A DNA stretch of 64,000 nt, from the NCBI GenBank assembly GCA_041483195.1, contig JBGPFC010000006.1:75880-139879 (forward strand), given 5' to 3'. The position numbers and the translations under genes were made by a program. Of this stretch, positions 1 to 64,000 are shown one piece after another. Source of the DNA: Candidatus Eiseniibacteriota bacterium. GTDB taxonomy: Bacteria > Eisenbacteria > RBG-16-71-46. Positions within the stretch are counted from its first letter, which is position 1. Every line of letters begins with the position of its first letter. Below the pieces are notes generated by a model. That model saw only the letters and a program-made list of their open reading frames with translations. It was not told where the DNA came from and did no database searches.

Positions 1-2438
1 TTCATGTCACCCGCGGACGCGACGGCGGTTCCGAAGTGAGCGCCGATCGAGTTGCTGATGAAGGTCACGTCGGGGCGATCGTCCGCGTTCGGCCCGCCGA
101 AGAACAGATAGGCACGCCCCACGTCCGAGATCGTCGGCGAGTCGAAGCTCGGCGCGCCCACGATGACGTCGTCGTACCCGTCGCCGTTGAAGTCCCCGGC
201 CGACGCTACCGTGACGCCGAAATTCGCCCCGATCGCTGCGATGAACGGCGCGATGACGGTGCGCATCGGCAACGGTGAGTACGGCGGAGGCGTGAGGTTG
301 TAGAACGGCGCATCGCTCACGTCGTACGACCCGGCCTCGAGCGGCAGGCCGTGCGCGCTCACCCGCACGCGCATCTGGAGCGAGACCGTGGCCGGCGCGG
401 TCACGGACATGGAATTGTCGGGGGCGCCGCCGACATCGGACGCGATCGTGCTCCAGGTGACGCCGTCGTCGAACGAGAGCGCGATGTCGGCACGCGTGGA
501 TCCGCGCCAGTGGACGGTCGCGGGCCGGCCCGCATCCCACAGCTCCCCGCCGTTGGGGCTCACCAGTTCGAAGCGCACGAGCCGCAGCCTGCCGACGCTG
601 GTCACCGACGAAAGCGCCGAGATCGGGAGACCGCTCGCGCTGACGCGGACGGTCGCGGACGCGGTGGTGAGCGCGGGCACGATGACCCGGAGCACATTGA
701 GGCGGCTGCCCCCCACCCCGCTCGCGAGCGGCGTCCAGCTGAGTCCGCCGTCCACCGAGATCGCGACATCCGCGCGCAGCGCGCCGTACCAGCTGACGGT
801 ATCGGCCGCCCCCACCAGCCAGGTCTCGCCGTCGCGGGGCCGATCGAGCGTGTAGGCCGCGATCTGAAATGGCCCGTCGCTCACGTCTGCGAACTTGCCG
901 GTGGGGGCATGCCCGGTGATGCTCGCGCGGATGAGCGCGGCCGCGCACACCGTGTCGGGGACGGTCTGGACGATGGACGTGGTCGAGGCGGGAACGCTCG
1001 AGGCGAGCGTGCGCCAGCTGGCCCCGCCGTCGAGCGAGAGCGCGACGTCGGTGAGATTCTGCCCGCGCCATCCGATCCACATCGAGTCCCCGCCGTGAAG
1101 GATCTCGCCTCCATTCGGGCTCGCGACCTGGATGAGGTCGGCCACCACGACGTAGACCCGTCCATTCGGGTCCCAGGTGCCGGGGCGCCCCCCATAGCCG
1201 ACCAGCAACTCTTGCACGCCATCCCCGTCGAGGTCACCGGCCGCGGCGAGCGCCATCGGAATGGGAAAATTGGACTCGGGCGGGATGAACACGAGGTCCG
1301 GGTTGTTCTCCACAGGATTGCCGCCGAGGTAGACCATGGCCCGCCAGTAGTCGCCGGTGGCGATGTCGTTGAGCCCGTCGCCGTTCATGTCCAGACCCCC
1401 GACGGCGGCACGCCCGCCGCCGAACCACTGGCCGATGGCCAGATCCTCCCCGGGGTGTCCGTAGTAGAGGTACGTGCTGTTCGCCACCACCTCGGTCGCG
1501 ATGACGTCGTCGATCCCGTCGCCATTCACGTCGCCCACGCTGCCCGTCACGGTGCCGAGCTGCCCGTAGAAGTTGAAGCCGAACGATTGGAGATCGGCGT
1601 AGCTGTCGAGCAGGGGCCCGCCGAGGTAGATGGAGATGTGCCCCCCCTGGGTGGCGAACACCGTCGCCATCGGCTCGCCCACGATGAAGTCGGGATACCC
1701 GTCGTGATTGAAGTCCCCCGCGGAACCCACCGCGAATCCGAACTTCCCTCCCGGGAAGCCCCCGTGCAGCTCGAGATCCGCGATGCTGTCGGGTTGGGGT
1801 CCACCGAAGTAGACGTAGACCTGCCCGTAGTCGGTCTGGCCCGAATCGGTCGGCGCGCCAACCAGCACGTCGTCGAATCCGTCGGCGTTGATGTCGCCAA
1901 CCCCCGCCACCGACCATCCGAAGCTCGTGGTCGGGCGGGTGGGGTTCAGCACCAGATCTGGAATCGAGTCCGCCGCCGGGCCGCCGAAGTAAATGCGCGC
2001 CCGTCCGGTGAGGCGCCCGTCGGTCCACTCCGCCGGTGATCCGACGATGAGATCCTGAAACCCATCGCCATTGAAATCCCCGGCCCACGCGACCGACTGG
2101 CCGAATGATGAAGCCGGGCCGCCGCTCTCGAAGCGGAGATCGGGGAGCGAATCCATCCCGGCCCCGCCGCGGAACAGCAGCACCCGACCGTCGCCGCTTC
2201 CGGCGGGGAAACCCGGCGCGCCGACCGCCACGTCTGGGAGACCATCGCCATCGAAATCGCGGCCGCCCGCGACCGATGCCCCGAACAGGTCGCCGGTCTG
2301 CGCGCCTTCGAGGGTCAGTTGCACATGCGAGGGGAGCTGTGCCCGGGAGGGCGCCGCGACCAGGGCGAGCGCGACCACCAGCGCCGCGAGCGCGCGTGGA
2401 GCGGGAGGTAGGTGCGGGGCCCGGGCCGAAGCGCGCAT
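1..2438 (-). CDS. FG-GAP/integrin-alpha beta-propeller repeat secreted protein, 3' end outside the window
   Basis: Absent from the ORF track because it has no stop in the window. Manual translation from ATG 2438: MRASARAPHLPPAPRALAALVVALALVAAPSRAQ (signal peptide), then FGASVAGGRDFDGDGLPDVAVGAP-type repeats, three PNGGE/PRDGE Ig-like spacers and a second repeat block (HFGTAVASAGDM at the edge). Starts 5 nt after the S8 gene stop. Confidence 0.9.
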   Translation of the reverse strand, partial: MRASARAPHLPPAPRALAALVVALALVAAPSRAQLPSHVQLTLEGAQTGDLFGASVAGGRDFDGDGLPDVAVGAPGFPAGSGDGRVLLFRGGAGMDSLPDLRFESGGPASSFGQSVAWAGDFNGDGFQDLIVGSPAEWTDGRLTGRARIYFGGPAADSIPDLVLNPTRPTTSFGWSVAGVGDINADGFDDVLVGAPTDSGQTDYGQVYVYFGGPQPDSIADLELHGGFPGGKFGFAVGSAGDFNHDGYPDFIVGEPMATVFATQGGHISIYLGGPLLDSYADLQSFGFNFYGQLGTVTGSVGDVNGDGIDDVIATEVVANSTYLYYGHPGEDLAIGQWFGGGRAAVGGLDMNGDGLNDIATGDYWRAMVYLGGNPVENNPDLVFIPPESNFPIPMALAAAGDLDGDGVQELLVGYGGRPGTWDPNGRVYVVVADLIQVASPNGGEILHGGDSMWIGWRGQNLTDVALSLDGGASWRTLASSVPASTTSIVQTVPDTVCAAALIRASITGHAPTGKFADVSDGPFQIAAYTLDRPRDGETWLVGAADTVSWYGALRADVAISVDGGLSWTPLASGVGGSRLNVLRVIVPALTTASATVRVSASGLPISALSSVTSVGRLRLVRFELVSPNGGELWDAGRPATVHWRGSTRADIALSFDDGVTWSTIASDVGGAPDNSMSVTAPATVSLQMRVRVSAHGLPLEAGSYDVSDAPFYNLTPPPYSPLPMRTVIAPFIAAIGANFGVTVASAGDFNGDGYDDVIVGAPSFDSPTISDVGRAYLFFGGPNADDRPDVTFISNSIGAHFGTAVASAGDM

Positions 2439-2443
2439 CGTCA

Positions 2444-5400
2444 CTACCTCAGGAGCAGGATTCGAGCACCTGCCGACGCGTTCCCATTCAGCAGGCGTGC
2501 GAAATAAATTCCAGCCGGCATCGCCCGCCCCCGCGTGTCACGCCCGTCCCAGATCATGCGCCCTTCCCGGCCGGTGACCGCGGTGTAAGACAGCAGCCGG
2601 CCCGAGAGATCGTAAATGTGAATGCTCTGCTCGAGCGATGGGCTCGCGCCGCTCTGCCAGAAGATCTCGACCGGCGCGTGAGCCGGCGTCGCTCCCGGCG
2701 CGAGTGCCAGTCCGCGATTCGGCGCGATCGGGCTCGCGAGCTTCTCGATCACGTTGGAGATCCGCGAGCGGTTGCCGGCGCCATCGACCGCGGCCAGCGC
2801 GAAGTGGTAGACCACTCCGCGCTCGAGCCCGGTCACCCGCGCAGATTCCTCGCCACCGGCCTCGTGCGTCGCCGCCACCTCGAGCCGAACCGGCGCATCA
2901 TCGAAATTCGTCGCGTCGATCGGCGCCGGGCCGCCGCGGATGAGGTAGCGCGCGGGCATTCCTTGATTGCCGTCGTCGCCGGTCGCGGTCCACGCCAGCG
3001 TCACGCTGGTGTTGCCGCTCGCGACCACGGACAGATCGGCGATCGCGGCGGGGGCCACGCGCGTGGTGGTCATCGAGAATGGGTTCGACAGCGGGCTCGC
3101 GTTTCCTGCCGCGTCCACGCTGCGGAGCGCAAAGTAGTATCGCGTGCCCTCCTCCAACCCGTTCACCCGCACGCTGTCGGCGTGGCCCGTCGCGCCGGGG
3201 AACGGAAGCCCGCCCACGCGAATCGCGCTCGTGAAGGTGCTCTCATCGATCGGGGCCGTCGCGTACCGGATGTCGTAGCGGCTCACCCGCCCGCCGAGCC
3301 CGGGATCGAGGGGCGCGCTCCACGCGAGCGCGACGCTGGTGTCGGTCGCCGCGCCCCCATCCAGATCGAGAACGGCGAGCGGGGCCAGGTCGTCGATCAC
3401 CCCGAGCGGCGGCGCGTAGAGGCGGCTGCCGGTCCGCGCGTAGTTGCCGCGCGAGGTGGGCCACTGCTGAGCCCCCGCGCCGAACGTGCCGATCCCCGCG
3501 TCGTACACGAACAACACCAAGTCGGCGCCGGCTCCCGCCACGATCTCGGTGGCGCCGTCGCCGTCCACGTCGTCGATGGCGAGATCCACCCCCGGCTGGC
3601 CGGCCTTCGGAAATCCACGCAGATCCTTGGCGCTCGCGTTCATTCCGATCAGCTGCGCGCCGCTCGATTTTCGCACGCACATCGCGATGCCGGGCCCGCC
3701 CCCCGGAACGAGCGCACCCACCACCGGCGCGCCGAACACGGGCGAGCCGAGTGCCCGTGGCCACCCGCGCGATGTGAGCGGAAGGCCCGAGCCGTCGAGT
3801 ACCACCAGCTGCTCTGGCGATGTGCGCGCGAGCAGGATCTCGTCGCGGCCGTCGCCATCGATGTCCGCCAGCGCCGGGGAACCGAACTGCGTTCCGGACA
3901 CGGCGACATCGAGCCGCTGCACCGCCAGGGAATTGTACGCGGTGAGCCGATCGCCCGCCGCCATGAGGATCGAGGCGGAGGTGTCGGCGCCGAGCCGGGT
4001 GACGACCGGCGGCGTCGGAAGAAATTGTATCTGCACCGGCCAGTTCGGCAGCTCGTTCCCGTCACCGGTCAGGACGTGCAGGCTGCCCCAGAAATTCGCG
4101 GCCACGATCTCGGCCCCGGGGAGACCATCGATATCGGAGAGCGCGATCAGATTGCTCTCGCCGCTTCCGCCGATGCGGCGCGGAAATCCCGGGAGCCGCG
4201 TGCCGTCGCGATGCCACGCGTACACGTTGCCGTCCACTCCACCCCAGATCACGTCGAACACGCCGTCACCATCCACGTCGCCAAGCACCGGCTCGAGGGT
4301 GGCCACGTGGCTGGTTCGCGTGGCGGTGACCGGCCATCCGGCGAGCGCCCGTCCCGCCGCGTCGAATCCGAAGATGCGAGCATCGTCCACCGCGACGAAC
4401 ACGCCCGGCCCGCGCCCGTCGCCGAGATCGGCCGCGCTCACGCCCCCCACCGGGGGCGACGGGAGCGCCACCTCGTTCAGCGTCGCGCCGGTCAAGCCGT
4501 CGAGGAAGAGCAGGCGGCTGTCGGCCGATGCGATCACGATGCGCCGCGCGCCCGACGAGGCGGGCAGGATGACCGCCGCGCCGACTGTGCGTGCGGACGA
4601 GGGCAACGCGAGCGAGGTCGGGGGATCGGCGAGCGCCCGATAGGCGTTGATCCGCCCGGTGCCCCAACCGGTGACGCCCGGATTCGCCGACGTCATGTCG
4701 TCAGTGGTGTCCATCAGTCGCATCTTGAGCGCGAAGGGGCTGAGCGGCGGCAGGCCGTGCGCGCGCCGATTCGCCTGCACCAGCGCGGCGACGCCCGCCG
4801 CGACCGGCGCGGCGAACGACGTGCCGTTCGCGCCCGTGGTGTAGCCGGGCTGGCGGGCGCCGAGACTGTCGGTGCCGACGCGCTGGAGCCTCGTCGTCGC
4901 GAGATTGGAGCCGGGCGCGCAGAGGTCGACGAACGCGCCCTTGTTAGAGAACAACGCGAGCTTGTCGTTCGGGTCGGTGGCGCCGACCGACAGCGCGTCG
5001 CCGCGGTCGCTCAGGTAATGTTGGCCGTCCCCGTTGTTGCCAGCGGCCGCGACCACGAGCACGCCCGCCGCGGTCGCCGCGTCGACGGCCGCGACCAGAT
5101 CGGGCTGCGCCACGGATGTGAACGAGCAGTTGATGAGGCTCGCTCCCATCCGCGTCGCGTAGCGGATCGCCTTCGCGGCGAGGCTCAAGTCCACGAGGGC
5201 GCCGGTGTTCAGCGGCGCCGTCCAGCCCACGCGCAGCGCCATGAGCCGCACCTTCCACGCCGTCCCCGCCACGCCGATTCGGTTGTTCGTCAGCGCCCCG
5301 ACGACCCCCGACACCAGCGTCCCGTGCCCGAAGTGATCGTTCGGATCGTTGTCCTCGTCCCGCCAGTCTTCGCCGGGTTCCACGTTGGCTGCGCTTCCGA

Positions 5401-6175
5401 GGTTGACGAAATCCCATCCCCACGCGTCGTCCACGAACCCGTTGCCGTCGTCGTCGACGCCCGGCGTTCCGCCCGCCTCCGCCCAGTTCGTCCACAGCTG
5501 CCCGCGCAGCCCCGGCTCGCTGCCGCTCAGGTCCGGGTGGTATGGAATCACCCCGGTATCCACGATCGCCACGATCACGTTCGTGTCCCCGGTCGTGATC
5601 GACCACGCTTCCGGCGCGTGGATGTCGCGCCGGTTCGCCGGCTGGTAGAAATAGTTCGCGGCGCTCCACAGCGAATCGTCCGGCATCACCGTTGATACCG
5701 GCATCACCGCGATCGGATCGGCACTCGCCACCTCCGAGAGCCCATGGAGCGAGGCCAGCGTAGCTTCGCGATCCGCGCCGGCCGCCAGGTGCAGGATCCA
5801 GAACGCCGTGAAGTCGATCGCGCGCGAGCCCGGCGCGGGCGGCACCTCGCCCCGGAATTCGGGCTCGAAGCGCGCGCCGTACCGCGACGCCACCCGATCG
5901 AGCGCCGGCACCCCGATCCGCTCGAGCGGTGGCGCGCCCGCCGCGAGGCCGCGCGCGCCCGCGGTCTGCGTGGCGCGCGCCGCGATCGCCGCGGCCGACG
6001 GCGAGAGCCTCACGACCAGACGGTCGGGAACGGTCGTGGGCTCCGGCGCGAGGGACGCGTCGAGGGTCTCGGTCGGGTTCGCGATCTCGGCACGGACGGG
6101 CGAATACGATACGCCCGCGAGCACGAGCAGAGCGGACAGGACGGCGACCGGGCCGGAATTCATCCGAAGAATCAT
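2444..6175 (-). CDS. S8 (subtilisin-like) serine peptidase with FG-GAP-like repeats, two FN3-like domains and C-terminal FlgD-Ig/T9SS-like domain
   Basis: Triad motifs VAIVDTG, HFGHGTLVSG and GTSFAAP; oxyanion AAAGN; DVDGDG repeats; VALAW...YYFALRSVDAAGN; C-terminal IYDLSGRLL...GIYFARL. Confidence 0.93.
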   Translation of the reverse strand: MILRMNSGPVAVLSALLVLAGVSYSPVRAEIANPTETLDASLAPEPTTVPDRLVVRLSPSAAAIAARATQTAGARGLAAGAPPLERIGVPALDRVASRYGARFEPEFRGEVPPAPGSRAIDFTAFWILHLAAGADREATLASLHGLSEVASADPIAVMPVSTVMPDDSLWSAANYFYQPANRRDIHAPEAWSITTGDTNVIVAIVDTGVIPYHPDLSGSEPGLRGQLWTNWAEAGGTPGVDDDGNGFVDDAWGWDFVNLGSAANVEPGEDWRDEDNDPNDHFGHGTLVSGVVGALTNNRIGVAGTAWKVRLMALRVGWTAPLNTGALVDLSLAAKAIRYATRMGASLINCSFTSVAQPDLVAAVDAATAAGVLVVAAAGNNGDGQHYLSDRGDALSVGATDPNDKLALFSNKGAFVDLCAPGSNLATTRLQRVGTDSLGARQPGYTTGANGTSFAAPVAAGVAALVQANRRAHGLPPLSPFALKMRLMDTTDDMTSANPGVTGWGTGRINAYRALADPPTSLALPSSARTVGAAVILPASSGARRIVIASADSRLLFLDGLTGATLNEVALPSPPVGGVSAADLGDGRGPGVFVAVDDARIFGFDAAGRALAGWPVTATRTSHVATLEPVLGDVDGDGVFDVIWGGVDGNVYAWHRDGTRLPGFPRRIGGSGESNLIALSDIDGLPGAEIVAANFWGSLHVLTGDGNELPNWPVQIQFLPTPPVVTRLGADTSASILMAAGDRLTAYNSLAVQRLDVAVSGTQFGSPALADIDGDGRDEILLARTSPEQLVVLDGSGLPLTSRGWPRALGSPVFGAPVVGALVPGGGPGIAMCVRKSSGAQLIGMNASAKDLRGFPKAGQPGVDLAIDDVDGDGATEIVAGAGADLVLFVYDAGIGTFGAGAQQWPTSRGNYARTGSRLYAPPLGVIDDLAPLAVLDLDGGAATDTSVALAWSAPLDPGLGGRVSRYDIRYATAPIDESTFTSAIRVGGLPFPGATGHADSVRVNGLEEGTRYYFALRSVDAAGNASPLSNPFSMTTTRVAPAAIADLSVVASGNTSVTLAWTATGDDGNQGMPARYLIRGGPAPIDATNFDDAPVRLEVAATHEAGGEESARVTGLERGVVYHFALAAVDGAGNRSRISNVIEKLASPIAPNRGLALAPGATPAHAPVEIFWQSGASPSLEQSIHIYDLSGRLLSYTAVTGREGRMIWDGRDTRGRAMPAGIYFARLLNGNASAGARILLLR

Positions 6176-9100
6176 CTCACGATCACGATCTTCCGTTCAG
6201 CGTGAAACCGGAGCGACGGCACCGAGGCGCGCACGAAGTACATCCCCGGCACGAGCGGTGAGCGGCGCGGGCTGGTCGCGTCCCAGCGCCAGCTCACCAC
6301 GCCGAGATCGGTGGGCGTCGCCCCCTCCAGCAGATCCGCCATCTTCCTGCCCTGCACGTCGTAAACGCCGACCGAAAGGTCGGCGGGGGCGTTCCCGCCG
6401 GGGCTGGCCGGGAGCGCGAGCGCGAGGGTGAGGCTCCCACCGATCGGGAGCGGAATCGGCCACGCCGAGATGCCGGCCGCGGGCGCCGGAAGTCGCGAAC
6501 GCCCGAGCTCGCTCTCCTCGCCGAGACCGTTGACCGCGACCAGCACGTAGGTCGCGCCGCGCTCGGTTTCTGCGGCCTGCGCGCGGTTCGCGGTGATCAA
6601 CGGCGCGCCGATGCGATCCACCGTCGCGCCGTCGCGCCCGATTCGGTAGAGGCGATAGCCGGCGAGGCCGGATGCCCCCGCCGCCGGATCCGTCGACCAC
6701 GCGAGCGCGACGCCCTGCGGCCCCGGAGTCACGGAAAAATCGAGCAGCGCGATGGTCGCGCGGATCGAGATCAACGAGTCGCTCAGGGCCGCGCCCGGGA
6801 CCGCCGCGTTCGCCGGAGCGATGCGCACCCGCAGGGAGTCGCCGGCGGCGCGCGGCACGCGGATCGCGATCGCGTTGCTGTCGGCTCCGCCCACGGCGTG
6901 CGCGACCATGCGCCAGCTCGCACCATCGTCGCTTCCCAGCCAGACGTCGGCGGGCTCGGCGCCCAGCCAGCGAATGGTCTGCGAACCGCCCACATCCCAG
7001 CGCTCCGCGGAGCGCTGGCTCAGGAGCACGTAGCGGTGGGCGTCGTAGACGAGCGTCGCGCCCGCGTCCGTCGCGCCGCGGTCCGCGAACGGAGCGCCGA
7101 CGATCGCGTCGTCGAATCCGTCGCCGCCGAGATCGCCGGGACCGCCGATGCTCCAGCCGAGGCGGTCGCCGGGCCGGGCCCCGCTCCACGTGAGATCCGC
7201 GCGCGTCCCGGGCACCAGCGCGCCAAGATGCACATCGACCCGGCCCGCGTCCGCGCCCCCCGCCCCGCTGAATGGCGCGCCGACCGCGAAATCGGCGAAC
7301 CCGTCACGGTTGAGATCTCCGAGTCCCGCGAGGGCGAGCCCGAAGAATTCACCACGCCCCGCACCGGTCAGGACCAGATCGGCGCCGTAGTTGAGCCTGA
7401 CCCCGCCATCGAAGAGGTAGACCCGGCCGCTCTCGGCACCGCGCGCGCCACTGAACGGCGCGCCCACCAGCACGTCCTCGAGGCCATCGCCGTTCACGTC
7501 GCCCGCGATCGCCACCGTGGTGCCGAACTGATCGGAGGCCGACTCACCGGTCAGCACCAGTCCAGGGTTGTTCGAGGGCTCCGATGCTCCCGTGAACACG
7601 TAGGCCCGCCCGGCGTCGATCGCGGGCGTGTCGTTGCCCGGCGCGCCAACGACGAAGTCGGAGAATCGATCGCCGTTCAGATCGCCGCCGCCCGCGAGCG
7701 ATGCGCCGAAGTGGTCGCCGGGCCTGACGCCAGACCAATCGAGGTCCTCATTCGCATCGGGGGTCGGTCCGCCCTCGAAGAGATACACCCGGCCGGCCCC
7801 TGCGCCGTTCGCGTCGTCGAACGGAGCACCCACGATCAGGTCGTCGTATCCATCACCGTTCAAGTCGCCCGCTCGCGACACCGACGCGCCGAATTGCGCG
7901 CCCGCCGAGGGGCCCACCAGCGTGAGATCCGGCGCGCCGTCGGGCTCCGGCCCGCCGAAGAATACGAAGGCCCGCCCGGCCTCCGCGCCACCCGCCGCGT
8001 CGCCGGGCGAGCCGACGATCACGTCCGCGAAGCCATCGTGGTTGATGTCGCCCGCCGCCGCGAGGCTGATTCCGAGCGGGGCGCCGGCGGCCGGCACGTC
8101 GAGCCACACGGGCGCGCGGGGCGCGGGGCCGCCGAACATGACGCGCGCGCGGTCGGGAACCGCGCCGGGAGAGTCCCCGCCCCGCGAGCCCACCAGGTAG
8201 TCGGGGAAGCCATCACGATTCACGTCGCCGGCCCGCGCCGACGCGAGCCCGACCTCCTCGCCCGCGCTGGATCCGCGCGCGCCGTCGCGCGCGAGCACCA
8301 CGGCACGCCCGTGAATCACGGGTGTCGCGATGCGGAAATCTCCGGCGCTCTGGCCCGAGAGCATGCGCAGCGCCGGCTGCCCGGCCGGGCTCACCCGCAC
8401 GCGGGCGGCGAGGGTCGCGGCGTGGGGCGTCACGATCGGGAGCGCGTTGACCTCGGCGCCGCCCACGCCGTTCGCGAGGGTCGCCCACGTCACGCCGCCG
8501 TCGGTCGAGAGCGCGACATCGGCGGGCCCGTCGCCCCGCCACCGGATGGTGTCGGGTTCGTCCGCGATCCAGGTCTCGTCCCCGTTTGGCGCGACGACTC
8601 GAAGGTGCTTGACGGCGTACACGTAGGCGCGGCCGCTATTGAGCGCGCCGGCGTCACTTCCCTGCGCGCCCACGATCAGGTCGGGCAGACCGTCCCCATC
8701 GAAATCACCCGCCGCCGCGACCCCGACCCCGTAGTTGTCGTTCGCACGATCGCCGTTCAACACGAGGCCGGGCTTGCCGTCGGCCTGCGGGCGCCCGAAG
8801 AAGACGTAGGCGCGTCCCGCTTCGCTCCCCGGGCGATCGTTGCGAAACGCCCCTACGATCACGTCGCCGAATCCATCCAGGTTCACGTCACCCGCCCCGG
8901 CAAACGAGTACCCGAACTCGTCTCCCGCCGCCTCTCCCCTCAAGATGAGATCGGGGCTGGCGTGCGGACTCGAGCCCCCGAAGTACAGGAAGACGGCGCC
9001 GGCATTCGACCCGGCGACGTCGTTGTACCGGCCGCCCACCAGCAGGTCGGCGTGTCCATCGCCGTTCCAGTCGCCGGCCGGCGCGATCCACTCGCCGAAT

Positions 9101-12015
9101 CGGTCGCCCGGCGATCCCCGCAGCGCGAGGTCGGGGCTGCTGTCGCGCCGGGGTCCGCCGAAGTACACGTACACCTGACCCAGGTCGCTCGTGTCGAAGC
9201 CCGGCGCTCCGACCGCCACGTCGTCGTACCCGTCACCATTCAAATCGCCGGCGGATGCGACGCACTCTCCGAAATCGATTGCGTCCGCCGGGCCGGCCAA
9301 TTCCCAATCGGGGTTCGCGTCCAGCTGCGGCCCGCCGAAAAAAACACGCACCGTCTTGGGCTCGGTGCTGGCCAGCGTGTTTCCCACGACGAAGTCGGGG
9401 TAGCCGTCGGCGTTCACGTCGCCGGCGCTCGAGACCGAACGCCCCATGGCCACGCGAGACGCGGTGCCGTTGACCCACAGGTCCGGCAGCGGGTCGGGCG
9501 TCGCGCCTCCGAAGAACACGATCGCCCGGCCGAAGAACTGCCCGGTATGCACGGCGTAGTTGGGCGCGCCGACGATCACGTCGTCGTAGCCGTCGCCATT
9601 CAGGTCGCCGGCGGCGGCGACCGAGACTCCGAGTGATGCGCCGCTGATGTAGGTCTGGAGCACGAGCGGGGGAGTATTTCCGGCGGCGGGACCGCCGAAG
9701 AAGATCCTCGCCTCGCCCACGTCGATGCCCGATGCGAGATCGTACTTCGGCGCTCCGACGATGACGTCGCCATAGCCGTCGCGGTTGAAGTCGCCCGCCG
9801 AGGAGACGCTGAACCCGAAGGACGCTCCGGGACCCGAGTGGATGGGCGAGATCAGGGTGCGCATCGAGACCGTCGTGCCGGGCAGCGGCTCGAGCACGTG
9901 GAAGCTCCCGTCGCTCGCGTCGAAGGATCCGGGCCGCGCCGGCTCACCGGTCGCGCTCACACGCACGCGGGCGTTCGAGGCGCTCAACTGCGGCACCGCG
10001 ATCGACTCCGCGTTCTCGCCGGCGCCGCCGACGTTGGTCACGAGCGTGGTCCAGGTAACGCCGTCATCGAACGAGATGGCGATGTCCGCGCGCGTGGCGC
10101 CCCGCCAGCGCACGGTGTCCCGCTCTCCCCCGATCCACATCTCCCCACCGTTCGGCGCAACGAGCCGGTAGCGCACGATGCGAAACCGGCTCTCGCTCGA
10201 GTCCGAGGCGAACGGAGAGGGCGGAAGTTGCTCGGCACGAACGCGTACCCGCGCGCTGTCGGTGGGGGCCGCTGACGCCACGACCGCGAGCGCGTTGTCG
10301 CCGCTTCCCCCGGCGCCATGCGCGAGCGTCGTCCAGCTGCGGCCGTCGTCGGCCGAGAGGCTCACCTCGGCCGGAAGGCGCCCGTGCCATCGCACCGTCT
10401 CGGTCGCGCCCATCACCCATGCTTCGCCGCCGTTCGGCGCGGTCAGATCGAAGGCGGCGATCTGGAACGGTTCGCTCACGCTCAGGTTGCGCCTGCTTGC
10501 CGGCTGGCCGCTGAGGCTCACGCGCACGCGGGCCTGATCCGCAACGCTGTCCGGCGCGACCAACGTCATCGAGCCCGGAGCGGGTGGGACCGCCTCGGCC
10601 AGCGTGCGCCACGTGACGCCTCCGTCCGGCGAGAGCGCGACGTCGACCGGGCCGACGGCCTGCCACGAGATGGTCTGTGGGTCTCCCGCGAACCAGCGCT
10701 CGCCCCCGTTCGGCTCGGTCACCTTCACCCGATCCACCTCGACCAGGTACACCCGGCCATTCGCGTTCGCGGTGCCGGGGCGTCCCGGGCACCCGAACAA
10801 CAGCTCTCCGCCGTCGACGCCGTTGATCCGGCGGGCGCCCGCCGCGGCTACGGTCGAATACCGATCGGGCACCGGGGGAACGAACAACAGGTCGGAGCCC
10901 GCATCGAGCGTGCTCCCCCCCAGAAACAGCACCGCTTCCCCGGTGGCGGTGGAGGTGACGACATCCGCGAACCCGTCGTCATCGACGTCGGCGGCCGCGG
11001 CCACGATGCGACCGATGGGAAATGCGAAGTCGCGGTTCGTGTCGAACGCGGCGCTTCCCAGATAGAGTTGGGCCTGGTTGTCACCGTACTCCGTGGCGAT
11101 GAGATCGTCGTACCCGTCGCCGTTCACGTCTCCGGCGCGGGCGACCGAGTAGCCGAGCCCCGCGTACGGGATGGATCCGGTCATGACGTAGTCGGCGGCC
11201 GCATCCATGCCCGGCCCGCCTCGATAGATGTACACGCGCCCGCTGCGCAACAGGACTCCGGAAGCGTCGGGCTCACCGACCATGACATCCACGAATCCAT
11301 CGTGGTTCACGTCACCCGCGCCGCACGACGAGAAGCCGAATTTCCCGTTCGCGAACGAGCCCGTGAGCACCAGGTCGGGGACGGCGTCCGGCACCGCCCC
11401 GCCGAAGAAGATGTAGGCGTGACCCATCTGGACGGAATCGGTGGGTGCGCCGACGATCACGTCGTCGTACCCGTCGCCGTTCACGTCGCCGATCCCCGCG
11501 ACCGAGGTTCCAAACCCTTCACCCGAGCGAAACGGACCGAGTACCAGGTCGGCGATCGAGTCGGGATGGGCGCCGCCGAAGTAGATCCGCGCGCGTCCGG
11601 AGGCCGCGGCGAATGGACTCTCCGCCGGGGATCCCACGATCAGATCGTCGATCCCGTCGCCGTTGAAATCACCCGCCCACGCCAGCGACTGTCCAAACGC
11701 GGCGCGCGCGGCCCCGGGCACGAGGCGCAGGTCGGCGATCGTGTAGAGCGGCGCTCCCCCGAAATAGAGATAGGCGATTCCGCCGCCGGAGCCGCCGGGC
11801 GCGGTGGGCGCGCCCACCACGAGATCGGGCCGGCCGTCGCCGTTGAAATCTCCGCCGGCGGCGATCGCGGCGCCGAAGCGGTCGCCGGTCAGCACGCCGG
11901 ACAACGCGCGCACGATGCGCCACGGCACGCCGGCCGCGCGGGAGGCGGACGGCGCGGCCAACGCCAGGATTACGGCGAGACTCGCCGCGGTGACGCTCGG
12001 ACGCATGGCGACCAC
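6172..12015 (-). CDS. Giant FG-GAP repeat protein (three 7-repeat propellers, Ig-like spacers, FlgD-Ig/T9SS-like C-terminus)
   Basis: Signal peptide; 21 FG...GDxNGDGxxDxxVGAP repeats in three blocks; PNGGExW domains with SxDGGxTW Asp-boxes; C-terminal VYDVQGRKM...GMYFVRA. 4-nt overlap with the S8 gene. Confidence 0.92.
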   Translation of the reverse strand: MVAMRPSVTAASLAVILALAAPSASRAAGVPWRIVRALSGVLTGDRFGAAIAAGGDFNGDGRPDLVVGAPTAPGGSGGGIAYLYFGGAPLYTIADLRLVPGAARAAFGQSLAWAGDFNGDGIDDLIVGSPAESPFAAASGRARIYFGGAHPDSIADLVLGPFRSGEGFGTSVAGIGDVNGDGYDDVIVGAPTDSVQMGHAYIFFGGAVPDAVPDLVLTGSFANGKFGFSSCGAGDVNHDGFVDVMVGEPDASGVLLRSGRVYIYRGGPGMDAAADYVMTGSIPYAGLGYSVARAGDVNGDGYDDLIATEYGDNQAQLYLGSAAFDTNRDFAFPIGRIVAAAADVDDDGFADVVTSTATGEAVLFLGGSTLDAGSDLLFVPPVPDRYSTVAAAGARRINGVDGGELLFGCPGRPGTANANGRVYLVEVDRVKVTEPNGGERWFAGDPQTISWQAVGPVDVALSPDGGVTWRTLAEAVPPAPGSMTLVAPDSVADQARVRVSLSGQPASRRNLSVSEPFQIAAFDLTAPNGGEAWVMGATETVRWHGRLPAEVSLSADDGRSWTTLAHGAGGSGDNALAVVASAAPTDSARVRVRAEQLPPSPFASDSSESRFRIVRYRLVAPNGGEMWIGGERDTVRWRGATRADIAISFDDGVTWTTLVTNVGGAGENAESIAVPQLSASNARVRVSATGEPARPGSFDASDGSFHVLEPLPGTTVSMRTLISPIHSGPGASFGFSVSSAGDFNRDGYGDVIVGAPKYDLASGIDVGEARIFFGGPAAGNTPPLVLQTYISGASLGVSVAAAGDLNGDGYDDVIVGAPNYAVHTGQFFGRAIVFFGGATPDPLPDLWVNGTASRVAMGRSVSSAGDVNADGYPDFVVGNTLASTEPKTVRVFFGGPQLDANPDWELAGPADAIDFGECVASAGDLNGDGYDDVAVGAPGFDTSDLGQVYVYFGGPRRDSSPDLALRGSPGDRFGEWIAPAGDWNGDGHADLLVGGRYNDVAGSNAGAVFLYFGGSSPHASPDLILRGEAAGDEFGYSFAGAGDVNLDGFGDVIVGAFRNDRPGSEAGRAYVFFGRPQADGKPGLVLNGDRANDNYGVGVAAAGDFDGDGLPDLIVGAQGSDAGALNSGRAYVYAVKHLRVVAPNGDETWIADEPDTIRWRGDGPADVALSTDGGVTWATLANGVGGAEVNALPIVTPHAATLAARVRVSPAGQPALRMLSGQSAGDFRIATPVIHGRAVVLARDGARGSSAGEEVGLASARAGDVNRDGFPDYLVGSRGGDSPGAVPDRARVMFGGPAPRAPVWLDVPAAGAPLGISLAAAGDINHDGFADVIVGSPGDAAGGAEAGRAFVFFGGPEPDGAPDLTLVGPSAGAQFGASVSRAGDLNGDGYDDLIVGAPFDDANGAGAGRVYLFEGGPTPDANEDLDWSGVRPGDHFGASLAGGGDLNGDRFSDFVVGAPGNDTPAIDAGRAYVFTGASEPSNNPGLVLTGESASDQFGTTVAIAGDVNGDGLEDVLVGAPFSGARGAESGRVYLFDGGVRLNYGADLVLTGAGRGEFFGLALAGLGDLNRDGFADFAVGAPFSGAGGADAGRVDVHLGALVPGTRADLTWSGARPGDRLGWSIGGPGDLGGDGFDDAIVGAPFADRGATDAGATLVYDAHRYVLLSQRSAERWDVGGSQTIRWLGAEPADVWLGSDDGASWRMVAHAVGGADSNAIAIRVPRAAGDSLRVRIAPANAAVPGAALSDSLISIRATIALLDFSVTPGPQGVALAWSTDPAAGASGLAGYRLYRIGRDGATVDRIGAPLITANRAQAAETERGATYVLVAVNGLGEESELGRSRLPAPAAGISAWPIPLPIGGSLTLALALPASPGGNAPADLSVGVYDVQGRKMADLLEGATPTDLGVVSWRWDATSPRRSPLVPGMYFVRASVPSLRFHAERKIVIVR

Positions 12016-12174
12016 CGGCCTACGATCCAGGTTATGGGAACGACCGCTCGTCCGCTGGGGGATGGCCCGGTCGCACGCGGCCCCATGACGTTAGGCAGCG
12101 GACCGGCGCGGGTCAAGCCCTGCGTGGGTCGTCGAACCGGGTCGTGTTCCCCGTGGCTCCCGCGCTTTCGGGCG

Positions 12175-12705
12175 CTACGCCCCGCGCGCCGCGGCGCGCG
12201 ATCGCGGCGCGCTCAGCTCGAACGCGACGTGTCCCGACTCGTGCGCGAGCAATCGCCGCTTGAGATCGAGGCCCCACGCGTAGCCGGTGAGTGTTCCGCC
12301 GGCGCCCACCACGCGATGGCATGGCACCACGATCGCCGCGCGGTTCGCGGCGACCGCGGCGCCCACCGCGCGCGCGGTCGCCGCGCCTCCGAGCGCCGTG
12401 GCCAGCGTGCCGTAGGTCTCGCGAGCGCCGAAGGGAATCGCGAGCAGCCGCGACCACACGGAGCGCTCGAACTCCGTTCCGTCGAGATCGAGCGCTCCGC
12501 CGAATGGCCGCGGGTCGCCCCCCGCGTACGCGAGCAGCCACGCGCACGGCGCCTCCAGCGGCGCGCTCCGCGCGCGGCCCGCGCCGGCCTCGATCGCCGC
12601 GCCGGCCGGCGTGACCGAAACCAGACCGCGTTCGCTGGCCGTGAGCGCGAACCGCCCGAGTGATGTGGTCACCGCCGCGCGGATCATCGAACCTCCCCTG
12701 CTCAT
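12175..12705 (-). CDS. ogt: Methylated-DNA--protein-cysteine S-methyltransferase (Ogt/AdaB-like)
   Basis: GTEFERSVW...IPFG...TYG...RAVGAA...VPCHRV active site. ATG 12705 overlaps the adaA stop (ATGA). Confidence 0.92.
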   Translation of the reverse strand: MSRGGSMIRAAVTTSLGRFALTASERGLVSVTPAGAAIEAGAGRARSAPLEAPCAWLLAYAGGDPRPFGGALDLDGTEFERSVWSRLLAIPFGARETYGTLATALGGAATARAVGAAVAANRAAIVVPCHRVVGAGGTLTGYAWGLDLKRRLLAHESGHVAFELSAPRSRAAARGA

Positions 12706-13388
12706 CGCTTGCCTCCCCGATTCGCCGCGCGACGATGCGCGCGGCGTGATGCGAGCGGCGTCGCGCCGTAGCGGCGGCGAAACGCCCGCGCCATCGCGGC
12801 CGGGCTTCCGAAGCCGACCGCGTATCCGATCTCGAGCACCGAGTCCTGCGAATGCTGGAGCAGCGACAGGGCGCGCTCCGCGCGGAGGTCCGCCAGCGCC
12901 CGCATCGGAGCGCGCCCATCCGCTTCGCGCAGGTGACGCGCCAGGCTCGATGCGCTCATGTGCATCGCGCGCGCGAGCGACTCGGCATTCCATCGATCGT
13001 CGAGACGCGAGCGCATGAGCGCCAGCGCGCGATCCGCGATGCGCCGCGCCGCCTCCGCCGTTCCACCCGGGAGCTCGGGGCGGCACCGCTTGCATGGGCG
13101 GAAGCCGGCGGCCGCCGCGGCGGTCGCGGTCTTGAAGTACTCGACCCGATCGGGCCGCGGCTTGCGGCAGGTGCATGAGGGCCGGCAGAAGATCCCGGTC
13201 GAGCGCACGCCCGCGACGAAACGTCCATCGAATCGCGCGTCGCCGCGCGCGAAGGCCGACCACATCGCCGCGCGGTCGAGCCCCGCCGGCGCGCCGGTCT
13301 GCGAAAGGTCCACGGCGGGGCGCGCGCGGGCCGCGGGCGACGCGGCCCCGCGGTGCGGCGTCGAAGCGGCCGAACGAAGCGATCTCAT
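12702..13388 (-). CDS. adaA: Ada metal-binding domain plus AraC HTH (AdaA-like methylphosphotriester repair protein/activator)
   Basis: RDARFDGRF.AGVRSTGIFCRPSC...GFRPCKRC Zn motif; AraC signature IGYAVGFGSPAAMARAFRRRYGATP. Start uncertain (13388 or 13397). Confidence 0.88.
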   Translation of the reverse strand: MRSLRSAASTPHRGAASPAARARPAVDLSQTGAPAGLDRAAMWSAFARGDARFDGRFVAGVRSTGIFCRPSCTCRKPRPDRVEYFKTATAAAAAGFRPCKRCRPELPGGTAEAARRIADRALALMRSRLDDRWNAESLARAMHMSASSLARHLREADGRAPMRALADLRAERALSLLQHSQDSVLEIGYAVGFGSPAAMARAFRRRYGATPLASRRAHRRAANRGGKR

Positions 13389-13473
13389 GCTGGGCACTGT
13401 AGCTCGGCCGGCCGCGCGTTTCTCGTCGAATCCGGGAAAGTTATCGGGCGGGCGCGGGCGGCACGCGACGAGG

Positions 13474-14022
13474 CTACTCTTCGATCTCCTTGATCACGAC
13501 GCTGTCCACGCCGTCGATCTCGGCGAGCTTGACCCCGATCACTTCCCGCTTCGAGGTCGGCACGTTCTTGCCGACGAAGTCGGCGCGAATCGGCAGCTCG
13601 CGGTGCCCGCGGTCGATCACCACCGCCAGCTGGATGGAACGCGGGCGCCCGAAGTCGATGAGCGCGTCCATCGCGGCGCGCACCGTGCGGCCGGTGTAGA
13701 GCACGTCGTCCACGAGCACCACGACCTTGCCGTTGATGTCCACCGGGATCTCGGTGAGGCCCACCACCGGCTGATGGGCGACCATCGAGAGATCGTCGCG
13801 ATAGAGGGTGATGTCGAGGCTTCCCTGAGAGGGCGTGACGCCCTCGAACTCCGCGATCTTCTGCGAGAGGCGCGCCGCGATCGGGACGCCGCGGCGCCGG
13901 ATTCCGACCAGCACCAGATCCTTCACGCCCTTGTTGCGCTCGACGATCTCGTGCGCGATGCGGGTCACGATGCGCCGAAGGCCGTCGGCCTCGACGATCT
14001 CGGCTTTTTCGCGGAGGGCCAT
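13474..14022 (-). CDS. pyrR: Bifunctional pyr operon regulator/uracil phosphoribosyltransferase PyrR
   Basis: [23 protein letters not shown] motif [37 protein letters not shown] ribosome-binding site before ATG 14022. Confidence 0.95.
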
Positions 14023-14111
14023 GATTCCTCGGTCGTATTCGGAATGTTCGACGGAATCCGCGGACGGGCCGACCGGGGGGAGCCGCGCCGCTGCCTGCGA
14101 TTCTAGCGCGC

Positions 14112-14141
14112 ACCTTAGCCGGATCGGCGGCGAGCCGGCAA
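14112..14141 (-). promoter_or_regulatory. Putative sigma70 promoter of pyrR
   Basis: TTGCCG-N18-TAAGGT on the minus strand; a second TAGAAT hexamer at 14100-14105. Confidence 0.4.
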
Positions 14142-14419
14142 GTGCGAGCCCCGGCGCCGCCGCCGCGAATGCCCGCTCTTCGCCTGTCACCGATCGTCCA
14201 ACCGGGACCGCTCGCCCAGTTCGCGCCCACTTCGCGCTCGCGTACGCTCCCACGCGCGGCTAGAATCGGGCCTCCCACGGCGCAATCCCCAGGCGCCGAC
14301 TCAGGCGGCGCCGCTCGCGCGGCGGCCCGGCGCTGGAGGCCCGCATGCAGACATCGTTCGCGACCGAGCCTGGCGAGGCGGCCGCGGCCCCCGCTCACGC
14401 ATTCCGCACCAGGCCTCCG

Positions 14420-15979
14420 ATGCGGCCCGGCCTGCGCTTCCTCGCCGCGCTTGCCGTCTCATCGCTCTTCGCCGCCCCGCCCGGCGCCAGCGCGCTCACC
14501 ATCAACGTCGAAGTGGACTGGCTCGCATCGGGCACGCACAGCCACCGCCCCAATCCGTGCGAGATCGAAGCGGTCAGGACCGCGTTTGCGCTCCGCGGCC
14601 ATTCGCTGAACGTCGAGATGGGCAACGAGGTTCCCGAGACCCCCGCGAACAGCATGATCGTGTTCGACACGGGGACGGGGTTCGATGACTTCGCCGGCGG
14701 CTGGTACGCGCTCGAATCGGCCTACCGCAATCATCCGCCGGGAACGGGCTGGCACTACTGCATCTTCGTACACCAGTACCAGTCGGGGACGATCACCACG
14801 AGCTCGGGCCTCGCCGAGATCGGGGGCGACGAATTCCTGGTGAGTCTCGGGGCGTTCTCCGGAGGAACCGGCACGCCATTCGATCGCGCGGGCACGTTCA
14901 TGCACGAACTCGGTCACAATCTCGGGCTCAGGCACGGCGGCGGGCAGGACGAGTCCCAGGTCGGCCAGTACAAGCCGAACTACCCGAGCCTCATGGCGTA
15001 TCGCTATCAGCTGATCGGCGTTCGCAACGGGCTCGTGTGCCAGGGCCTGGCCCTCGCCACGCAGGTTGCGCCATTCACCGAGCTCGACTATTCGGTTGGC
15101 GCGGTGCCCGACCTCGACGAGACCAAGCTCAACGAGTGCAACGGGCTGGGCCTGGGGAAGTCGGTGGATTGGAACTGCAACGGATCGATCAGCTCCTGCA
15201 CGCAGACGGTGGGGAAGGACCTGAGCAGCGGGTACAACTGGTGCACGAACACCGGCTTCAGGACCGCCATCAAGGACTACAACGACTGGGCCCACGTCTC
15301 GGACGTGTCCGCCAAACCCCAGCTGCTCGCCACGAACACGGAGGTGATCTCGTGCATCACGGCGGACGAGGCGGCCAGTCCGCTCGCGGGCCCGGGCGGC
15401 TGCACGCAGGTCAATCCATGCGATCAGCCGACCCCCACGCTGCTCTCGCTGGTGAGCGCGCTCGCGGAGCCCGACCGCGTTCGGCTCACGTGGCACGCGG
15501 CGGAGAGCGGCGGGCTCGAGGCGACGATCTATCGGCGCACGGCGGAGAGTGAATGGATTGCGCTGGGCCTGACCCGTGCGGACGGCAATGGATTTCTGGC
15601 CTTCGAAGATCGCACGGCGGGACCTGGGCAGCGCTACGGCTACCGGCTCGGCGTCATGGAGAGCGGCCGCGAGTACGCACTCGGCGAGAGCTGGGTGGAC
15701 GTGCCGCGCACGCTCGAGCTGATGCTGCAGGGCCTGCGTCCCAATCCGGCGACGGGCCGCGCGGCGGTGTCCTTCACGCTCCCCGGCGCGGGTTCCGCGC
15801 GGCTCGAGCTCTTCGATCTGAGCGGAAGGCGGGTGTGGGCTCGCGAAGTCGGGTCGCTCGGCGCGGGAAGCCACGCCGTGCCGCTCGACGAGGGGAGCGC
15901 GCTGCCATCCGGCGTGTACGTCGTGCGGCTCACGAGCGGGGGACGCGAGGTGACGAGCAGAGCGGTCGTCGTTCACTAG
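14420..15979 (+). CDS. Secreted metzincin-type zinc metalloprotease with C-terminal FlgD-Ig/T9SS-like domain
   Basis: Signal peptide MRPGLRFLAALAVSSLFAAPPGASA; HELGHNLGLRH (HExxHxxGxxH); Met-turn-like YPSLMAY; C-terminal RPNP...LFDLSGRRV...GVYVVRL. Confidence 0.88.
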   Translation: MRPGLRFLAALAVSSLFAAPPGASALTINVEVDWLASGTHSHRPNPCEIEAVRTAFALRGHSLNVEMGNEVPETPANSMIVFDTGTGFDDFAGGWYALESAYRNHPPGTGWHYCIFVHQYQSGTITTSSGLAEIGGDEFLVSLGAFSGGTGTPFDRAGTFMHELGHNLGLRHGGGQDESQVGQYKPNYPSLMAYRYQLIGVRNGLVCQGLALATQVAPFTELDYSVGAVPDLDETKLNECNGLGLGKSVDWNCNGSISSCTQTVGKDLSSGYNWCTNTGFRTAIKDYNDWAHVSDVSAKPQLLATNTEVISCITADEAASPLAGPGGCTQVNPCDQPTPTLLSLVSALAEPDRVRLTWHAAESGGLEATIYRRTAESEWIALGLTRADGNGFLAFEDRTAGPGQRYGYRLGVMESGREYALGESWVDVPRTLELMLQGLRPNPATGRAAVSFTLPGAGSARLELFDLSGRRVWAREVGSLGAGSHAVPLDEGSALPSGVYVVRLTSGGREVTSRAVVVH

Positions 15980-16124
15980 TATCGATCGACGCTGGGTCAA
16001 GGCACGGTGCCTCCCTCGGGAAGGCCCGCACGATTAGACCGTGAGCGGATCGGGCCGGAGGGAGAGCATGAAGCAATCGCCAGGGACACGGCTGTTCCCC
16101 GCGGCTCGCGCGGGGCGGTGAGGC

Positions 16125-17123
16125 GTGGCCTTCGGCGAGCTCGAGGACTCACCCGCGCCGCAACGACCCCGAATCCCCTGGTGGACGAAGCCAATCGGAC
16201 GGCTCTCGCTCTACAGCTTCACCGTGTCGGCCCTGTCGTTCGCGGCATTCCTGCTGACCTCCCTGTTGTGGCTCATCACGCCGCTGCGGGAGTCTCCCGG
16301 CTTCCTGAGATTCCACGCCATCTGCGGGGGCTCCATGTTCGCGGCCGCGGGCCTGCTGTTCGTGACCCTCTTCGTTCTCCACCGCTTCCTGGTCCCGGAT
16401 CCGGGCACCGAGCTGCGGAGCCTGGATGCGGCTCCGCTCAACGTCGGTCTCACCGCCTTCAACGACGAGGAGGCCATCGGCCCGGCGGTGCGGGACTTCA
16501 AGTCCGCTCGGGGGGTGAGGCGCGTGATCGTCGTCGACAACAACTCACGCGACCGCACCCGGCAGGTGGCGGAGGACGCCGGCGCGGATCGCGTCGTCAT
16601 CGAGACCACTCCGGGCTACGGCGCGTGCTGCCAGCGCGCGTTGGCCGAGGCCGCCGAGGGCGCGGACCTGATCCTGCTATGTGAAGGGGACATGACGTTC
16701 CGCGCCGCCGACTTGAAGAAGTTCGTCGCATACCTGGAGAACTGCGACCTGGTGCTCGGCACTCGCTCCACGCAGGAGCTGCGGGATCCCGGCACGCAGA
16801 TGGACTGGCTCATCAACCCCGCGAACCAGATCGTCGCGAAGCTCATCCAGCTTCGCTTCTGGGGCACCCGGCTGACCGACGTGGGCTGCACCTACCGGGC
16901 CATCCGCGTGGACGCCTATCGACGGCTCGCTCCACAGCTCTCGGTTCGCGGCAATCACTTCTCGCCGCACATGATCATCGAGGCGCTGAAGCTCCGGATG
17001 CGCGTGATCGAGGTCCCGATCACGTTTCACCGCAGGGTGGGAGTTTCGAAAGGCGTGGGCTCGAGCAAGATCCGCGCGGCGCGCGTCGCACTGCGAATGC
17101 TCGGGCTCCTCTACCGCGCCTGA
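16125..17123 (+). CDS. Glycosyltransferase family 2 with two N-terminal TM helices
   Basis: LTAFNDEEAI, VIVVDNNSRDRT, GYGA, CEGD (DxD-like), TDVGCTYRAI, EVPI.F..RVG.SK. Confidence 0.88.
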   Translation: MAFGELEDSPAPQRPRIPWWTKPIGRLSLYSFTVSALSFAAFLLTSLLWLITPLRESPGFLRFHAICGGSMFAAAGLLFVTLFVLHRFLVPDPGTELRSLDAAPLNVGLTAFNDEEAIGPAVRDFKSARGVRRVIVVDNNSRDRTRQVAEDAGADRVVIETTPGYGACCQRALAEAAEGADLILLCEGDMTFRAADLKKFVAYLENCDLVLGTRSTQELRDPGTQMDWLINPANQIVAKLIQLRFWGTRLTDVGCTYRAIRVDAYRRLAPQLSVRGNHFSPHMIIEALKLRMRVIEVPITFHRRVGVSKGVGSSKIRAARVALRMLGLLYRA

Positions 17124-17168
17124 GCCCGGTCCCGCGGGCGGCCCCGTCGCACGATCGCGCGGAGCCGC

Positions 17169-18599
17169 TCAGTCCTCGACTACGTGGGTCTCGAAGGACC
17201 TGCGACACCCGGCCCAGCGCTCGCGGTCGAAGTGGCCGCACTCGTCGAGACAGTCCACCGCCGCGTAGGCCATCGCCAGCGTGTGGTGGGTATTGTCGTG
17301 CGCGAACAGTCCCTGCCGTCCCAGCGTGAGCACTCCCGGCAGGCCCGCGAGCCAGCCGTCGATGCGTTCGAAGTGGCGCTCGTAGCCACGCCGGTAGATC
17401 GGGTAGGCCTGCGGTAGCCGGCGCGTCGCCACTTCCAGCAGCGGCGCCCCGATCGGGATGCCCAGATCGGAGAGCGCGTCCCGCACGACCTGTCCCAGCT
17501 CGGCATCGGGCCGGTTCCACCACGAATCCCCCATCGAACACGGCAGCTCAGCACACAGCACGGTGCGGTCCGCGGGATCGGCGACGGTCGAGTAGTTCCG
17601 GGGCTCGGACATTCGCGTGATCGGGACCTCGGTCTCCGGGAAGTAGTGGGCGTCGAATTCGCTGAACCGCCGCTGACCCAGGACGAGGTAGATGAGGATC
17701 ATGCTGCGGAACTGGATGCCGTTCGCGGCCTCGATCACCTCGGGCGGCGCCGCGGGCCGCAGGCTCCGCGCCAGCGCGGTGACGGGGATCGTGGACCAGA
17801 CGTGATCCGCGCGGAGACTCCGCACCTGGTCGCCCGCGCGGAATTCCACGCGGCAGCCTCCCTCGGGCAGCAGGTGCACGGCTTCCACGCCGGCGCCGAA
17901 CTGGAATGTGGCGCCCAGATCGCGGGCCGCACCGAAGTAGCGTTCGGCGATCTCGCCGTAGCCGCCGCGCGGATAGAAGAATCGTCCCGCGCCTTGCGGC
18001 TTCAATCCCGGCACGGCCGAGAGGACCTTGCGCGCCAATCCCCCGAGAGAGCCCGCCTTGACCCGGCGCCGTGCCTGGGTCGCCGAGAGTTCCTCCGGGT
18101 CGAGGCCCCAGATCTTCCGCGCGTACGGAAAATAGAAGTCGCGGCAGATGGTCCGACCTAGGCCGCGATGGAGCACCGATGCGAAGGACTCCCCCGCGGA
18201 ATCCGTGGCCCGCGCCGGCAGCGCCTTTCGCACCAGATCGCCGGCCGTGCCCAGCGCGAAGCCGGGCGGCAGTCTCAGCACCAGGTCGAGGGGCTTGAGC
18301 GGGAAGTGGATCCAGCGCCCGCGCAGGCGGATCCGCCCGTGGCGCGGCCGATCGAGCAGGTCGTTTCCGAGCAGGCGGCGGATGTCGGAGAGGATCCCCG
18401 GATCGCAGGCGGGGTGGAGTCGGTGGCTTCCGAAGTCCACGTTGAGCCCCCCCAGCTCGAAGCTCCCCGCGAGGCCGCCGACGCGCGGGGCGCGCTCGAG
18501 CACGGTCGCGGCCGCCTTTCCGGTCACGGCCAGGCGGTACGCCGCTCCGACGCCGGATGGCCCGGCGCCCAGGATGACCACTTCGGCGCGCCCGCTCAT
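17169..18599 (-). CDS. FAD-dependent oxidoreductase (protoporphyrinogen oxidase/UDP-galactopyranose mutase-like)
   Basis: VVILGAGPSG Rossmann motif, LERAPRVGGLA, DFGSHRL, AYPIY, LGRQGLF. ATG 18599 overlaps the asnB stop. Confidence 0.85.
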   Translation of the reverse strand: MSGRAEVVILGAGPSGVGAAYRLAVTGKAAATVLERAPRVGGLAGSFELGGLNVDFGSHRLHPACDPGILSDIRRLLGNDLLDRPRHGRIRLRGRWIHFPLKPLDLVLRLPPGFALGTAGDLVRKALPARATDSAGESFASVLHRGLGRTICRDFYFPYARKIWGLDPEELSATQARRRVKAGSLGGLARKVLSAVPGLKPQGAGRFFYPRGGYGEIAERYFGAARDLGATFQFGAGVEAVHLLPEGGCRVEFRAGDQVRSLRADHVWSTIPVTALARSLRPAAPPEVIEAANGIQFRSMILIYLVLGQRRFSEFDAHYFPETEVPITRMSEPRNYSTVADPADRTVLCAELPCSMGDSWWNRPDAELGQVVRDALSDLGIPIGAPLLEVATRRLPQAYPIYRRGYERHFERIDGWLAGLPGVLTLGRQGLFAHDNTHHTLAMAYAAVDCLDECGHFDRERWAGCRRSFETHVVED

Positions 18600-20497
18600 G
18601 CGATGTACCGCTCGTACCAGATCATGAAATTGAGCAGGCCCCACAGCGCGCGGCCATGATCGTGCCGGCCGTTCAGGTGCTCTGCGACGAGCGAGCCCAC
18701 CGCCTCGTGGCGGAAGAGACCGGTGGACGCGAGACGCTCGCGGCCCAGGTAGTCGTCCATCGTGCCGCGCAGTTCGCTGCGCAGCCAGCGGGAGTATGGC
18801 ATCTCGAGACCGACCTTCTTCTTGTCGATGATCTCGCGCGGCAGCAGGCCGGCCATCGCCTTGCGCATGATGTTCTTCTTCCGCAGGCCGGGCAGCTTGA
18901 TTCGCGCCGGCACCCGTGACAGGTACTCGGTGAGATCGGGATCGGTGAACGGCACGCGCGCCTCGAGCGAGTGCGCCATGCTCATCCGGTCGTTCTTGAT
19001 CATCAGGTCGTCCGGCAGGAACACGTTGGCGTCGACGTAGAGCAGGCGGTTCAGGGTGTCGCGGGCGCGGCAGCGGTCGAACGGCTCGACGACGTGCCGC
19101 TCGGGACTGCCGGGCCCGATGCGCTCGAGCAGCTCGGGGGTATAGAGCCTGAGCTTCTGCGCCTCGGACAGGACGATCCGCCACCACAGATGGGCCTGAG
19201 GCGGCGTGAGGTCCTGCCCCCCGAGGAAGCGCTTCATCTTGAACTCCAGGCTCAGCTTCTTGTGCGAGACCGGAAGGGCGTTCACGATCGGGGCGATCAG
19301 GCCGCGCCGCACGGCGCGGGGCACCGCGCGGAACCACTGCGAAGCCTTGAACGCCGCGTAGGTCTCGTACCCCGCGAACGCTTCGTCCCCGCCCTCCCCC
19401 GACAGCACGACCACGACTTCATCCTTCGCCAGCTGGCAGACGAAGTAGGTCGGGATCGCGGAGCCGTCGGCGTATGGCTCGTCGATGAAGCCGATGTAGG
19501 TCGAGAGCAGCTGGCGCACCATGTCGGCCGTCACGACCACTTCGCGCGCGACGGTGCCGAACTGGCGGGCCACCATTCGGGCGTAGGGCAGCTCGTTGAA
19601 GCTCGCGTCCTCGAATCCCACCGAGTAAGTGTGGATGGGCTCCGAGGTGTGACGCTTCATGAGGGCCACCAGCGTGCTGGAATCCATCCCGCCGGAGAGC
19701 AGCACGCCGACCGGGACGTCGGCGATCAGCTGCCGGCGGACCGCCTCGTCCATCCGCTCGAAGGCGCCACGGACCACGGTCGCCTCATCTAGCGAATCGT
19801 CCTCCCCGAACGAGAGGTCGAAGAATCGCTGCGTCTCGACGCGGCCTTCGGTGTCGACGCTCATGCGGTGCGCGGCCTTTACCTCCGCGATGCCATCGAA
19901 GGCGGTCTGTTCGCCGGGGATGTAGTCGAAGGTGAGGTAGTCGTGCAGGGCCTGGACGTCCACGCGGCGCGGCACGCGCGGGTCCTGCAGCAGGCACTTG
20001 ATCTCGGACCCGAACAGCAGGCGTCCGTCCTGCCAGGTGTAGAAGAGCGGCTTCACGCCGAATGGGTCGCGCGCGAGGTGGAGCTGCCGGCGCCGCACGT
20101 CCCAGAGCGCGAAGGCGAAGATCCCGTTCAGCTCGCCCAGCATCGCGGGACCCAGCTCCTCATAGAGGTGGAGGAGCACCTCCGTGTCGGTGGCGGATCG
20201 AAAGACGTGTCCCTTCTCGATCAGCCGGTGCCGGGCCCTCAGCTCCGCGAAGTTGTAGATCTCGCCGTTGTAGGTGATCCAGAGCGTGCCATTCTCGTTG
20301 CTCATCGGTTGGTGGCCGTTCGCCGAGAGATCGATGACGGAGAGCCTGCGGTGCCCGAATCCGACGTACGCATCGGACCAGGTGCCCGAGTCGTCGGGCC
20401 CGCGATGCGAGACGGCGGCGGCCATTCGACCGACGAGCTCGCGGTCCTCCGGTGTCAGGGTGCCGCGGGGATCGAAGACGCCTGCGATGCCGCACAT
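18596..20497 (-). CDS. asnB: Asparagine synthase (glutamine-hydrolysing) family amidotransferase
   Basis: N-terminal MCGIAG, HRGPD, HRRLSVID, NGEIYN, LSGGMDSS, SGEGGDE, DRMSMAHSLEARVPF. Confidence 0.95.
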   Translation of the reverse strand: MCGIAGVFDPRGTLTPEDRELVGRMAAAVSHRGPDDSGTWSDAYVGFGHRRLSVIDLSANGHQPMSNENGTLWITYNGEIYNFAELRARHRLIEKGHVFRSATDTEVLLHLYEELGPAMLGELNGIFAFALWDVRRRQLHLARDPFGVKPLFYTWQDGRLLFGSEIKCLLQDPRVPRRVDVQALHDYLTFDYIPGEQTAFDGIAEVKAAHRMSVDTEGRVETQRFFDLSFGEDDSLDEATVVRGAFERMDEAVRRQLIADVPVGVLLSGGMDSSTLVALMKRHTSEPIHTYSVGFEDASFNELPYARMVARQFGTVAREVVVTADMVRQLLSTYIGFIDEPYADGSAIPTYFVCQLAKDEVVVVLSGEGGDEAFAGYETYAAFKASQWFRAVPRAVRRGLIAPIVNALPVSHKKLSLEFKMKRFLGGQDLTPPQAHLWWRIVLSEAQKLRLYTPELLERIGPGSPERHVVEPFDRCRARDTLNRLLYVDANVFLPDDLMIKNDRMSMAHSLEARVPFTDPDLTEYLSRVPARIKLPGLRKKNIMRKAMAGLLPREIIDKKKVGLEMPYSRWLRSELRGTMDDYLGRERLASTGLFRHEAVGSLVAEHLNGRHDHGRALWGLLNFMIWYERYIA

Positions 20498-20530
20498 GGA
20501 TCGTCGTGGGTAGCGGTGCCGCCGCCGTCT

Positions 20531-21475
20531 CTAGCGGGCCGGGGGAAGGTGGCGGCGGCGGGCGAAGACCAGCATGTCCGCGAGGACGCCGAAGAACAGC
20601 GTGTTCAGTCCGCCCAGCAGGAACAGCACGCTGGTGCCCGACAGGCGATTGTAGAACCAGTCGATCACGAACTTGGTGCCGCCGATCATCATCAGCGCCA
20701 GGGCCATCGGCACGAAGATTCGCAGCGGGCGGAAGTAGGTCATCGTGCGGAGAATCAGGATCAGGAAGCCGAGCGCCTCCTTCGGCTTGAGCTTCGACTT
20801 TCCGATCCGCCGCTGATATTCGACCGGGATGAACTTCACGCGGTAGCTGTCGCAGAGACTGGCGAGGGTGATCGTGGTCGTGAAGCTGAACCGCTCCGGC
20901 AGGATGTCGAAGTATGCGAGCGGGAGCGCTCGGCGCATGATGCGCATGCCGGAATTGAGATCCGGGATCCGCGTGTCGGTCAGGTAGTCGGCGAGCACGC
21001 TGAGCACCCACTTGGCCGGCCTGCGAAGCGGCGCGATGTGCACGGCCCCCCGGCCGCGGGCCCCCACCACCATGTCGGCCTCCGCGATTTCGGCGATGAG
21101 GCGCGGTATCTGCTCGGCGGGATAGGTGCCGTCCGCGTCCATGATGCAGATCAGGTCGGCGCGGGCCGCGCGGATCCCGGTCTTGAGCGACGCGCCGTAC
21201 CCGCGATTCTCCGGATGCTGGATCACGCGCGCGTCGGTGCTTCGCGCCGCCGCGGCGGTGCCATCCTTCGAACCATCATCCACGACGATGATCTCGGCGC
21301 CGATGCCGGCAGCCACGAGCACCTGGCCGATGTGACGGACGACCCCCGCCACGCCGTGCTCCTCGTTGTAGGCGGGGATCACGACGCTGAGGTCCGGGAG
21401 ATCTCCCGGGACCCCGCGCTCCGGCCGCGGCAGCTGCGCCGATTCCTCGACTCCCGTCCCCGGCTGCATCGTCAT
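20531..21475 (-). CDS. Glycosyltransferase family 2 (DPM1/GtrB-like) with C-terminal TM helices
   Basis: SVVIPAYNEE, VVDDGSKDGT, NRGYGASL, MDADGTYP; ATGA overlap with the upstream gene. Confidence 0.9.
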   Translation of the reverse strand: MTMQPGTGVEESAQLPRPERGVPGDLPDLSVVIPAYNEEHGVAGVVRHIGQVLVAAGIGAEIIVVDDGSKDGTAAAARSTDARVIQHPENRGYGASLKTGIRAARADLICIMDADGTYPAEQIPRLIAEIAEADMVVGARGRGAVHIAPLRRPAKWVLSVLADYLTDTRIPDLNSGMRIMRRALPLAYFDILPERFSFTTTITLASLCDSYRVKFIPVEYQRRIGKSKLKPKEALGFLILILRTMTYFRPLRIFVPMALALMMIGGTKFVIDWFYNRLSGTSVLFLLGGLNTLFFGVLADMLVFARRRHLPPAR

Positions 21476-22815
21476 GCCCTCCCCTGGTTCCGCGCGCCTT
21501 CCGCGAGCGCGCTCTCCGCCGGCCCTCTTCGCAGACGCGTCCACAGCCAGACGGCGCCGGCCGCCGCGCAGACCGAGACCACCGGCATCAGCTGGAGCGT
21601 GAATCGCGCCGACACGAGGATCGAGCAGTACATGAGATAGAGATAGCCCGCGTAGGCGAGCGGCAGCCACCGGGCAGGATCACGGCCGAACGTGGCCGTG
21701 ATGCCCAGGATCGCGAACGCAATCAGGACCAGATTCAGCGCCACGACGACCTCCATGCGCCGGATGGAGAGCGTCCAGAAGTACTTGAGGTTCATCGCCA
21801 TCTTGCGGAGCGCCCCGCCCGGATCCTCGCGCAGGCGCTCGGCCGCGAGCTGCGCGAGATACGCGTCCTCTTCGCGCCGAAAGGTCATCGTCTGGCTCAG
21901 GTGGAAGCGCTCGGACGCGACGGTGCCGCGCACGAAACCGTGCTCGCGCAGCGTCGCGATCGCAACACTGTCCGCCTCGTTGTCCACCGCCGTCAGGTTG
22001 TCGTTGGGGTGGCGCTTGAAGTGATCGGCGGTCACCCAGCCCTTGAACGCCTGGAATCCGATTCCCCAGTTGACCGGGATCAGGGTGTGGAAGCGCAGCG
22101 CGTTGCGCAGCGTCCATGGCATCACGATCGCGGCGGCGGCGCACGCCACCAGGAGGGCGCCGCGCAGGCGCGCGAGTCGCGCCCCGGCGCTCCCGAACAG
22201 AGCGAGCACCACGAGCACCGGCGGGAACAGCAGGCTGACCGAATTGCAGAGCGTGGCGAGGCCCAGCAGGGCGCCGGCGAGCAACGCGCTCCCCGCGCTC
22301 CGCCGCTTCCCGAAGCTGGCGAGCCCGAGCGCGACCAGCGTGAGCATCAGCGTGAGCAGGGTTTCGGAGAGCACGTATTGAGACCACCACAGGTGGGTGG
22401 GATGAAAGGTCATGAGGAGCCCCGCGAGCAGTCCGACCGCGCGCCCGAAGAGCCGCCACCCGAGCAGCATCACGAGCGCGCAGGTGAGCGCTCCGAGCAG
22501 CGCGTGGGCGATCAGCACCACTCCGGTCCGGGGCCCGAAGAGGCGGTACAGGCTCGCGAGAAACAGCGGATAGAGCGGGGCCCGGGCCGCCGTCGGCCCC
22601 CCATCGTCGGGCAGCGCGAATCCGTGGCCGGCCTCCAGCTCCAGCGCGATCAGGTGATACCCGTCGAAGGGCATCCCGGGCGCGCTCTGGAATCCCCGAA
22701 CGATGCGCGGCGCCAGCGGCAACGCCACGAACAGAAAGAGCAGGCGGACCGCCAGCGCCGTCACGAAGACGAGAAGGAACGCGCTTCGGATCGAGAACCG
22801 CGCGCGGCCGGTCAT
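21472..22815 (-). CDS. ArnT/PMT-like (GT-C fold) membrane glycosyltransferase
   Basis: Multi-TM; DGYH..A..L, TAARAPLYPLFLA, LSETL, PWTLRN motifs typical of this family. Start chosen at MTGRARF. Confidence 0.8.
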   Translation of the reverse strand: MTGRARFSIRSAFLLVFVTALAVRLLFLFVALPLAPRIVRGFQSAPGMPFDGYHLIALELEAGHGFALPDDGGPTAARAPLYPLFLASLYRLFGPRTGVVLIAHALLGALTCALVMLLGWRLFGRAVGLLAGLLMTFHPTHLWWSQYVLSETLLTLMLTLVALGLASFGKRRSAGSALLAGALLGLATLCNSVSLLFPPVLVVLALFGSAGARLARLRGALLVACAAAAIVMPWTLRNALRFHTLIPVNWGIGFQAFKGWVTADHFKRHPNDNLTAVDNEADSVAIATLREHGFVRGTVASERFHLSQTMTFRREEDAYLAQLAAERLREDPGGALRKMAMNLKYFWTLSIRRMEVVVALNLVLIAFAILGITATFGRDPARWLPLAYAGYLYLMYCSILVSARFTLQLMPVVSVCAAAGAVWLWTRLRRGPAESALAEGARNQGRA

Positions 22816-22902
22816 GGGTTGCTGGGGGGAGAGAGTTACGGGAATGCCTCTTCGTCGTGGGTGGAGACGAGCGGAGCGGATGGGCGGACAATACGGACGC
22901 CA

Positions 22903-22959
22903 AGTGTATCCCGCTCGTGAGGCGGGCGACAAGGACTCGCGCGGTCCGCGTGCTAGACT
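22903..22959. promoter_or_regulatory. Putative divergent promoters
   Basis: Minus: TTGTCG(22932-22927)-N18-TACACT(22908-22903). Plus: extended -10 TGcTAGACT at 22951-22959, 6 nt before the GTG at 22966. Confidence 0.45.
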
Positions 22960-22965
22960 TTCGGT

Positions 22966-23868
22966 GTGCCGACCGCCTGCCCCGTCTGCGGGAGCGACCG
23001 CTCGAAGGTGCTCTACCCCTCGACCGTGACCCGCACCCACACCTCGTCCTCGGAGTTCTACGTCCCGACCTACAGCCACGCCGGGATGCACCGGGAGATC
23101 TCCCGCTGCGAGGCCTGCGGATTTCGCTTCGTCTCGGACCGCATCCCCGATGACGAGCTGTCGCGGGCCTACGTGGACATGGCGGACCCCTCCTACCTTC
23201 GCGAGATCGTGGTCTATCAGAAGGCCGCGGAGCGCATCCTCGAGCGTCTCGAGCCGTTCCGCTCGGAGGGGCCGCGCCTCCTCGAGATCGGCTGCGGCGC
23301 TGGATTTTTTCTCGAGGAGGCGCAGCGTCGCGGCTGGGACGTGCACGGCATCGAGCTGTCACGCTGGATGGTGGAGCGGGCCAGCGAGCGCGTCGCCGGC
23401 GACCGGGTGCTCCAGGGGAGTTACGACTCGGAGCTGTTCCGCGATTCGTCCTTCGACGTCGTCGTGGCCGTGGACGTCATCGAGCACGTCACCGATCCCG
23501 GGCACCTGTTGCGGGACGTCGCCGCCCGGCTGCGTCCCGGGGGCATCGTCTACCTCGTGACCCCGGACTCCGGATCGCTCCCCGCCCGCATGCTGGGCGA
23601 GCGCTGGTGGTACGTTCAGGTTCCGCACCTCTCCTACTTCAGCCGTCCGTCCATGTCCCGCCTCCTCGAGCGAACGGGCTTCGTCGCAACCTGGATCGGC
23701 AGCTACCCGCGCTTCGTGACCTCCGAGGTCGTGCGCAATCGCCTCGAGTACCTGCGGCCCGGGCCGCGGCGCGCCGCGGCGTTCGTCCTCGCACCGCTGC
23801 TCGCGCGGCCGTGGACCCTGAGGCTCGACCTCGGAGACCAGCTCGCGGCGGTGGCCCGCCGGGCGTGA
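22966..23868 (+). CDS. Class I SAM-dependent methyltransferase with N-terminal CxxC...CxxC
   Basis: CPVCGS, CEACG, LLEIGCGAGFF, FDVV...DVIEHV.DP, LRPGG, PHLSYFS. Confidence 0.9.
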   Translation: MPTACPVCGSDRSKVLYPSTVTRTHTSSSEFYVPTYSHAGMHREISRCEACGFRFVSDRIPDDELSRAYVDMADPSYLREIVVYQKAAERILERLEPFRSEGPRLLEIGCGAGFFLEEAQRRGWDVHGIELSRWMVERASERVAGDRVLQGSYDSELFRDSSFDVVVAVDVIEHVTDPGHLLRDVAARLRPGGIVYLVTPDSGSLPARMLGERWWYVQVPHLSYFSRPSMSRLLERTGFVATWIGSYPRFVTSEVVRNRLEYLRPGPRRAAAFVLAPLLARPWTLRLDLGDQLAAVARRA

Positions 23869-24072
23869 GCGCGACCGGCCGGCGCCGCGGCGCGTGTCGC
23901 CGGGGTTCGGACCCGTTCCCGCGGTGACGCGCCGCCGCGGTCGAAGGTAGGATTGAAACCTGCGTGAGATCTCGTTCAGGATGCGCGACCGATCCCTCCC
24001 GGCCGGCTCACGCGCGAATCTCAGGCCGGGCACCATCGGTCGAAATCAACCGCACGAGGCGAGAGCCGCTCG

Positions 24073-24873
24073 ATGATCAACAACCGAAACGTCATGGTGG
24101 TTCTGCCCGCCCACAACGCGGCCGCGACCCTGCAGCGGACGATCGCCGAGATCCCCATGAGCGTCGTCGATCAGCTGTTGCTGGTGGACGACGCCTCGCA
24201 GGACAACACCGCTGAAGTGGCGCGGCAGCAGGGCATCCCTTACATCGTCCACCCCAGGAACCGGGGGTACGGCGGCAACCAGAAGACCTGCTATGCGGAG
24301 GCCCTGCGCCGCGGCGCGGAGATCGTCATCATGCTCCACCCGGACTACCAGTACACGCCGCGGCTGATCGGCGCGATGGCGTGGCTGGTGGGATCCGGCG
24401 AGTTCGACGTGGTGCTGGGCTCGCGCATCCTGGGCACCACCGGCGCCGTGAAGGGCGGGATGCCGCTCTACAAGTACGTCGCGAACCGCTTCCTCACGCT
24501 GGCGGAGAACATCCTGCTCGGGACCAAGCTCTCCGAATATCACACCGGCTACCGCGCCTTCAGCCGCGAGGTGTTGGAGACCCTGCCGCTCGAAGAGAAT
24601 TCCGAAGACTTCGTCTTCGACAACCAGATGCTGGTGCAGGCGGTGGCGTTCGGATTCCGGATCGGGGAGATCAGCTGTCCGACGAAATATTTCCCGGAGG
24701 CCTCGAGCATCAACTTCCGTCGCTCGGTGATCTATGGGCTGGGCGTGATGGCGACCGCCGTGTCGTATCGGCTGCATCGCTGGGGGCTGCGGCACTCCGC
24801 ACTGTTCGAGCCGGAAGGACGCCGGCTGCCCACCGCCGGCGCCGCGCGCCCCGTCACCCGGAGGGAACGGTAG
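24073..24873 (+). CDS. Glycosyltransferase family 2 (polyprenol-phosphate glycosyltransferase-like)
   Basis: [52 protein letters not shown]. Confidence 0.92.
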
Positions 24874-24891
24874 GCGGGCTCGCGCCCGCGA

Positions 24892-25476
24892 TCACGCTCC
24901 CCGGCGCACCGCGAAGCGATCCGGCGTCGCCTTGAATATGGCGAGCGTCGAATCCGAGGTGAAGAAGTATGGACGCCCGCCGAAGTCGAAACGCGGCGAG
25001 CGCCTGTCCGGGCGGAAGCGCCCCGCGCTCACCGGATCCGTGACGACGCCGCAGTATTGGAGCGGCCTCCTCACGAATCGTTCCTTCGCGTCGTGGCTCG
25101 AGAAGAAGTACACCTCGTGGTTCACGCAGGCGCGAAACGTGGAATCGAGCGTTGCCATCCGGCCGCGGCGCACCGGGCACGGCAGCTCGATGTGGAGCCC
25201 CGCGAGGTATTTTCCCGGGTCTTGCACGAAGACCCCTGGGCAGCCGCTTCAGCAGAAACCGACCGGCAGCCCGTTCACGTAGACCGGGCGCACCTTCGGG
25301 TTGAGCTTCGCGCCCCGCACCGCGCAGCGATCGTTGAGCGACACCAGCGAGTCCGGGTACTTGAGCCGCGGGTGCCCGGGATCGGCGGTGGGCACGTAGC
25401 GCTGGGCCCCGCTCGAGGCCGCGAGGCCGGCGGCGGCGAGCACCAGCGCGATGGCGATGACACGCGACGGCTTCAT
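24892..25476 (-). CDS. Secreted triple YHS/TRASH-domain protein with in-frame UGA, probable selenoprotein (FC-U-SGC)
   Basis: ATG 25476 overlaps the glyS stop; signal peptide; TGA 25251-25249 is in frame with the ORF 24892..25227 and lies inside the YHS motif GFC*SGC..F..DP.KYL; SECIS-like hairpin follows. Confidence 0.8.
25214..25240 (-). promoter_or_regulatory. Candidate bacterial SECIS element
   Basis: CCC-AG-GGGUCUU-CGUGC-AAGACCC-GGG: 7-bp upper stem, GU at loop positions 2-3, loop starting 20 nt after the UGA. Confidence 0.7.
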
Positions 25477-27614
25477 GCGCTCTTCTCCCCCTCGACGACC
25501 ACCTTCGAAAGATCCCAGCCGCGCAGGAACAGCTCGCGCACCTCGGCGAGCAGCTTGAGCCGGCTGACGCGCGTCGGCAGATCGTCCACGTTCACCATCA
25601 CGTGATCGAAGAAGCCGTGAATCGCGGATTCCATCGCGAGCAGCGCGGGCAGGATCTCGGCGTAGGCGCGACGCTCCCACAACGGTTCGGTGCGCGCGCG
25701 GGCCGAATCCAGCGCCGCCAGCAGCATGCGCTCCGCGGGCTCGATCACGCGCGCGCGATCCAGCGAAGCCGGCAGCGATTCGGTCGCCTTGGCCAGGATG
25801 TTCGCGACGCGCTTGAACAGCACGACCAGCGGCTCGAAGCGGGCGTCGGCGCGGAATCCGGCGAGCGTGCGCGCCCGTTCCAGGCAGTCGCATGGGTCGA
25901 TCCAGCCCGGACGCGCGCGCGCCGCGCCGTCCGTCACGATGCGTGCCTCGAGCGCTGCGTCGCGCGCGTCGTACGGGACGCCCCGCTCGTCGAGCGCCGC
26001 CTCGACCCGGCCGCGCCAGAATTCGCCAAGCTTCTTCACGATCTCGGCCTGCGACAGGTTCGGATCGGCGGCGAAGAACGCGCGGGTGCTCTCCATGGTC
26101 GCGTCCCGCAGATCCAGGTGGCGCTCCTGCTCGATGAGGATGCGCACCGCGCCGTTGGCCGCACGCCGCACGCCGTAGGGATCCTCGCTCCCGCTCGGCA
26201 CCTTGCCGCCCACGAACGCGCCCGCCACGTGGTCGAGCTTGTCGGCGAGCGCGAGGATCACGCCGGCGGCCGTCGCGGGCGGCGCGTCGGCGGGGCCCCG
26301 CGGACGGTGGTGCTCGGAGATCGCGGCCGCGACCGGCTCGGGCTCGCCCGCCCGGCGCGCGTAGTGCCCGCCCATCACGCCCTCGAGGCTCGCGTACTCC
26401 TTGCCGCTCCCGATCATCTCGGAGAGCAGATCGGTCTTGCACAACAGCGCGGCGCGGCGCGCGTGCGCGGCCGCGCCGGGCTCGAGCCGGGCCGCGATCC
26501 AGTCACACAGCGATTCGAGCCGCCGGGCCTTCTCGCGCAGGCTGCCGAGGCCCTCCATCCACACCACGCCCGCGAGCGCGTCGACGCGATGCGCCGGCGG
26601 CAGCTTGAGATCCGAGTTCCAGTAGAAGCGCGCGTCATCGAGACGCGCGATGAGCACGTCCTCGGCGCCCTTGCGCACGGTGTCGATGCCATGCGCCTCG
26701 CCGTTGCGCACCGCGATGAACGCCGGCAGCAACCGGCCCGCCGCGTTCTCGACCGCGAAGAAGCGCTGGTGCTCGCGGAGCGCGGTGACGATCACCTCAC
26801 GCGGCAGGTCGAGGAAGCCCGTGTCGAACGCGCCGGCGAACGCGGTCGGCCACTCGACCAGGAAGTTGTTGATCTCGAACAGCTCGGGATCCGCAACGAC
26901 GCGCCCGCCGGCGGCGCGCGCGAGCGCCTCGACCTGTGAGCGCATCCGGGCGCCGCGCTCGCGCTGGCCGGCGATCACGTGTCGCGACGCCAGCGCCTCC
27001 GCATAGCGCGAAGCGTTCGGGATCTCGACCGGCCCGGGCGCGAGGAAACGATGGCCCTGAGAAACCCGGCCCGCCTCGAGCGCGAACGCGCTGACCGGAA
27101 TCACGTCGTCGCCCAGCAGCGCCACCATCCAGCGCACCGGCCGCGCGAACCGCGTTTCGTCATCGAGCCAGCGCATGGTCTTGGGGAACGTGAGCCGTTG
27201 GGCGAGCGCCGCGAGCGGCGCGCCCAGCACCTCGCGCGCGGGCTTGCCGGTGTGGTGGACGGTGACCGCCACGTATTCGCCCTTCGGCGTCGCGACCCTG
27301 CGCACCGCCGAAAGCTCGGCGCCCTTCCCCGCGCAGAATCCCAGGAGCGCCTTCGTGGGCTTCCCCTCCGCGTCCCACGCGACGCGTGAGGCCGGCCCCA
27401 TCGCCTCCTCGCTCGCGTCGGCCTGGCGTTCGGCGACACCGCGAGCCGTGATCGCGAGGCGCCGCGGCGTCGCCAGCTTCTCGATTTCCCCGCTCTCGAG
27501 CCGCAGCTCGGCCAGCATCGCGCGCGCGCCCCGCTCGAGCTGCTCCAGCGCGGGCGGGACGTAGCCGGCCGGCAGCTCCTCGACGCCGATCTCGAACAAT
27601 AGGTCGCGGCTCAC
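25473..27614 (-). CDS. glyS: Glycine--tRNA ligase beta subunit
   Basis: [63 protein letters not shown] overlapping the glyQ stop. Confidence 0.96.
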
Positions 27615-28594
27615 GCCTTCGCTCCCCGCGGCGCGCTCGACGCTCCCGCGTTCGCCGGCGCCGCGTTGTCCTCGGCCGGCTTCACCCACCTCGCGCGCTG
27701 CGCCTCGTCCTTGATGAGCGGGAATCCCAGCGCCGCGCGCTGCTTCAGGTACGCGGTGGCGCTCCTGCGCGCGAGCTTGCGCACGCGGCCGATGTAGCCC
27801 ACCCGCTCGCTCACCGAGATCGCACCGCGCGCATCGAGCAGGTTGAACAGGTGCGAGCACTTGATGACGCAATCGTAGCCCGGCGCGACCAGATCGAGCT
27901 CGAGCAGCCGCAGCGCCTCTGCCTCCCAGCGCTTGAACATGTCGAACAGGCCATCGACGTCGGCCAGCTCGAAGTTGTAGCGCGACCACTCGCGCTCGTT
28001 CTGGAGCCAGAGCTCGCCCCACGTCACGCCCGGCGCCCACGCGAGGTCCTGCACGCGATCCTTCCCCTGCAGCATCATGCCGATGCGATCGAGCCCGTAG
28101 GTGAGCTCGGCCGAGACGATCGCCACCTCGATCCCGCCGCACTGCTGGAAGTATGTGAACTGCGAGATCTCGGTGCCGTCCATCAGCACCTGCCATCCGA
28201 GCCCGGCCGCGCCCAGCGTCGGCGATTCCCAGTCGTCCTCGACCAGTCGCAGGTCGTGCTCGAGCGGGTCGATGCCGATCGCGCGCAGGCTGTCGAAGTA
28301 CTGCTCGACCACGTCGGCCGGCGCGGGCTTCAGCAGCACCTGGTACTGGTAGAACTGCTGGAAGCGATGCGGGTTCTCGCCGTAGCGGCCGTCCTTGGGA
28401 CGGCGCGACGGCTCGACGAACGCGACCCGCCACGGCTCGGGCCCGAGCGAGCGCAGGAAGGTGGCGGGGTTGAACGTCCCCGCGCCGACCTCGGACGGAT
28501 AGGGCTGCTGGATCACGCACCCGCGCGCGGCCCAGTACTGTTGGAGCGCGAGGATCATGTCCTGCAGCGATCGCTTCGGGCTCAGTTCGGGCAC
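27611..28594 (-). CDS. glyQ: Glycine--tRNA ligase alpha subunit
   Basis: [62 protein letters not shown] before GTG 28594. Confidence 0.97.
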
Positions 28595-29373
28595 GGCGTG
28601 TCCTCCTTCGCCTTCTCCTCGGGCAGCGAGCGCAGCATCTCGAGCGAGCGCAGTCCCTGGAATCGGGTGAAGTGGTAGCGCAGGAACGTCTCGACCACGC
28701 GCAGGATCTCGCTCGCGCGCTTCACCTCGAGATACTGGCCCGCCTCGCCCACCGGCCGCGACAGCATCAGCGAGAGCCCGGCCAGCGCGTCGGCCGAGAG
28801 CGCGACCGCGCCCGATTCGCCCGGCGCGCAACGATCGCACAGCATGCCGCCGCGCGCCGGCGAGAACAACCGCCGTTGCGAGAGCGCGCCGCCGCAGTTC
28901 GCGCACGCGTCGAAGCGCGGGCGGTAGCCGAGCAGGCTCGCGACCTGCAGCTCGAACGCGATGGTGAGCGCGGGCAGCGTGGCCTCCGGCGCGCGGGTCA
29001 CCGCCTCGAGCATCGCGCGCAGCAGGTCGAACAGCTCGGCGTGCGGCTCCTCGCCCCACACCAGGCGGTCGATCAGCTCGAGCGCTGCCTCGGCGTGCGC
29101 GAGCCGCGGGAGGTCGGCGAGCCGGCTGCCGGTGGGATCCAGGGTGTCGGCCTGCGAGAGCAGGTGCAGGTCGCGGTCCGGCTTGAAGTAGAAGTGATAG
29201 CGCGCGCGGGAGAGCGGCTCGAGCGCGTAGCCGAACCGGCTCGGCGTCTTGCGCGCGCCCTTCGCCACCAGCTTGAGGGTGCCCATGTCGCGCATGTACA
29301 CGACCGCGATGCGGCTGGTGTCGCCGAGCGCGTAGGTCTTGAGCACGATGCCTTCGCTCTGCGTCAGGCCCAT
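28582..29373 (-). CDS. recO: DNA repair protein RecO
   Basis: EGIVLK...GDTSRI...AKGARK..SRF...LEP, GYRP...CANC...FSP..GG.LCDRC. Confidence 0.93.
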
Positions 29374-29377
29374 GCGC

Positions 29378-30025
29378 TCATTCCCTGGGCTGCGGGGCGC
29401 CGGGCTGCACGACCCCTCCCGAGACGATCAGCTTGAGCCCGTCCTCGATCGGCCAGTCGAGGTAGATGATCGAGGCGCGCGGCACGTAGTGGACGAACCC
29501 CGATGCGGGATTCGGCGTGTGCGGAACGAACACCACCTCGATGTCCTGCGCGAGGGCCTTGCGCACGTCGGCGCCCGGCCGTCCGGTGATGAACCCCACG
29601 CGCCACATCCCGGGGTGCGGCCACGGCACCAGCACCACCTGCCGGAACGCCTGCTCCTTCTGGCTGATCAGCGCCTCGCCGAGCGACTTGGTCGAGCCGT
29701 AGAGAATGCCGACGCCCGGGATCCGCATCAGCAGCTTGTCCCAGATCCGCGTGAGCGGGCCCGATCCGATCCACGAAGCGATCAACCCCACGATCACGAG
29801 CAGCAGCAGGGTCGCGACCAGGCCGAGCCCTGGGATGCGGTGGTACTCGAACGCCGGGAAACGCAGGTAGCGGCCCAGGATGTTGTCCACCCAGTTGAGC
29901 AGACGGTAGAACACCCAGAGCGTCACAGCTGAGGGCGCGAGCACCAGCAACCCGGTGAGGAGATAGTTGCGCAGCCGGCCGATCAGGCCGGGGCCGCGAA
30001 CCTTGGGAACGTCGAGGGGCGCCAT
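29378..30025 (-). CDS. DUF502 family membrane protein
   Basis: RNYLLTGLLVLAP, RIPGV..LY.S.K, VFVPHTPNPASG, LKLIVSGG. Confidence 0.9.
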   Translation of the reverse strand: MAPLDVPKVRGPGLIGRLRNYLLTGLLVLAPSAVTLWVFYRLLNWVDNILGRYLRFPAFEYHRIPGLGLVATLLLLVIVGLIASWIGSGPLTRIWDKLLMRIPGVGILYGSTKSLGEALISQKEQAFRQVVLVPWPHPGMWRVGFITGRPGADVRKALAQDIEVVFVPHTPNPASGFVHYVPRASIIYLDWPIEDGLKLIVSGGVVQPGAPQPRE

Positions 30026-30147
30026 GCGCGGGTGGGTCTCCGTGACGGTGAGAGGGAATCGCCGCGGAGAATGTAGCGCGGATCAGCCCCCGCGGTCACG
30101 CGGCGGCGGCCGGTTCCGCGCGGGGGTCTCGCGCCGGAGCGCGTGAT

Positions 30148-30999
30148 TCAGTGCATCGAGAATCGAATCGGGACGATGACCCAGACCGCGACCGGCTCGT
30201 TATCCGAGGTCGCCGGCTTGAACTTCCATCTGCGAACCGCGTCGGCTGCCGCATCGTCCAGGCCCGGGACGGACCACTCCACGCGTGTGGATTTCACCGA
30301 CCCATCCTTCTCCACCCGCGCGAGGATCTGGACCGTGCCCTGGATCCGGCGGCGCTGAGCGCCGGGTGGGTAGACGGGCGGCGCCTTGTAGATGGCCTCT
30401 GGGAGTTCCTCGACGGTCGCGGCCGCGCCGGGACTCGCCTTCGGAGCGTCGGGCGGGGCATCGGGCAGCCGCGCCGCACGGAGCGCGGCGTCGGCCGGGA
30501 GCGCCGCCTTCACGAGATCGAAGATCGAATCCGCGCGGCTCGCGAACCGGATGCAACCGCCGGAGCCCCGGTCGAACAGGAACTGCGCGCAGCGCTCGCG
30601 GAACAAGAGCAGGAGCTGCAGGGTGTCGTCACCGCGCGTGATCGTCACCAGCGTCGCGACCTGCGCGGTGTCCACGCAGGGCCAGCAGGCCGGGCATCCG
30701 CCATATCGGGAGTAGTTCTCCTCGATCATCAGCGCAGCGGTGAGCCGGCGGCGCCAGCCCGGGTCCGCCGCGGCGCTGCTCGCGGGTCGCGAGGAGCGAA
30801 TGACCCTGCGCTCGTCGGTCGGCTCCACGGATCCGGAACGCCGCGGGACGAGGCGGGCGACCGTTACGCGGTCCGCCCGATCCATGAACGCGCGCACCGC
30901 TTCGAAGTCCGGGGGCGCGGCCCACTGGGCGAACGCCGGCGCTGCCGTCAGCGCGAGGAAGCACAGCGCGCCCGCCGGCGTGATCGAATGACGTGGCAT
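30148..30999 (-). CDS. TonB C-terminal domain protein with uncharacterised N-terminal domain
   Basis: PVYPPGAQRRRIQGTV...VEKDGSV...LDDAAADAVRRWKFKPA...VAVWVIVPIRF; N-terminal signal peptide. Confidence 0.85.
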   Translation of the reverse strand: MPRHSITPAGALCFLALTAAPAFAQWAAPPDFEAVRAFMDRADRVTVARLVPRRSGSVEPTDERRVIRSSRPASSAAADPGWRRRLTAALMIEENYSRYGGCPACWPCVDTAQVATLVTITRGDDTLQLLLLFRERCAQFLFDRGSGGCIRFASRADSIFDLVKAALPADAALRAARLPDAPPDAPKASPGAAATVEELPEAIYKAPPVYPPGAQRRRIQGTVQILARVEKDGSVKSTRVEWSVPGLDDAAADAVRRWKFKPATSDNEPVAVWVIVPIRFSMH

Positions 31000-31047
31000 C
31001 GATCGTTCCCCCCTTCGCGCGACGATCGTGACCGGCGCGGGGCGCCC

Positions 31048-31512
31048 TCAGACGCGGACGCCGCGGGCCAGGAGCCGCTCCATCACGCGGACATTCCCGC
31101 GTCCCGCGCGCATCGCGCGCTCCTCGCGCGCGCGCATCCGCCTCCGGTCGAGCGCCCGATGATGATCGAGCCCGGCCAGGTGGAGCGCGCCGTGAACGGC
31201 GAGTCGCGCCAGCTCGGAGCCGCGCGTCACGCGGAAACGCTTCGCCTGCTGCTCGACCCGCTCGAGCGAGATCACGATGTCGCCGTCGATCGCGTCGCCG
31301 GCCCGCTCGTGGTAGGCGAACGACAGCACGTCGGTCGCGCGGTCGATGCCGCGCCAGGTGCGGTTCAGCTCGCGCAGCAGCGCGTCGTCGGCGAGCGAGA
31401 CCGCGATCTCTCCCGCGCGCCCGCCCTCCTGCTCGATGGTCCCGCGCACCAGCGCCTTGAGGGGCGCGGCCAGCCGCGCGAGGCTACCGGGCGTCTTTAC
31501 CGAGATCGGCAT
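31048..31512 (-). CDS. ybeY: rRNA maturation endoribonuclease YbeY
   Basis: LNRTWRGIDRATDVLSF, GDIVIS, HGALHLAGLDH. Confidence 0.95.
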   Translation of the reverse strand: MPISVKTPGSLARLAAPLKALVRGTIEQEGGRAGEIAVSLADDALLRELNRTWRGIDRATDVLSFAYHERAGDAIDGDIVISLERVEQQAKRFRVTRGSELARLAVHGALHLAGLDHHRALDRRRMRAREERAMRAGRGNVRVMERLLARGVRV

Positions 31513-33709
31513 CGGCCCGCGGGCGCTTGGTGGGATCCACGGGATACGGCGCGCGCACGTGGAAGATCGCGGTGAGCACCGGGATGAACGCTTCGCGGAT
31601 GCGCGCGAGGTCCTGCATGGTGAGCCCGCAATCGTCGAGCTGCCCCTGCTGCACGCGCTCCTCGATGATGCGCGTCACGAGGCCGCGAATACGGCTGGGC
31701 GTGGGCTCGGCCAGCGCGCGCGAGGCGCCCTCGACGCCGTCGGCGAGCATGAGGATCGCGGTCTCGCGCGAACGCGGCCGCGGTCCCGGGTAGCAGAACT
31801 CTTCGCGGCGCGCGCTGGGATCGGACTCCAGCGCCTTGTGGTAGAAGAACGCCATCACCATGGTGCCGTGGTGCTCGGGGATCGCGGCCTGCACCGCGCG
31901 CGGCAGGCGCTGGCGTCGCGCCATCTCGAGGCCCTCGCTGATGTGCGACTTCACCACCAGCGTGCTCATGCTGGGGGCGAGCTTCTCGTGACGGCTGCGC
32001 GAGGCGGCGGGCTCGTTCTCTGCGTAATATTCGGGCTTCGAGAGCTTGCCGATGTCGTGGTAGTAGGCCGAGACCCGCGCGAGCAGCGAATTGGCGCCGA
32101 TCGCCTCGGTCGCGGCCTCTGCGAGGCTGCCCACCACCATGCTGTGGTGGTAGGTGCCGGGCGCCTCGAGCTGGAGGCGCTTGAGCAGCGGGCGGTTGAG
32201 GTCGGAGAGCTCGAGCAGCGTGATGTCGGACGTCAGTCCGAACAGGTGCTCGACCGGAGGCAGCAGCAGGAACGCGACCGAGACCGCGATGAAGCTGTTG
32301 AGCCCGCCCCACATCGCGTCCTGCAGCAGGGCGGTGGGCGCCGTCGCGCGCGCGAGATCCCACGCGAGGATCGCGGCCAGGTTCGCCATCGCGATGGTGA
32401 GCGAGGCGCGCGCGAAGTGCCAGCGATGGCGCAGGCGCGACACCGAGTACACGGCGGTGACGCCGCCCATCGCGGCCACCGCGACGAACGGCGCGCGCAG
32501 CTCGCCCACCACGGTCACCGCCACCGCGAGCGTGAGCGTGAACACCAGCGCCGGGCGCTTCTCGAGCAGCGAGGCCACCACCAGCGGCGCGAGCGCGAGC
32601 GGGACCGTGAACTCGGAGAGCCCGAACACGCCGACCATCAGCTCGGTGAGCCCCATGACGATCGCGGTGAGGAGCGTGAACATCGCGAGCATGGCGTTGT
32701 CGCGGAACACGCCGGGCAGCTCCATGCGCAGGTAGGTCGCGAACACCGCGATGAAGAGCAGCATGAGCAGCATGCGTGCGACCGGCGGGTAGAGGAACTC
32801 GGTGCGGCCGCGGCGCGCCTCCTCGAGGTTGCGCAGCGAGCGCAGCTTGAGCAGCACCTCGCTCGTGACCCGCTGGTTCGCGTCCATCAGCAGCTCGTCC
32901 TTCTGCACCATGCCGAGCGTCGCGGGCACCGCGCCCTGCGCCTGCACGCGCCGCCACTCGGTCTCGGCGCGGTCGTAGAGCACGTTGGGCTGGACGAACG
33001 GGTCCGCCAGCTCCTGCACCAGCTTCACCCCCGCGGGGTCCCCGGGGAACGCCGCGCGCGCGCGGCGCTCGACGACCAGCAGCGCCTCGCGGCGGTCGTA
33101 GAACAGGCTCACCGCACGCGATGATTCGCCCTCGCCCTCCCGCAGGTTAACGCTCGAGTAGCCGAGCAGCAGGTCGTTGCGCTTCTCGGGCACGACCCCC
33201 GCGTCGTACAGCTCGTGCAACCAGCCCCCGAGCGATTCGAGCGCGCGCCTCGCGCGGCCCGGGGCCGCGAGCGCGGCAGCGCCTTCGTCGGAGAGCGGAA
33301 CCCCCAGCGCGCGCAGGCGCGTCACCCGATCGGCGGGGCGCAGCGAGGGATCGAGCACGGCGACCAGCGCCTTCTCCTGGAACGCCGCGAAGCGATTCAG
33401 CATGTCGCCTGAGGCGCGCGCGTCCACCATGAACACCGGCGGCACGGCCCCCGCGACCTGCTGTTGCTCCCGCCGCAGCGTCGCCTCGTCCTTCTCGACG
33501 CGGAAGTCGTAGGGCGCGACCAGCCGCTCGCGTGCGATGTCGCCCTCGCGATAGCGGTACTTGTCGGGCGCGGCGTGGCGCCTCGGAAGCACAGCAGCGA
33601 GCGCGAGCAGGGCCGCGACCATCAGCACCCGCAGCGCGTAGTAGCCCCACCGCACCGACCGCGCGCGGTCGGGCAGCGCGGGGTGCTGGGCGACGTCCTG
33701 TACGCTCAT
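31484..33709 (-). CDS. pgpH: 7TM-HD family phosphohydrolase (PgpH-like c-di-AMP phosphodiesterase)
   Basis: Extracellular region plus 7TM, LLELSDLNRPLL, APGTYHHS, YYHDIGK, EHHGT, YPGPRP, MLADGVE; position between phoH and ybeY. Confidence 0.88.
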   Translation of the reverse strand: MSVQDVAQHPALPDRARSVRWGYYALRVLMVAALLALAAVLPRRHAAPDKYRYREGDIARERLVAPYDFRVEKDEATLRREQQQVAGAVPPVFMVDARASGDMLNRFAAFQEKALVAVLDPSLRPADRVTRLRALGVPLSDEGAAALAAPGRARRALESLGGWLHELYDAGVVPEKRNDLLLGYSSVNLREGEGESSRAVSLFYDRREALLVVERRARAAFPGDPAGVKLVQELADPFVQPNVLYDRAETEWRRVQAQGAVPATLGMVQKDELLMDANQRVTSEVLLKLRSLRNLEEARRGRTEFLYPPVARMLLMLLFIAVFATYLRMELPGVFRDNAMLAMFTLLTAIVMGLTELMVGVFGLSEFTVPLALAPLVVASLLEKRPALVFTLTLAVAVTVVGELRAPFVAVAAMGGVTAVYSVSRLRHRWHFARASLTIAMANLAAILAWDLARATAPTALLQDAMWGGLNSFIAVSVAFLLLPPVEHLFGLTSDITLLELSDLNRPLLKRLQLEAPGTYHHSMVVGSLAEAATEAIGANSLLARVSAYYHDIGKLSKPEYYAENEPAASRSRHEKLAPSMSTLVVKSHISEGLEMARRQRLPRAVQAAIPEHHGTMVMAFFYHKALESDPSARREEFCYPGPRPRSRETAILMLADGVEGASRALAEPTPSRIRGLVTRIIEERVQQGQLDDCGLTMQDLARIREAFIPVLTAIFHVRAPYPVDPTKRPRADADLGKDAR

Positions 33710-33752
33710 GGAGGTGGGCCCCGATGCCGGAACACGAAGGCGGCGCGCGCCG

Positions 33753-34865
33753 CTAGATCGATGGACCGCGGTCTACAGGATCGGGTGGAAGCTCTGACGC
33801 GTGGCCGTTCTGAGCGTCCGCCGCCGTGGATGGCGCGGCCGAAGGCTGCTGAGCCTCGGGATCGAGCGCGGTGCCAACGCCGTCTTCGACGCCGCCGTTC
33901 TGGCGCGCGTGGTAGTCGTCGAACGCGCGAATGATGTCGCGCACCAGGCGATGGCGCACCACGTCCTCGGGATGGAAGTAGATGAACTTGATGTCGGCGA
34001 CCCCGCCGAGGATGGTCTGGATCCGGACCAGACCCGAGCTCTCCGGCTCCTTGAGGTCGATCTGGGTGACGTCCCCGGTGATCACCGCCCGCGAGTTCAC
34101 GCCCATGCGCGTCAGGAACATCTTCATCTGCCGCACCGTCGTGTTCTGCGCCTCGTCGAGGATCACGAACGAGCTGTGTAGCGTGCGCCCGCGCATGAAG
34201 GCGAGCGGAGCGATCTCGATCACCCCGAGCTCGATGTAGCGGCGCATCTTGTCGTACGACATGAGATCGGCGAGCGCGTCGTACATGGGCCGCAGGTAGG
34301 GGTCGACCTTCTCCTGCATGTCGCCCGGCAGGAACCCCAGGCTCTCGCCCGCTTCCACCGCCGGACGCACCAGGATGATGCGGTCCACCTTCTTCGCGCG
34401 CAGCGCATGCACCGCCGCCGCGACCGCGAGGTAGGTCTTGCCGGTGCCGGCGGGCCCGATCGCGAACACGACGTCGTGCTCCTCGAGCGCCTTGAGGTAA
34501 TGCGCCTGGGTCGGCGTGCGCGCGCGCACGCCCTTGCGGTCGAAGTTGTAGCCGGGGGCGCCTTCATACGCTTCCACGAGCCGCGCGCCGTTGTCGCCGT
34601 TGCGGCGCGTGAGGCCGAGCGCGGTCGCGACGTCGGCCTCCTCCACCACCTTGCCGCGCTCCGCGAGATCCACCAGATCCTTGAGCGCGCGCGAGGCGGA
34701 GGTCACGGCTTCGTCTTCGCCGGAGACCGTGATGGTGCCGTCGCGCAGCGTGAGGCGCACCGGCAGCGTGCGCTCGATCTGACGCAGGTTGGCGTCGTTC
34801 TGACCCAGCAGTCCGACCGGCTCGAGATGCTCGATGGGAAACTTGCGAACGATCACGTCATCCAC
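33753..34865 (-). CDS. phoH: PhoH family ATPase
   Basis: GPAGTGKTYLA, RPAVEAGE.LGFLPGD, APLAFMRGRT, ILDEAQN, TGDVTQIDL, DVVRH.LV. Confidence 0.96.
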   Translation of the reverse strand: MDDVIVRKFPIEHLEPVGLLGQNDANLRQIERTLPVRLTLRDGTITVSGEDEAVTSASRALKDLVDLAERGKVVEEADVATALGLTRRNGDNGARLVEAYEGAPGYNFDRKGVRARTPTQAHYLKALEEHDVVFAIGPAGTGKTYLAVAAAVHALRAKKVDRIILVRPAVEAGESLGFLPGDMQEKVDPYLRPMYDALADLMSYDKMRRYIELGVIEIAPLAFMRGRTLHSSFVILDEAQNTTVRQMKMFLTRMGVNSRAVITGDVTQIDLKEPESSGLVRIQTILGGVADIKFIYFHPEDVVRHRLVRDIIRAFDDYHARQNGGVEDGVGTALDPEAQQPSAAPSTAADAQNGHASELPPDPVDRGPSI

Positions 34866-34879
34866 CTCGCGGCCCCGAG

Positions 34880-34930
34880 AAACACAAAACTCTTGACCGT
34901 ATTGGCCCCGGGGAGAGCCAGGTCAAGAGT
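34880..34930 (-). terminator. Intrinsic terminator/attenuator immediately upstream of phoH
   Basis: ACUCUUGACC...GGUCAAGAGU perfect 10-bp stem with an inner UGGC/GCCA stem, followed by UUUGUGUUU. Confidence 0.75.
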
Positions 34931-35043
34931 GCCCACTACCGATTCGACGTCGTGCGTTGTGTCCAACCCGATAAGGTCCAGAGGCCTTCTCCCGTTTCGT
35001 GACGTCGGTTGCGGGCATCGCGCCCTCGCCAGTCCCAAACGGT
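34880..35043 (-). ncRNA. Candidate structured leader RNA or sRNA, family not recognised
   Basis: Bounded by a good promoter and a terminator; long-range pairings GCCCGC/GUGGGC, ACCGA/UCGGU, CGACGUC/GACGUCG. Confidence 0.45.
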
Positions 35044-35049
35044 GGCGGG

Positions 35050-35078
35050 ACGCTAGCACAGCCGCTCCGCGTGCGCAA
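35050..35078 (-). promoter_or_regulatory. Sigma70-type promoter of the phoH operon leader
   Basis: TTGCGC-N17-TAGCGT with extended -10 TG. Confidence 0.6.
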
Positions 35079-35114
35079 TCGATCGATGCCTGCCGAACGA
35101 GCGCCGTGGCGACG

Positions 35115-37415
35115 TTATCGGCCGGGTCGGAGCGGCGGTTGAGGGTGGGATGGCGCCGGCGATTCGAGCCTCGCGAGGCGCCGCCGCGCTTCGGCCGCGA
35201 GCTCGCCCCCGCCCGCCGCGACCCGCTCCAGCTCCGCGCGCGCGCCGCCCGGCTCGCCGAGCGCTTCGAGAATTCCCGCGCGCTCGAGGCGCAGGATCGC
35301 GGGCGGCTCGCCATCTCCCGCCAGCGCGGCCAGCGTGCGGTCAATCGCGGCACGCGCGTCGCCCCACGCGCCGAGCCGGCCCGACGCCGATGTGAACACC
35401 AGGCACGCCTCGATGTCGGAGGGAATCACGGCGAGCGCCGCCGCCGCGAGCGAGCGCGCGGCGGGCCAGCGTCCGACCTCCGCAAGATTGACGGCCAGCG
35501 GGTCCAGCAGCGTCGCGATCCGGTCCGCGACCATCGGCGCGAGGCTCTTCACCCACGCCGATGGCTCGCCCGACGCGTCGCGCACCGCGCCGCCGCCGCG
35601 GCGCTCGCGCGGCAGCAGCAGCGAGTCGGCCTGCGCGCGATAAGAGGGCGGGATGCGCTCCGCCCACCACAGCGGGTCGAGCGCGCCGCGGGCGTCGATC
35701 GCCGCGCGCGCTCGGTCGCCGAGATGGTAGATCACGATCTCCGGGCCTTCGACGCCGCGCCCGGGAACGAAGCTCACGGTCCGCTCGGCGGTCGAGTCGA
35801 GGAGCGCGTAGAGACGATGCTCGACCTCGAACCGCGCGGGATCGGCCTCGAACCGTCCGCGCACCGCGCCGGTCGTGAGCACGTAGTCGACCCCCGCGAG
35901 CAGCCGCGGGTCGTAGAGCATCTGGTTGAGGTCGACGACGTGCGGGAAGATCTCGAGCGTGACAGGCGCGCCGCCCGGAGGCGTCACGGTCGCGACGCAG
36001 CGGCCCACCACGGTGAGCGGCCAGTGGACGATGCGATACCAGGGCCGCGCGCGATAACGGCGCTGCGCATCGGGCCCGGCGGCCGCGTAGAGCGCGCCCG
36101 CCTCGGTCTCGATCCGCTCCTGCCGCGTGAGGAGCGCCGTGCCGTACGCCTCCTGCAGCATGACCTGATCGTGCGAAAGATGCGCAGCGCACCAGCGTCC
36201 CGCCTCGATCTGCGTCGACCGTGCGCCCCCCGCGCCCGCGACGACGCCGCGCGTCAGGGCGAAGATCGCGAGCGCGCCCGCCACGATCGCGAGCGCCGCG
36301 GGCCGCAGCGCGGGCGGGGCGCGGCGCGTGAGATCGAGTGCGGCCCACGCCCCGAGCAGCGCCGCGATCGGCACCACCGGGATCAGGTAGCGCTCGACCT
36401 CGATGTGCGCGGTCGCGATCGGCACGCCGAATACCAGCAGCGCGAGCCACAGGACCAGCGGCGCGATTCGCTCCGGCCCCCCGCGCCGCACGCGATCGAC
36501 GACCAGCCCCAGTGAGGCGAGCGCGAGCGCGACGCAGGACCAGCCCAGATCGCGCCCGAGATTGCGCAGATGAAAGAGGAACCCGGGACGGTCGAGATCG
36601 CCGAGCTGCCCGCGCGTGGCGAGCCCCGATACGAACGCGAAATCGCGCGCGAACGCCCCGAAGTCGAGCGCCGCGAACGGCGTGGTGATGAGGAACACCG
36701 CGAACGCCGCGAGCGCGGCGAGCGCGAGCGGGCCGGCCGCGCGCGCGCCCCGCCGCGACACCATCGCCGCGCCGAGCGGGAGGAGCAGCGCGGCCGCCGG
36801 ATACTTGGCGCCCGCGGCCAGCCCGATCAGGACGACCGCCGCGATCAGGCGTGCGCGGCCGCCGGCCTCGTGCCAGCGCAGCATCCGTTCCAGCGCCGCG
36901 AGCGCGAGCGCGGTCATCACGGTGTCCGAGAAGATCGAGCGCGCGGCGACGATCATGCCCGGCGCGCACACCACCATCAGCGCGGCGAGCAGGCCGGCGC
37001 CCCGCGTGATGCGCTCGCCGATGCGCGCGACGCTCACGACCGTCACCGCGTCCGCCGCGATCGAGACCAGCCGGCCGAGCGTCACCATCGGGGTGGGATC
37101 GGTGCGCACGGCGAGCAGGTAGTCCGCGGGCCCCGGGAACGCGCCGAGCGCGTGGCCCACGGCGTAGTGCAGCTTCTGAAGCGCGAACTGGAGGTAGAGC
37201 GTGAGCGATGGGTAATGGAAGAGGTGCGGGTTCCAGTCCGTCGGCCGGCCGCCGAAGCCCCACATCGTCAGCGCCTGCCGGAACGGGATCGCTTCCTCGA
37301 GGAACTCGGGCAGGCCGTGGCGGAGATGCCACACCCTGAGGATCACGGCGAGCGCGACGAGCGCCGTGATCCACGGGCCGTCTCCCGGCCGCGACCGGCT
37401 CCCGCGCGCCTCCAT
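35115..37415 (-). CDS. GT-C (PMT/ArnT-like) membrane glycosyltransferase with C-terminal TPR-like region
   Basis: LPEFLEE, WNPHLFHYPSL, GRLVS, GLAAGAKYP, ITTPF, ERYLIP; helical Ala-rich C-terminus. Confidence 0.78.
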   Translation of the reverse strand: MEARGSRSRPGDGPWITALVALAVILRVWHLRHGLPEFLEEAIPFRQALTMWGFGGRPTDWNPHLFHYPSLTLYLQFALQKLHYAVGHALGAFPGPADYLLAVRTDPTPMVTLGRLVSIAADAVTVVSVARIGERITRGAGLLAALMVVCAPGMIVAARSIFSDTVMTALALAALERMLRWHEAGGRARLIAAVVLIGLAAGAKYPAAALLLPLGAAMVSRRGARAAGPLALAALAAFAVFLITTPFAALDFGAFARDFAFVSGLATRGQLGDLDRPGFLFHLRNLGRDLGWSCVALALASLGLVVDRVRRGGPERIAPLVLWLALLVFGVPIATAHIEVERYLIPVVPIAALLGAWAALDLTRRAPPALRPAALAIVAGALAIFALTRGVVAGAGGARSTQIEAGRWCAAHLSHDQVMLQEAYGTALLTRQERIETEAGALYAAAGPDAQRRYRARPWYRIVHWPLTVVGRCVATVTPPGGAPVTLEIFPHVVDLNQMLYDPRLLAGVDYVLTTGAVRGRFEADPARFEVEHRLYALLDSTAERTVSFVPGRGVEGPEIVIYHLGDRARAAIDARGALDPLWWAERIPPSYRAQADSLLLPRERRGGGAVRDASGEPSAWVKSLAPMVADRIATLLDPLAVNLAEVGRWPAARSLAAAALAVIPSDIEACLVFTSASGRLGAWGDARAAIDRTLAALAGDGEPPAILRLERAGILEALGEPGGARAELERVAAGGGELAAEARRRLARLESPAPSHPQPPLRPGR

Positions 37416-37417
37416 GC

Positions 37418-37912
37418 TCAGCCGCTCTCCTCCAACTCCACCAGCGCGACGCCGCCTTCCACCATCTCGCCGGCGCGCGCCGCGACCGCCCGCACGCGGC
37501 CGTCGCGCGGCGCGCGCAGCACGTGCTCCATCTTCATCGCCTCGAGGGCGAGCAGCGGCTGGCCGCGCTTCACGGCATCGCCGGGCGCGACCATCACGCG
37601 CGTGACCACGCCCGGCATCGGCGACTCGAGCCCGCCGTGGTGCGGGCGCGCGCCGCGGCGCCCCTCGGGCTCGCGCTCGAGCACGAAGTCCATCGCGCCC
37701 AGCCGCACGAAGCGCAGCTTGCCGGCGACCGTCACCTCGGCGAGCGTGACGCCGTGCGCGCCCGTCAGCCGCAGCGTGCCGCCCTCGAGCGCCTCGACCC
37801 CGAGCTCGAGCGAAGCTTCATCGACACGCACGCGCACCCGCCCCTCGCCCTCGCGCGCGATCTCGACCACGCGCACGCGGTCGCCGTCACGGTACGCGAA
37901 GCGTGCGCTCAA
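37418..37912 (-). CDS. Biotin carboxyl carrier (BT-BCCP) subunit of methylcrotonyl-CoA carboxylase
   Basis: LESPMPGVV...V..GDAV..GQ.L..LEAMKMEH biotinylation motif; TTG start overlaps the BC stop (TTGA). Confidence 0.88.
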   Translation of the reverse strand: MSARFAYRDGDRVRVVEIAREGEGRVRVRVDEASLELGVEALEGGTLRLTGAHGVTLAEVTVAGKLRFVRLGAMDFVLEREPEGRRGARPHHGGLESPMPGVVTRVMVAPGDAVKRGQPLLALEAMKMEHVLRAPRDGRVRAVAARAGEMVEGGVALVELEESG

Positions 37913-39438
37913 TCGAGCCCCGGCAGGCGCCAGCGTAGACCTGAGCGAAACGCGGAGGACGCCTCGCGCGCCTCCCCCCGCGCGCCGCCGCCCGGCGCCT
38001 CGCCCGGGACCGACGCCGCCGCGATGAACCCTCCAGCTTCGGCGATCGCGGCGGCCGCGAGCGCGAGATCGGGCGCCGGCGCGGAGGCGAGCGCGGCGAA
38101 GCCGGCGAGGAACTCGCGCTCGATCCACTCGGTGTCGGCCGTGGCGCTTTCCACTTCGCGCGCGCGCGTCAGCGCACGGAGGAACGGCAGATTGGTCACG
38201 ACGCCGTGCACCATCGAGCCGTCGAGCGCGAGCCGCAGGCGCGAGAGCGCGGTCGCTCGATCCGGGCCGACCGCGGCGATCTTTCCGAGGATGGGGTCGT
38301 AGTGCACGGGCACCGAGTCGCCGCTCTCGATCCCGGCATCCACGCGCACGAACGGCGCGCGCGGCCAGCGCACCTGCTTCGCGACTCCCGCCTGCGGCAG
38401 GAAGTTGCGAGCGGCGTCCTCCGCGTACACGCGCGCCTCGATCGCGTGCCCGCGAAGCGCGACGTCCGCCTGTGCGAACGGCAGCCGGCCGGTCGCCGCG
38501 ATCTCGAGCTGCGCGCGCACCAGGTCCACCCCCGTGACCAGCTCGGTGACCGGATGCTCGACCTGAAGCCGCGTGTTCATCTCGAGGAAGTAGAACGCGC
38601 CGTCCTGCGCGAGCAGGAACTCGATCGTGCCCGCGCCGCGATAGCGCGCGGTCCGGGCGAGCTCCACCGCCGCGCGGGTGAGGCGCTCGCGCAGCGCGTC
38701 GTTCACTGCGGGTGACGGGCACTCTTCCATCACCTTCTGGTGGCGCCGCTGCAGCGAGCAATCGCGCTCGAACAGATGAATCGCGTGGCCCTGCCCGTCG
38801 CCCAGCACCTGCACCTCGACGTGACGCACGCGCTCGAGCCGCTTCTCGACGTACACCGCGCCGTCGCCGAACGCCGAGAGCGCGAGCCGGCGCGCGCTCT
38901 CGATCGCCTCGCCCAGCGCCGGCTCGTCGCCCACCACCTGCATGCCCTTGCCGCCGCCGCCGAGCGCGGCCTTCACGATCACGGGGTAGCCCATCGCGCG
39001 CGCCGCGCGCGTGAGCGCCGCGGCGTCGTCGCCCTCGGCGCCGGGCACCACCTTGACCCCCGCCTTTGCCGCGAGCGCGCGCGCCGCGCGCTTGTCTCCC
39101 ATCGCGCGCACCTGATCGGGCGTCGGCCCGATGAACACGAGCCCCGCCGCCTCGACCGCGGCCGCGAACGACGCGTTCTCGGCCAGGAACCCGTAACCGG
39201 GATGAATGGCCTCGGCGCCGGCGCTCTTCGCGGCGGCGATGATGGCGTCGGCGTTCAGGTAGGAGGCTCGCGGCTCGGCCGCGCCGATCAAGCGGACCTC
39301 CGGGATCGCCCGCGTGTGCAGCGCGCCGCGGTCGGCCTCGGAACACACCGCGACCGGCGCGATGCTCATCGCGCGCAGCGTGGCGGCGATGCGGCAGGCG
39401 ATCTCACCGCGGTTCGCGATCAGGACTCTTCGGAACAT
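37909..39438 (-). CDS. Biotin carboxylase subunit (methylcrotonyl-CoA carboxylase alpha, LiuD-like)
   Basis: VLIANRGEIA, IHPGYGFLAEN, GGGGKGM, ERDCSLQRRHQK, EMNTRLQVEHPVTE. Confidence 0.94.
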   Translation of the reverse strand: MFRRVLIANRGEIACRIAATLRAMSIAPVAVCSEADRGALHTRAIPEVRLIGAAEPRASYLNADAIIAAAKSAGAEAIHPGYGFLAENASFAAAVEAAGLVFIGPTPDQVRAMGDKRAARALAAKAGVKVVPGAEGDDAAALTRAARAMGYPVIVKAALGGGGKGMQVVGDEPALGEAIESARRLALSAFGDGAVYVEKRLERVRHVEVQVLGDGQGHAIHLFERDCSLQRRHQKVMEECPSPAVNDALRERLTRAAVELARTARYRGAGTIEFLLAQDGAFYFLEMNTRLQVEHPVTELVTGVDLVRAQLEIAATGRLPFAQADVALRGHAIEARVYAEDAARNFLPQAGVAKQVRWPRAPFVRVDAGIESGDSVPVHYDPILGKIAAVGPDRATALSRLRLALDGSMVHGVVTNLPFLRALTRAREVESATADTEWIEREFLAGFAALASAPAPDLALAAAAIAEAGGFIAAASVPGEAPGGGARGEAREASSAFRSGLRWRLPGLD

Positions 39439-39529
39439 GGAGCGGGCGCGGGCTCCTCGTGAGCTGCGTGGGGCGCGATCCGGTCGGGTACGTTAGACGA
39501 TCGGTTCGCCGCGCACCACTTCGGCGCCG

Positions 39530-40405
39530 CTAGAAATCGCCGAGCGGCGCGGAGCCCGCCCACATCAGGTGCGCGAGGCTGCCCACCTTGAGACCGTCGG
39601 TGCGGTCCGCGAAGTAGCGAGCGTTCAGGGCCTCGGATGAGACGTCGTCGGCCGCGGCCAAGCCGAGACCGCGGAGATCGGCGGTCAGCTTGTCGGGCTC
39701 GAAGAAGGTTCGCCACGGCTCCCCCACGGCACACACGCGGGCCGCAACCGCTTCGAACACCAGACGCTGAACGACATTGAAGCGAGATGGAGACAGACCG
39801 TAGTCGAAGACCACGCCGCCGCCGTTCGCCGTGACCTCGGCGATGTACTTCAGTGTGGCCATTACAGCATCGCGGGTCAGGTAGGGCGTGACGCCGAGCC
39901 ACGAGAAGAACGCGGGCTGTCGCCCGTCGAAGCCCGCGCTCGACAGCGCCTCGTCGAGCGATTCTCGTTCGAAATCCACCGGGGCGAACCGAAGCTCCGC
40001 CGGGATCGCGATGCCCGCCTCCTCGAGCCGCTGACGCTTCCACGCCTGGGCCGAGGGGTGATCGACCTCCCACACGAGGAGCGGGTGCGAAGAATCGGGA
40101 TCGCGGTATGCGGAGGTGTCGAGCCCCGCGCCGAGCACGATGTATTGACGGCCGCCGCCCCAGCGGAAGCGCGCGAGTTGATCTTCCGCGAAGCGGCTGC
40201 GGGCTGCGAGGAACGCGCGGAGATACCGCGAGAACGGACCCCTTTCATGGCGCTTCGGATCGGCTCGCAGCGCGTCCGCGCTCTTCGAGCCGATGATTCG
40301 AATCGCCAGAGGGTCGACGAGGACCGGCGGGTCGTCGAGGAGCTGATGCGCGGCGCGGCGCACGGCGACGCGGTGTGCGGTGGCGCTGGGCCGCGCCGGG
40401 ATCAT
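39530..40405 (-). CDS. SAM-dependent methyltransferase, LCM-like family
   Basis: PSATA..VA.RRAAH, ARSRFAED, QYIVLGAGLDT.AYR, EVDHP..Q.WK, FFSWLGVTPYL. Confidence 0.9.
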   Translation of the reverse strand: MIPARPSATAHRVAVRRAAHQLLDDPPVLVDPLAIRIIGSKSADALRADPKRHERGPFSRYLRAFLAARSRFAEDQLARFRWGGGRQYIVLGAGLDTSAYRDPDSSHPLLVWEVDHPSAQAWKRQRLEEAGIAIPAELRFAPVDFERESLDEALSSAGFDGRQPAFFSWLGVTPYLTRDAVMATLKYIAEVTANGGGVVFDYGLSPSRFNVVQRLVFEAVAARVCAVGEPWRTFFEPDKLTADLRGLGLAAADDVSSEALNARYFADRTDGLKVGSLAHLMWAGSAPLGDF

Positions 40406-40454
40406 GTGCGCCCGGGAGTCATGGCGCCTCGACGGTGGCCGCCGCGACGCAGGA

Positions 40455-40991
40455 TCATCCGCCTCCGACTCGCATGGCCGGCGCCAGCCCCAAGCTCTGG
40501 AGAATGATCGTGATGACGAAGGCTCCGACCAGGCCCGCGAGCACGAGCAGCAGGAGACGTCGATAGGGCACCGCCGCGAGCGCGCTCCCGACCACCATTC
40601 CGGCTATGCCGAACTCGATGGTCTGACCCACGAACCAACCGATCATCAGCGCGAGGGGAGCGGTCGAGATGCTCAACAATCCCAGGGTGAGCGCTCCCCA
40701 CGCCAAGGCGCCGAGCTGAAGTCCGAACGCGCCGCCCGCGCGCCAGCCCTCGACGCCCAGCCGCGCCATCAGCCAGACCAGGAAGAACGCCAGCACGAGA
40801 AACGACAGATAGCCGACGGGTATGAGCGCGAAGGCACGCTGGGGCGTCAACAGGAATGGGGACGGCTCCAGATAAAGACGAGCGAGCACCCCCGCGTGCA
40901 GGAGGAAGTCCACCCCGATCATCGCGAGCCAGGCCAGCAGGGTGAGCTTGATGAATGTGCCCGACGCGAGGATTCGTCCGCTGCCTTGCAT
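40455..40991 (-). CDS. Hypothetical multi-pass membrane protein
   Basis: About five hydrophobic segments; fills the gap between flanking genes in the same orientation. Confidence 0.7.
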   Translation of the reverse strand: MQGSGRILASGTFIKLTLLAWLAMIGVDFLLHAGVLARLYLEPSPFLLTPQRAFALIPVGYLSFLVLAFFLVWLMARLGVEGWRAGGAFGLQLGALAWGALTLGLLSISTAPLALMIGWFVGQTIEFGIAGMVVGSALAAVPYRRLLLLVLAGLVGAFVITIILQSLGLAPAMRVGGG

Positions 40992-41015
40992 GCGTCTCCC
41001 CGTGCCGGCTTCCGC

Positions 41016-41801
41016 TCACCCGCCCGTCATCCACTTCGGCTTGCGCTTCTCGAAGAACGCGGCGAGCCCGTCGCGCGCCTCCTCGCCCGATCGCACCTCG
41101 GCCAGCGTGCGCGGCAGCGAGCCGCGGTATTCCTCCCACGGCGTGTCGGCCCACAGCTCGAGCAGCGACTTGATGCGCGCCTGCGCGTGCGGCGCGCCGG
41201 CCAGCAGCGCGTTCACGCGCTCCTCGATCTTCGCGTCGAGCTCCGCGGCCGGCACGACGTGATGCACCAGCCCCACGCGCAGCGCGTGCGACGCGTCGAA
41301 GCGCTCGCCGGTGAGCATCAGCTCGCGCGCTCGCGCGTCGCCGAGCCGGCGCAGCACGTAGGGGCTGATCAGCGCGGGCAGGATCCCGAGCCGCACCTCG
41401 CTCAGCGCGAAGCGCGCGTCGTCGGACGCCACCGCGATGTCGCACGCGCACGCGAGGCCGAACCCGCCGCCCAGCACGTTGCCGTGGAGGCGCCCCACCA
41501 CCGGCTTCGGGAAGTCGGCGATCGCCGCGAACATCCCGCCCAGCTGCCGCGCCTCCTCGTGGTTCTGCTCGAACGTCGCGTTCGCCGCCGCCTTCATCGC
41601 GTGGATGTCGGCGCCCGCGCAAAACGACGGCCCGCGCGCGCCCAGCACCACCACCCGCACGCTCGCATCGTGCGACAGCTCGTGAAACGCGCCGGCCAGC
41701 GCGGCGCACAATTCGGGCGTGAGCGCGTTGTGCTGCTCGGGACGATTGAGCCACACGCGCGCGATCGGGCGATCGCGCGTCACCTCGAGTGATGCGCTCA
41801 T
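41016..41801 (-). CDS. Enoyl-CoA hydratase/methylglutaconyl-CoA hydratase (LiuC-like)
   Basis: LNRPEQHNAL, FCAGAD, GGGFGL..ACDIA, LSEVRLGILPA, AFFEKRKP.W; adjacent to MCC genes. Confidence 0.92.
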   Translation of the reverse strand: MSASLEVTRDRPIARVWLNRPEQHNALTPELCAALAGAFHELSHDASVRVVVLGARGPSFCAGADIHAMKAAANATFEQNHEEARQLGGMFAAIADFPKPVVGRLHGNVLGGGFGLACACDIAVASDDARFALSEVRLGILPALISPYVLRRLGDARARELMLTGERFDASHALRVGLVHHVVPAAELDAKIEERVNALLAGAPHAQARIKSLLELWADTPWEEYRGSLPRTLAEVRSGEEARDGLAAFFEKRKPKWMTGG

Positions 41802-41849
41802 CGCACCTCCTGCCAGCTCTCGATCGGGTCGCGCGCCACGCTCGCCCCG

Positions 41850-43457
41850 CTACATCCGGAACACGCCGAAGCGCGGATCGGGGATGGGCGCCTCGAGCGC
41901 GGCGGCGAGCGCCAGCGCGAGCGCGGTGCGCGTCTGCCCGGGGTCGAGGATGCCGTCGTCCCAGATGCGAGCGGTCGAGAAGTAGGGGCTCCCCTCGCGG
42001 TCGTAGGCATCGAGCACCGGCTGCTTGAACGCGGTCTCTTCCGCCGGCGTCATCTTCTTCCCAGCGGCCTCGAGCTGCGACTGCTTCACCTGCGCGAGCA
42101 CCGATGCCGCCTGCTCGCCGCCCATCACGCTGATGCGGCTGTTCGGCCACATGAAGAGGAAGCGGGGGGCGTAGGCGCGCCCGCACATGCCGTAGTTGCC
42201 GGCGCCGAAGCTGCCGCCGATCACGAGCGTGAGCTTCGGCACCTGCGCGTTCGCGACCGCGTGCACCATCTTCGCGCCGTCCTTCGCGATTCCGCCGTGC
42301 TCGTACTGCTTGCCCACGATGTAGCCGCTCACGTTCTGGAGGAACAGCAGCGGGACGCGGCGCTGCGCGGCCAGCTCGATGAAGTGGGTGGCCTTGAGCG
42401 CGCTCTCGCTGAACAGCACGCCCTGGTTCGCGAGGATTCCGACCGGCATGCCCTCGAGGTGCGCGAACCCCGTGACGATGGTCGTGCCGTAGCGCGACTT
42501 GAACTCGTGGAAGCGCGAGCCGTCGACCAGGCGCGCGATCAGCTCGCGCACATCGTATGGCGTTCGCAGGTCGCGGGGCAGCAACCCGTAGATTTCCTCC
42601 GCGTCGTAGCGCGGCGGCTCGGGGCTCGCGAAATCGATCGCGGCGCGCGCGGGCGGGCCGAGATGCGTGACGATGTCGCGCGCGATCTCGAGCGCGTGCG
42701 CGTCGTCGTCCGCCAGGTGGTCGGCGACGCCCGAGATCCGCGTGTGCACGTCGGCGCCGCCCAGCTCCTCGGCGCTCACGACCTCGCCGGTCGCCGCCTT
42801 CACCAGCGGCGGGCCGCCGAGGAAGATGGTGCCCTGGTTCTTCACGATGATCGCCTCGTCGCTCATCGCCGGCACGTACGCGCCGCCCGCCGTGCACGAG
42901 CCCATCACCACCGCGACCTGTGGGATGCCGAGCGCGGACATGCGTGCCTGGTTGTAGAAGATGCGTCCGAAGTGATCGCGATCGGGGAACACCTCGGCCT
43001 GGAGCGGAAGGAACGCGCCGCCCGAGTCCACCAGGTACACGCAGGGCAGCCGGTTCTCGAGCGCGATCTCCTGCGCGCGCACGTGCTTCTTCACCGTCAT
43101 CGGGAGGTAGGTGCCGCCCTTCACCGTCGCGTCGTTCGCGACCACCATCACGGTGCGCCCGCGCACCAGGCCGATGCCGGTGACGATCCCGCCGCACGGC
43201 GCCTCGCCGTCGTAGAGGCCGTGCGCCGCGAGCGGCGAGAGCTCGAGGAAGGCGGTCGATGGGTCGAGCAGGCGCTCGACGCGTTCGCGCACGAACAGCT
43301 TGCCGCGCGCGGTGTGACGGGCGACGAGCTCCGGGCCTCCCCCCGTCTTGACCGCGGAGAGGCGCTGCTTGAGCTCGGCCGCGAGCGCGCGGTGGTGCGC
43401 GGCGTTCGCCTTGAACTCGTCGCTCGACGTGTCGAGATGCGACTCGATGAGCTCCAT
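41850..43457 (-). CDS. Methylcrotonyl-CoA carboxylase carboxyltransferase (beta) subunit (LiuB-like)
   Basis: [69 protein letters not shown]. Confidence 0.95.
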
Positions 43458-43577
43458 GCGGTCCCCTCAAGCCTCTCTGGTTGAACGAGAACGAGCCGGG
43501 GACTTATAGCAGACGGGCGGGGGATCGCCAACGAACGCGCGGCGCGCCGCTCACGCCGTCAGCGACCCGTCGAACGT

Positions 43578-44111
43578 TCAGCCGCGGGACGCGGACTCGG
43601 CCTTCATGCGCGCCGCCATCTCGGCCATCTCCTCGCGATTGGGACCGAACAGGCCGGGGGTCCGCCCGCCCGCGAGCCGGCACATCAGCCCGAGCTGGCC
43701 GCGATGGTGAAGCTGGTGATGGAACAGCGCGTTCCAGAGGATGTCGCCGATCTTCATCGGCTTGCCGCTGAAGAAGGGCAGGCTGCGCTCGAGATCGTCG
43801 GGCTGGAGCTTACGCACGCGCGCCACGGCTTCCGCATGGACCTTCTCGTAACCGGGCGCGAGCGCCTCGATCGCGCGCGGACGCTCGAGCCCCGGAGGCT
43901 TCATGCCGGGCGCGAAGGTTCCGGTCTCGATGCCGTGCGTCATGTAGCCTTCGATCTCGGCGAGATGCCAGCTCAGCTCGCCGAGCGAGCGGCCACCCGC
44001 ATCGGGCCGGAAGTCGTACTGCCCGGGCGGCAGGGCGCGCAGCAGCTTCAGCGTGTTCTGTGCCTCCTGATCCCACACGGAGACGAAGACGTCGATCGGG
44101 TTGCGTGGCAT
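43578..44111 (-). CDS. DinB family protein
   Basis: DFRP...RSLGEL.WHL...HQLHHRGQL..M.RLAG. Confidence 0.9.
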   Translation of the reverse strand: MPRNPIDVFVSVWDQEAQNTLKLLRALPPGQYDFRPDAGGRSLGELSWHLAEIEGYMTHGIETGTFAPGMKPPGLERPRAIEALAPGYEKVHAEAVARVRKLQPDDLERSLPFFSGKPMKIGDILWNALFHHQLHHRGQLGLMCRLAGGRTPGLFGPNREEMAEMAARMKAESASRG

Positions 44112-44181
44112 GGCGAACCTCCGGTTCGATATGGGTGACGCGGCAGCGGCGGGAGCCTACCTCAAGGGCCGGCGCCGCGAG

Positions 44182-44613
44182 CTAACGGGTCGGCTGCGCG
44201 ACCCCGCGCGGCAACGTGGTCCAGCCGAATGCGGCAGCGCCCTCGATCGCCATGATCGCCCCGATCACCACGCCGTAGGCTTCCCACTCGCCGGTCGTCC
44301 GCCAATGGGCCTCGGTCTGGATCGCCCACGCGACGCCCGCGATCGTGAGCACGATCGCGGCCGCCCGCAGCATGGCCCGCCGCGGCCCGCGCCGCGGATC
44401 GTCCGGCCCGCGCGCCAGCTCGAGGATCAGCGCGCTGCCGTACGCGATGAGCGCGATGCCGCTCGCGCCCCAGAACATCGCCCCGGGAAACTGATGGCGG
44501 GTCCAGAACAGCCAGCACGCGAACAGGAGGTTCACGCCGGCCAGCATCAGCAGCATCGAGAACACGGCCGCCACGAAGCCGACGGCGCGCCTGAAGCGTT
44601 CGACTCCCATCAT
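44182..44613 (-). CDS. Hypothetical four-TM membrane protein
   Basis: Four hydrophobic helices; GAGGGAG before the start. Confidence 0.65.
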   Translation of the reverse strand: MMGVERFRRAVGFVAAVFSMLLMLAGVNLLFACWLFWTRHQFPGAMFWGASGIALIAYGSALILELARGPDDPRRGPRRAMLRAAAIVLTIAGVAWAIQTEAHWRTTGEWEAYGVVIGAIMAIEGAAAFGWTTLPRGVAQPTR

Positions 44614-44701
44614 CGGGGCTCCCTCATGTTGGATCGCACGCCGAAAGTCTCGCGCACCCGCGTGAGCGTGTCCAGTCCGCGCGCGCGCAACCCCGGCGCG
44701 C

Positions 44702-45535
44702 TCAGGATGAGGACTTGAGCGTGATGTCCCCGTTCACGGTCTCGAGCTTCAGCGGCGATCCGCCCTTGCCGATGGTGCCGCTCACACGATGGCGCCCGAT
44801 CTTTCCGCGCACCGTCAGGGGGAACGCGCTCTCGATCTCGCCATTCACGGACGACGCCCGGAGCTCCGCCCCGATGTCCGCGGGCAGCGAGAGCGTGATC
44901 TCGCCGTTCACGGTGGTGAACTCCAGCGGCTCGGGCCAGGTGCCGGTGCCCAGCGACGCGTCGATCGAGCCGTTCACGGTGGTGGCCGTTCCGTACCCGG
45001 TGGTCGAGAAGTGGATCGAGCCGTTGACGCTCTCGGCCTTGATCGGGCCGCGCAGTCCGTCGGCGATGATGCCCCCGTTCACGGTGCGGCCGACGAAGCG
45101 GATCCCCGCGGGCACGCGCACGGTGAAGTGGACCTCGACGTCGTTGTTGTGCGTGTGGGAAGACCCGCCGCCCCCGGGCTCGCAGGTGTTGCGATCGCCG
45201 CCCGCGTCGGGATACTTCGCGCACACCGTCACGCCGCCCTCGTGCTCGATGACCTCGATCTTCACCTCGTCGGGATCGCTGCGCCGGGCGCGCTTGACCG
45301 CGGTCACCTCGACCGTGTTGCCGGAAGCGAGCGTCGCGTCGATGTTGCCGTTCACGCCCTTGATCTCGATGGATTTCCCGCTCGCGAGCGTCCAGCTCGA
45401 CTGGAAGTCCGGGGTCGCGGTGGACCCGGGGCGATCCGCCCGCCCCGCGCGGGCGGGAGGCGCGGCGAGCAGCAGCACGCAGCTCAGCACCAGCGCTGCG
45501 GAGGTGCGAATGCCAGACAGGTTCACGGTCCTCAT
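44702..45535 (-). CDS. DUF4097 beta-strand repeat protein
   Basis: Signal peptide; repeated T/SVNG motifs; ends LKLETVNGDITL; ATGA overlap with the upstream gene. Confidence 0.85.
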   Translation of the reverse strand: MRTVNLSGIRTSAALVLSCVLLLAAPPARAGRADRPGSTATPDFQSSWTLASGKSIEIKGVNGNIDATLASGNTVEVTAVKRARRSDPDEVKIEVIEHEGGVTVCAKYPDAGGDRNTCEPGGGGSSHTHNNDVEVHFTVRVPAGIRFVGRTVNGGIIADGLRGPIKAESVNGSIHFSTTGYGTATTVNGSIDASLGTGTWPEPLEFTTVNGEITLSLPADIGAELRASSVNGEIESAFPLTVRGKIGRHRVSGTIGKGGSPLKLETVNGDITLKSSS

Positions 45536-46557
45536 GGCGTCTCCTCGTCGTCGTCGTCGTCGTGGTTCTTGTCCTTGTCCTTGCGGTCGTGCTTGTCGGA
45601 CTTCGCATCGTGCTTGTGGTCGGCCTTCGAATCGGAGTCCGCGTCGTCGCGATCCTCGTCGGACGAGTTGAGCCCCGCTTCGCGCAGCCGGGCGATCTCG
45701 GGGTCGCCCGCCTTGAGCAGCCGGATCGACCCCTGGAAGGATTCGAGCTCCAGGGTCGCGCCCCCGGCGCCGCTGCCGAGGTTGAACTTGAAGCGCCGGC
45801 CGCGCTTCGCTTCGTTGAGCGTCACCGGAAAGCTCGAGTCGAAATCGCCGCTGTAGGTCTTGACCGACACCGCCGCGTTGGGAGCCGCGGGCAGCACCAC
45901 CACGATGTCCCCGTCGTGCGTCGAGAACCGGTAGCGACCGGCTTCGCGGATGTCGCCAGCGCAGACGATGCTGCCATTCACGGTCGAGGCCTCCGCGTCG
46001 CCCGAGTGCAGGTGTTCGAGCCACACATCGCCGTTCACGGTCTCGACGCTCGCCTCGCCATCGTGATCGATGACCCGGACCCCGGCGTTGATCGAGCTCA
46101 GCTCGGCGTGGCCGCTCGACCTCTCGAGCACCACGTCGCCCTGCACCGACTGAAGCGAGATGAATCCCTTCCCGCCGGTCACGTGCACCTCGCCGCCCAC
46201 GGTCTCCACCTTCACGTCGGCGCGCGTGCCTTCCACCTGCACGTCGGTGTCCACCCCTGAAATCTCCAAGGCCATCCAGACCGGGACGGTGATGGTGAAA
46301 TCCACGGAGGTCGGCACCCCCATCCGCCCGCTCGCCTTGACCGCCAGCTCCGACTCGTCCTCCTCGACCTCGATCCGGGTGCGGCTCGAATGCTCGGCCT
46401 CGATGCGCACCGCGTTGCGCGTCCAGGTGGCGACCGAGACGCTCCCACCGAAATCGTTCACCGCGAGCCGCGTGCCGGGGCTCACCGTCAGCGTGGTGTC
46501 GGTGTGGGTGCTCAGGGTGAGAATCGCGAAGGCCGTCGCTGCGATGGTCAGCGTCAT
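45532..46557 (-). CDS. DUF4097 beta-strand repeat protein with acidic/His-rich tail
   Basis: ETVGG, SVQGD, ETVNGD, STVNG, STHDGD, KTYSGD, ESFQG repeats. Confidence 0.85.
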   Translation of the reverse strand: MTLTIAATAFAILTLSTHTDTTLTVSPGTRLAVNDFGGSVSVATWTRNAVRIEAEHSSRTRIEVEEDESELAVKASGRMGVPTSVDFTITVPVWMALEISGVDTDVQVEGTRADVKVETVGGEVHVTGGKGFISLQSVQGDVVLERSSGHAELSSINAGVRVIDHDGEASVETVNGDVWLEHLHSGDAEASTVNGSIVCAGDIREAGRYRFSTHDGDIVVVLPAAPNAAVSVKTYSGDFDSSFPVTLNEAKRGRRFKFNLGSGAGGATLELESFQGSIRLLKAGDPEIARLREAGLNSSDEDRDDADSDSKADHKHDAKSDKHDRKDKDKNHDDDDDEETP

Positions 46558-46570
46558 GCGGAGGGTCTCC

Positions 46571-47272
46571 TCAGCTCGGGAAGCTCGCGGTGGTCGCCAG
46601 GCGCAACAGGTCCACTTTACGGCGCATGGTGCTCGCGAGGTGGTTGTTCAGGTAGAGATCGGTCGGGTCGGCGGCGAGCGCGCGGCGCGCCTGCTCGATC
46701 GCGCGATCGATGATGGCCAGGTTTTGTTCGACGACGCGCACCGTCGTGGTGTCGAGCTGCCCGCGGCGTTCGTTCAGCGTGCGCTCAAGGTCGGCGATCG
46801 CGGCGTCGTAGCGGGCCACGCCGAAGTCGGCGACGACCGCCGGCGCCTCGGCTCCGGGTCGCGCGGCGGGCGGGGCGGACCGCGCGATCCCTCCGGATCC
46901 GCGAGCCGAGCCCGGCGCGGTGGGCAGGCCGCCGCGAAGCGTCATCCACACGGTCCCGGCCGAGAGCGCGATCAATGCCAGCGCGGCGGCCGCGAGCTGC
47001 GGAAAGGTGAACGTGAAGCGCCAGCCGGGCACGCGCCACGGAAAGCGCGCGGCGCCGCGATCCGCGATGCGCGCGGCGATGGCGGGCCACAGATCCTCGG
47101 GGGGCACCGGCGCATCGAGCGCGCGCGCCCGGCCGGCGACGGCGCGCAGGCCCTCGAGCGTCGTGGTGCATGCGGCGCAGCCCTGCAGGTGCGATTCGAG
47201 ATCGCGCACCGTCGCGGGATCCAGCTCGCCGTCCACGTATTCGGAGAGACGCTCGCTCCAGCGGTCGGTCAT
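46571..47272 (-). CDS. Zinc-binding anti-sigma factor (zf-HC2) with TM helix
   Basis: LSEYVDGEL...HLQGCAAC (HxxxCxxC), DLWPAI..RI, TM segment; directly after the ECF sigma. Confidence 0.9.
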   Translation of the reverse strand: MTDRWSERLSEYVDGELDPATVRDLESHLQGCAACTTTLEGLRAVAGRARALDAPVPPEDLWPAIAARIADRGAARFPWRVPGWRFTFTFPQLAAAALALIALSAGTVWMTLRGGLPTAPGSARGSGGIARSAPPAARPGAEAPAVVADFGVARYDAAIADLERTLNERRGQLDTTTVRVVEQNLAIIDRAIEQARRALAADPTDLYLNNHLASTMRRKVDLLRLATTASFPS

Positions 47273-47276
47273 GGCG

Positions 47277-47861
47277 CTACTCCTGCCTCGCGCCCAGATG
47301 GCCGCGCAGCATCATCCGCGCTCGATGGAGCTGGGCCTTGGTGGTGCCGGTCGTGACCTTCATGAACGATGCGATCTCCTCGTGCTTGTAGCCTTCCACG
47401 TCGTGCAGGACGAACACCGCGCGCGCGCCCTCCGGGAGCTTCCCGATCGCCCTCTCGAAATCCATCCCCAGGTCGCTCTGTCCGGGCCGCGCGGGGGCGG
47501 TCTCGATCGCGGCCGCGTCGTCGATGAACCGGCCGCGCCGCACCCCGAGCCATGCCCGCCGCGAGAGGATCAGATTCACCGCGAGCCGGTGCAACCATGT
47601 CGAGAACGCCGCCTCCCCTCGAAACGTCGCGAGCTTGCTCCAGGCCCGCACGAACACGTCCTGCGTGATCTCGGCCGCCTCGTCGCGACTCATCAGGCGC
47701 GTCGCAAGGCCGAACACGCGCCCCACGTGGCGCCGGTAGAGCCGCTCGAAGGCACGGTGGTCTCCGGCGACGGCTCGTGAGACGTCGTCGGCGTCCGCGC
47801 CCGCCGGAGGCGAAGCAGGAACGTTTCCTGGACTCATCACCCCGGGGCCCGAGAGCTCCAT
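47277..47861 (-). CDS. ECF RNA polymerase sigma factor
   Basis: GDHRAFERLYRRH, EITQDVFVRAW, FSTWLHRLAVN, VFVLHDVEGYKHEEIA...GTTKAQLHRAR. Start may be 47837. Confidence 0.93.
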   Translation of the reverse strand: MELSGPGVMSPGNVPASPPAGADADDVSRAVAGDHRAFERLYRRHVGRVFGLATRLMSRDEAAEITQDVFVRAWSKLATFRGEAAFSTWLHRLAVNLILSRRAWLGVRRGRFIDDAAAIETAPARPGQSDLGMDFERAIGKLPEGARAVFVLHDVEGYKHEEIASFMKVTTGTTKAQLHRARMMLRGHLGARQE

Positions 47862-47871
47862 GCGGGGGATG

Positions 47872-48016
47872 AGACGGTGCGAAGGCTCAAATGGTTGAAA
47901 TCGAGGGCCATGGCACCCCGAGGCTACCCGCCGGACCGCGCCCGTCCAACCATTCCGCCCCGGAGCGTGTCTGAGAATCGTACGGGCGCGCAACCCGACT
48001 GCACCCGCGGCCGTAA
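47872..48016. promoter_or_regulatory. Three ECF-type promoters (one autoregulatory, two divergent)
   Basis: Minus 47897-47872 CAACCATT-N14-GTCT; plus 47947-47972 CAACCATT-N14-GTCT; plus 47991-48016 CAACC-N17-GTAA. Confidence 0.7.
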
Positions 48017-48066
48017 GGTGCCGGCAGGACCCACCGGGAACACCCGCTTCCACGAGGATACCCCTC

Positions 48067-49215
48067 ATGAAGACGCCCGAGCATTTCGCCCCGCTCCTTC
48101 CCCGCGCCCTCGCAGCTGGCGCGTTCGTTCTCGCCCTTCTGATCGGACTCTTCGCCATCGCGCTCGCGGCCGACGCGATGCTGCTCGCCATGGTGGCCAC
48201 CGCCGCCGAGGGCCCGTCCGCGACCCCGGAACGCTACACGCTCGAGGGCGGCGATGTCGTCATCTACGACCTCGCCGGAAAGGTGCGGCTCGGGCCCGGC
48301 GATGGACATCAGGTCGTGGTGCTGGTTTCGCGCGGAGGACGCGACGCGAGCCAGATGCGCATCGTGACCGGGCCGCTCGCCGGCGCACAGACCCTGCGCG
48401 TCATGGTGCCAGGGACCCGGGTCGTCTACCCCGAGCTTGGATATGGCGGCTCGACCAACTTCCGCGTGCGGGGCGACGGCACCTTCGGCAACCGCGATAC
48501 CAAGTTCTCGTTCGGCACCTACCGCAACGTCACGATCGCGGGCTCCGGCTCCGGCACCGAGGCCTACGCCGATCTGCGCGTCGAGATCCCGCGGGGCCAG
48601 CACCTCACGCTCCATCTCGCGGCGGGGACCGCGGAGGCCACGAACGTCGATGGTCGCATCGAGCTGGACGCCGAGGCGGCCGACGTGTCGGCGAGCGGCG
48701 CGCGCGGCGATCTCGCGATCGACACGGGCTCCGGCGCGATCGAAGTGACCGGCGCGGAGGCCAGGGTCACGCTCGACACCGGCTCCGGCGACATCCGCGT
48801 CTCGAAGATCCACGGCACCCTCAGCATGGACACCGGCTCCGGCCGGATCGAGGGATCCGGCATCGACGTGGACCACCTCAGCGCCGATACCGGCTCAGGC
48901 GACATCGAGCTTTCGGGCGTGATCGCGCCGATCCTCGCCATCGACACCGGCAGCGGATCGGTGACGCTCGCGCTCGACGCGGACGTGAGCGAGGTCAGCG
49001 TGGACACCGGCTCCGGCAACATCACGCTGCGACTGCCGGAGTCGCTGGGCGCGCGCCTCACGGCCGAGACGTCGAGCGGTGGGATCCGAAGCGAGATTCC
49101 ATTGCAGCTGACGCGTCACGACGGCGGCTCGTTCGAAGGCACGATCGGTGACGGGCGCGGGCGCATCGCGCTCGAGACCGGATCCGGGAGCGTGCGGCTG
49201 CTGGCTCAGAAGTAG
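48067..49215 (+). CDS. DUF4097 beta-strand repeat protein (DTGSG repeats)
   Basis: N-terminal TM/signal; six DTGSG plus ETSSG and ETGSG repeats at about 19-21 aa spacing. Confidence 0.87.
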   Translation: MKTPEHFAPLLPRALAAGAFVLALLIGLFAIALAADAMLLAMVATAAEGPSATPERYTLEGGDVVIYDLAGKVRLGPGDGHQVVVLVSRGGRDASQMRIVTGPLAGAQTLRVMVPGTRVVYPELGYGGSTNFRVRGDGTFGNRDTKFSFGTYRNVTIAGSGSGTEAYADLRVEIPRGQHLTLHLAAGTAEATNVDGRIELDAEAADVSASGARGDLAIDTGSGAIEVTGAEARVTLDTGSGDIRVSKIHGTLSMDTGSGRIEGSGIDVDHLSADTGSGDIELSGVIAPILAIDTGSGSVTLALDADVSEVSVDTGSGNITLRLPESLGARLTAETSSGGIRSEIPLQLTRHDGGSFEGTIGDGRGRIALETGSGSVRLLAQK

Positions 49216-49270
49216 CGCGGCGCTTCGATCGGCGCTCGGAGCGGATGCGCGGACCGGCCGGCGGCTGCTC

Positions 49271-49678
49271 TCACTCTCCGTGGCGATGCGGCGCGAATCC
49301 GGGGATGAGCCCGACCGGAGGCGGATCGTCGAACACCACGCGCCGCTCGTGCCGGCGCGATCGCCGATAGCTGTGGCCGGCGGGGTCGCGATCGATGAAG
49401 CCCTCGTCCACCAGCTCGCGGCGCAGCGAAGCTCGATCGATCTCGAGAAAACGTCCGGGCCCGAGCAGGAAGTCGGCGATCCGCGCATTCGCGTCGATCT
49501 CGCTCAAACGGTCGTCCGCCGCGAAGCGTTCCGCGATCGCGTGAAGCACGATCCAGCGATCGCGCTGGCGCCGCGGGAGGGTGCGCGTGAGTCCGCCGCG
49601 CGCGAGCAGCGCGCGAATGCGTCGCGCGTACTCGTCTCCGCCGATGCGCAGCGGCGCCGGCTCTCGCGGGGTCAACAT
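49271..49678 (-). CDS. DUF2087-like winged-helix protein
   Basis: LP.RQRDR.IVL..IAERF....LSE.D.N..I...[16 protein letters not shown]...G..Y; start overlaps the GH63 stop. Confidence 0.75.
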
Positions 49679-52395
49679 TCCTCGGCCCTCGCGATGCGAG
49701 GCGGCGCGGCCCCCGCGACGCCGCCCGGCTGCGAGGCGCGCGCCCGCGCGAGATCCTCGATCAGTCCCACCGCGAGCGCGGTCCAGCCGGTCTGGTGGGA
49801 GGCGCCGAGCCCGCGCCCGCTGTCGCCGTCGAAGTACTCGTGGAACAGCACGAGGTCGCGCCAGGCGGGCTCGGCGGCGTGGCGCGCCTCGCCCAGGCTT
49901 ATGCGGTGGCCCGTGGCATCTGGCAGGAACAGGCTCGAGATGCGCCGCGCCAGCTCGCCAGCGACCTCCGCGAGATTCATCAGCGTTCCGGAGCCGGTCG
50001 GACACTCCACCCGCAGCCGGTCGCCATAGAAGTGGTGGTAACGCTCGAGCGCCTCGATCAACAGGTAGTTGAGCGGGAGCCATACCGGGCCGCGCCAGTT
50101 CGAATTCCCGCCGAAGATCCCGCTGCGGGACTCGCCGGGCTCGTAGTCCACGCGGTACTCGACGCCGTCCGCCGCGAACACGAACGGGCGCTCGCGATGG
50201 ACGCGCGACAACGAACGCACGCCACCCGGCGAGAGAAACTCGCTCTCGTCCAGGACGTAGCGCAGCACGCGCTCGAGGCGCTCGCGCGATGGGATCGCGA
50301 GCAGCCGGCGCGCGTGCCCGTCGTTCCGCTGCGTGTCCATGTATGCGATGTGGCGGGCGAGGTCGCCGCGATTCTCGAGGAACCACCTCAGGCGCTTCGA
50401 GAACCCCGGCAGCTTCGCGATCACGGCCTCGTCGAGGTTCTCGACGGCGAACAGGGGGATGATCCCCACCATCGATCGGATCCGGAGCGGAATGCTGGCG
50501 CCGTCGACGTGGAGCTGGTCGTAGTAGAAACCGTCGGCGTCGTCCCACAGCCCGCACCCTCCGAGCGCGTTCATCGCGTCGGCGATCGCCACGAAGTGCT
50601 CGAAGAACTTGCTCGCGACATCCTCGTAGGCCGGATCCTCGTCGGCCAACTCGAGCGCGATGGACAGCATCGTCGAGCAGTAGAATGCCATCCACGCGGT
50701 GCCGTCGGCCTGCTCGAGGTGGCCGCCGGTCGGGAGCGGCTTCGAGCGGTCGAACACGCCGATGTTGTCGAGGCCGAGGAAGCCGCCCGAGAACAGGTTG
50801 TTGTCCTCGAGATCCTTGCGATTCACCCACCACGTGAAATTGATGAGGAGCTTCTGGAACACGCGCTCGAGGAACAGGCGGTCGCGCTTTCCGCGAGGGC
50901 CGGTCATCTTGTAGACGCGCCAGCAGGCCCACGCGTGGACCGGAGGATTCACGTCGGAGAGCGCCCACTCGTACGCTGGAATCTGCCCGTTGGGGTGCAT
51001 GTACCACTCGCGCAGGAACAGCACGAGCTGATCCTTCGCGAAGGACGGATCGATCGCGGCGAACGGGATCATGTGAAAGGCCAGGTCCCACGCCGCGTAC
51101 CACGGGTACTCCCACTTGTCCGGCATCGAGATCACGTCGCGATTGTGGAGGTGCGGCCAGCCGTGATTGCGCCCGAGGCGCCGCTCCGGCGGCGGCGGGG
51201 GCTGTGCCGGGTCCCCTTCGAGCCAGTCGCGCACCACGTAGTTGTAGTACTGCTTCGACCACAGGAGCCCGGCGTAGCCCTGGCGCACCACCGCGCGTTC
51301 CTCGGCGGTGGCCGCGCCCGGAAGGCGGGCGTCGAAGAATTCGTCGGCCTCCGCGCGGCGCCGCTCGAACAGCTCGTCGAAGCCGTGGCCCATGGCGGAG
51401 GCGACCGGCTCGCCCGCGGGTCCGAGCCGCAGCCGCACGCTGAAACGATCGCCGGCCGGGATCTCGACGTGGTAGTACGCGGCGGCGCGGGTGCCCACGC
51501 GCGCCGGGTTCACCGCCGCCGACCGCCCGCGCACGACGTAGTCGTGAAACGCGTCCTTCGCGAACGGCGCGGCGTGCGGGTCGTCGAACAGGCGGCGGCC
51601 GTTGGTCTCGTTCTCGGTGAAGAGCAGCGCCGCCGGGCGCCCGAAGGGGCCGAGGCCCACCGCCAGCCGCAGCGCGCCGAGCGTCGCGTGCTCGGCGAGC
51701 AGCGCGTTCTCCGGTCCGCGCGAGATCCGCGGGCGCTGCCAGTAGCCCTCGCCGCTGCGACCCCAGCTCCAGGTGTTGCGAAACCAGAGCGTGGGCAGCA
51801 GGTGGATGTCCGCGGCTTCCGGGCCGCGGTTCTCGATCGTGATGCGGATCAGCACGTCGTCTGGCGAGGCCTTGGCGTACTCCGCGGTCACGTCGAAGTA
51901 GCGGTTGCCGTCGAACACGCCGGTGTCGGATAGCTCGAACTCGGGCGACGAGTTTCCGCGGGCGCGGTTCTCGTCGATGAGCCGCTGATACGGAAACTCC
52001 GCGTGCGGGTACTTGTAGAGCGCCTTCATGTAGGAGTGCGTCGGCGTCGAGTCCAGGTAGTAGTAGCACTCCTTCACGTCCTCGCCGTGATTCCCCTCCG
52101 GCCCGCTCAGACCGAACAGCCGCTCCTTGAGAATCGGATCGCGGCCGTTCCACAGCGCCAGCGCGAAGCACAGCCGGCACTCCCGGTCGGTGATGCCGAG
52201 CAGGCCGTCCTCGCCCCAACGGTAGGCGCGGCTGCGCGCGTGGTCGTGCGGAAGGTAGGCCCAGCTGTTGCCGTCGGCCGAGTAGTCCTCGCGCACCGTG
52301 CCCCACTGGCGCTCGGAGAGGTACGGGCCCCAGCGTTTCCAGTTCTGCTCGCGACGCTCGTCTTCCGCGAGCCTCGCGAGCTCGGCGCCGGACAT
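49672..52395 (-). CDS. MGH1-like (GH63) glycoside hydrolase/glucosidase
   Basis: [81 protein letters not shown]. Confidence 0.93.
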
Positions 52396-52584
52396 TGGCG
52401 GATCCTCGGGAACGGGTCATGCGCTCGGCCGTCGCGTCCATCGCGCGGGCCTCGCGTCGTCGCACGAAGCGCACATTTGACCACCACGGCCGCGCCCTGT
52501 CTATCGCGAGACAAGCCGCGTGGATTCCGGTTATGCTGGGGCATTCGCGAAGTGCCACGCCGGACCCGAAGGGAACCCCCGCCC

Positions 52585-54861
52585 TTGCGCTTCCTGCCGC
52601 TCGCCCCGGTTTGCCTCGTGCTGCTCGCGGCGCCGCTCGCCGCGGGGGAGGTATTTCACGGCAGCGCCCACGCGCTCCGGGCTTCGCCCCGCCGGGTGCC
52701 GCACGGTCCGGTCGTGGACGGCGCGCTCGACGATGCCGTCTGGGCCGAGGCCGCGGTGCTCGATTCGTTCACGCACTGGAACCCGGTCGAGGGCGTCCCC
52801 GACACGCTCGGCACCGAGTGCCTCCTGCTCTACGACGACCTCAACCTGTACGTGGGATTCCGTTGCCGGGAGGATCCGAGCGGGCTGCGCGCGCCGCTCG
52901 TCACGCGCGACGATCTGAACGACGACTTCGCCGGCATCGACCTGGACACCTACAACGATCGCTGGAAGTCGTATCTCTTCGGGTGCGATCCGAACGGCAT
53001 CCAGATGGACGGCGTGTATCAGGAAGGGGGCGGCGATCCCGACACGAACCCCGACTTTCTCTACGTCTCGAAGGCGCGCCGCACCGCGGCCGGCTACGAG
53101 ATCGAGATGGCGATCCCGTTCAAGACGCTGCGATTCCCGTCGCGCGATCCGCTCACATTCGGCTTCAACGCCTGGCGAAACGTGGGGCGCACCGGCGAGC
53201 TCATGTTCTGGGCGCCGCTCACGCGGAACATCAGCAGCCTGCACGCGCAGTACGGCTGGCTCGAGGGTCTCGCCGGCGTGCGTCCGGGCCGCAGCCTGCA
53301 GATCACGCCGACCTGGACCGGCTCGCGGCTGGGCGATCGCGATGCAGGCGGCAGGCTGGCCGATCGGGCCAGGTCGCGCGCCGGCGGCAGCCTCGCGCTG
53401 GGCCTCGCGAGCAACCTGACCGCGGATCTCGCCGTGACGCCCGACTTCAGCCAGGTCGAGGCGGACGCCGGCGTGGTGGACATCAATCAGCGCTTCGCCA
53501 TCTACTTTCCCGAGAAGCGGCCATTCTTTCTCGAGGGCAGCGAGATCTGGAACACGCCGCTCGATCTGGTCTACACGCGCCGCATCGCCGATCCGCTGTA
53601 CGGCATGAAGCTCAGCGGGAAGGTGGGGCGCACCACGATCGGCGTGCTGCACGCGCTGGACCGGAGCGCGGGCGACAGCGTGGAGACCCTACCCCAGGGA
53701 CTCAACCCGTATCGCGATCACGACGCGCTCTACGACCTGGTGCGCGTGAGGCGCGAGGTGCTGAAGAACTCCAGCGTCGGCCTGCTGCTGGGCGACCGCG
53801 AGCAGCAGGAGACCTACAACCGCGGGATCGGCGCGGACGGGCGCTTCACGTTCGCCGAGAAGTACAGCCTCGCGCTCCAGCACGTGCGGAGCTGGTCGCG
53901 CGAACGCGATCTGCGCGGCGCGGTCGCCGGGCTCGATCCGGCGCAGCGCGGCGACCTCGACACGACCCTGCTCGATCTCGAGGGCCGGATCCGGCAGGGC
54001 AACGCGAGCCGGCTCTCGCTCGCGCGCGGCTCGAAGGGGCTCGACACCGGCACCAACCTCACGGACATCTCGAGACACTTCGCCGCCGACATGGGTTTCA
54101 TCCAGCGCACGAATCAGATCGACGCCCAGACGTTCTTCAACCCGCACTTCTACTCGAACGGCCGCTCGTGGTTCACCGAGGTCACGCCCGCGGCGTTCTA
54201 CGAGCGCACCTGGGAGCACGGGGACGATCGCTGGGCGGGCCGGCTCGCGGATGAGACCCTGAACCTGGGCGTCAACCTCGACCTGCCGCTCAACACCTGG
54301 CTGAAGACCTGGGCCCAGCACGGATTCACGCGATTCGACGGACGCGAGTTCCCGCACCAGCGCAGGTGGGGCCTGGACGCGGGATCCAGCCGGTATCAGG
54401 CCGTGGGCGGCGAGATCTCGATGAGCGCGGGCGACGCGGTGGTGTTCGACGAGACCGTGCCGGGGCGGGGGCGCGACCTCTCGTCGCGACTCAACCTGCG
54501 CTTCAGCCGGCGCCTCGACGCGGAGCTCGACTTCAACGGCAGCATCGTCGAGCGCCGCGAGACCGGCACGCGCTTCGCCGACGTCGCGATCTCGCGGGTC
54601 CGCATGAGCTTCCTGTTCGACAAGGAGCTGTCGCTGCGCTGGATCAGCGAGTACCGCTCCGAGCGCGACTACGACGCCCTGGGCGATGGGACCGAGGGCA
54701 AGCGCGCCCTGTCGCTCGATCTGCTGGGACGCTACTTCGTACGGCCGGGAACCGCGGTGTACGTGGGCTACGGCGCGCGGATCGAAGGCGCCGAGGCCCG
54801 GGGGATGATCCCGCACACGCGCAACGCGTTCGTGAAGCTCAGCTACCTCTGGCAGGAGTGA
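52585..54861 (+). CDS. DUF5916 protein (CBM9-like N-terminal domain plus probable outer-membrane beta-barrel)
   Basis: [39 protein letters not shown]...[16 protein letters not shown]-terminal FVKLSYLW. Start uncertain (TTG 52585). Confidence 0.87.
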
Positions 54862-54866
54862 GACTC

Positions 54867-54961
54867 GCGGCGCGCGGATTGCCCGCGGAGGCCGCGAGCG
54901 GCGCGCGGATGCGCCCGCGGAGGCCGCGAGCGGCGCGCGGATGCGCCCGCGGAGACCGCGC
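54867..54961. repeat. Three tandem ~32-bp GC-rich repeats between convergent genes
   Basis: Unit GCGGCGCGCGGATGCGCCCGCGGAGGCCGCGA at 54867-54897 (1 nt shorter), 54898-54929 and 54930-54961; no spacers. Confidence 0.85.
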
Positions 54962-54986
54962 GCCGCCCGCGTAGTCGCGGCGACCG

Positions 54987-55418
54987 CTACTCGGCGGGCT
55001 TCTCCCCCGTGTACTTCACGAAGATCGCGCGGATGCGATTCTGCTCGTGCACCGTGGTGGTCGATCCGCCCGAGGTCGTCGTGTACTCCTTCCCCTTCTT
55101 GCCCTTGTGCTCGGTCGTGGTCTCGTTGTAGTCCGTGGACTCGCCGGTCTTGATCCGCTCGAGCCCCAGGATGATGACCGCGTCCGCGCCCTTCTCGCGC
55201 GCCTTCTCCACGATCTTGTCCTGGACTTTGTGCGTGCTGAGGAACGATTCGGAGGTGGCGACCAGCTCGCCGATCTGGCGGTACGGGCGGCCGACGTTGC
55301 TCTCCGAGTAGAAGAGCGCCACGTCCTGCGTGCGGGGATACGATTCGCCGACGTAGTCGAGATGGGCGCAGCCGGCGGCGAGGGCAAGGAGCGCGAACAG
55401 CAGCAACGTGCGTTTCAT
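54987..55418 (-). CDS. Small lipoprotein (YbjQ-like fold possible)
   Basis: Lipobox LAAG-C after MKRTLLLFALLA; RPYRQIG.L, KAREKGADAVII; GGAGG ribosome-binding site. Confidence 0.8.
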   Translation of the reverse strand: MKRTLLLFALLALAAGCAHLDYVGESYPRTQDVALFYSESNVGRPYRQIGELVATSESFLSTHKVQDKIVEKAREKGADAVIILGLERIKTGESTDYNETTTEHKGKKGKEYTTTSGGSTTTVHEQNRIRAIFVKYTGEKPAE

Positions 55419-55563
55419 CGGGCGGCCTCCGAGAAGGAAATGAAACCGGGGAGGCCGAAAACCTAGCACACTATCTCCGTGCGCCCCGCACGGTCGATCG
55501 GCGCGAGGCATCGTGTTCGAGAAGCTCAGCGACCTGTGCGGCTGTGAGCATGTTGCGCTGTTT

Positions 55564-57168
55564 CTAGCGGGCTCGCCGGCGAGGTGCGCCGCTTCGTTCG
55601 AGGGCAGCACCCCAACTCGCGAGAAAGCTCGTGATGAAGGAATGCTCCCGAGCGGACTCTACCGCCAGCGGGGCAAGCGCCATGGCCACCGCGAGGGCGA
55701 CGTGATAACCCTCGGAGCGCGAGGCCGCGGCCCGGCGAAACGCGGGATGCGCCTCGTTCACCCAGACCGTGGATTCGACGAGGCGTGCGAGCTCGGGATC
55801 GTCGGCGCGTGCGTCGAACTGAATGCTGAGCCCGTAGTGAGCGGGACGCTTCGCGCGCTGCGGGCCGGGGAGCGTCACACCGGGTGCGGCCTCCTGAGGC
55901 GACACAGCGGCCGCGGCATCATGCTCCGAGCCCAGGGCCGCGGCCTGCGTGCTCGATCGCGAATCACGGTTCGCATCCGCCACCGCATCCGCCGGCGCTT
56001 CGTGCTCGGACGCGCCGACGATGGAAGAGGCCAGAACCGCCCGCGCATCCGAAGCCGCTCCGGGACCTCCGATCGGGAGCCTCCGCTGCCCCCCCGCACG
56101 CCGCTCGACCAGGGAGGCGAGCAACGGAAAGTCATCGGCGAGATCCACGAGCACGCTCTCGAGATCGCGCTCCAACGGGCGAGCCACGCGCCGGCGCGCA
56201 TGTTCAGCCTGCTCGCGCGAGTCGCCCCAGGCCGCGAGTTGCTGCGAGACGGCTTCCTGGATTGCCTTGCGGTATGCGAGGTAGATCGCCCCGCGCGGAC
56301 CGGTGCGGATGAAATCGCCCTTGTTGAGCGTGAGACATTCCGCGAGCGCTGGCACCTCGATGGTGCCGCCGATCGATTCCGGCGTGGATGGCGTCACTCC
56401 CAGCCAGTCCCAACCGCGCTTGATCACCTTGCCCAGCGTGCTGATCGCGATCCCACGTCGTTCCTCGCCGAGGCCCCGGGCCTCGCGCACGATGTAGCCG
56501 AGCGCGGAAGGCTTGCGCTTGCGCGCGAGGCGGATCTCGAGCGGAGCTTGCTCTCCGGATGGCGTGGCCTCACGAGTCAGAGCCCGGCCGTTGATCTCGA
56601 AGCGAATTTCGTGCGGATAATGCGGAGCGAGAATCGGGCGAAATCCGGGATCGAGCAGCGGCTCGAAGTGGCGGCGCAGTGTGCCCTCGATGTACCCCGG
56701 ATCGAGCAGCGGCGCGAGCGCGTTGCGCAGGCGGAGCCGGACGGCGGTGCCGCGATCGTTCACTAGGCCGGGCGGCGGAATCCATTTCCACGGCGCCTTG
56801 TGTCGTGAGGCCATGTGCCAGAGGGTCGCGATATGGGACGACGCGCGGCGCGTCTCGGTCACCACGTCCTCGCACACGAGCAGCCCGAGCTTGATCCCGA
56901 CGCCGGCGAACCCAATGCCCTCGCCGCGGGTCTTGCCGCTGGCGGCCACGTCGTGATACCGGGCGAGTTCGCGACGCTGCATGCCGGAGCCGTCGTCCAG
57001 CGCGGTCAGCGTCGCGGTCGCCGCATCGGCGGTGAAAACGATGTGCCTCGCGCCGGAGTCGAGGGAGTTGGCGACGATCTCGGTGAGAATGGTCTCATCA
57101 AGCGAGCCCGGGTAGGCGTCGCGCAGATCTTCGAGGAGGTGCAGTAGGTCGACGCGGGTCTCACCCAT
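55564..57168 (-). CDS. GHKL (HATPase_c, MORC/MutL-like) ATPase domain protein
   Basis: EIVANSLD (N box), DDGSGM (G1), GIGFAGVGIK (G2), GTAV; ATG 57168 overlaps the upstream stop. Confidence 0.85.
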   Translation of the reverse strand: MGETRVDLLHLLEDLRDAYPGSLDETILTEIVANSLDSGARHIVFTADAATATLTALDDGSGMQRRELARYHDVAASGKTRGEGIGFAGVGIKLGLLVCEDVVTETRRASSHIATLWHMASRHKAPWKWIPPPGLVNDRGTAVRLRLRNALAPLLDPGYIEGTLRRHFEPLLDPGFRPILAPHYPHEIRFEINGRALTREATPSGEQAPLEIRLARKRKPSALGYIVREARGLGEERRGIAISTLGKVIKRGWDWLGVTPSTPESIGGTIEVPALAECLTLNKGDFIRTGPRGAIYLAYRKAIQEAVSQQLAAWGDSREQAEHARRRVARPLERDLESVLVDLADDFPLLASLVERRAGGQRRLPIGGPGAASDARAVLASSIVGASEHEAPADAVADANRDSRSSTQAAALGSEHDAAAAVSPQEAAPGVTLPGPQRAKRPAHYGLSIQFDARADDPELARLVESTVWVNEAHPAFRRAAASRSEGYHVALAVAMALAPLAVESAREHSFITSFLASWGAALERSGAPRRRAR

Positions 57169-57766
57169 GGGGATCCTCGCGGACTCCTGGCGGACCTGAG
57201 GAGTCGGGCCCGGCTTTGCGAAGGCAGTCACGGTAAAACGTCAAAATGTCCGGGCGCTCGAGCGCCCTCGCGAGCTGCTCGACCAGCGGATCGAGGTAGC
57301 CCCGATCCAGCGAGCGGGCCTGGCGCAGAATGACACCCTCGACATCTTCACGGTCTCGCGGCCTCTCCGAGCTCAGCTTGAGAAGGATCAGGTCTTCCGC
57401 GGTGCAAAAGCGGATGGCCCTTCCGCCCACGTCGACCCGGACCGCGCGCTCGATCGCCCGCGTCACGAGCGGATGAAATTCGGGGATCAGGTCGATCGGA
57501 ACGCCTTCTCTAGTTCTCAGCAGCACGATTCCGTTTTTGCGTGCGAACTCAAGCGGGTCCGGTGAGCGGGACTGGAACCGGGCGGTCGCCATCCTGATGA
57601 ATTCGGGAAATGAAGCCTCCCCCACGCCGACGGAAACATCGAGATCCTGCGTGAGGCGAGGCCGTCCCCAATGGAGGTTCGCGAAGCCGCCGATGACCAT
57701 GTAAGGAATCCCATGCTCGTCCAGAAATTCCGCGACCTGAACGAGCGCCGCTTCGAGATCATTCAC
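57161..57766 (-). CDS. Pol-beta superfamily nucleotidyltransferase (DUF6036/AbiEii-like)
   Basis: IPYMVIGG.A...G.PR.TQDLDV, EDLILLK....RPRDREDV; GTG overlaps the upstream TGA. Confidence 0.85.
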   Translation of the reverse strand: MNDLEAALVQVAEFLDEHGIPYMVIGGFANLHWGRPRLTQDLDVSVGVGEASFPEFIRMATARFQSRSPDPLEFARKNGIVLLRTREGVPIDLIPEFHPLVTRAIERAVRVDVGGRAIRFCTAEDLILLKLSSERPRDREDVEGVILRQARSLDRGYLDPLVEQLARALERPDILTFYRDCLRKAGPDSSGPPGVREDPHG

Positions 57767-58854
57767 TTGAGCAAGCTCAGACGGCCAAGGATTTGGCATG
57801 TCCTGCGGATTTGCTGAACGTGCCCTTCGTCGATGGAGCCCTTCCCCCATTCAGGATCGTGTGTTCGGGCCAACTGCCAGGCCTCCCACATCCAAGCGAG
57901 TACACGGCCGTAATCAGCGTCCGTGTGCTGCGCCTCATGCGCCTCCCATGACGAGAAGCGTTTCCACGAGCTCCGCGAGAATCGCAGAGGCCACCTAAGG
58001 AGCAGATCGTCGCGAGCCGCGGAGTCGATTTGCTCGTGGCCATGCTTCCAGTTGGCGCCGAAGATCCGCGAGTCCCGCTTGAGCTCCCAGAGATCCCACG
58101 GTTCTCCATCCGTCTCGACGAGCCACACACGATCGGGAATCGCGTCCTGGAGTCGTTCCAGCTCTGCCACCAGTGCGCTCGCGACTGCCGACGCGTTGGC
58201 GAGCTGGATGTCGTTGGACTCGAGCACCAGAATGGTCGTTGCCCCCGCGCGAGACATGCTCTCGAGCTTCGGCAGCTTCGCCTCAAGGGCCTGCCGAATC
58301 CTGAGCCTCCGGCGCCCCTCGAGGTCATCGGGAACGAAATCGCTGAAGGACAGTGTTCCGTCCGAGTGAGCGCCCCGGGCGGGCCACCGAAACAGGGCAA
58401 CTTTGAATGGCACTCCGTCCGGCCGTTCCCGGACGAAATGACGCGGAGCCGTCTCGGGCGAGCCCATCTCAAGCCCGCCGGCTCGGGCTCGCACCCAGTC
58501 GACGAGGGCTTTCAGGCTTTTCGGATTCGGCCTGAACCCTCGCACTGCCCCCACTTCGAACGAGAGCGTGTAATGGCCCGGCCGTGGAAGCTGGCCCCGG
58601 AGTTCGGCCACAAGTGCTTCCACCCACTCCTGGGTTTGATGGTAGTGCTCAATCTGGCCGGGGAAGCTCTCAATCCTTGTGAGCTCGAGGGCAAAGTGGG
58701 TGGACGAAGATTCGAACACGAGATCGACGGCAGGATTGCTCCGATCGGCCTCATCGGCCCAATGCAGATTAGAGAACGTGAGCCCATCGCGCTGCTGAAT
58801 GGTCTCGAGCACCGCAAGGCACACTCGCTTCTCATGATTCAGAGGCGCTGCCAT
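57763..58854 (-). CDS. Hypothetical protein, possible PD-(D/E)xK-like nuclease with helical C-terminal extension
   Basis: PAVDLVF...FALELT near the N-terminus; K..KL...TILVLES.D; lower GC; GAAAGG before ATG 58854. Confidence 0.6.
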   Translation of the reverse strand: MAAPLNHEKRVCLAVLETIQQRDGLTFSNLHWADEADRSNPAVDLVFESSSTHFALELTRIESFPGQIEHYHQTQEWVEALVAELRGQLPRPGHYTLSFEVGAVRGFRPNPKSLKALVDWVRARAGGLEMGSPETAPRHFVRERPDGVPFKVALFRWPARGAHSDGTLSFSDFVPDDLEGRRRLRIRQALEAKLPKLESMSRAGATTILVLESNDIQLANASAVASALVAELERLQDAIPDRVWLVETDGEPWDLWELKRDSRIFGANWKHGHEQIDSAARDDLLLRWPLRFSRSSWKRFSSWEAHEAQHTDADYGRVLAWMWEAWQLARTHDPEWGKGSIDEGHVQQIRRTCQILGRLSLLK

Positions 58855-58885
58855 GTCGTCGCCTTTCACCCTAGAACCTCGGCCC

Positions 58886-60070
58886 CTAAGTCGGAAGTGC
58901 GCAGCGCCCGGAGACGGCTATTGTTGTTGGCGGGACGTTTGTGTACTTCCTCGCCCTTTGACCCTCGAATTCAACTTTGAGCTCCGTAGGTGATGAAAGA
59001 GAAAGATCCAATTTTCTGATGAATGCAACAGTGCCCGTTACTCTCAGCAGGTAACACCCAAATAGCCGCGAGACCTCGAGAAACAACTCGGGCTCGTTCC
59101 TCAGGTCCTGGAAGAATCGCGGGAACGGGGACCCGAGCACCTTCACCGGAGCATTGATCCCTCGAATAAAAAGCTCCAACGTCTGGCTATTCAATTCAAC
59201 CGCGCTCTCAAACTTTACTTTGGGAGCCAATTCCCCAAGCAAGATGCGCCGAGCCCGGAGTTCAGCAAGTTGGTCCACCGTGAATTGACCGAACCCCATC
59301 TCAAGAACGCCGGCGCCATAATCATTATCCACAAGTCTGTCCAGCGAAAGATGCCAACGTGCGGCGCCTCCCTCTCGCTCCTCTGAAATCGACTTCATGA
59401 CGGCTAGACCAGCGTCAAGATCGAATGCATAGCCCACGTGGTTGTCCTTGGCGGCCTGAAGCTCCCGGAGATACCCGGCACCCAGATCACCTTCAGGGTC
59501 AACGACCATCGAGATTGAGTCCGCCGACGAGACCCGAAGGCTCTGAAGAAAGATAGGACCCGATTCCTGCCTTGCGATCATTACCATGGATCCGGGCGGC
59601 GTCTTCCTCGACGGCGTTAATGGAGCGGTCGCGGAAGACAATTCTACGCCGTCGGTTCCCTCCACCGCCTGAACAATGCCTCGAACAACAGCATCGATTC
59701 CGTCACTCCATTTGGCGGCCCGTCGCCCCGAAAGTAGCAAGGCGCGCCTTTCGACCTCCTCCTTATCGACCTCGAACCAAACGGGCAGGATCACCTTCTT
59801 GCCCTCGCGCTCTCTTTCAAACAGCGCATCAAGTTCCTTGTTTGGCCATTCCTTCCCAAAGAACCGTGGAGACAGGATGACCACCCCATAGCGCGACTTG
59901 CTCAATCCGGATTCAATCGCGCGACGGACGGAATCCCCGGTCGCCAAGACATCCGCGTCCAGCCACACCGATAATCCCGCTTGAGCAAGGGCGCGCTTCA
60001 GTGGCAGAACACACTTGTCCTTGTCTTCGTCTGCATGGCAGATGAATATGTCCCATGGCATATCTAGCAC
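58886..60070 (-). CDS. TIR domain protein (TIR_2) with uncharacterised C-terminal domain
   Basis: DIFICHADEDK, VWLD...GDS....IESGLSKSRYGVVILSPRFFGKEWPNKEL with the conserved Glu. Start 60070 or 60061. Confidence 0.9.
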   Translation of the reverse strand: MLDMPWDIFICHADEDKDKCVLPLKRALAQAGLSVWLDADVLATGDSVRRAIESGLSKSRYGVVILSPRFFGKEWPNKELDALFEREREGKKVILPVWFEVDKEEVERRALLLSGRRAAKWSDGIDAVVRGIVQAVEGTDGVELSSATAPLTPSRKTPPGSMVMIARQESGPIFLQSLRVSSADSISMVVDPEGDLGAGYLRELQAAKDNHVGYAFDLDAGLAVMKSISEEREGGAARWHLSLDRLVDNDYGAGVLEMGFGQFTVDQLAELRARRILLGELAPKVKFESAVELNSQTLELFIRGINAPVKVLGSPFPRFFQDLRNEPELFLEVSRLFGCYLLRVTGTVAFIRKLDLSLSSPTELKVEFEGQRARKYTNVPPTTIAVSGRCALPT

Positions 60071-60094
60071 TCACCCTCTTGGCCAAATGCGCGC

Positions 60095-61900
60095 TTACGA
60101 CTCGATCCGGATCCCCAGCTCCTTCAGCGTCTGCGGCTCCACCGGCGCCGGCGATCCATCCATCAGGCTCGCCGCGCTCGCGCTCTTCGGGAACGCGATC
60201 GTGTCGCGGATGTTGTCGCGTCCCGCCATCAGCATGACGATCCGGTCCAGCCCGAGGCCGATGCCGCCGTGCGGGGGCGACGCGTAACGGTAGGCGTCGA
60301 TCAGGAAACCGAACTTCTCGTACGCCTGCTCGCGCGTGAAGCCCGCCACCTGCATGACGCGCTCCTGGATGTCGGGACGATGAATGCGGATCGAGCCCGA
60401 GCCCAGCTCGTTCCCAGAGAGCACGAGATCGTAGAGCTGCGCGTCGACCTTGCCCGGATCGCTCTCGAGGATCGGGAGGTGCTCGGGGTTCGGCATGGTG
60501 AACAGGTGGTGGCGCGCCGCCCAGCCCTTGCGCTCCGAGTCCCACTCGAACAGCGGGAACTCCCGCACCCACACGAACGCCCACTCGCGCTCCCTGCCCT
60601 TGACCAGCGGCTCGCCGAGCTGCGTGCGAAGCACGCCCAGCGCCTTGAGCGTCGGCTCCCACGGTCCCGACGTGAACACGACCGCGTCGCCGGGCCGGGC
60701 CTTGACCTTCGCCAAGAACTCGTCGAGCTGCTCGCCCGGGAAGATGATCTGCTGCTTCGCGCGCTCCGCGTCGGCCACCTTGAAGAACGAGAGCCCCGCG
60801 CCGCCCGCGGCCTTCACCACATCCTCGAACTTTCGCAGCTGCGTCCCCGAGATCTCGGCGCCGCCCGGAATCGTCATGGCCACGCCCACGCCGCCTTCGG
60901 CCTTCGCGCCACCGGCGATGACGTTGCGCGGAGAGCGCGCGTGGAGCGCCGTGGTGTCGACCAGCTCGAGTCCGAAGCGCAGGTCCGGCTTGTCGGAGCC
61001 GAAGCGGCTCATCGCCTCGCGGAAGGTCATGCGCGGGAAGGGCGTCTTGATCTCCACGCCCAGGCATTCCTTCCACAGGGCGTGGAACAGACCCTCGACC
61101 GCCGCGAACACCTCCTCCTCCGTGACGAAGCTCAACTCGAGGTCGATCTGGGTGTGCTCGGGCTGGCGGTCGGCGCGCAGATCCTCGTCGCGCAGGCAGC
61201 GCGCGAGCTGGAAGTAACGATCGACCCCGGAGATCATGAGCGTCTGCTTGTAGAGCTGCGGCGATTGCGGGAGCGCGTAGAACTTGCCGGGGTGAACGCG
61301 GCTCGGCACGACGTAGTCGCGAGCGCCCTCGGGCGTCGGCTTCACCAGGATCGGGGTCTCGACCTCGAGGAAACTCTGGCTCGAGAGGTACGCGCGCGCC
61401 GCCTGCATGACGCGATGGCGCAGCGCCATCACCCGGGCCAGCTCGGGGCGGCGCAGATCGAGGTAGCGGTAGCGCAGGCGCAGGTCTTCGTTCGCGAGGT
61501 GCATCTCCTCGTTGACCTGGAACGGCAGCGCGTCGGCCGACGACAGCACCTTCAGCTCGCGCACCTCGAGCTCGACCTCGCCGGTCCCGAGCTCCGGATT
61601 GACCGACTCGGGCGGCCGCAACGCCACGGTGCCGCGCACTGCGATCACCCACTCGTTGCCGAGCCGCGCGGCGCGCTCGATCAGCGCGCCCCCCGCGACG
61701 TCGGGGCGGAACACCACCTGCGTGAGCCCGTAGCGGTCGCGCAAGTCCACGAACAGCACGCCGCCGTGGTCGCGGGTGCGATGGACCCAGCCCATTAGCG
61801 TCGCGGGCCGCGAGGCTTCGGACCGTTGCAGCGCGCCGCAGGTGTGCGAGCGGCGCCAGTCGCCGAGGCCTTCCAAGGTCAACGTGCGCTCCTCGCTCAT
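60095..61900 (-). CDS. aspS: Aspartate--tRNA ligase (probably non-discriminating Asp/Asn)
   Basis: RSHTCG, RDHGGVLFVDLRD, RLRYRYLDLR, TPEGARDY, ALPQSPQ, RDEDLRADRQPE, PPHGGIGLGLDR, IAFPK. His in RDHG is the non-discriminating signature. Confidence 0.97.
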   Translation of the reverse strand: MSEERTLTLEGLGDWRRSHTCGALQRSEASRPATLMGWVHRTRDHGGVLFVDLRDRYGLTQVVFRPDVAGGALIERAARLGNEWVIAVRGTVALRPPESVNPELGTGEVELEVRELKVLSSADALPFQVNEEMHLANEDLRLRYRYLDLRRPELARVMALRHRVMQAARAYLSSQSFLEVETPILVKPTPEGARDYVVPSRVHPGKFYALPQSPQLYKQTLMISGVDRYFQLARCLRDEDLRADRQPEHTQIDLELSFVTEEEVFAAVEGLFHALWKECLGVEIKTPFPRMTFREAMSRFGSDKPDLRFGLELVDTTALHARSPRNVIAGGAKAEGGVGVAMTIPGGAEISGTQLRKFEDVVKAAGGAGLSFFKVADAERAKQQIIFPGEQLDEFLAKVKARPGDAVVFTSGPWEPTLKALGVLRTQLGEPLVKGREREWAFVWVREFPLFEWDSERKGWAARHHLFTMPNPEHLPILESDPGKVDAQLYDLVLSGNELGSGSIRIHRPDIQERVMQVAGFTREQAYEKFGFLIDAYRYASPPHGGIGLGLDRIVMLMAGRDNIRDTIAFPKSASAASLMDGSPAPVEPQTLKELGIRIES

Positions 61901-63195
61901 GGGACTCGTGTTTCCGCGCGCGCGGCATCGAGGCGCTCGCGCAGCGCGCGCTCGAGCCCATCGCGCGCGAGCGTGGTCTGCTCGCCGCGCTCGAGGTCGC
62001 GCAGCACCACCTCGCCCCTCGCCCATTCGTCCTCGCCCAGCAGCACCGCGAGGCGCGCGCCGCTCTTTCCCGCGCTCTTCATCTGCGCGTTGAAGCCGCG
62101 CGCTTCGAGGTCGCAGTCCACCGTGAACGCGCGCCGCAGCGCGCGCACCAGGAGGAGCGCGGCCGCGCGCGTGCCCTCCATCGCGACCACGTAGACGCCC
62201 CCGCCGCCTGAGGCCGGGCCGACTCCACGCTCCTCGACCACCAGCAGCGTGCGGTCGAGCCCGATCGAGAAGCCGACGCCCGGGGTGGCCGGCCCCCCGA
62301 GCGACTCGATCAGGCCGTCGTAGCGGCCGCCGCCGCCTAGTGCGCTCTGAGCGCCCAGCGAACGATCGTGCACCTCGAAAGCGGTGCGCGAGTAGTAGTC
62401 GAGCCCGCGCACCAGGCCGTGGTCGATCGCGTGGGCGATGCCGAGCGCGGCGAGCCCCGCCAGCACGGCGTCCCAGTGGGCGCGGCTCCCGGCATCGAGC
62501 TGATCGATCATGCGCGGCAGCGTCGAGGCGCGCTCCGCGAGCAGCGCGCGGTCGCCATCGTCCTTGCTGTCGAGCACGCGCAGCGGGTTCTCGTCGAGAC
62601 GGCGCTGCGAGTCGGCGCACAGCTTGTCGCGCACCGGCGCGAGCCACGCGCGCAGCGCGTCTCCGTAAGCGCGGCGCGTCTCGGGCGTGCCGAGGCTGTT
62701 CACCGCCACCTCGAGCCCGCGAAACCCCCACGCCTCGAACAGATCCACGAACAGCGCGATGATCTCGACGTCGGCGCCGGGCGCGGCGGTGCCGATCACC
62801 TCGGCCCCGATCTGCCAGAACTGGCGGAAGCGGCCCTTCTGCGGGCGGCCGTAACGGAACATCGGGCCCATGTACCAGAGTCGGTGGATGCGTCCCTGGG
62901 CCGAGAGATTGTTCTGGAGGTAGGCGCGGCACACGCCGGCCGTGCCCTCCGGGCGCAGGGCGAGGTCGCGGTCCCCCAAGTCCTTGAAGCGGTACATCTC
63001 CTTCTGCACGACGTCGCTCGACTCGCCGGAGGTGCGCGCGAACAACTCGAACTCCTCGAAAAGCGGCGTGCGGATCTCGCGGTAACCGTAGCGCTCGAGC
63101 ACCTCGCGCGCGCGCGCCTCGGCCCACTGCCATCGCGCGAGATCCGCGGGCAGCAGGTCGCGCGTGCCGCGCGGCGCCTGGAACTTCAGACCCAT
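61897..63195 (-). CDS. hisS: Histidine--tRNA ligase
   Basis: PRGTRD, EIRTP.FE, LRPEGTA, MFRYGRPQKGRFRQF.Q.G.E, LVRGLDYY, GGGRYDGL. Confidence 0.97.
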   Translation of the reverse strand: MGLKFQAPRGTRDLLPADLARWQWAEARAREVLERYGYREIRTPLFEEFELFARTSGESSDVVQKEMYRFKDLGDRDLALRPEGTAGVCRAYLQNNLSAQGRIHRLWYMGPMFRYGRPQKGRFRQFWQIGAEVIGTAAPGADVEIIALFVDLFEAWGFRGLEVAVNSLGTPETRRAYGDALRAWLAPVRDKLCADSQRRLDENPLRVLDSKDDGDRALLAERASTLPRMIDQLDAGSRAHWDAVLAGLAALGIAHAIDHGLVRGLDYYSRTAFEVHDRSLGAQSALGGGGRYDGLIESLGGPATPGVGFSIGLDRTLLVVEERGVGPASGGGGVYVVAMEGTRAAALLLVRALRRAFTVDCDLEARGFNAQMKSAGKSGARLAVLLGEDEWARGEVVLRDLERGEQTTLARDGLERALRERLDAARAETRVP

Positions 63196-63210
63196 GAGCC
63201 TCCCGTCCCG

Positions 63211-63609
63211 CTAGTCCCTTGCGAACACCAGGTAGACGAGCTGCGCCAGCGCCAGGCCCGCCGTGTCCGCGAGCAGATCGAACGCGTCCGAGGAACGCCC
63301 GGGCACGAACGACTGGAAGAATTCGTCACCGGTCCCCACCAGGATTCCGAAACACATCGCGATCAGCGAGGCGAACAGCGGCAGCGGGACTCGCATGGTG
63401 GCGCGGATCGCGCGCGCCGCGAGCACGCCCAGCCCGAAGTATTCGGCCAGATGGCAGAGCTTGTCCCCGTTCTCGAAGTGGATCGGCAATTGCAGATTCG
63501 ATTGGGCGCTGAGCGTGATGATGAGCGTGACGTAGACGAGCAGCGGAAGCCAGTACCGCATGAACAGCTCGAAGAATCCCCGCTCCCGTGGGCGTCGCAC
63601 GAATCGCAC
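63211..63609 (-). CDS. VanZ family membrane protein
   Basis: DKLCHLAEY, DEFFQSFVPGRS.D..D..AD..G. Start uncertain. Confidence 0.85.
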   Translation of the reverse strand: MRFVRRPRERGFFELFMRYWLPLLVYVTLIITLSAQSNLQLPIHFENGDKLCHLAEYFGLGVLAARAIRATMRVPLPLFASLIAMCFGILVGTGDEFFQSFVPGRSSDAFDLLADTAGLALAQLVYLVFARD

Positions 63610-63854
63610 CTCCGCTCCAGACCGGCCACGCCCCGGCGCGACCGCGCCGCACGCCGGGCGGTCGCCCCTCCACCCCCGCCGGGAAAAACGCAGCGCAGAA
63701 TAGCACGCACGCGGAGCGCCGGGCCAAGCCGCCGCGCCCGATCGCTCGCGCGGGACCGCGCCGGGGCCGCGCGCGGGCGCGACGCCGATGCGCGGCGCCG
63801 CCTCCGTGACGCGCGCGATCGCGGACACGACGCGCGCGAGGTGCGCATTGCAGC

Positions 63855-63883
63855 TTGACGCTCCGCGGGCTGGCCCGTAGATT
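63855..63883 (+). promoter_or_regulatory. Sigma70 promoter of tRNA-Lys
   Basis: TTGACG-N17-TAGATT, 40 nt upstream of the tRNA. Confidence 0.75.
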
Positions 63884-63923
63884 AACCGCCGCTTTTCTCC
63901 GCGCGCGAATGCGCGCGACGAGC

Positions 63924-63999
<76 letters not shown>

Positions 64000-64000
64000 T

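What the first reader, a model, noticed from the sequence alone, without database searches (positions are those of the whole stretch)
24892..25476. Hidden secreted selenoprotein: three YHS/TRASH domains with a C-U-x-x-C motif and a SECIS-like hairpin
Seen: two ORF-track fragments are one reading frame broken only by TGA at 25251-25249 (GGT TTC TGC TGA AGC GGC TGC = G-F-C-*-S-G-C). Read through, it gives 194 aa: signal peptide plus three YHS-like repeats (NDRCAV...GFC*SGC...F..DPGKYL; PCPV...YFFSS....RF...P.QY; TDPVS...YFFTS....F.A.P.RF). A hairpin GGGUCUU-CGUGC-AAGACCC follows, loop 20 nt after the UGA with G at loop position 2, and the codons there are unusually A-ending (CCA, CAA, GGA, AAA) for this genome. 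Known: YHS/TRASH domains carry FC(C/S)xxC metal-binding motifs, and bacterial SECIS elements lie just 3' of the UGA with a G early in the apical loop. Inference: UGA encodes Sec in place of the second Cys, giving an exported metal-binding or redox selenoprotein. I recall YHS (seleno)proteins being annotated, so novelty of this exact architecture needs checking.
Basis: partly seen in the sequence, partly recalled or inferred. Interest (0 to 1): 0.88.

Follow-up and report, generated by a model that had tools for sequence, protein, structure and literature searches.

The report
Uncatalogued exported YHS-domain selenoprotein gene
The stop codon inside this small secreted, metal-binding-type gene is almost certainly read as selenocysteine, which adds a widespread soil and sediment family, usually cut in two by gene callers, to the known bacterial selenoproteins.

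Summary
Window 25476-24892 (- strand) is one 194-codon frame broken only by TGA at 25251-25249, in the context G-F-C-U-S-G-C.

It is very probably a real selenoprotein gene (about 0.95):
- 22 independent homologues have TGA at this column. 12 DNA-verified homologues, and many database proteins, have TGC there.
- A 7-bp hairpin with a 5-nt loop, starting 13 nt after the UGA, is 97% paired with compensatory changes in the 22 TGA forms. It is absent from the 12 Cys forms.
- The genome encodes selA, selB, selD and tRNA-Sec.

The protein has a signal peptide, one Cys/Sec-bearing YHS/TRASH-type domain and two Cys-less YHS domains.

It is not a member of the known YHS selenoprotein family NF041384: it scores 15.9 bits against a cut-off of 70, and that family carries Sec in a different motif. 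I found no such form in the 119-family inventory of a 2026 review. Its function is inferred: soft-metal binding is more likely than thiol/selenol redox.

This scan has already noted look-alike C-U-x-x-C YHS genes on other DNA (e1-2194421, e1-3316917).

Verdict: new member of a known kind, of moderate interest.

The parts
24892..25476 (-). Whole selenoprotein gene: 194 codons plus the TGA stop. The ATG overlaps the glyS stop codon (ATGA).
   Evidence: full-length homologues
25405..25476 (-). Predicted Sec-type signal peptide (residues 1-24: basic N-end, hydrophobic core, S-G-A before Q25).
   Evidence: Read by eye; no signal-peptide program was run. Homologues all begin with similar hydrophobic N-ends, mostly ending A-x-A then Q-R-Y-V. 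The AF2 model has a low-confidence helix at residues 4-23.
25195..25359 (-). Domain 1 (residues about 40-94): YHS/TRASH-type domain with the ligand pattern N48-x2-C51-x23-C75-U76-x2-C79.
   Evidence: N48, C51, C75 and column 76 are invariant and C79 is kept in at least 90% of 19 sequences. The family profile matches FCC-type repeats that Pfam calls YHS/TRASH. hhalign against domains 2 and 3 is weak.
25249..25251 (-). In-frame UGA, read as selenocysteine (residue 76).
   Evidence: TGA in 22 sequences and TGC in 12 at the same column. Contigs of runs X3 and X4 show no difference here.
25217..25235 (-). SECIS-like hairpin: 7-bp stem (25235-25229 with 25223-25217) and loop CGUGC (25228-24). It starts 13 nt after the UGA.
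25048..25188 (-). Domain 2 (residues about 97-143): Cys-less YHS domain.
   Evidence: Pfam YHS, 2 stretches. hhalign of domain 2 against domain 3: probability 96%, E 3.9e-9.
24907..25047 (-). Domain 3 (residues about 144-190): Cys-less YHS domain.
   Evidence: Best Pfam YHS stretch is 146-190.

Best explanation
This is a genuine selenoprotein gene of a Candidatus Eisenbacteria bacterium. SelB with Sec-tRNA(Sec) reads the UGA at codon 76 as selenocysteine, and the small hairpin that starts 13 nt downstream recruits SelB. The 194-residue product is exported by a Sec-type signal peptide. It consists of an N-terminal YHS/TRASH-type domain followed by two Cys-less YHS domains. In the first domain Sec sits next to the third metal ligand (N48, C51, C75-U76, C79). 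Shown here: the Sec/Cys pair, the SECIS-like hairpin with covariation, the Sec machinery, and YHS homology. Inferred: export, and the function. The most likely function is binding of a soft metal ion (Cu(I) is the leading candidate) by a thiolate/selenolate cluster in the periplasm. My odds are about 0.95 that UGA encodes Sec and about 0.55 that the site binds metal rather than acting as a redox centre.
For: (1) Sec/Cys pair. The column after F-C is TGA in 12 of 20 full-length hits among 61 related genomes and TGC/TGT in 8. Genome contigs added 4 TGA and 5 TGC forms. A metagenome pattern scan that required the TGA added 6 more. Both flanks are conserved: 16 invariant columns in 19 sequences.
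(2) Hairpin. In 22 TGA forms 97.4% of 154 cells pair, 4 of 7 pairs show compensatory change (16 cells), and 0 of 500 shuffles reach this. Sliding the partner by 1 column drops pairing to 59-62%. Pair 22:36 is GC in 12 and AU in 10, with no mispair, and links a synonymous third base to a first base. In 12 Cys forms pairing is 56%, no better than shuffles. Local MFE has a median of -9.7 kcal/mol against -1.55. It is at or below -7.5 in 18 of 22 against 0 of 12. Loop position 2 is G in 22 of 22 against 1 of 12. The hairpin meets the bSECIS model printed in PMC13188914 (passages read). The K/Q codon in the 3' arm ends in A in 17 of 18 cases in TGA forms and in 0 of 5 in Cys forms. The window's own genes use such codons 2-3% of the time.
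(3) Machinery. selB scores 352.7 bits, selA 552, selD 348.6 (with its own TGA) and tRNA-Sec 69.9, all above their cut-offs. selA is above its cut-off in all 12 genomes that carry a TGA form. The selD of this genome has a similarly placed hairpin.
(4) Not a sequencing error. Contigs of runs X3 and X4, neither marked as a possible source, span the codon with 0 differences.
(5) Domain. Pfam YHS scores 43 bits against 30.3. The ligand spacing fits the D/C-x2-C...C-x3-C pattern described for YHS/TRASH in PMC4626032 (passages read).
Against: There is no experimental evidence of Se incorporation, export or metal binding. The 65-nt stretch as a whole folds no better than shuffles (z 0.60; 138 of 200 shuffles fold as well); only the local hairpin stands out. 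Domain 1 is linked to YHS only indirectly: hhalign against domains 2 and 3 gives probabilities of 3-6%. Gene neighbourhoods vary and none is a metal-resistance operon. U-x-x-C is also a classic redox motif. Related sequences are not independent, so the shuffle statistics overstate significance.
Confidence: 0.7

Rival explanations
1. It is a real selenoprotein, but the C-U-x-x-C site is a redox centre. A selenenylsulfide forms between U76 and C79 or C75, in a periplasmic thiol/selenol oxidoreductase or chalcogen-transfer protein, rather than the site being a stable metal site.
For: U-x-x-C is the commonest Sec motif of thiol oxidoreductase-like selenoproteins in Table 1 of PMC13188914 (table read). 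One neighbour in G057 is thioredoxin-like. No metal-handling genes lie nearby.
Against: The fold family is YHS/TRASH, not thioredoxin-like. The four conserved positions match the TRASH metal-ligand spacing. One natural variant has His in place of C79 (G045); His is a metal ligand but cannot form a selenenylsulfide.
Confidence: 0.2
2. UGA is a true stop. The locus encodes two products, as public gene calls have it: a 75-residue exported peptide and a 111-residue protein started at the GTG in the hairpin loop.
For: The window's gene is recorded as the 111-aa fragment P0002. Similar C-terminal and N-terminal fragments are on record.
Against: Cys forms are continuous single proteins. The TGA column aligns with Cys. 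The 111-aa piece would lack the signal peptide. The hairpin covaries only where TGA is present. The fragments are what a gene caller produces at any Sec codon.
Confidence: 0.03
3. A nonsense mutation (pseudogene) or an assembly or sequencing error at a Cys codon.
For: A single base separates TGA from TGC/TGT.
Against: 22 sequences from different genomes and metagenomes share the TGA. Downstream conservation is intact. Two further runs show the same base. The tree needs only 4 Sec/Cys changes among 34 rows, against 10 expected for shuffled labels, so the TGA is inherited.
Confidence: 0.02

Closest known systems
YHS domain-containing (seleno)protein, NCBIfam NF041384. First predicted in Olavius algarvensis symbionts by Zhang and Gladyshev 2007 (PMC1976440, section 12 read). 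Listed with the motif GxU in PMC13188914, Table 1.
   Same: An exported bacterial protein built of YHS-like domains, with a Sec/Cys pair and a SECIS-like hairpin after the UGA.
   Different: The window protein scores 15.9 bits against a cut-off of 70. NF041384 members lie at other loci in 4 of 61 related genomes, and no locus of this family reaches the cut-off. Those members carry the Cys/Sec in the first knuckle (G-Y-C-P-V) and have no F-C-x3-C motif. Here Sec sits in F-C-U-x-x-C.
YHS/TRASH metal-binding domains (Pfam PF04945 and the TRASH families) of Cu-ATPases, ribosomal protein L24e and the Mycobacterium phlei adenylyl cyclase (PMC4626032, passages read)
   Same: Domain size and the ligand pattern [D/C]-x2-C ... 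C-x3-C. Here it is N48-x2-C51-x23-C75-x3-C79. The Pfam YHS hit is above threshold.
   Different: An extra selenol/thiol directly follows the third ligand (C-U or C-C). The protein is exported rather than cytosolic. It is followed by two Cys-less YHS domains. No metal binding has been tested.
Sec-containing metal-handling proteins listed in PMC13188914 Table 1: CopZ-family GxUC and CU forms, cation ATPase UxxC, MerT-like, SO_0444 UxC, MbdU CU
   Same: Sec replaces or adjoins a Cys in a metal-ligand motif. C-U dipeptides occur.
   Different: These are unrelated folds and families. None is a YHS/TRASH domain with C-U-x-x-C.
Bacterial SECIS consensus (bSECISearch model, as printed in the Fig 2 legend of PMC13188914)
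   Same: Loop of 5 nt (allowed 3-9), stem of 7 bp (4-16), G at loop position 2, 20 nt from UGA to the loop (16-37), and local MFE of -10.2 kcal/mol (at or below -7.5).
   Different: The hairpin is very short and has no lower stem that is conserved across homologues. 4 of 22 homologues have a local MFE above -7.5.

Membership tests
Bacterial SelB/SECIS-dependent selenoprotein gene | In-frame UGA aligned with Cys in homologues, with both flanks conserved | tested here: met
   TGA in 22 sequences and TGC in 12 at one column. There are 16 invariant columns on both sides.
Bacterial SelB/SECIS-dependent selenoprotein gene | [quoted passage not shown] | tested here: met
   Window: 5-nt loop CGUGC, 7 bp, 20 nt, -10.2 kcal/mol. 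The MFE criterion is met in 18 of 22 TGA forms. Covariation: 0 of 500 shuffles reach the observed value.
Bacterial SelB/SECIS-dependent selenoprotein gene | selA, selB, selC and selD present in the genome | tested here: met
   All four score above their curated cut-offs in G000, which is 96.8% complete.
Bacterial SelB/SECIS-dependent selenoprotein gene | Selenium actually incorporated at the UGA | not testable with these tools
   Needs 75Se labelling or mass spectrometry.
NF041384 YHS_seleno_dom | HMM score at or above the curated 70 bits | tested here: not met
   15.9 bits. No match in G000 at E <= 0.01. Across 61 genomes the hits above the cut-off lie at other loci.
NF041384 YHS_seleno_dom | Sec/Cys in the G-x-[U/C] knuckle motif | tested here: not met
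   Members read G-Y-C-P-V, and the review gives the motif GxU. Here Sec is 25 residues further on, in F-C-U-x-x-C.
Pfam YHS (PF04945) / TRASH clan | HMM score above the gathering threshold | tested here: met
   43 bits against 30.3, with 2 stretches. These cover the Cys-less domains.
Pfam YHS (PF04945) / TRASH clan | Ligand pattern [D/C]-x2-C-x(19-22)-C-x3-C in the Sec-bearing domain | tested here: met
   N48-x2-C51-x23-C75-x3-C79, with N in place of D/C and one extra spacer residue. The D/C...C-x3-C ligand pattern is from PMC4626032. The x(19-22) spacing range is recalled from the TRASH literature and was not seen in a call.
Pfam YHS (PF04945) / TRASH clan | TRASH/treble-clef-like fold | tested here: inconclusive
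   The model is confident (pLDDT 90.5) and repeats a hairpin-plus-two-helices unit three times. No Foldseek match has E <= 0.001. The best VIA Z is 4.1. L24e gives Z 2.4-2.9 on domain 3 only.
Pfam YHS (PF04945) / TRASH clan | Binds a transition metal | not testable with these tools
   Needs purified protein.

The most novel reading that the evidence does not exclude
The pair of Cys-less YHS domains is a periplasmic module that works only with a selenol supplied in cis. The same genome, and most relatives searched, carry two selenoprotein families that attach unrelated Sec-bearing N-terminal parts to this same two-domain module. One part is a C-U-x-x-C YHS domain (this gene). The other is a bare T-U near the mature N-terminus (G000 contig 46). 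Together they would form a previously unrecognised selenium-dependent extracytoplasmic metal or chalcogen handling system, widespread in soil and sediment bacteria.
Probability: 0.15. Interest if true: 0.7.

Novelty: new member of a known kind. Interest (0 to 1): 0.5.

Why it matters
It would add a family, or a distinct Sec-position subfamily, to the roughly 119 catalogued prokaryotic selenoprotein families. It would be one of the few predicted to act outside the cytoplasm, with Sec inside a metal-ligand motif.

It also exposes a systematic annotation error. The window's own gene is on record only as a 111-aa fragment. Of the 150 best 50%-identity cluster representatives of the family, at least 65 look like C-terminal pieces starting just after the Sec codon, against 18 full-length Cys forms. 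An HMM or an annotation rule for this family would repair many records. The natural Sec/Cys pairs, some within one genus, are ready-made material for asking what selenium adds to a metal site.

Tried and rejected
- Rfam scan of 24700-25700 at E <= 10: only a chance-level sRNA match on the other strand.
- Whole 65-nt fold: z 0.60, not exceptional.
- The search for related loci with the 19-sequence alignment failed because no stretch was conserved enough. It was repeated with 6 sequences. One of its two patterns (GFCC) can find Cys forms only, so its Sec:Cys ratio is biased.
- The metagenome pattern scan required the TGA, so it says nothing about that ratio. Of more than 119 matching stretches, 80 loci were fetched. 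Eleven passed the family HMM: 6 true members, 2 of another architecture, and 3 frames of 21-34 aa at chance level.
- Foldseek against PDB: no match with E <= 0.001. VIA-align wide: no Z of 5 or more. Neither gives a fold assignment.
- PDB sequence search: only short YHS-like stretches in the eukaryotic ciliary proteins AK9 and CFAP276.
- Expression: no RNA holder listed.
- Neighbourhood: Pfam was run on 111 of the 208 neighbouring ORFs I had listed (9 of 16 loci, all TGA forms not next to glyS). The neighbours are diverse: TonB, a TonB-dependent receptor, radical SAM (twice), ABC-2, thioredoxin-like/NHL and others. No shared operon emerged. The 97 ORFs of the Cys-form loci were not scanned.
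- Linking selA presence to TGA against Cys forms failed as a discriminator: selA is above its cut-off in 55 of 61 genomes, including those with Cys forms.

Full report
OBSERVATION. On the - strand an ATG at 25476 opens a frame of 194 codons. It ends at the TGA at 24894-24892 and is interrupted once, by TGA at 25251-25249, in the context G-F-C-*-S-G-C. The ORF list shows the two in-frame pieces. The ATG overlaps the stop of the upstream glyS frame (ATGA), and a GGGGGAG stretch lies about 10 nt upstream. The hairpin GGGUCUU-CGUGC-AAGACCC is at 25235-25217. It appears in the MFE and centroid folds of the 65 nt after the Cys codon. The energy of that whole stretch is ordinary, however (z 0.60; 138 of 200 shuffles fold as well). 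Rfam has nothing relevant.

IS THE UGA A SEC CODON? I searched 61 related genomes (G000 and 60 relatives) in six frames with the read-through protein. There were 20 full-length first-copy hits. Twelve carry one in-frame TGA and eight carry TGC or TGT, always at the column after F-C. One of the eight, G038, is an unpublished genome.

A scan of one genome per species gave 17 loci, 14 of them titled Candidatus Eisenbacteria. Eight duplicated the earlier loci, 4 were new TGA forms and 5 were new TGC forms. A metagenome scan for GGN-TTC-TGC-TGA-N6-TGY-CC required the TGA but not the hairpin. Of more than 119 stretches, 80 loci were fetched, and 6 are clear family members (HMM E of 5e-56 or lower). 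That makes 22 TGA and 12 TGC sequences.

In a 19-sequence protein alignment, 16 columns are invariant on both sides of the site. These include N48, C51, F74, C75 and the Sec/Cys column, and C79 is kept in at least 90%. A maximum-likelihood tree of the 34 rows needs 4 Sec/Cys changes, and well-supported branches force at least 2. Shuffled labels need 10 on average, and 0 of 500 shuffles are as low as 4. A Sec form (G001) and a Cys form (G002) of the window's own genus are sisters with support 99/91. Assembled contigs of two further sequencing runs, not flagged as the source, cover the codon with no difference.

THE HAIRPIN. I tested the structure on a gap-free, codon-registered 69-nt alignment. 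The structure is columns 20-26 paired with columns 32-38.
- In the 22 TGA forms, 97.4% of 154 cells are paired. Four of 7 pairs have changes on both sides (16 cells). No shuffle out of 500 reaches the observed pairing or covariation score. Sliding the partner by one column drops pairing to 59-62%.
- Pair 22:36 is GC in 12 and AU in 10, with no mispair. It couples the first base of a Val/Ile/Thr codon to the synonymous third base of an Asp/Gly codon.
- One metagenome member changes two amino acids (G to D and P to V) while keeping both outer pairs through A-U and C-G.
- The same structure on 12 Cys forms pairs 56% of cells, no better than shuffles or slides.
- Local folding of 23 nt gives a median of -9.7 kcal/mol in TGA forms (18 of 22 at or below -7.5) and -1.55 in Cys forms (0 of 12). 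Loop position 2 is G in 22 of 22 against 1 of 12.
- The K/Q codon in the 3' arm ends in A in 17 of 18 TGA forms and in 0 of 5 Cys forms. CAA and AAA are 2-3% of Gln and Lys codons in the window's high-GC3 frames.

The element fits the published bacterial SECIS model: loop 3-9 nt, stem 4-16 bp, G in the first two loop positions, 16-37 nt from UGA to the loop, and MFE at or below -7.5 (PMC13188914, passages read). The selD gene of this genome, itself a TGA gene, has a small hairpin with a G-rich loop at a similar distance. The sequences are related, so the shuffle figures are not probabilities. The contrast with the Cys forms and the slid controls is the stronger argument.

MACHINERY. G000 (4.17 Mb, 96.8% complete) has selB (352.7 bits, cut-off 242), selA (552, cut-off 268), selD (348.6, cut-off 125, with one TGA) and tRNA-Sec (69.9, cut-off 47). 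selA is above its cut-off in 55 of 61 genomes, including all 12 with a TGA form. It does not separate Sec from Cys forms.

WHAT THE PROTEIN IS. Residues 1-24 look like a Sec-type signal peptide: basic N-end, hydrophobic core, and small residues before Q25. I read this by eye and ran no predictor. All aligned homologues have such N-ends, and one (G054) has a lipobox-like L-V-A-A-C.

Pfam finds YHS (43 bits against 30.3, two stretches, best at 146-190). Profile comparison of alignment slices shows that domains 2 and 3 are homologous (probability 96%, E 3.9e-9). Domain 1 aligns to them in the expected register but only weakly (probabilities 3-6%).

Domain 1 is tied to YHS/TRASH in three ways:
1. 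Its conserved residues N48-x2-C51-x23-C75-x3-C79 match the four-ligand pattern described for YHS/TRASH, in which the first ligand is often Asp (PMC4626032, passages read).
2. A profile search of 1.84 billion representatives (2,773 hits at E <= 0.001) aligns domain 1 to repeated F-C-C-x-x-C units of other exported proteins. Pfam calls those units YHS and TRASH: for example, 6 stretches with E 7.9e-69 in P0148, and the first domain of the three-domain relative P0069.
3. The AlphaFold model (pLDDT 90.5, pTM 0.82) repeats one unit, a beta-hairpin plus two helices, three times.

Structure searches gave no clear match. The best Foldseek E is 0.11, to the YHS-bearing methane monooxygenase hydroxylase. 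The best VIA Z is 4.1, and L24e gives Z 2.4-2.9 on domain 3.

HOW IT PROBABLY WORKS. Sec occupies the residue directly after the third ligand, where Cys forms have a second Cys. This creates a C-U-x-x-C cluster facing C51 and N48. In an exported protein of a metal-trafficking domain family, the most economical reading is a thiolate/selenolate site for a soft metal. Cu(I) is the leading candidate by analogy with YHS/TRASH proteins. One natural variant with His in place of C79 (G045) fits a ligand role. A redox role for U-x-x-C is the main rival.

Context gives no help. glyS lies directly upstream in 11 of 35 loci. Elsewhere the neighbours differ (111 of 208 listed ORFs scanned).

COMPARISON WITH WHAT IS KNOWN. 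A 'YHS domain protein' selenoprotein family was predicted in 2007 (PMC1976440, section 12 read). It is NCBIfam NF041384, with the motif GxU in Table 1 of the 2026 inventory of 119 families (PMC13188914; parts 1 and 2 of section 7 read). The window protein scores 15.9 bits against that model's 70. G000 has no match at E <= 0.01. In 4 of the 61 genomes, true NF041384 genes exist at other loci. They read G-Y-C-P-V...Y-L-F-S, so their Cys/Sec is in the first knuckle and they have no F-C-x3-C.

The inventory lists no YHS form with C-U-x-x-C. Full-text searches returned nothing for 'TRASH domain' with 'selenocysteine' (0 papers) or 'Eisenbacteria' with 'selenocysteine' (0 papers). 'YHS' with 'selenoprotein' returned 12 papers, of which the four on prokaryotic selenoproteins were checked. 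Papers outside the held library and supplementary tables were not seen. No NCBIfam model covers the protein. Public gene calls split it: the window's gene is recorded as a 111-aa fragment that starts at the GTG of the hairpin loop. Other records either end at ...G-F-C or start at [M/V]-[K/Q]-D-P. Among the 150 best representatives, 65 fit that C-terminal-fragment pattern, 18 are full-length Cys forms, 2 are N-terminal fragments, 6 are multi-repeat proteins and 59 are unclassified. Many of the 59 are also short pieces. Their DNA was not examined.

EARLIER NOTES OF THIS SCAN. These were read after my own analysis. Look-alike C-U-x-x-C YHS genes were reported in other genomes (e1-2194421, e1-3316917), and the T-U family was reported in this genome (e1-7546365) and elsewhere (e1-1417607, e1-6547304). 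They agree with my reading but are not independent evidence.

VERDICT. This is a real, uncatalogued selenoprotein gene that uses the ordinary bacterial machinery. It is a new member of a known kind. Its function is inferred, not shown.

Noticed in passing
G000 contig 46: 23496-24035, - strand (L188:1497-2036); TGA at contig 46: 23859-23861; also L042-L051: A second candidate selenoprotein family. The roughly 120-aa 'two-YHS' hits are each preceded by an in-frame TGA: signal peptide, short linker, [F/Y/E/I]-[T/S/V]-U, then two Cys-less YHS domains. This held in 11 of 11 loci examined, and no Cys form was seen. A GGUCCC-GUY-GGGACC hairpin starts 11-14 nt after the UGA in one subtype. No NF041384 match was found in G000. 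The same gene was noted earlier by this scan (e1-7546365).
   Followed up: partly
L145 and L123 (metagenome contigs): A different architecture with the same Sec motif: a signal peptide, a single YHS-like domain with G-F-C-U-x-S-C-P, and a Cys-rich C-terminal region. A hairpin follows the UGA.
   Followed up: no
window 24892-25227 (P0002); P0030-P0036, P0061-P0073: Gene callers cut Sec forms in two. C-terminal pieces start at the GTG or ATG just after the TGA, and N-terminal pieces end in ...G-F-C.
   Followed up: partly
window 25473-25476 and upstream to about 27550: The gene start overlaps the glyS stop (ATGA). glyS lies directly upstream in 11 of 35 family loci, for both Sec and Cys forms, which is probably inherited synteny.
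   Followed up: partly
L010 and L014 (G000 contig 9: 87191-88583): selD is itself a TGA-containing gene (G-U-A-S-K) with a small hairpin about 12 nt after the UGA. tRNA-Sec lies about 380 nt from it.
   Followed up: partly
L034 (G045): A Sec form in which the last Cys of the motif is replaced, reading F-C-U-S-S-H-V-P. It also has a long C-terminal extension.
   Followed up: no
G040 contig 7, G043 contig 264, G047 contig 324: Tandem duplicated Cys-form copies lie head to tail, at 43-50% identity to the query.
   Followed up: no
P0076, P0111, P0148: F-C-C-x-x-C YHS units occur as 5-6 tandem repeats. In two proteins they are fused to a Planctomycete cytochrome c domain and leucine-rich repeats.
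   Followed up: no
L189-L192 (G037, G029, G004, G053): True NF041384 members (Cys forms, G-Y-C-P-V motif) are present in 4 of the 61 genomes searched, at loci unrelated to this family.
   Followed up: partly
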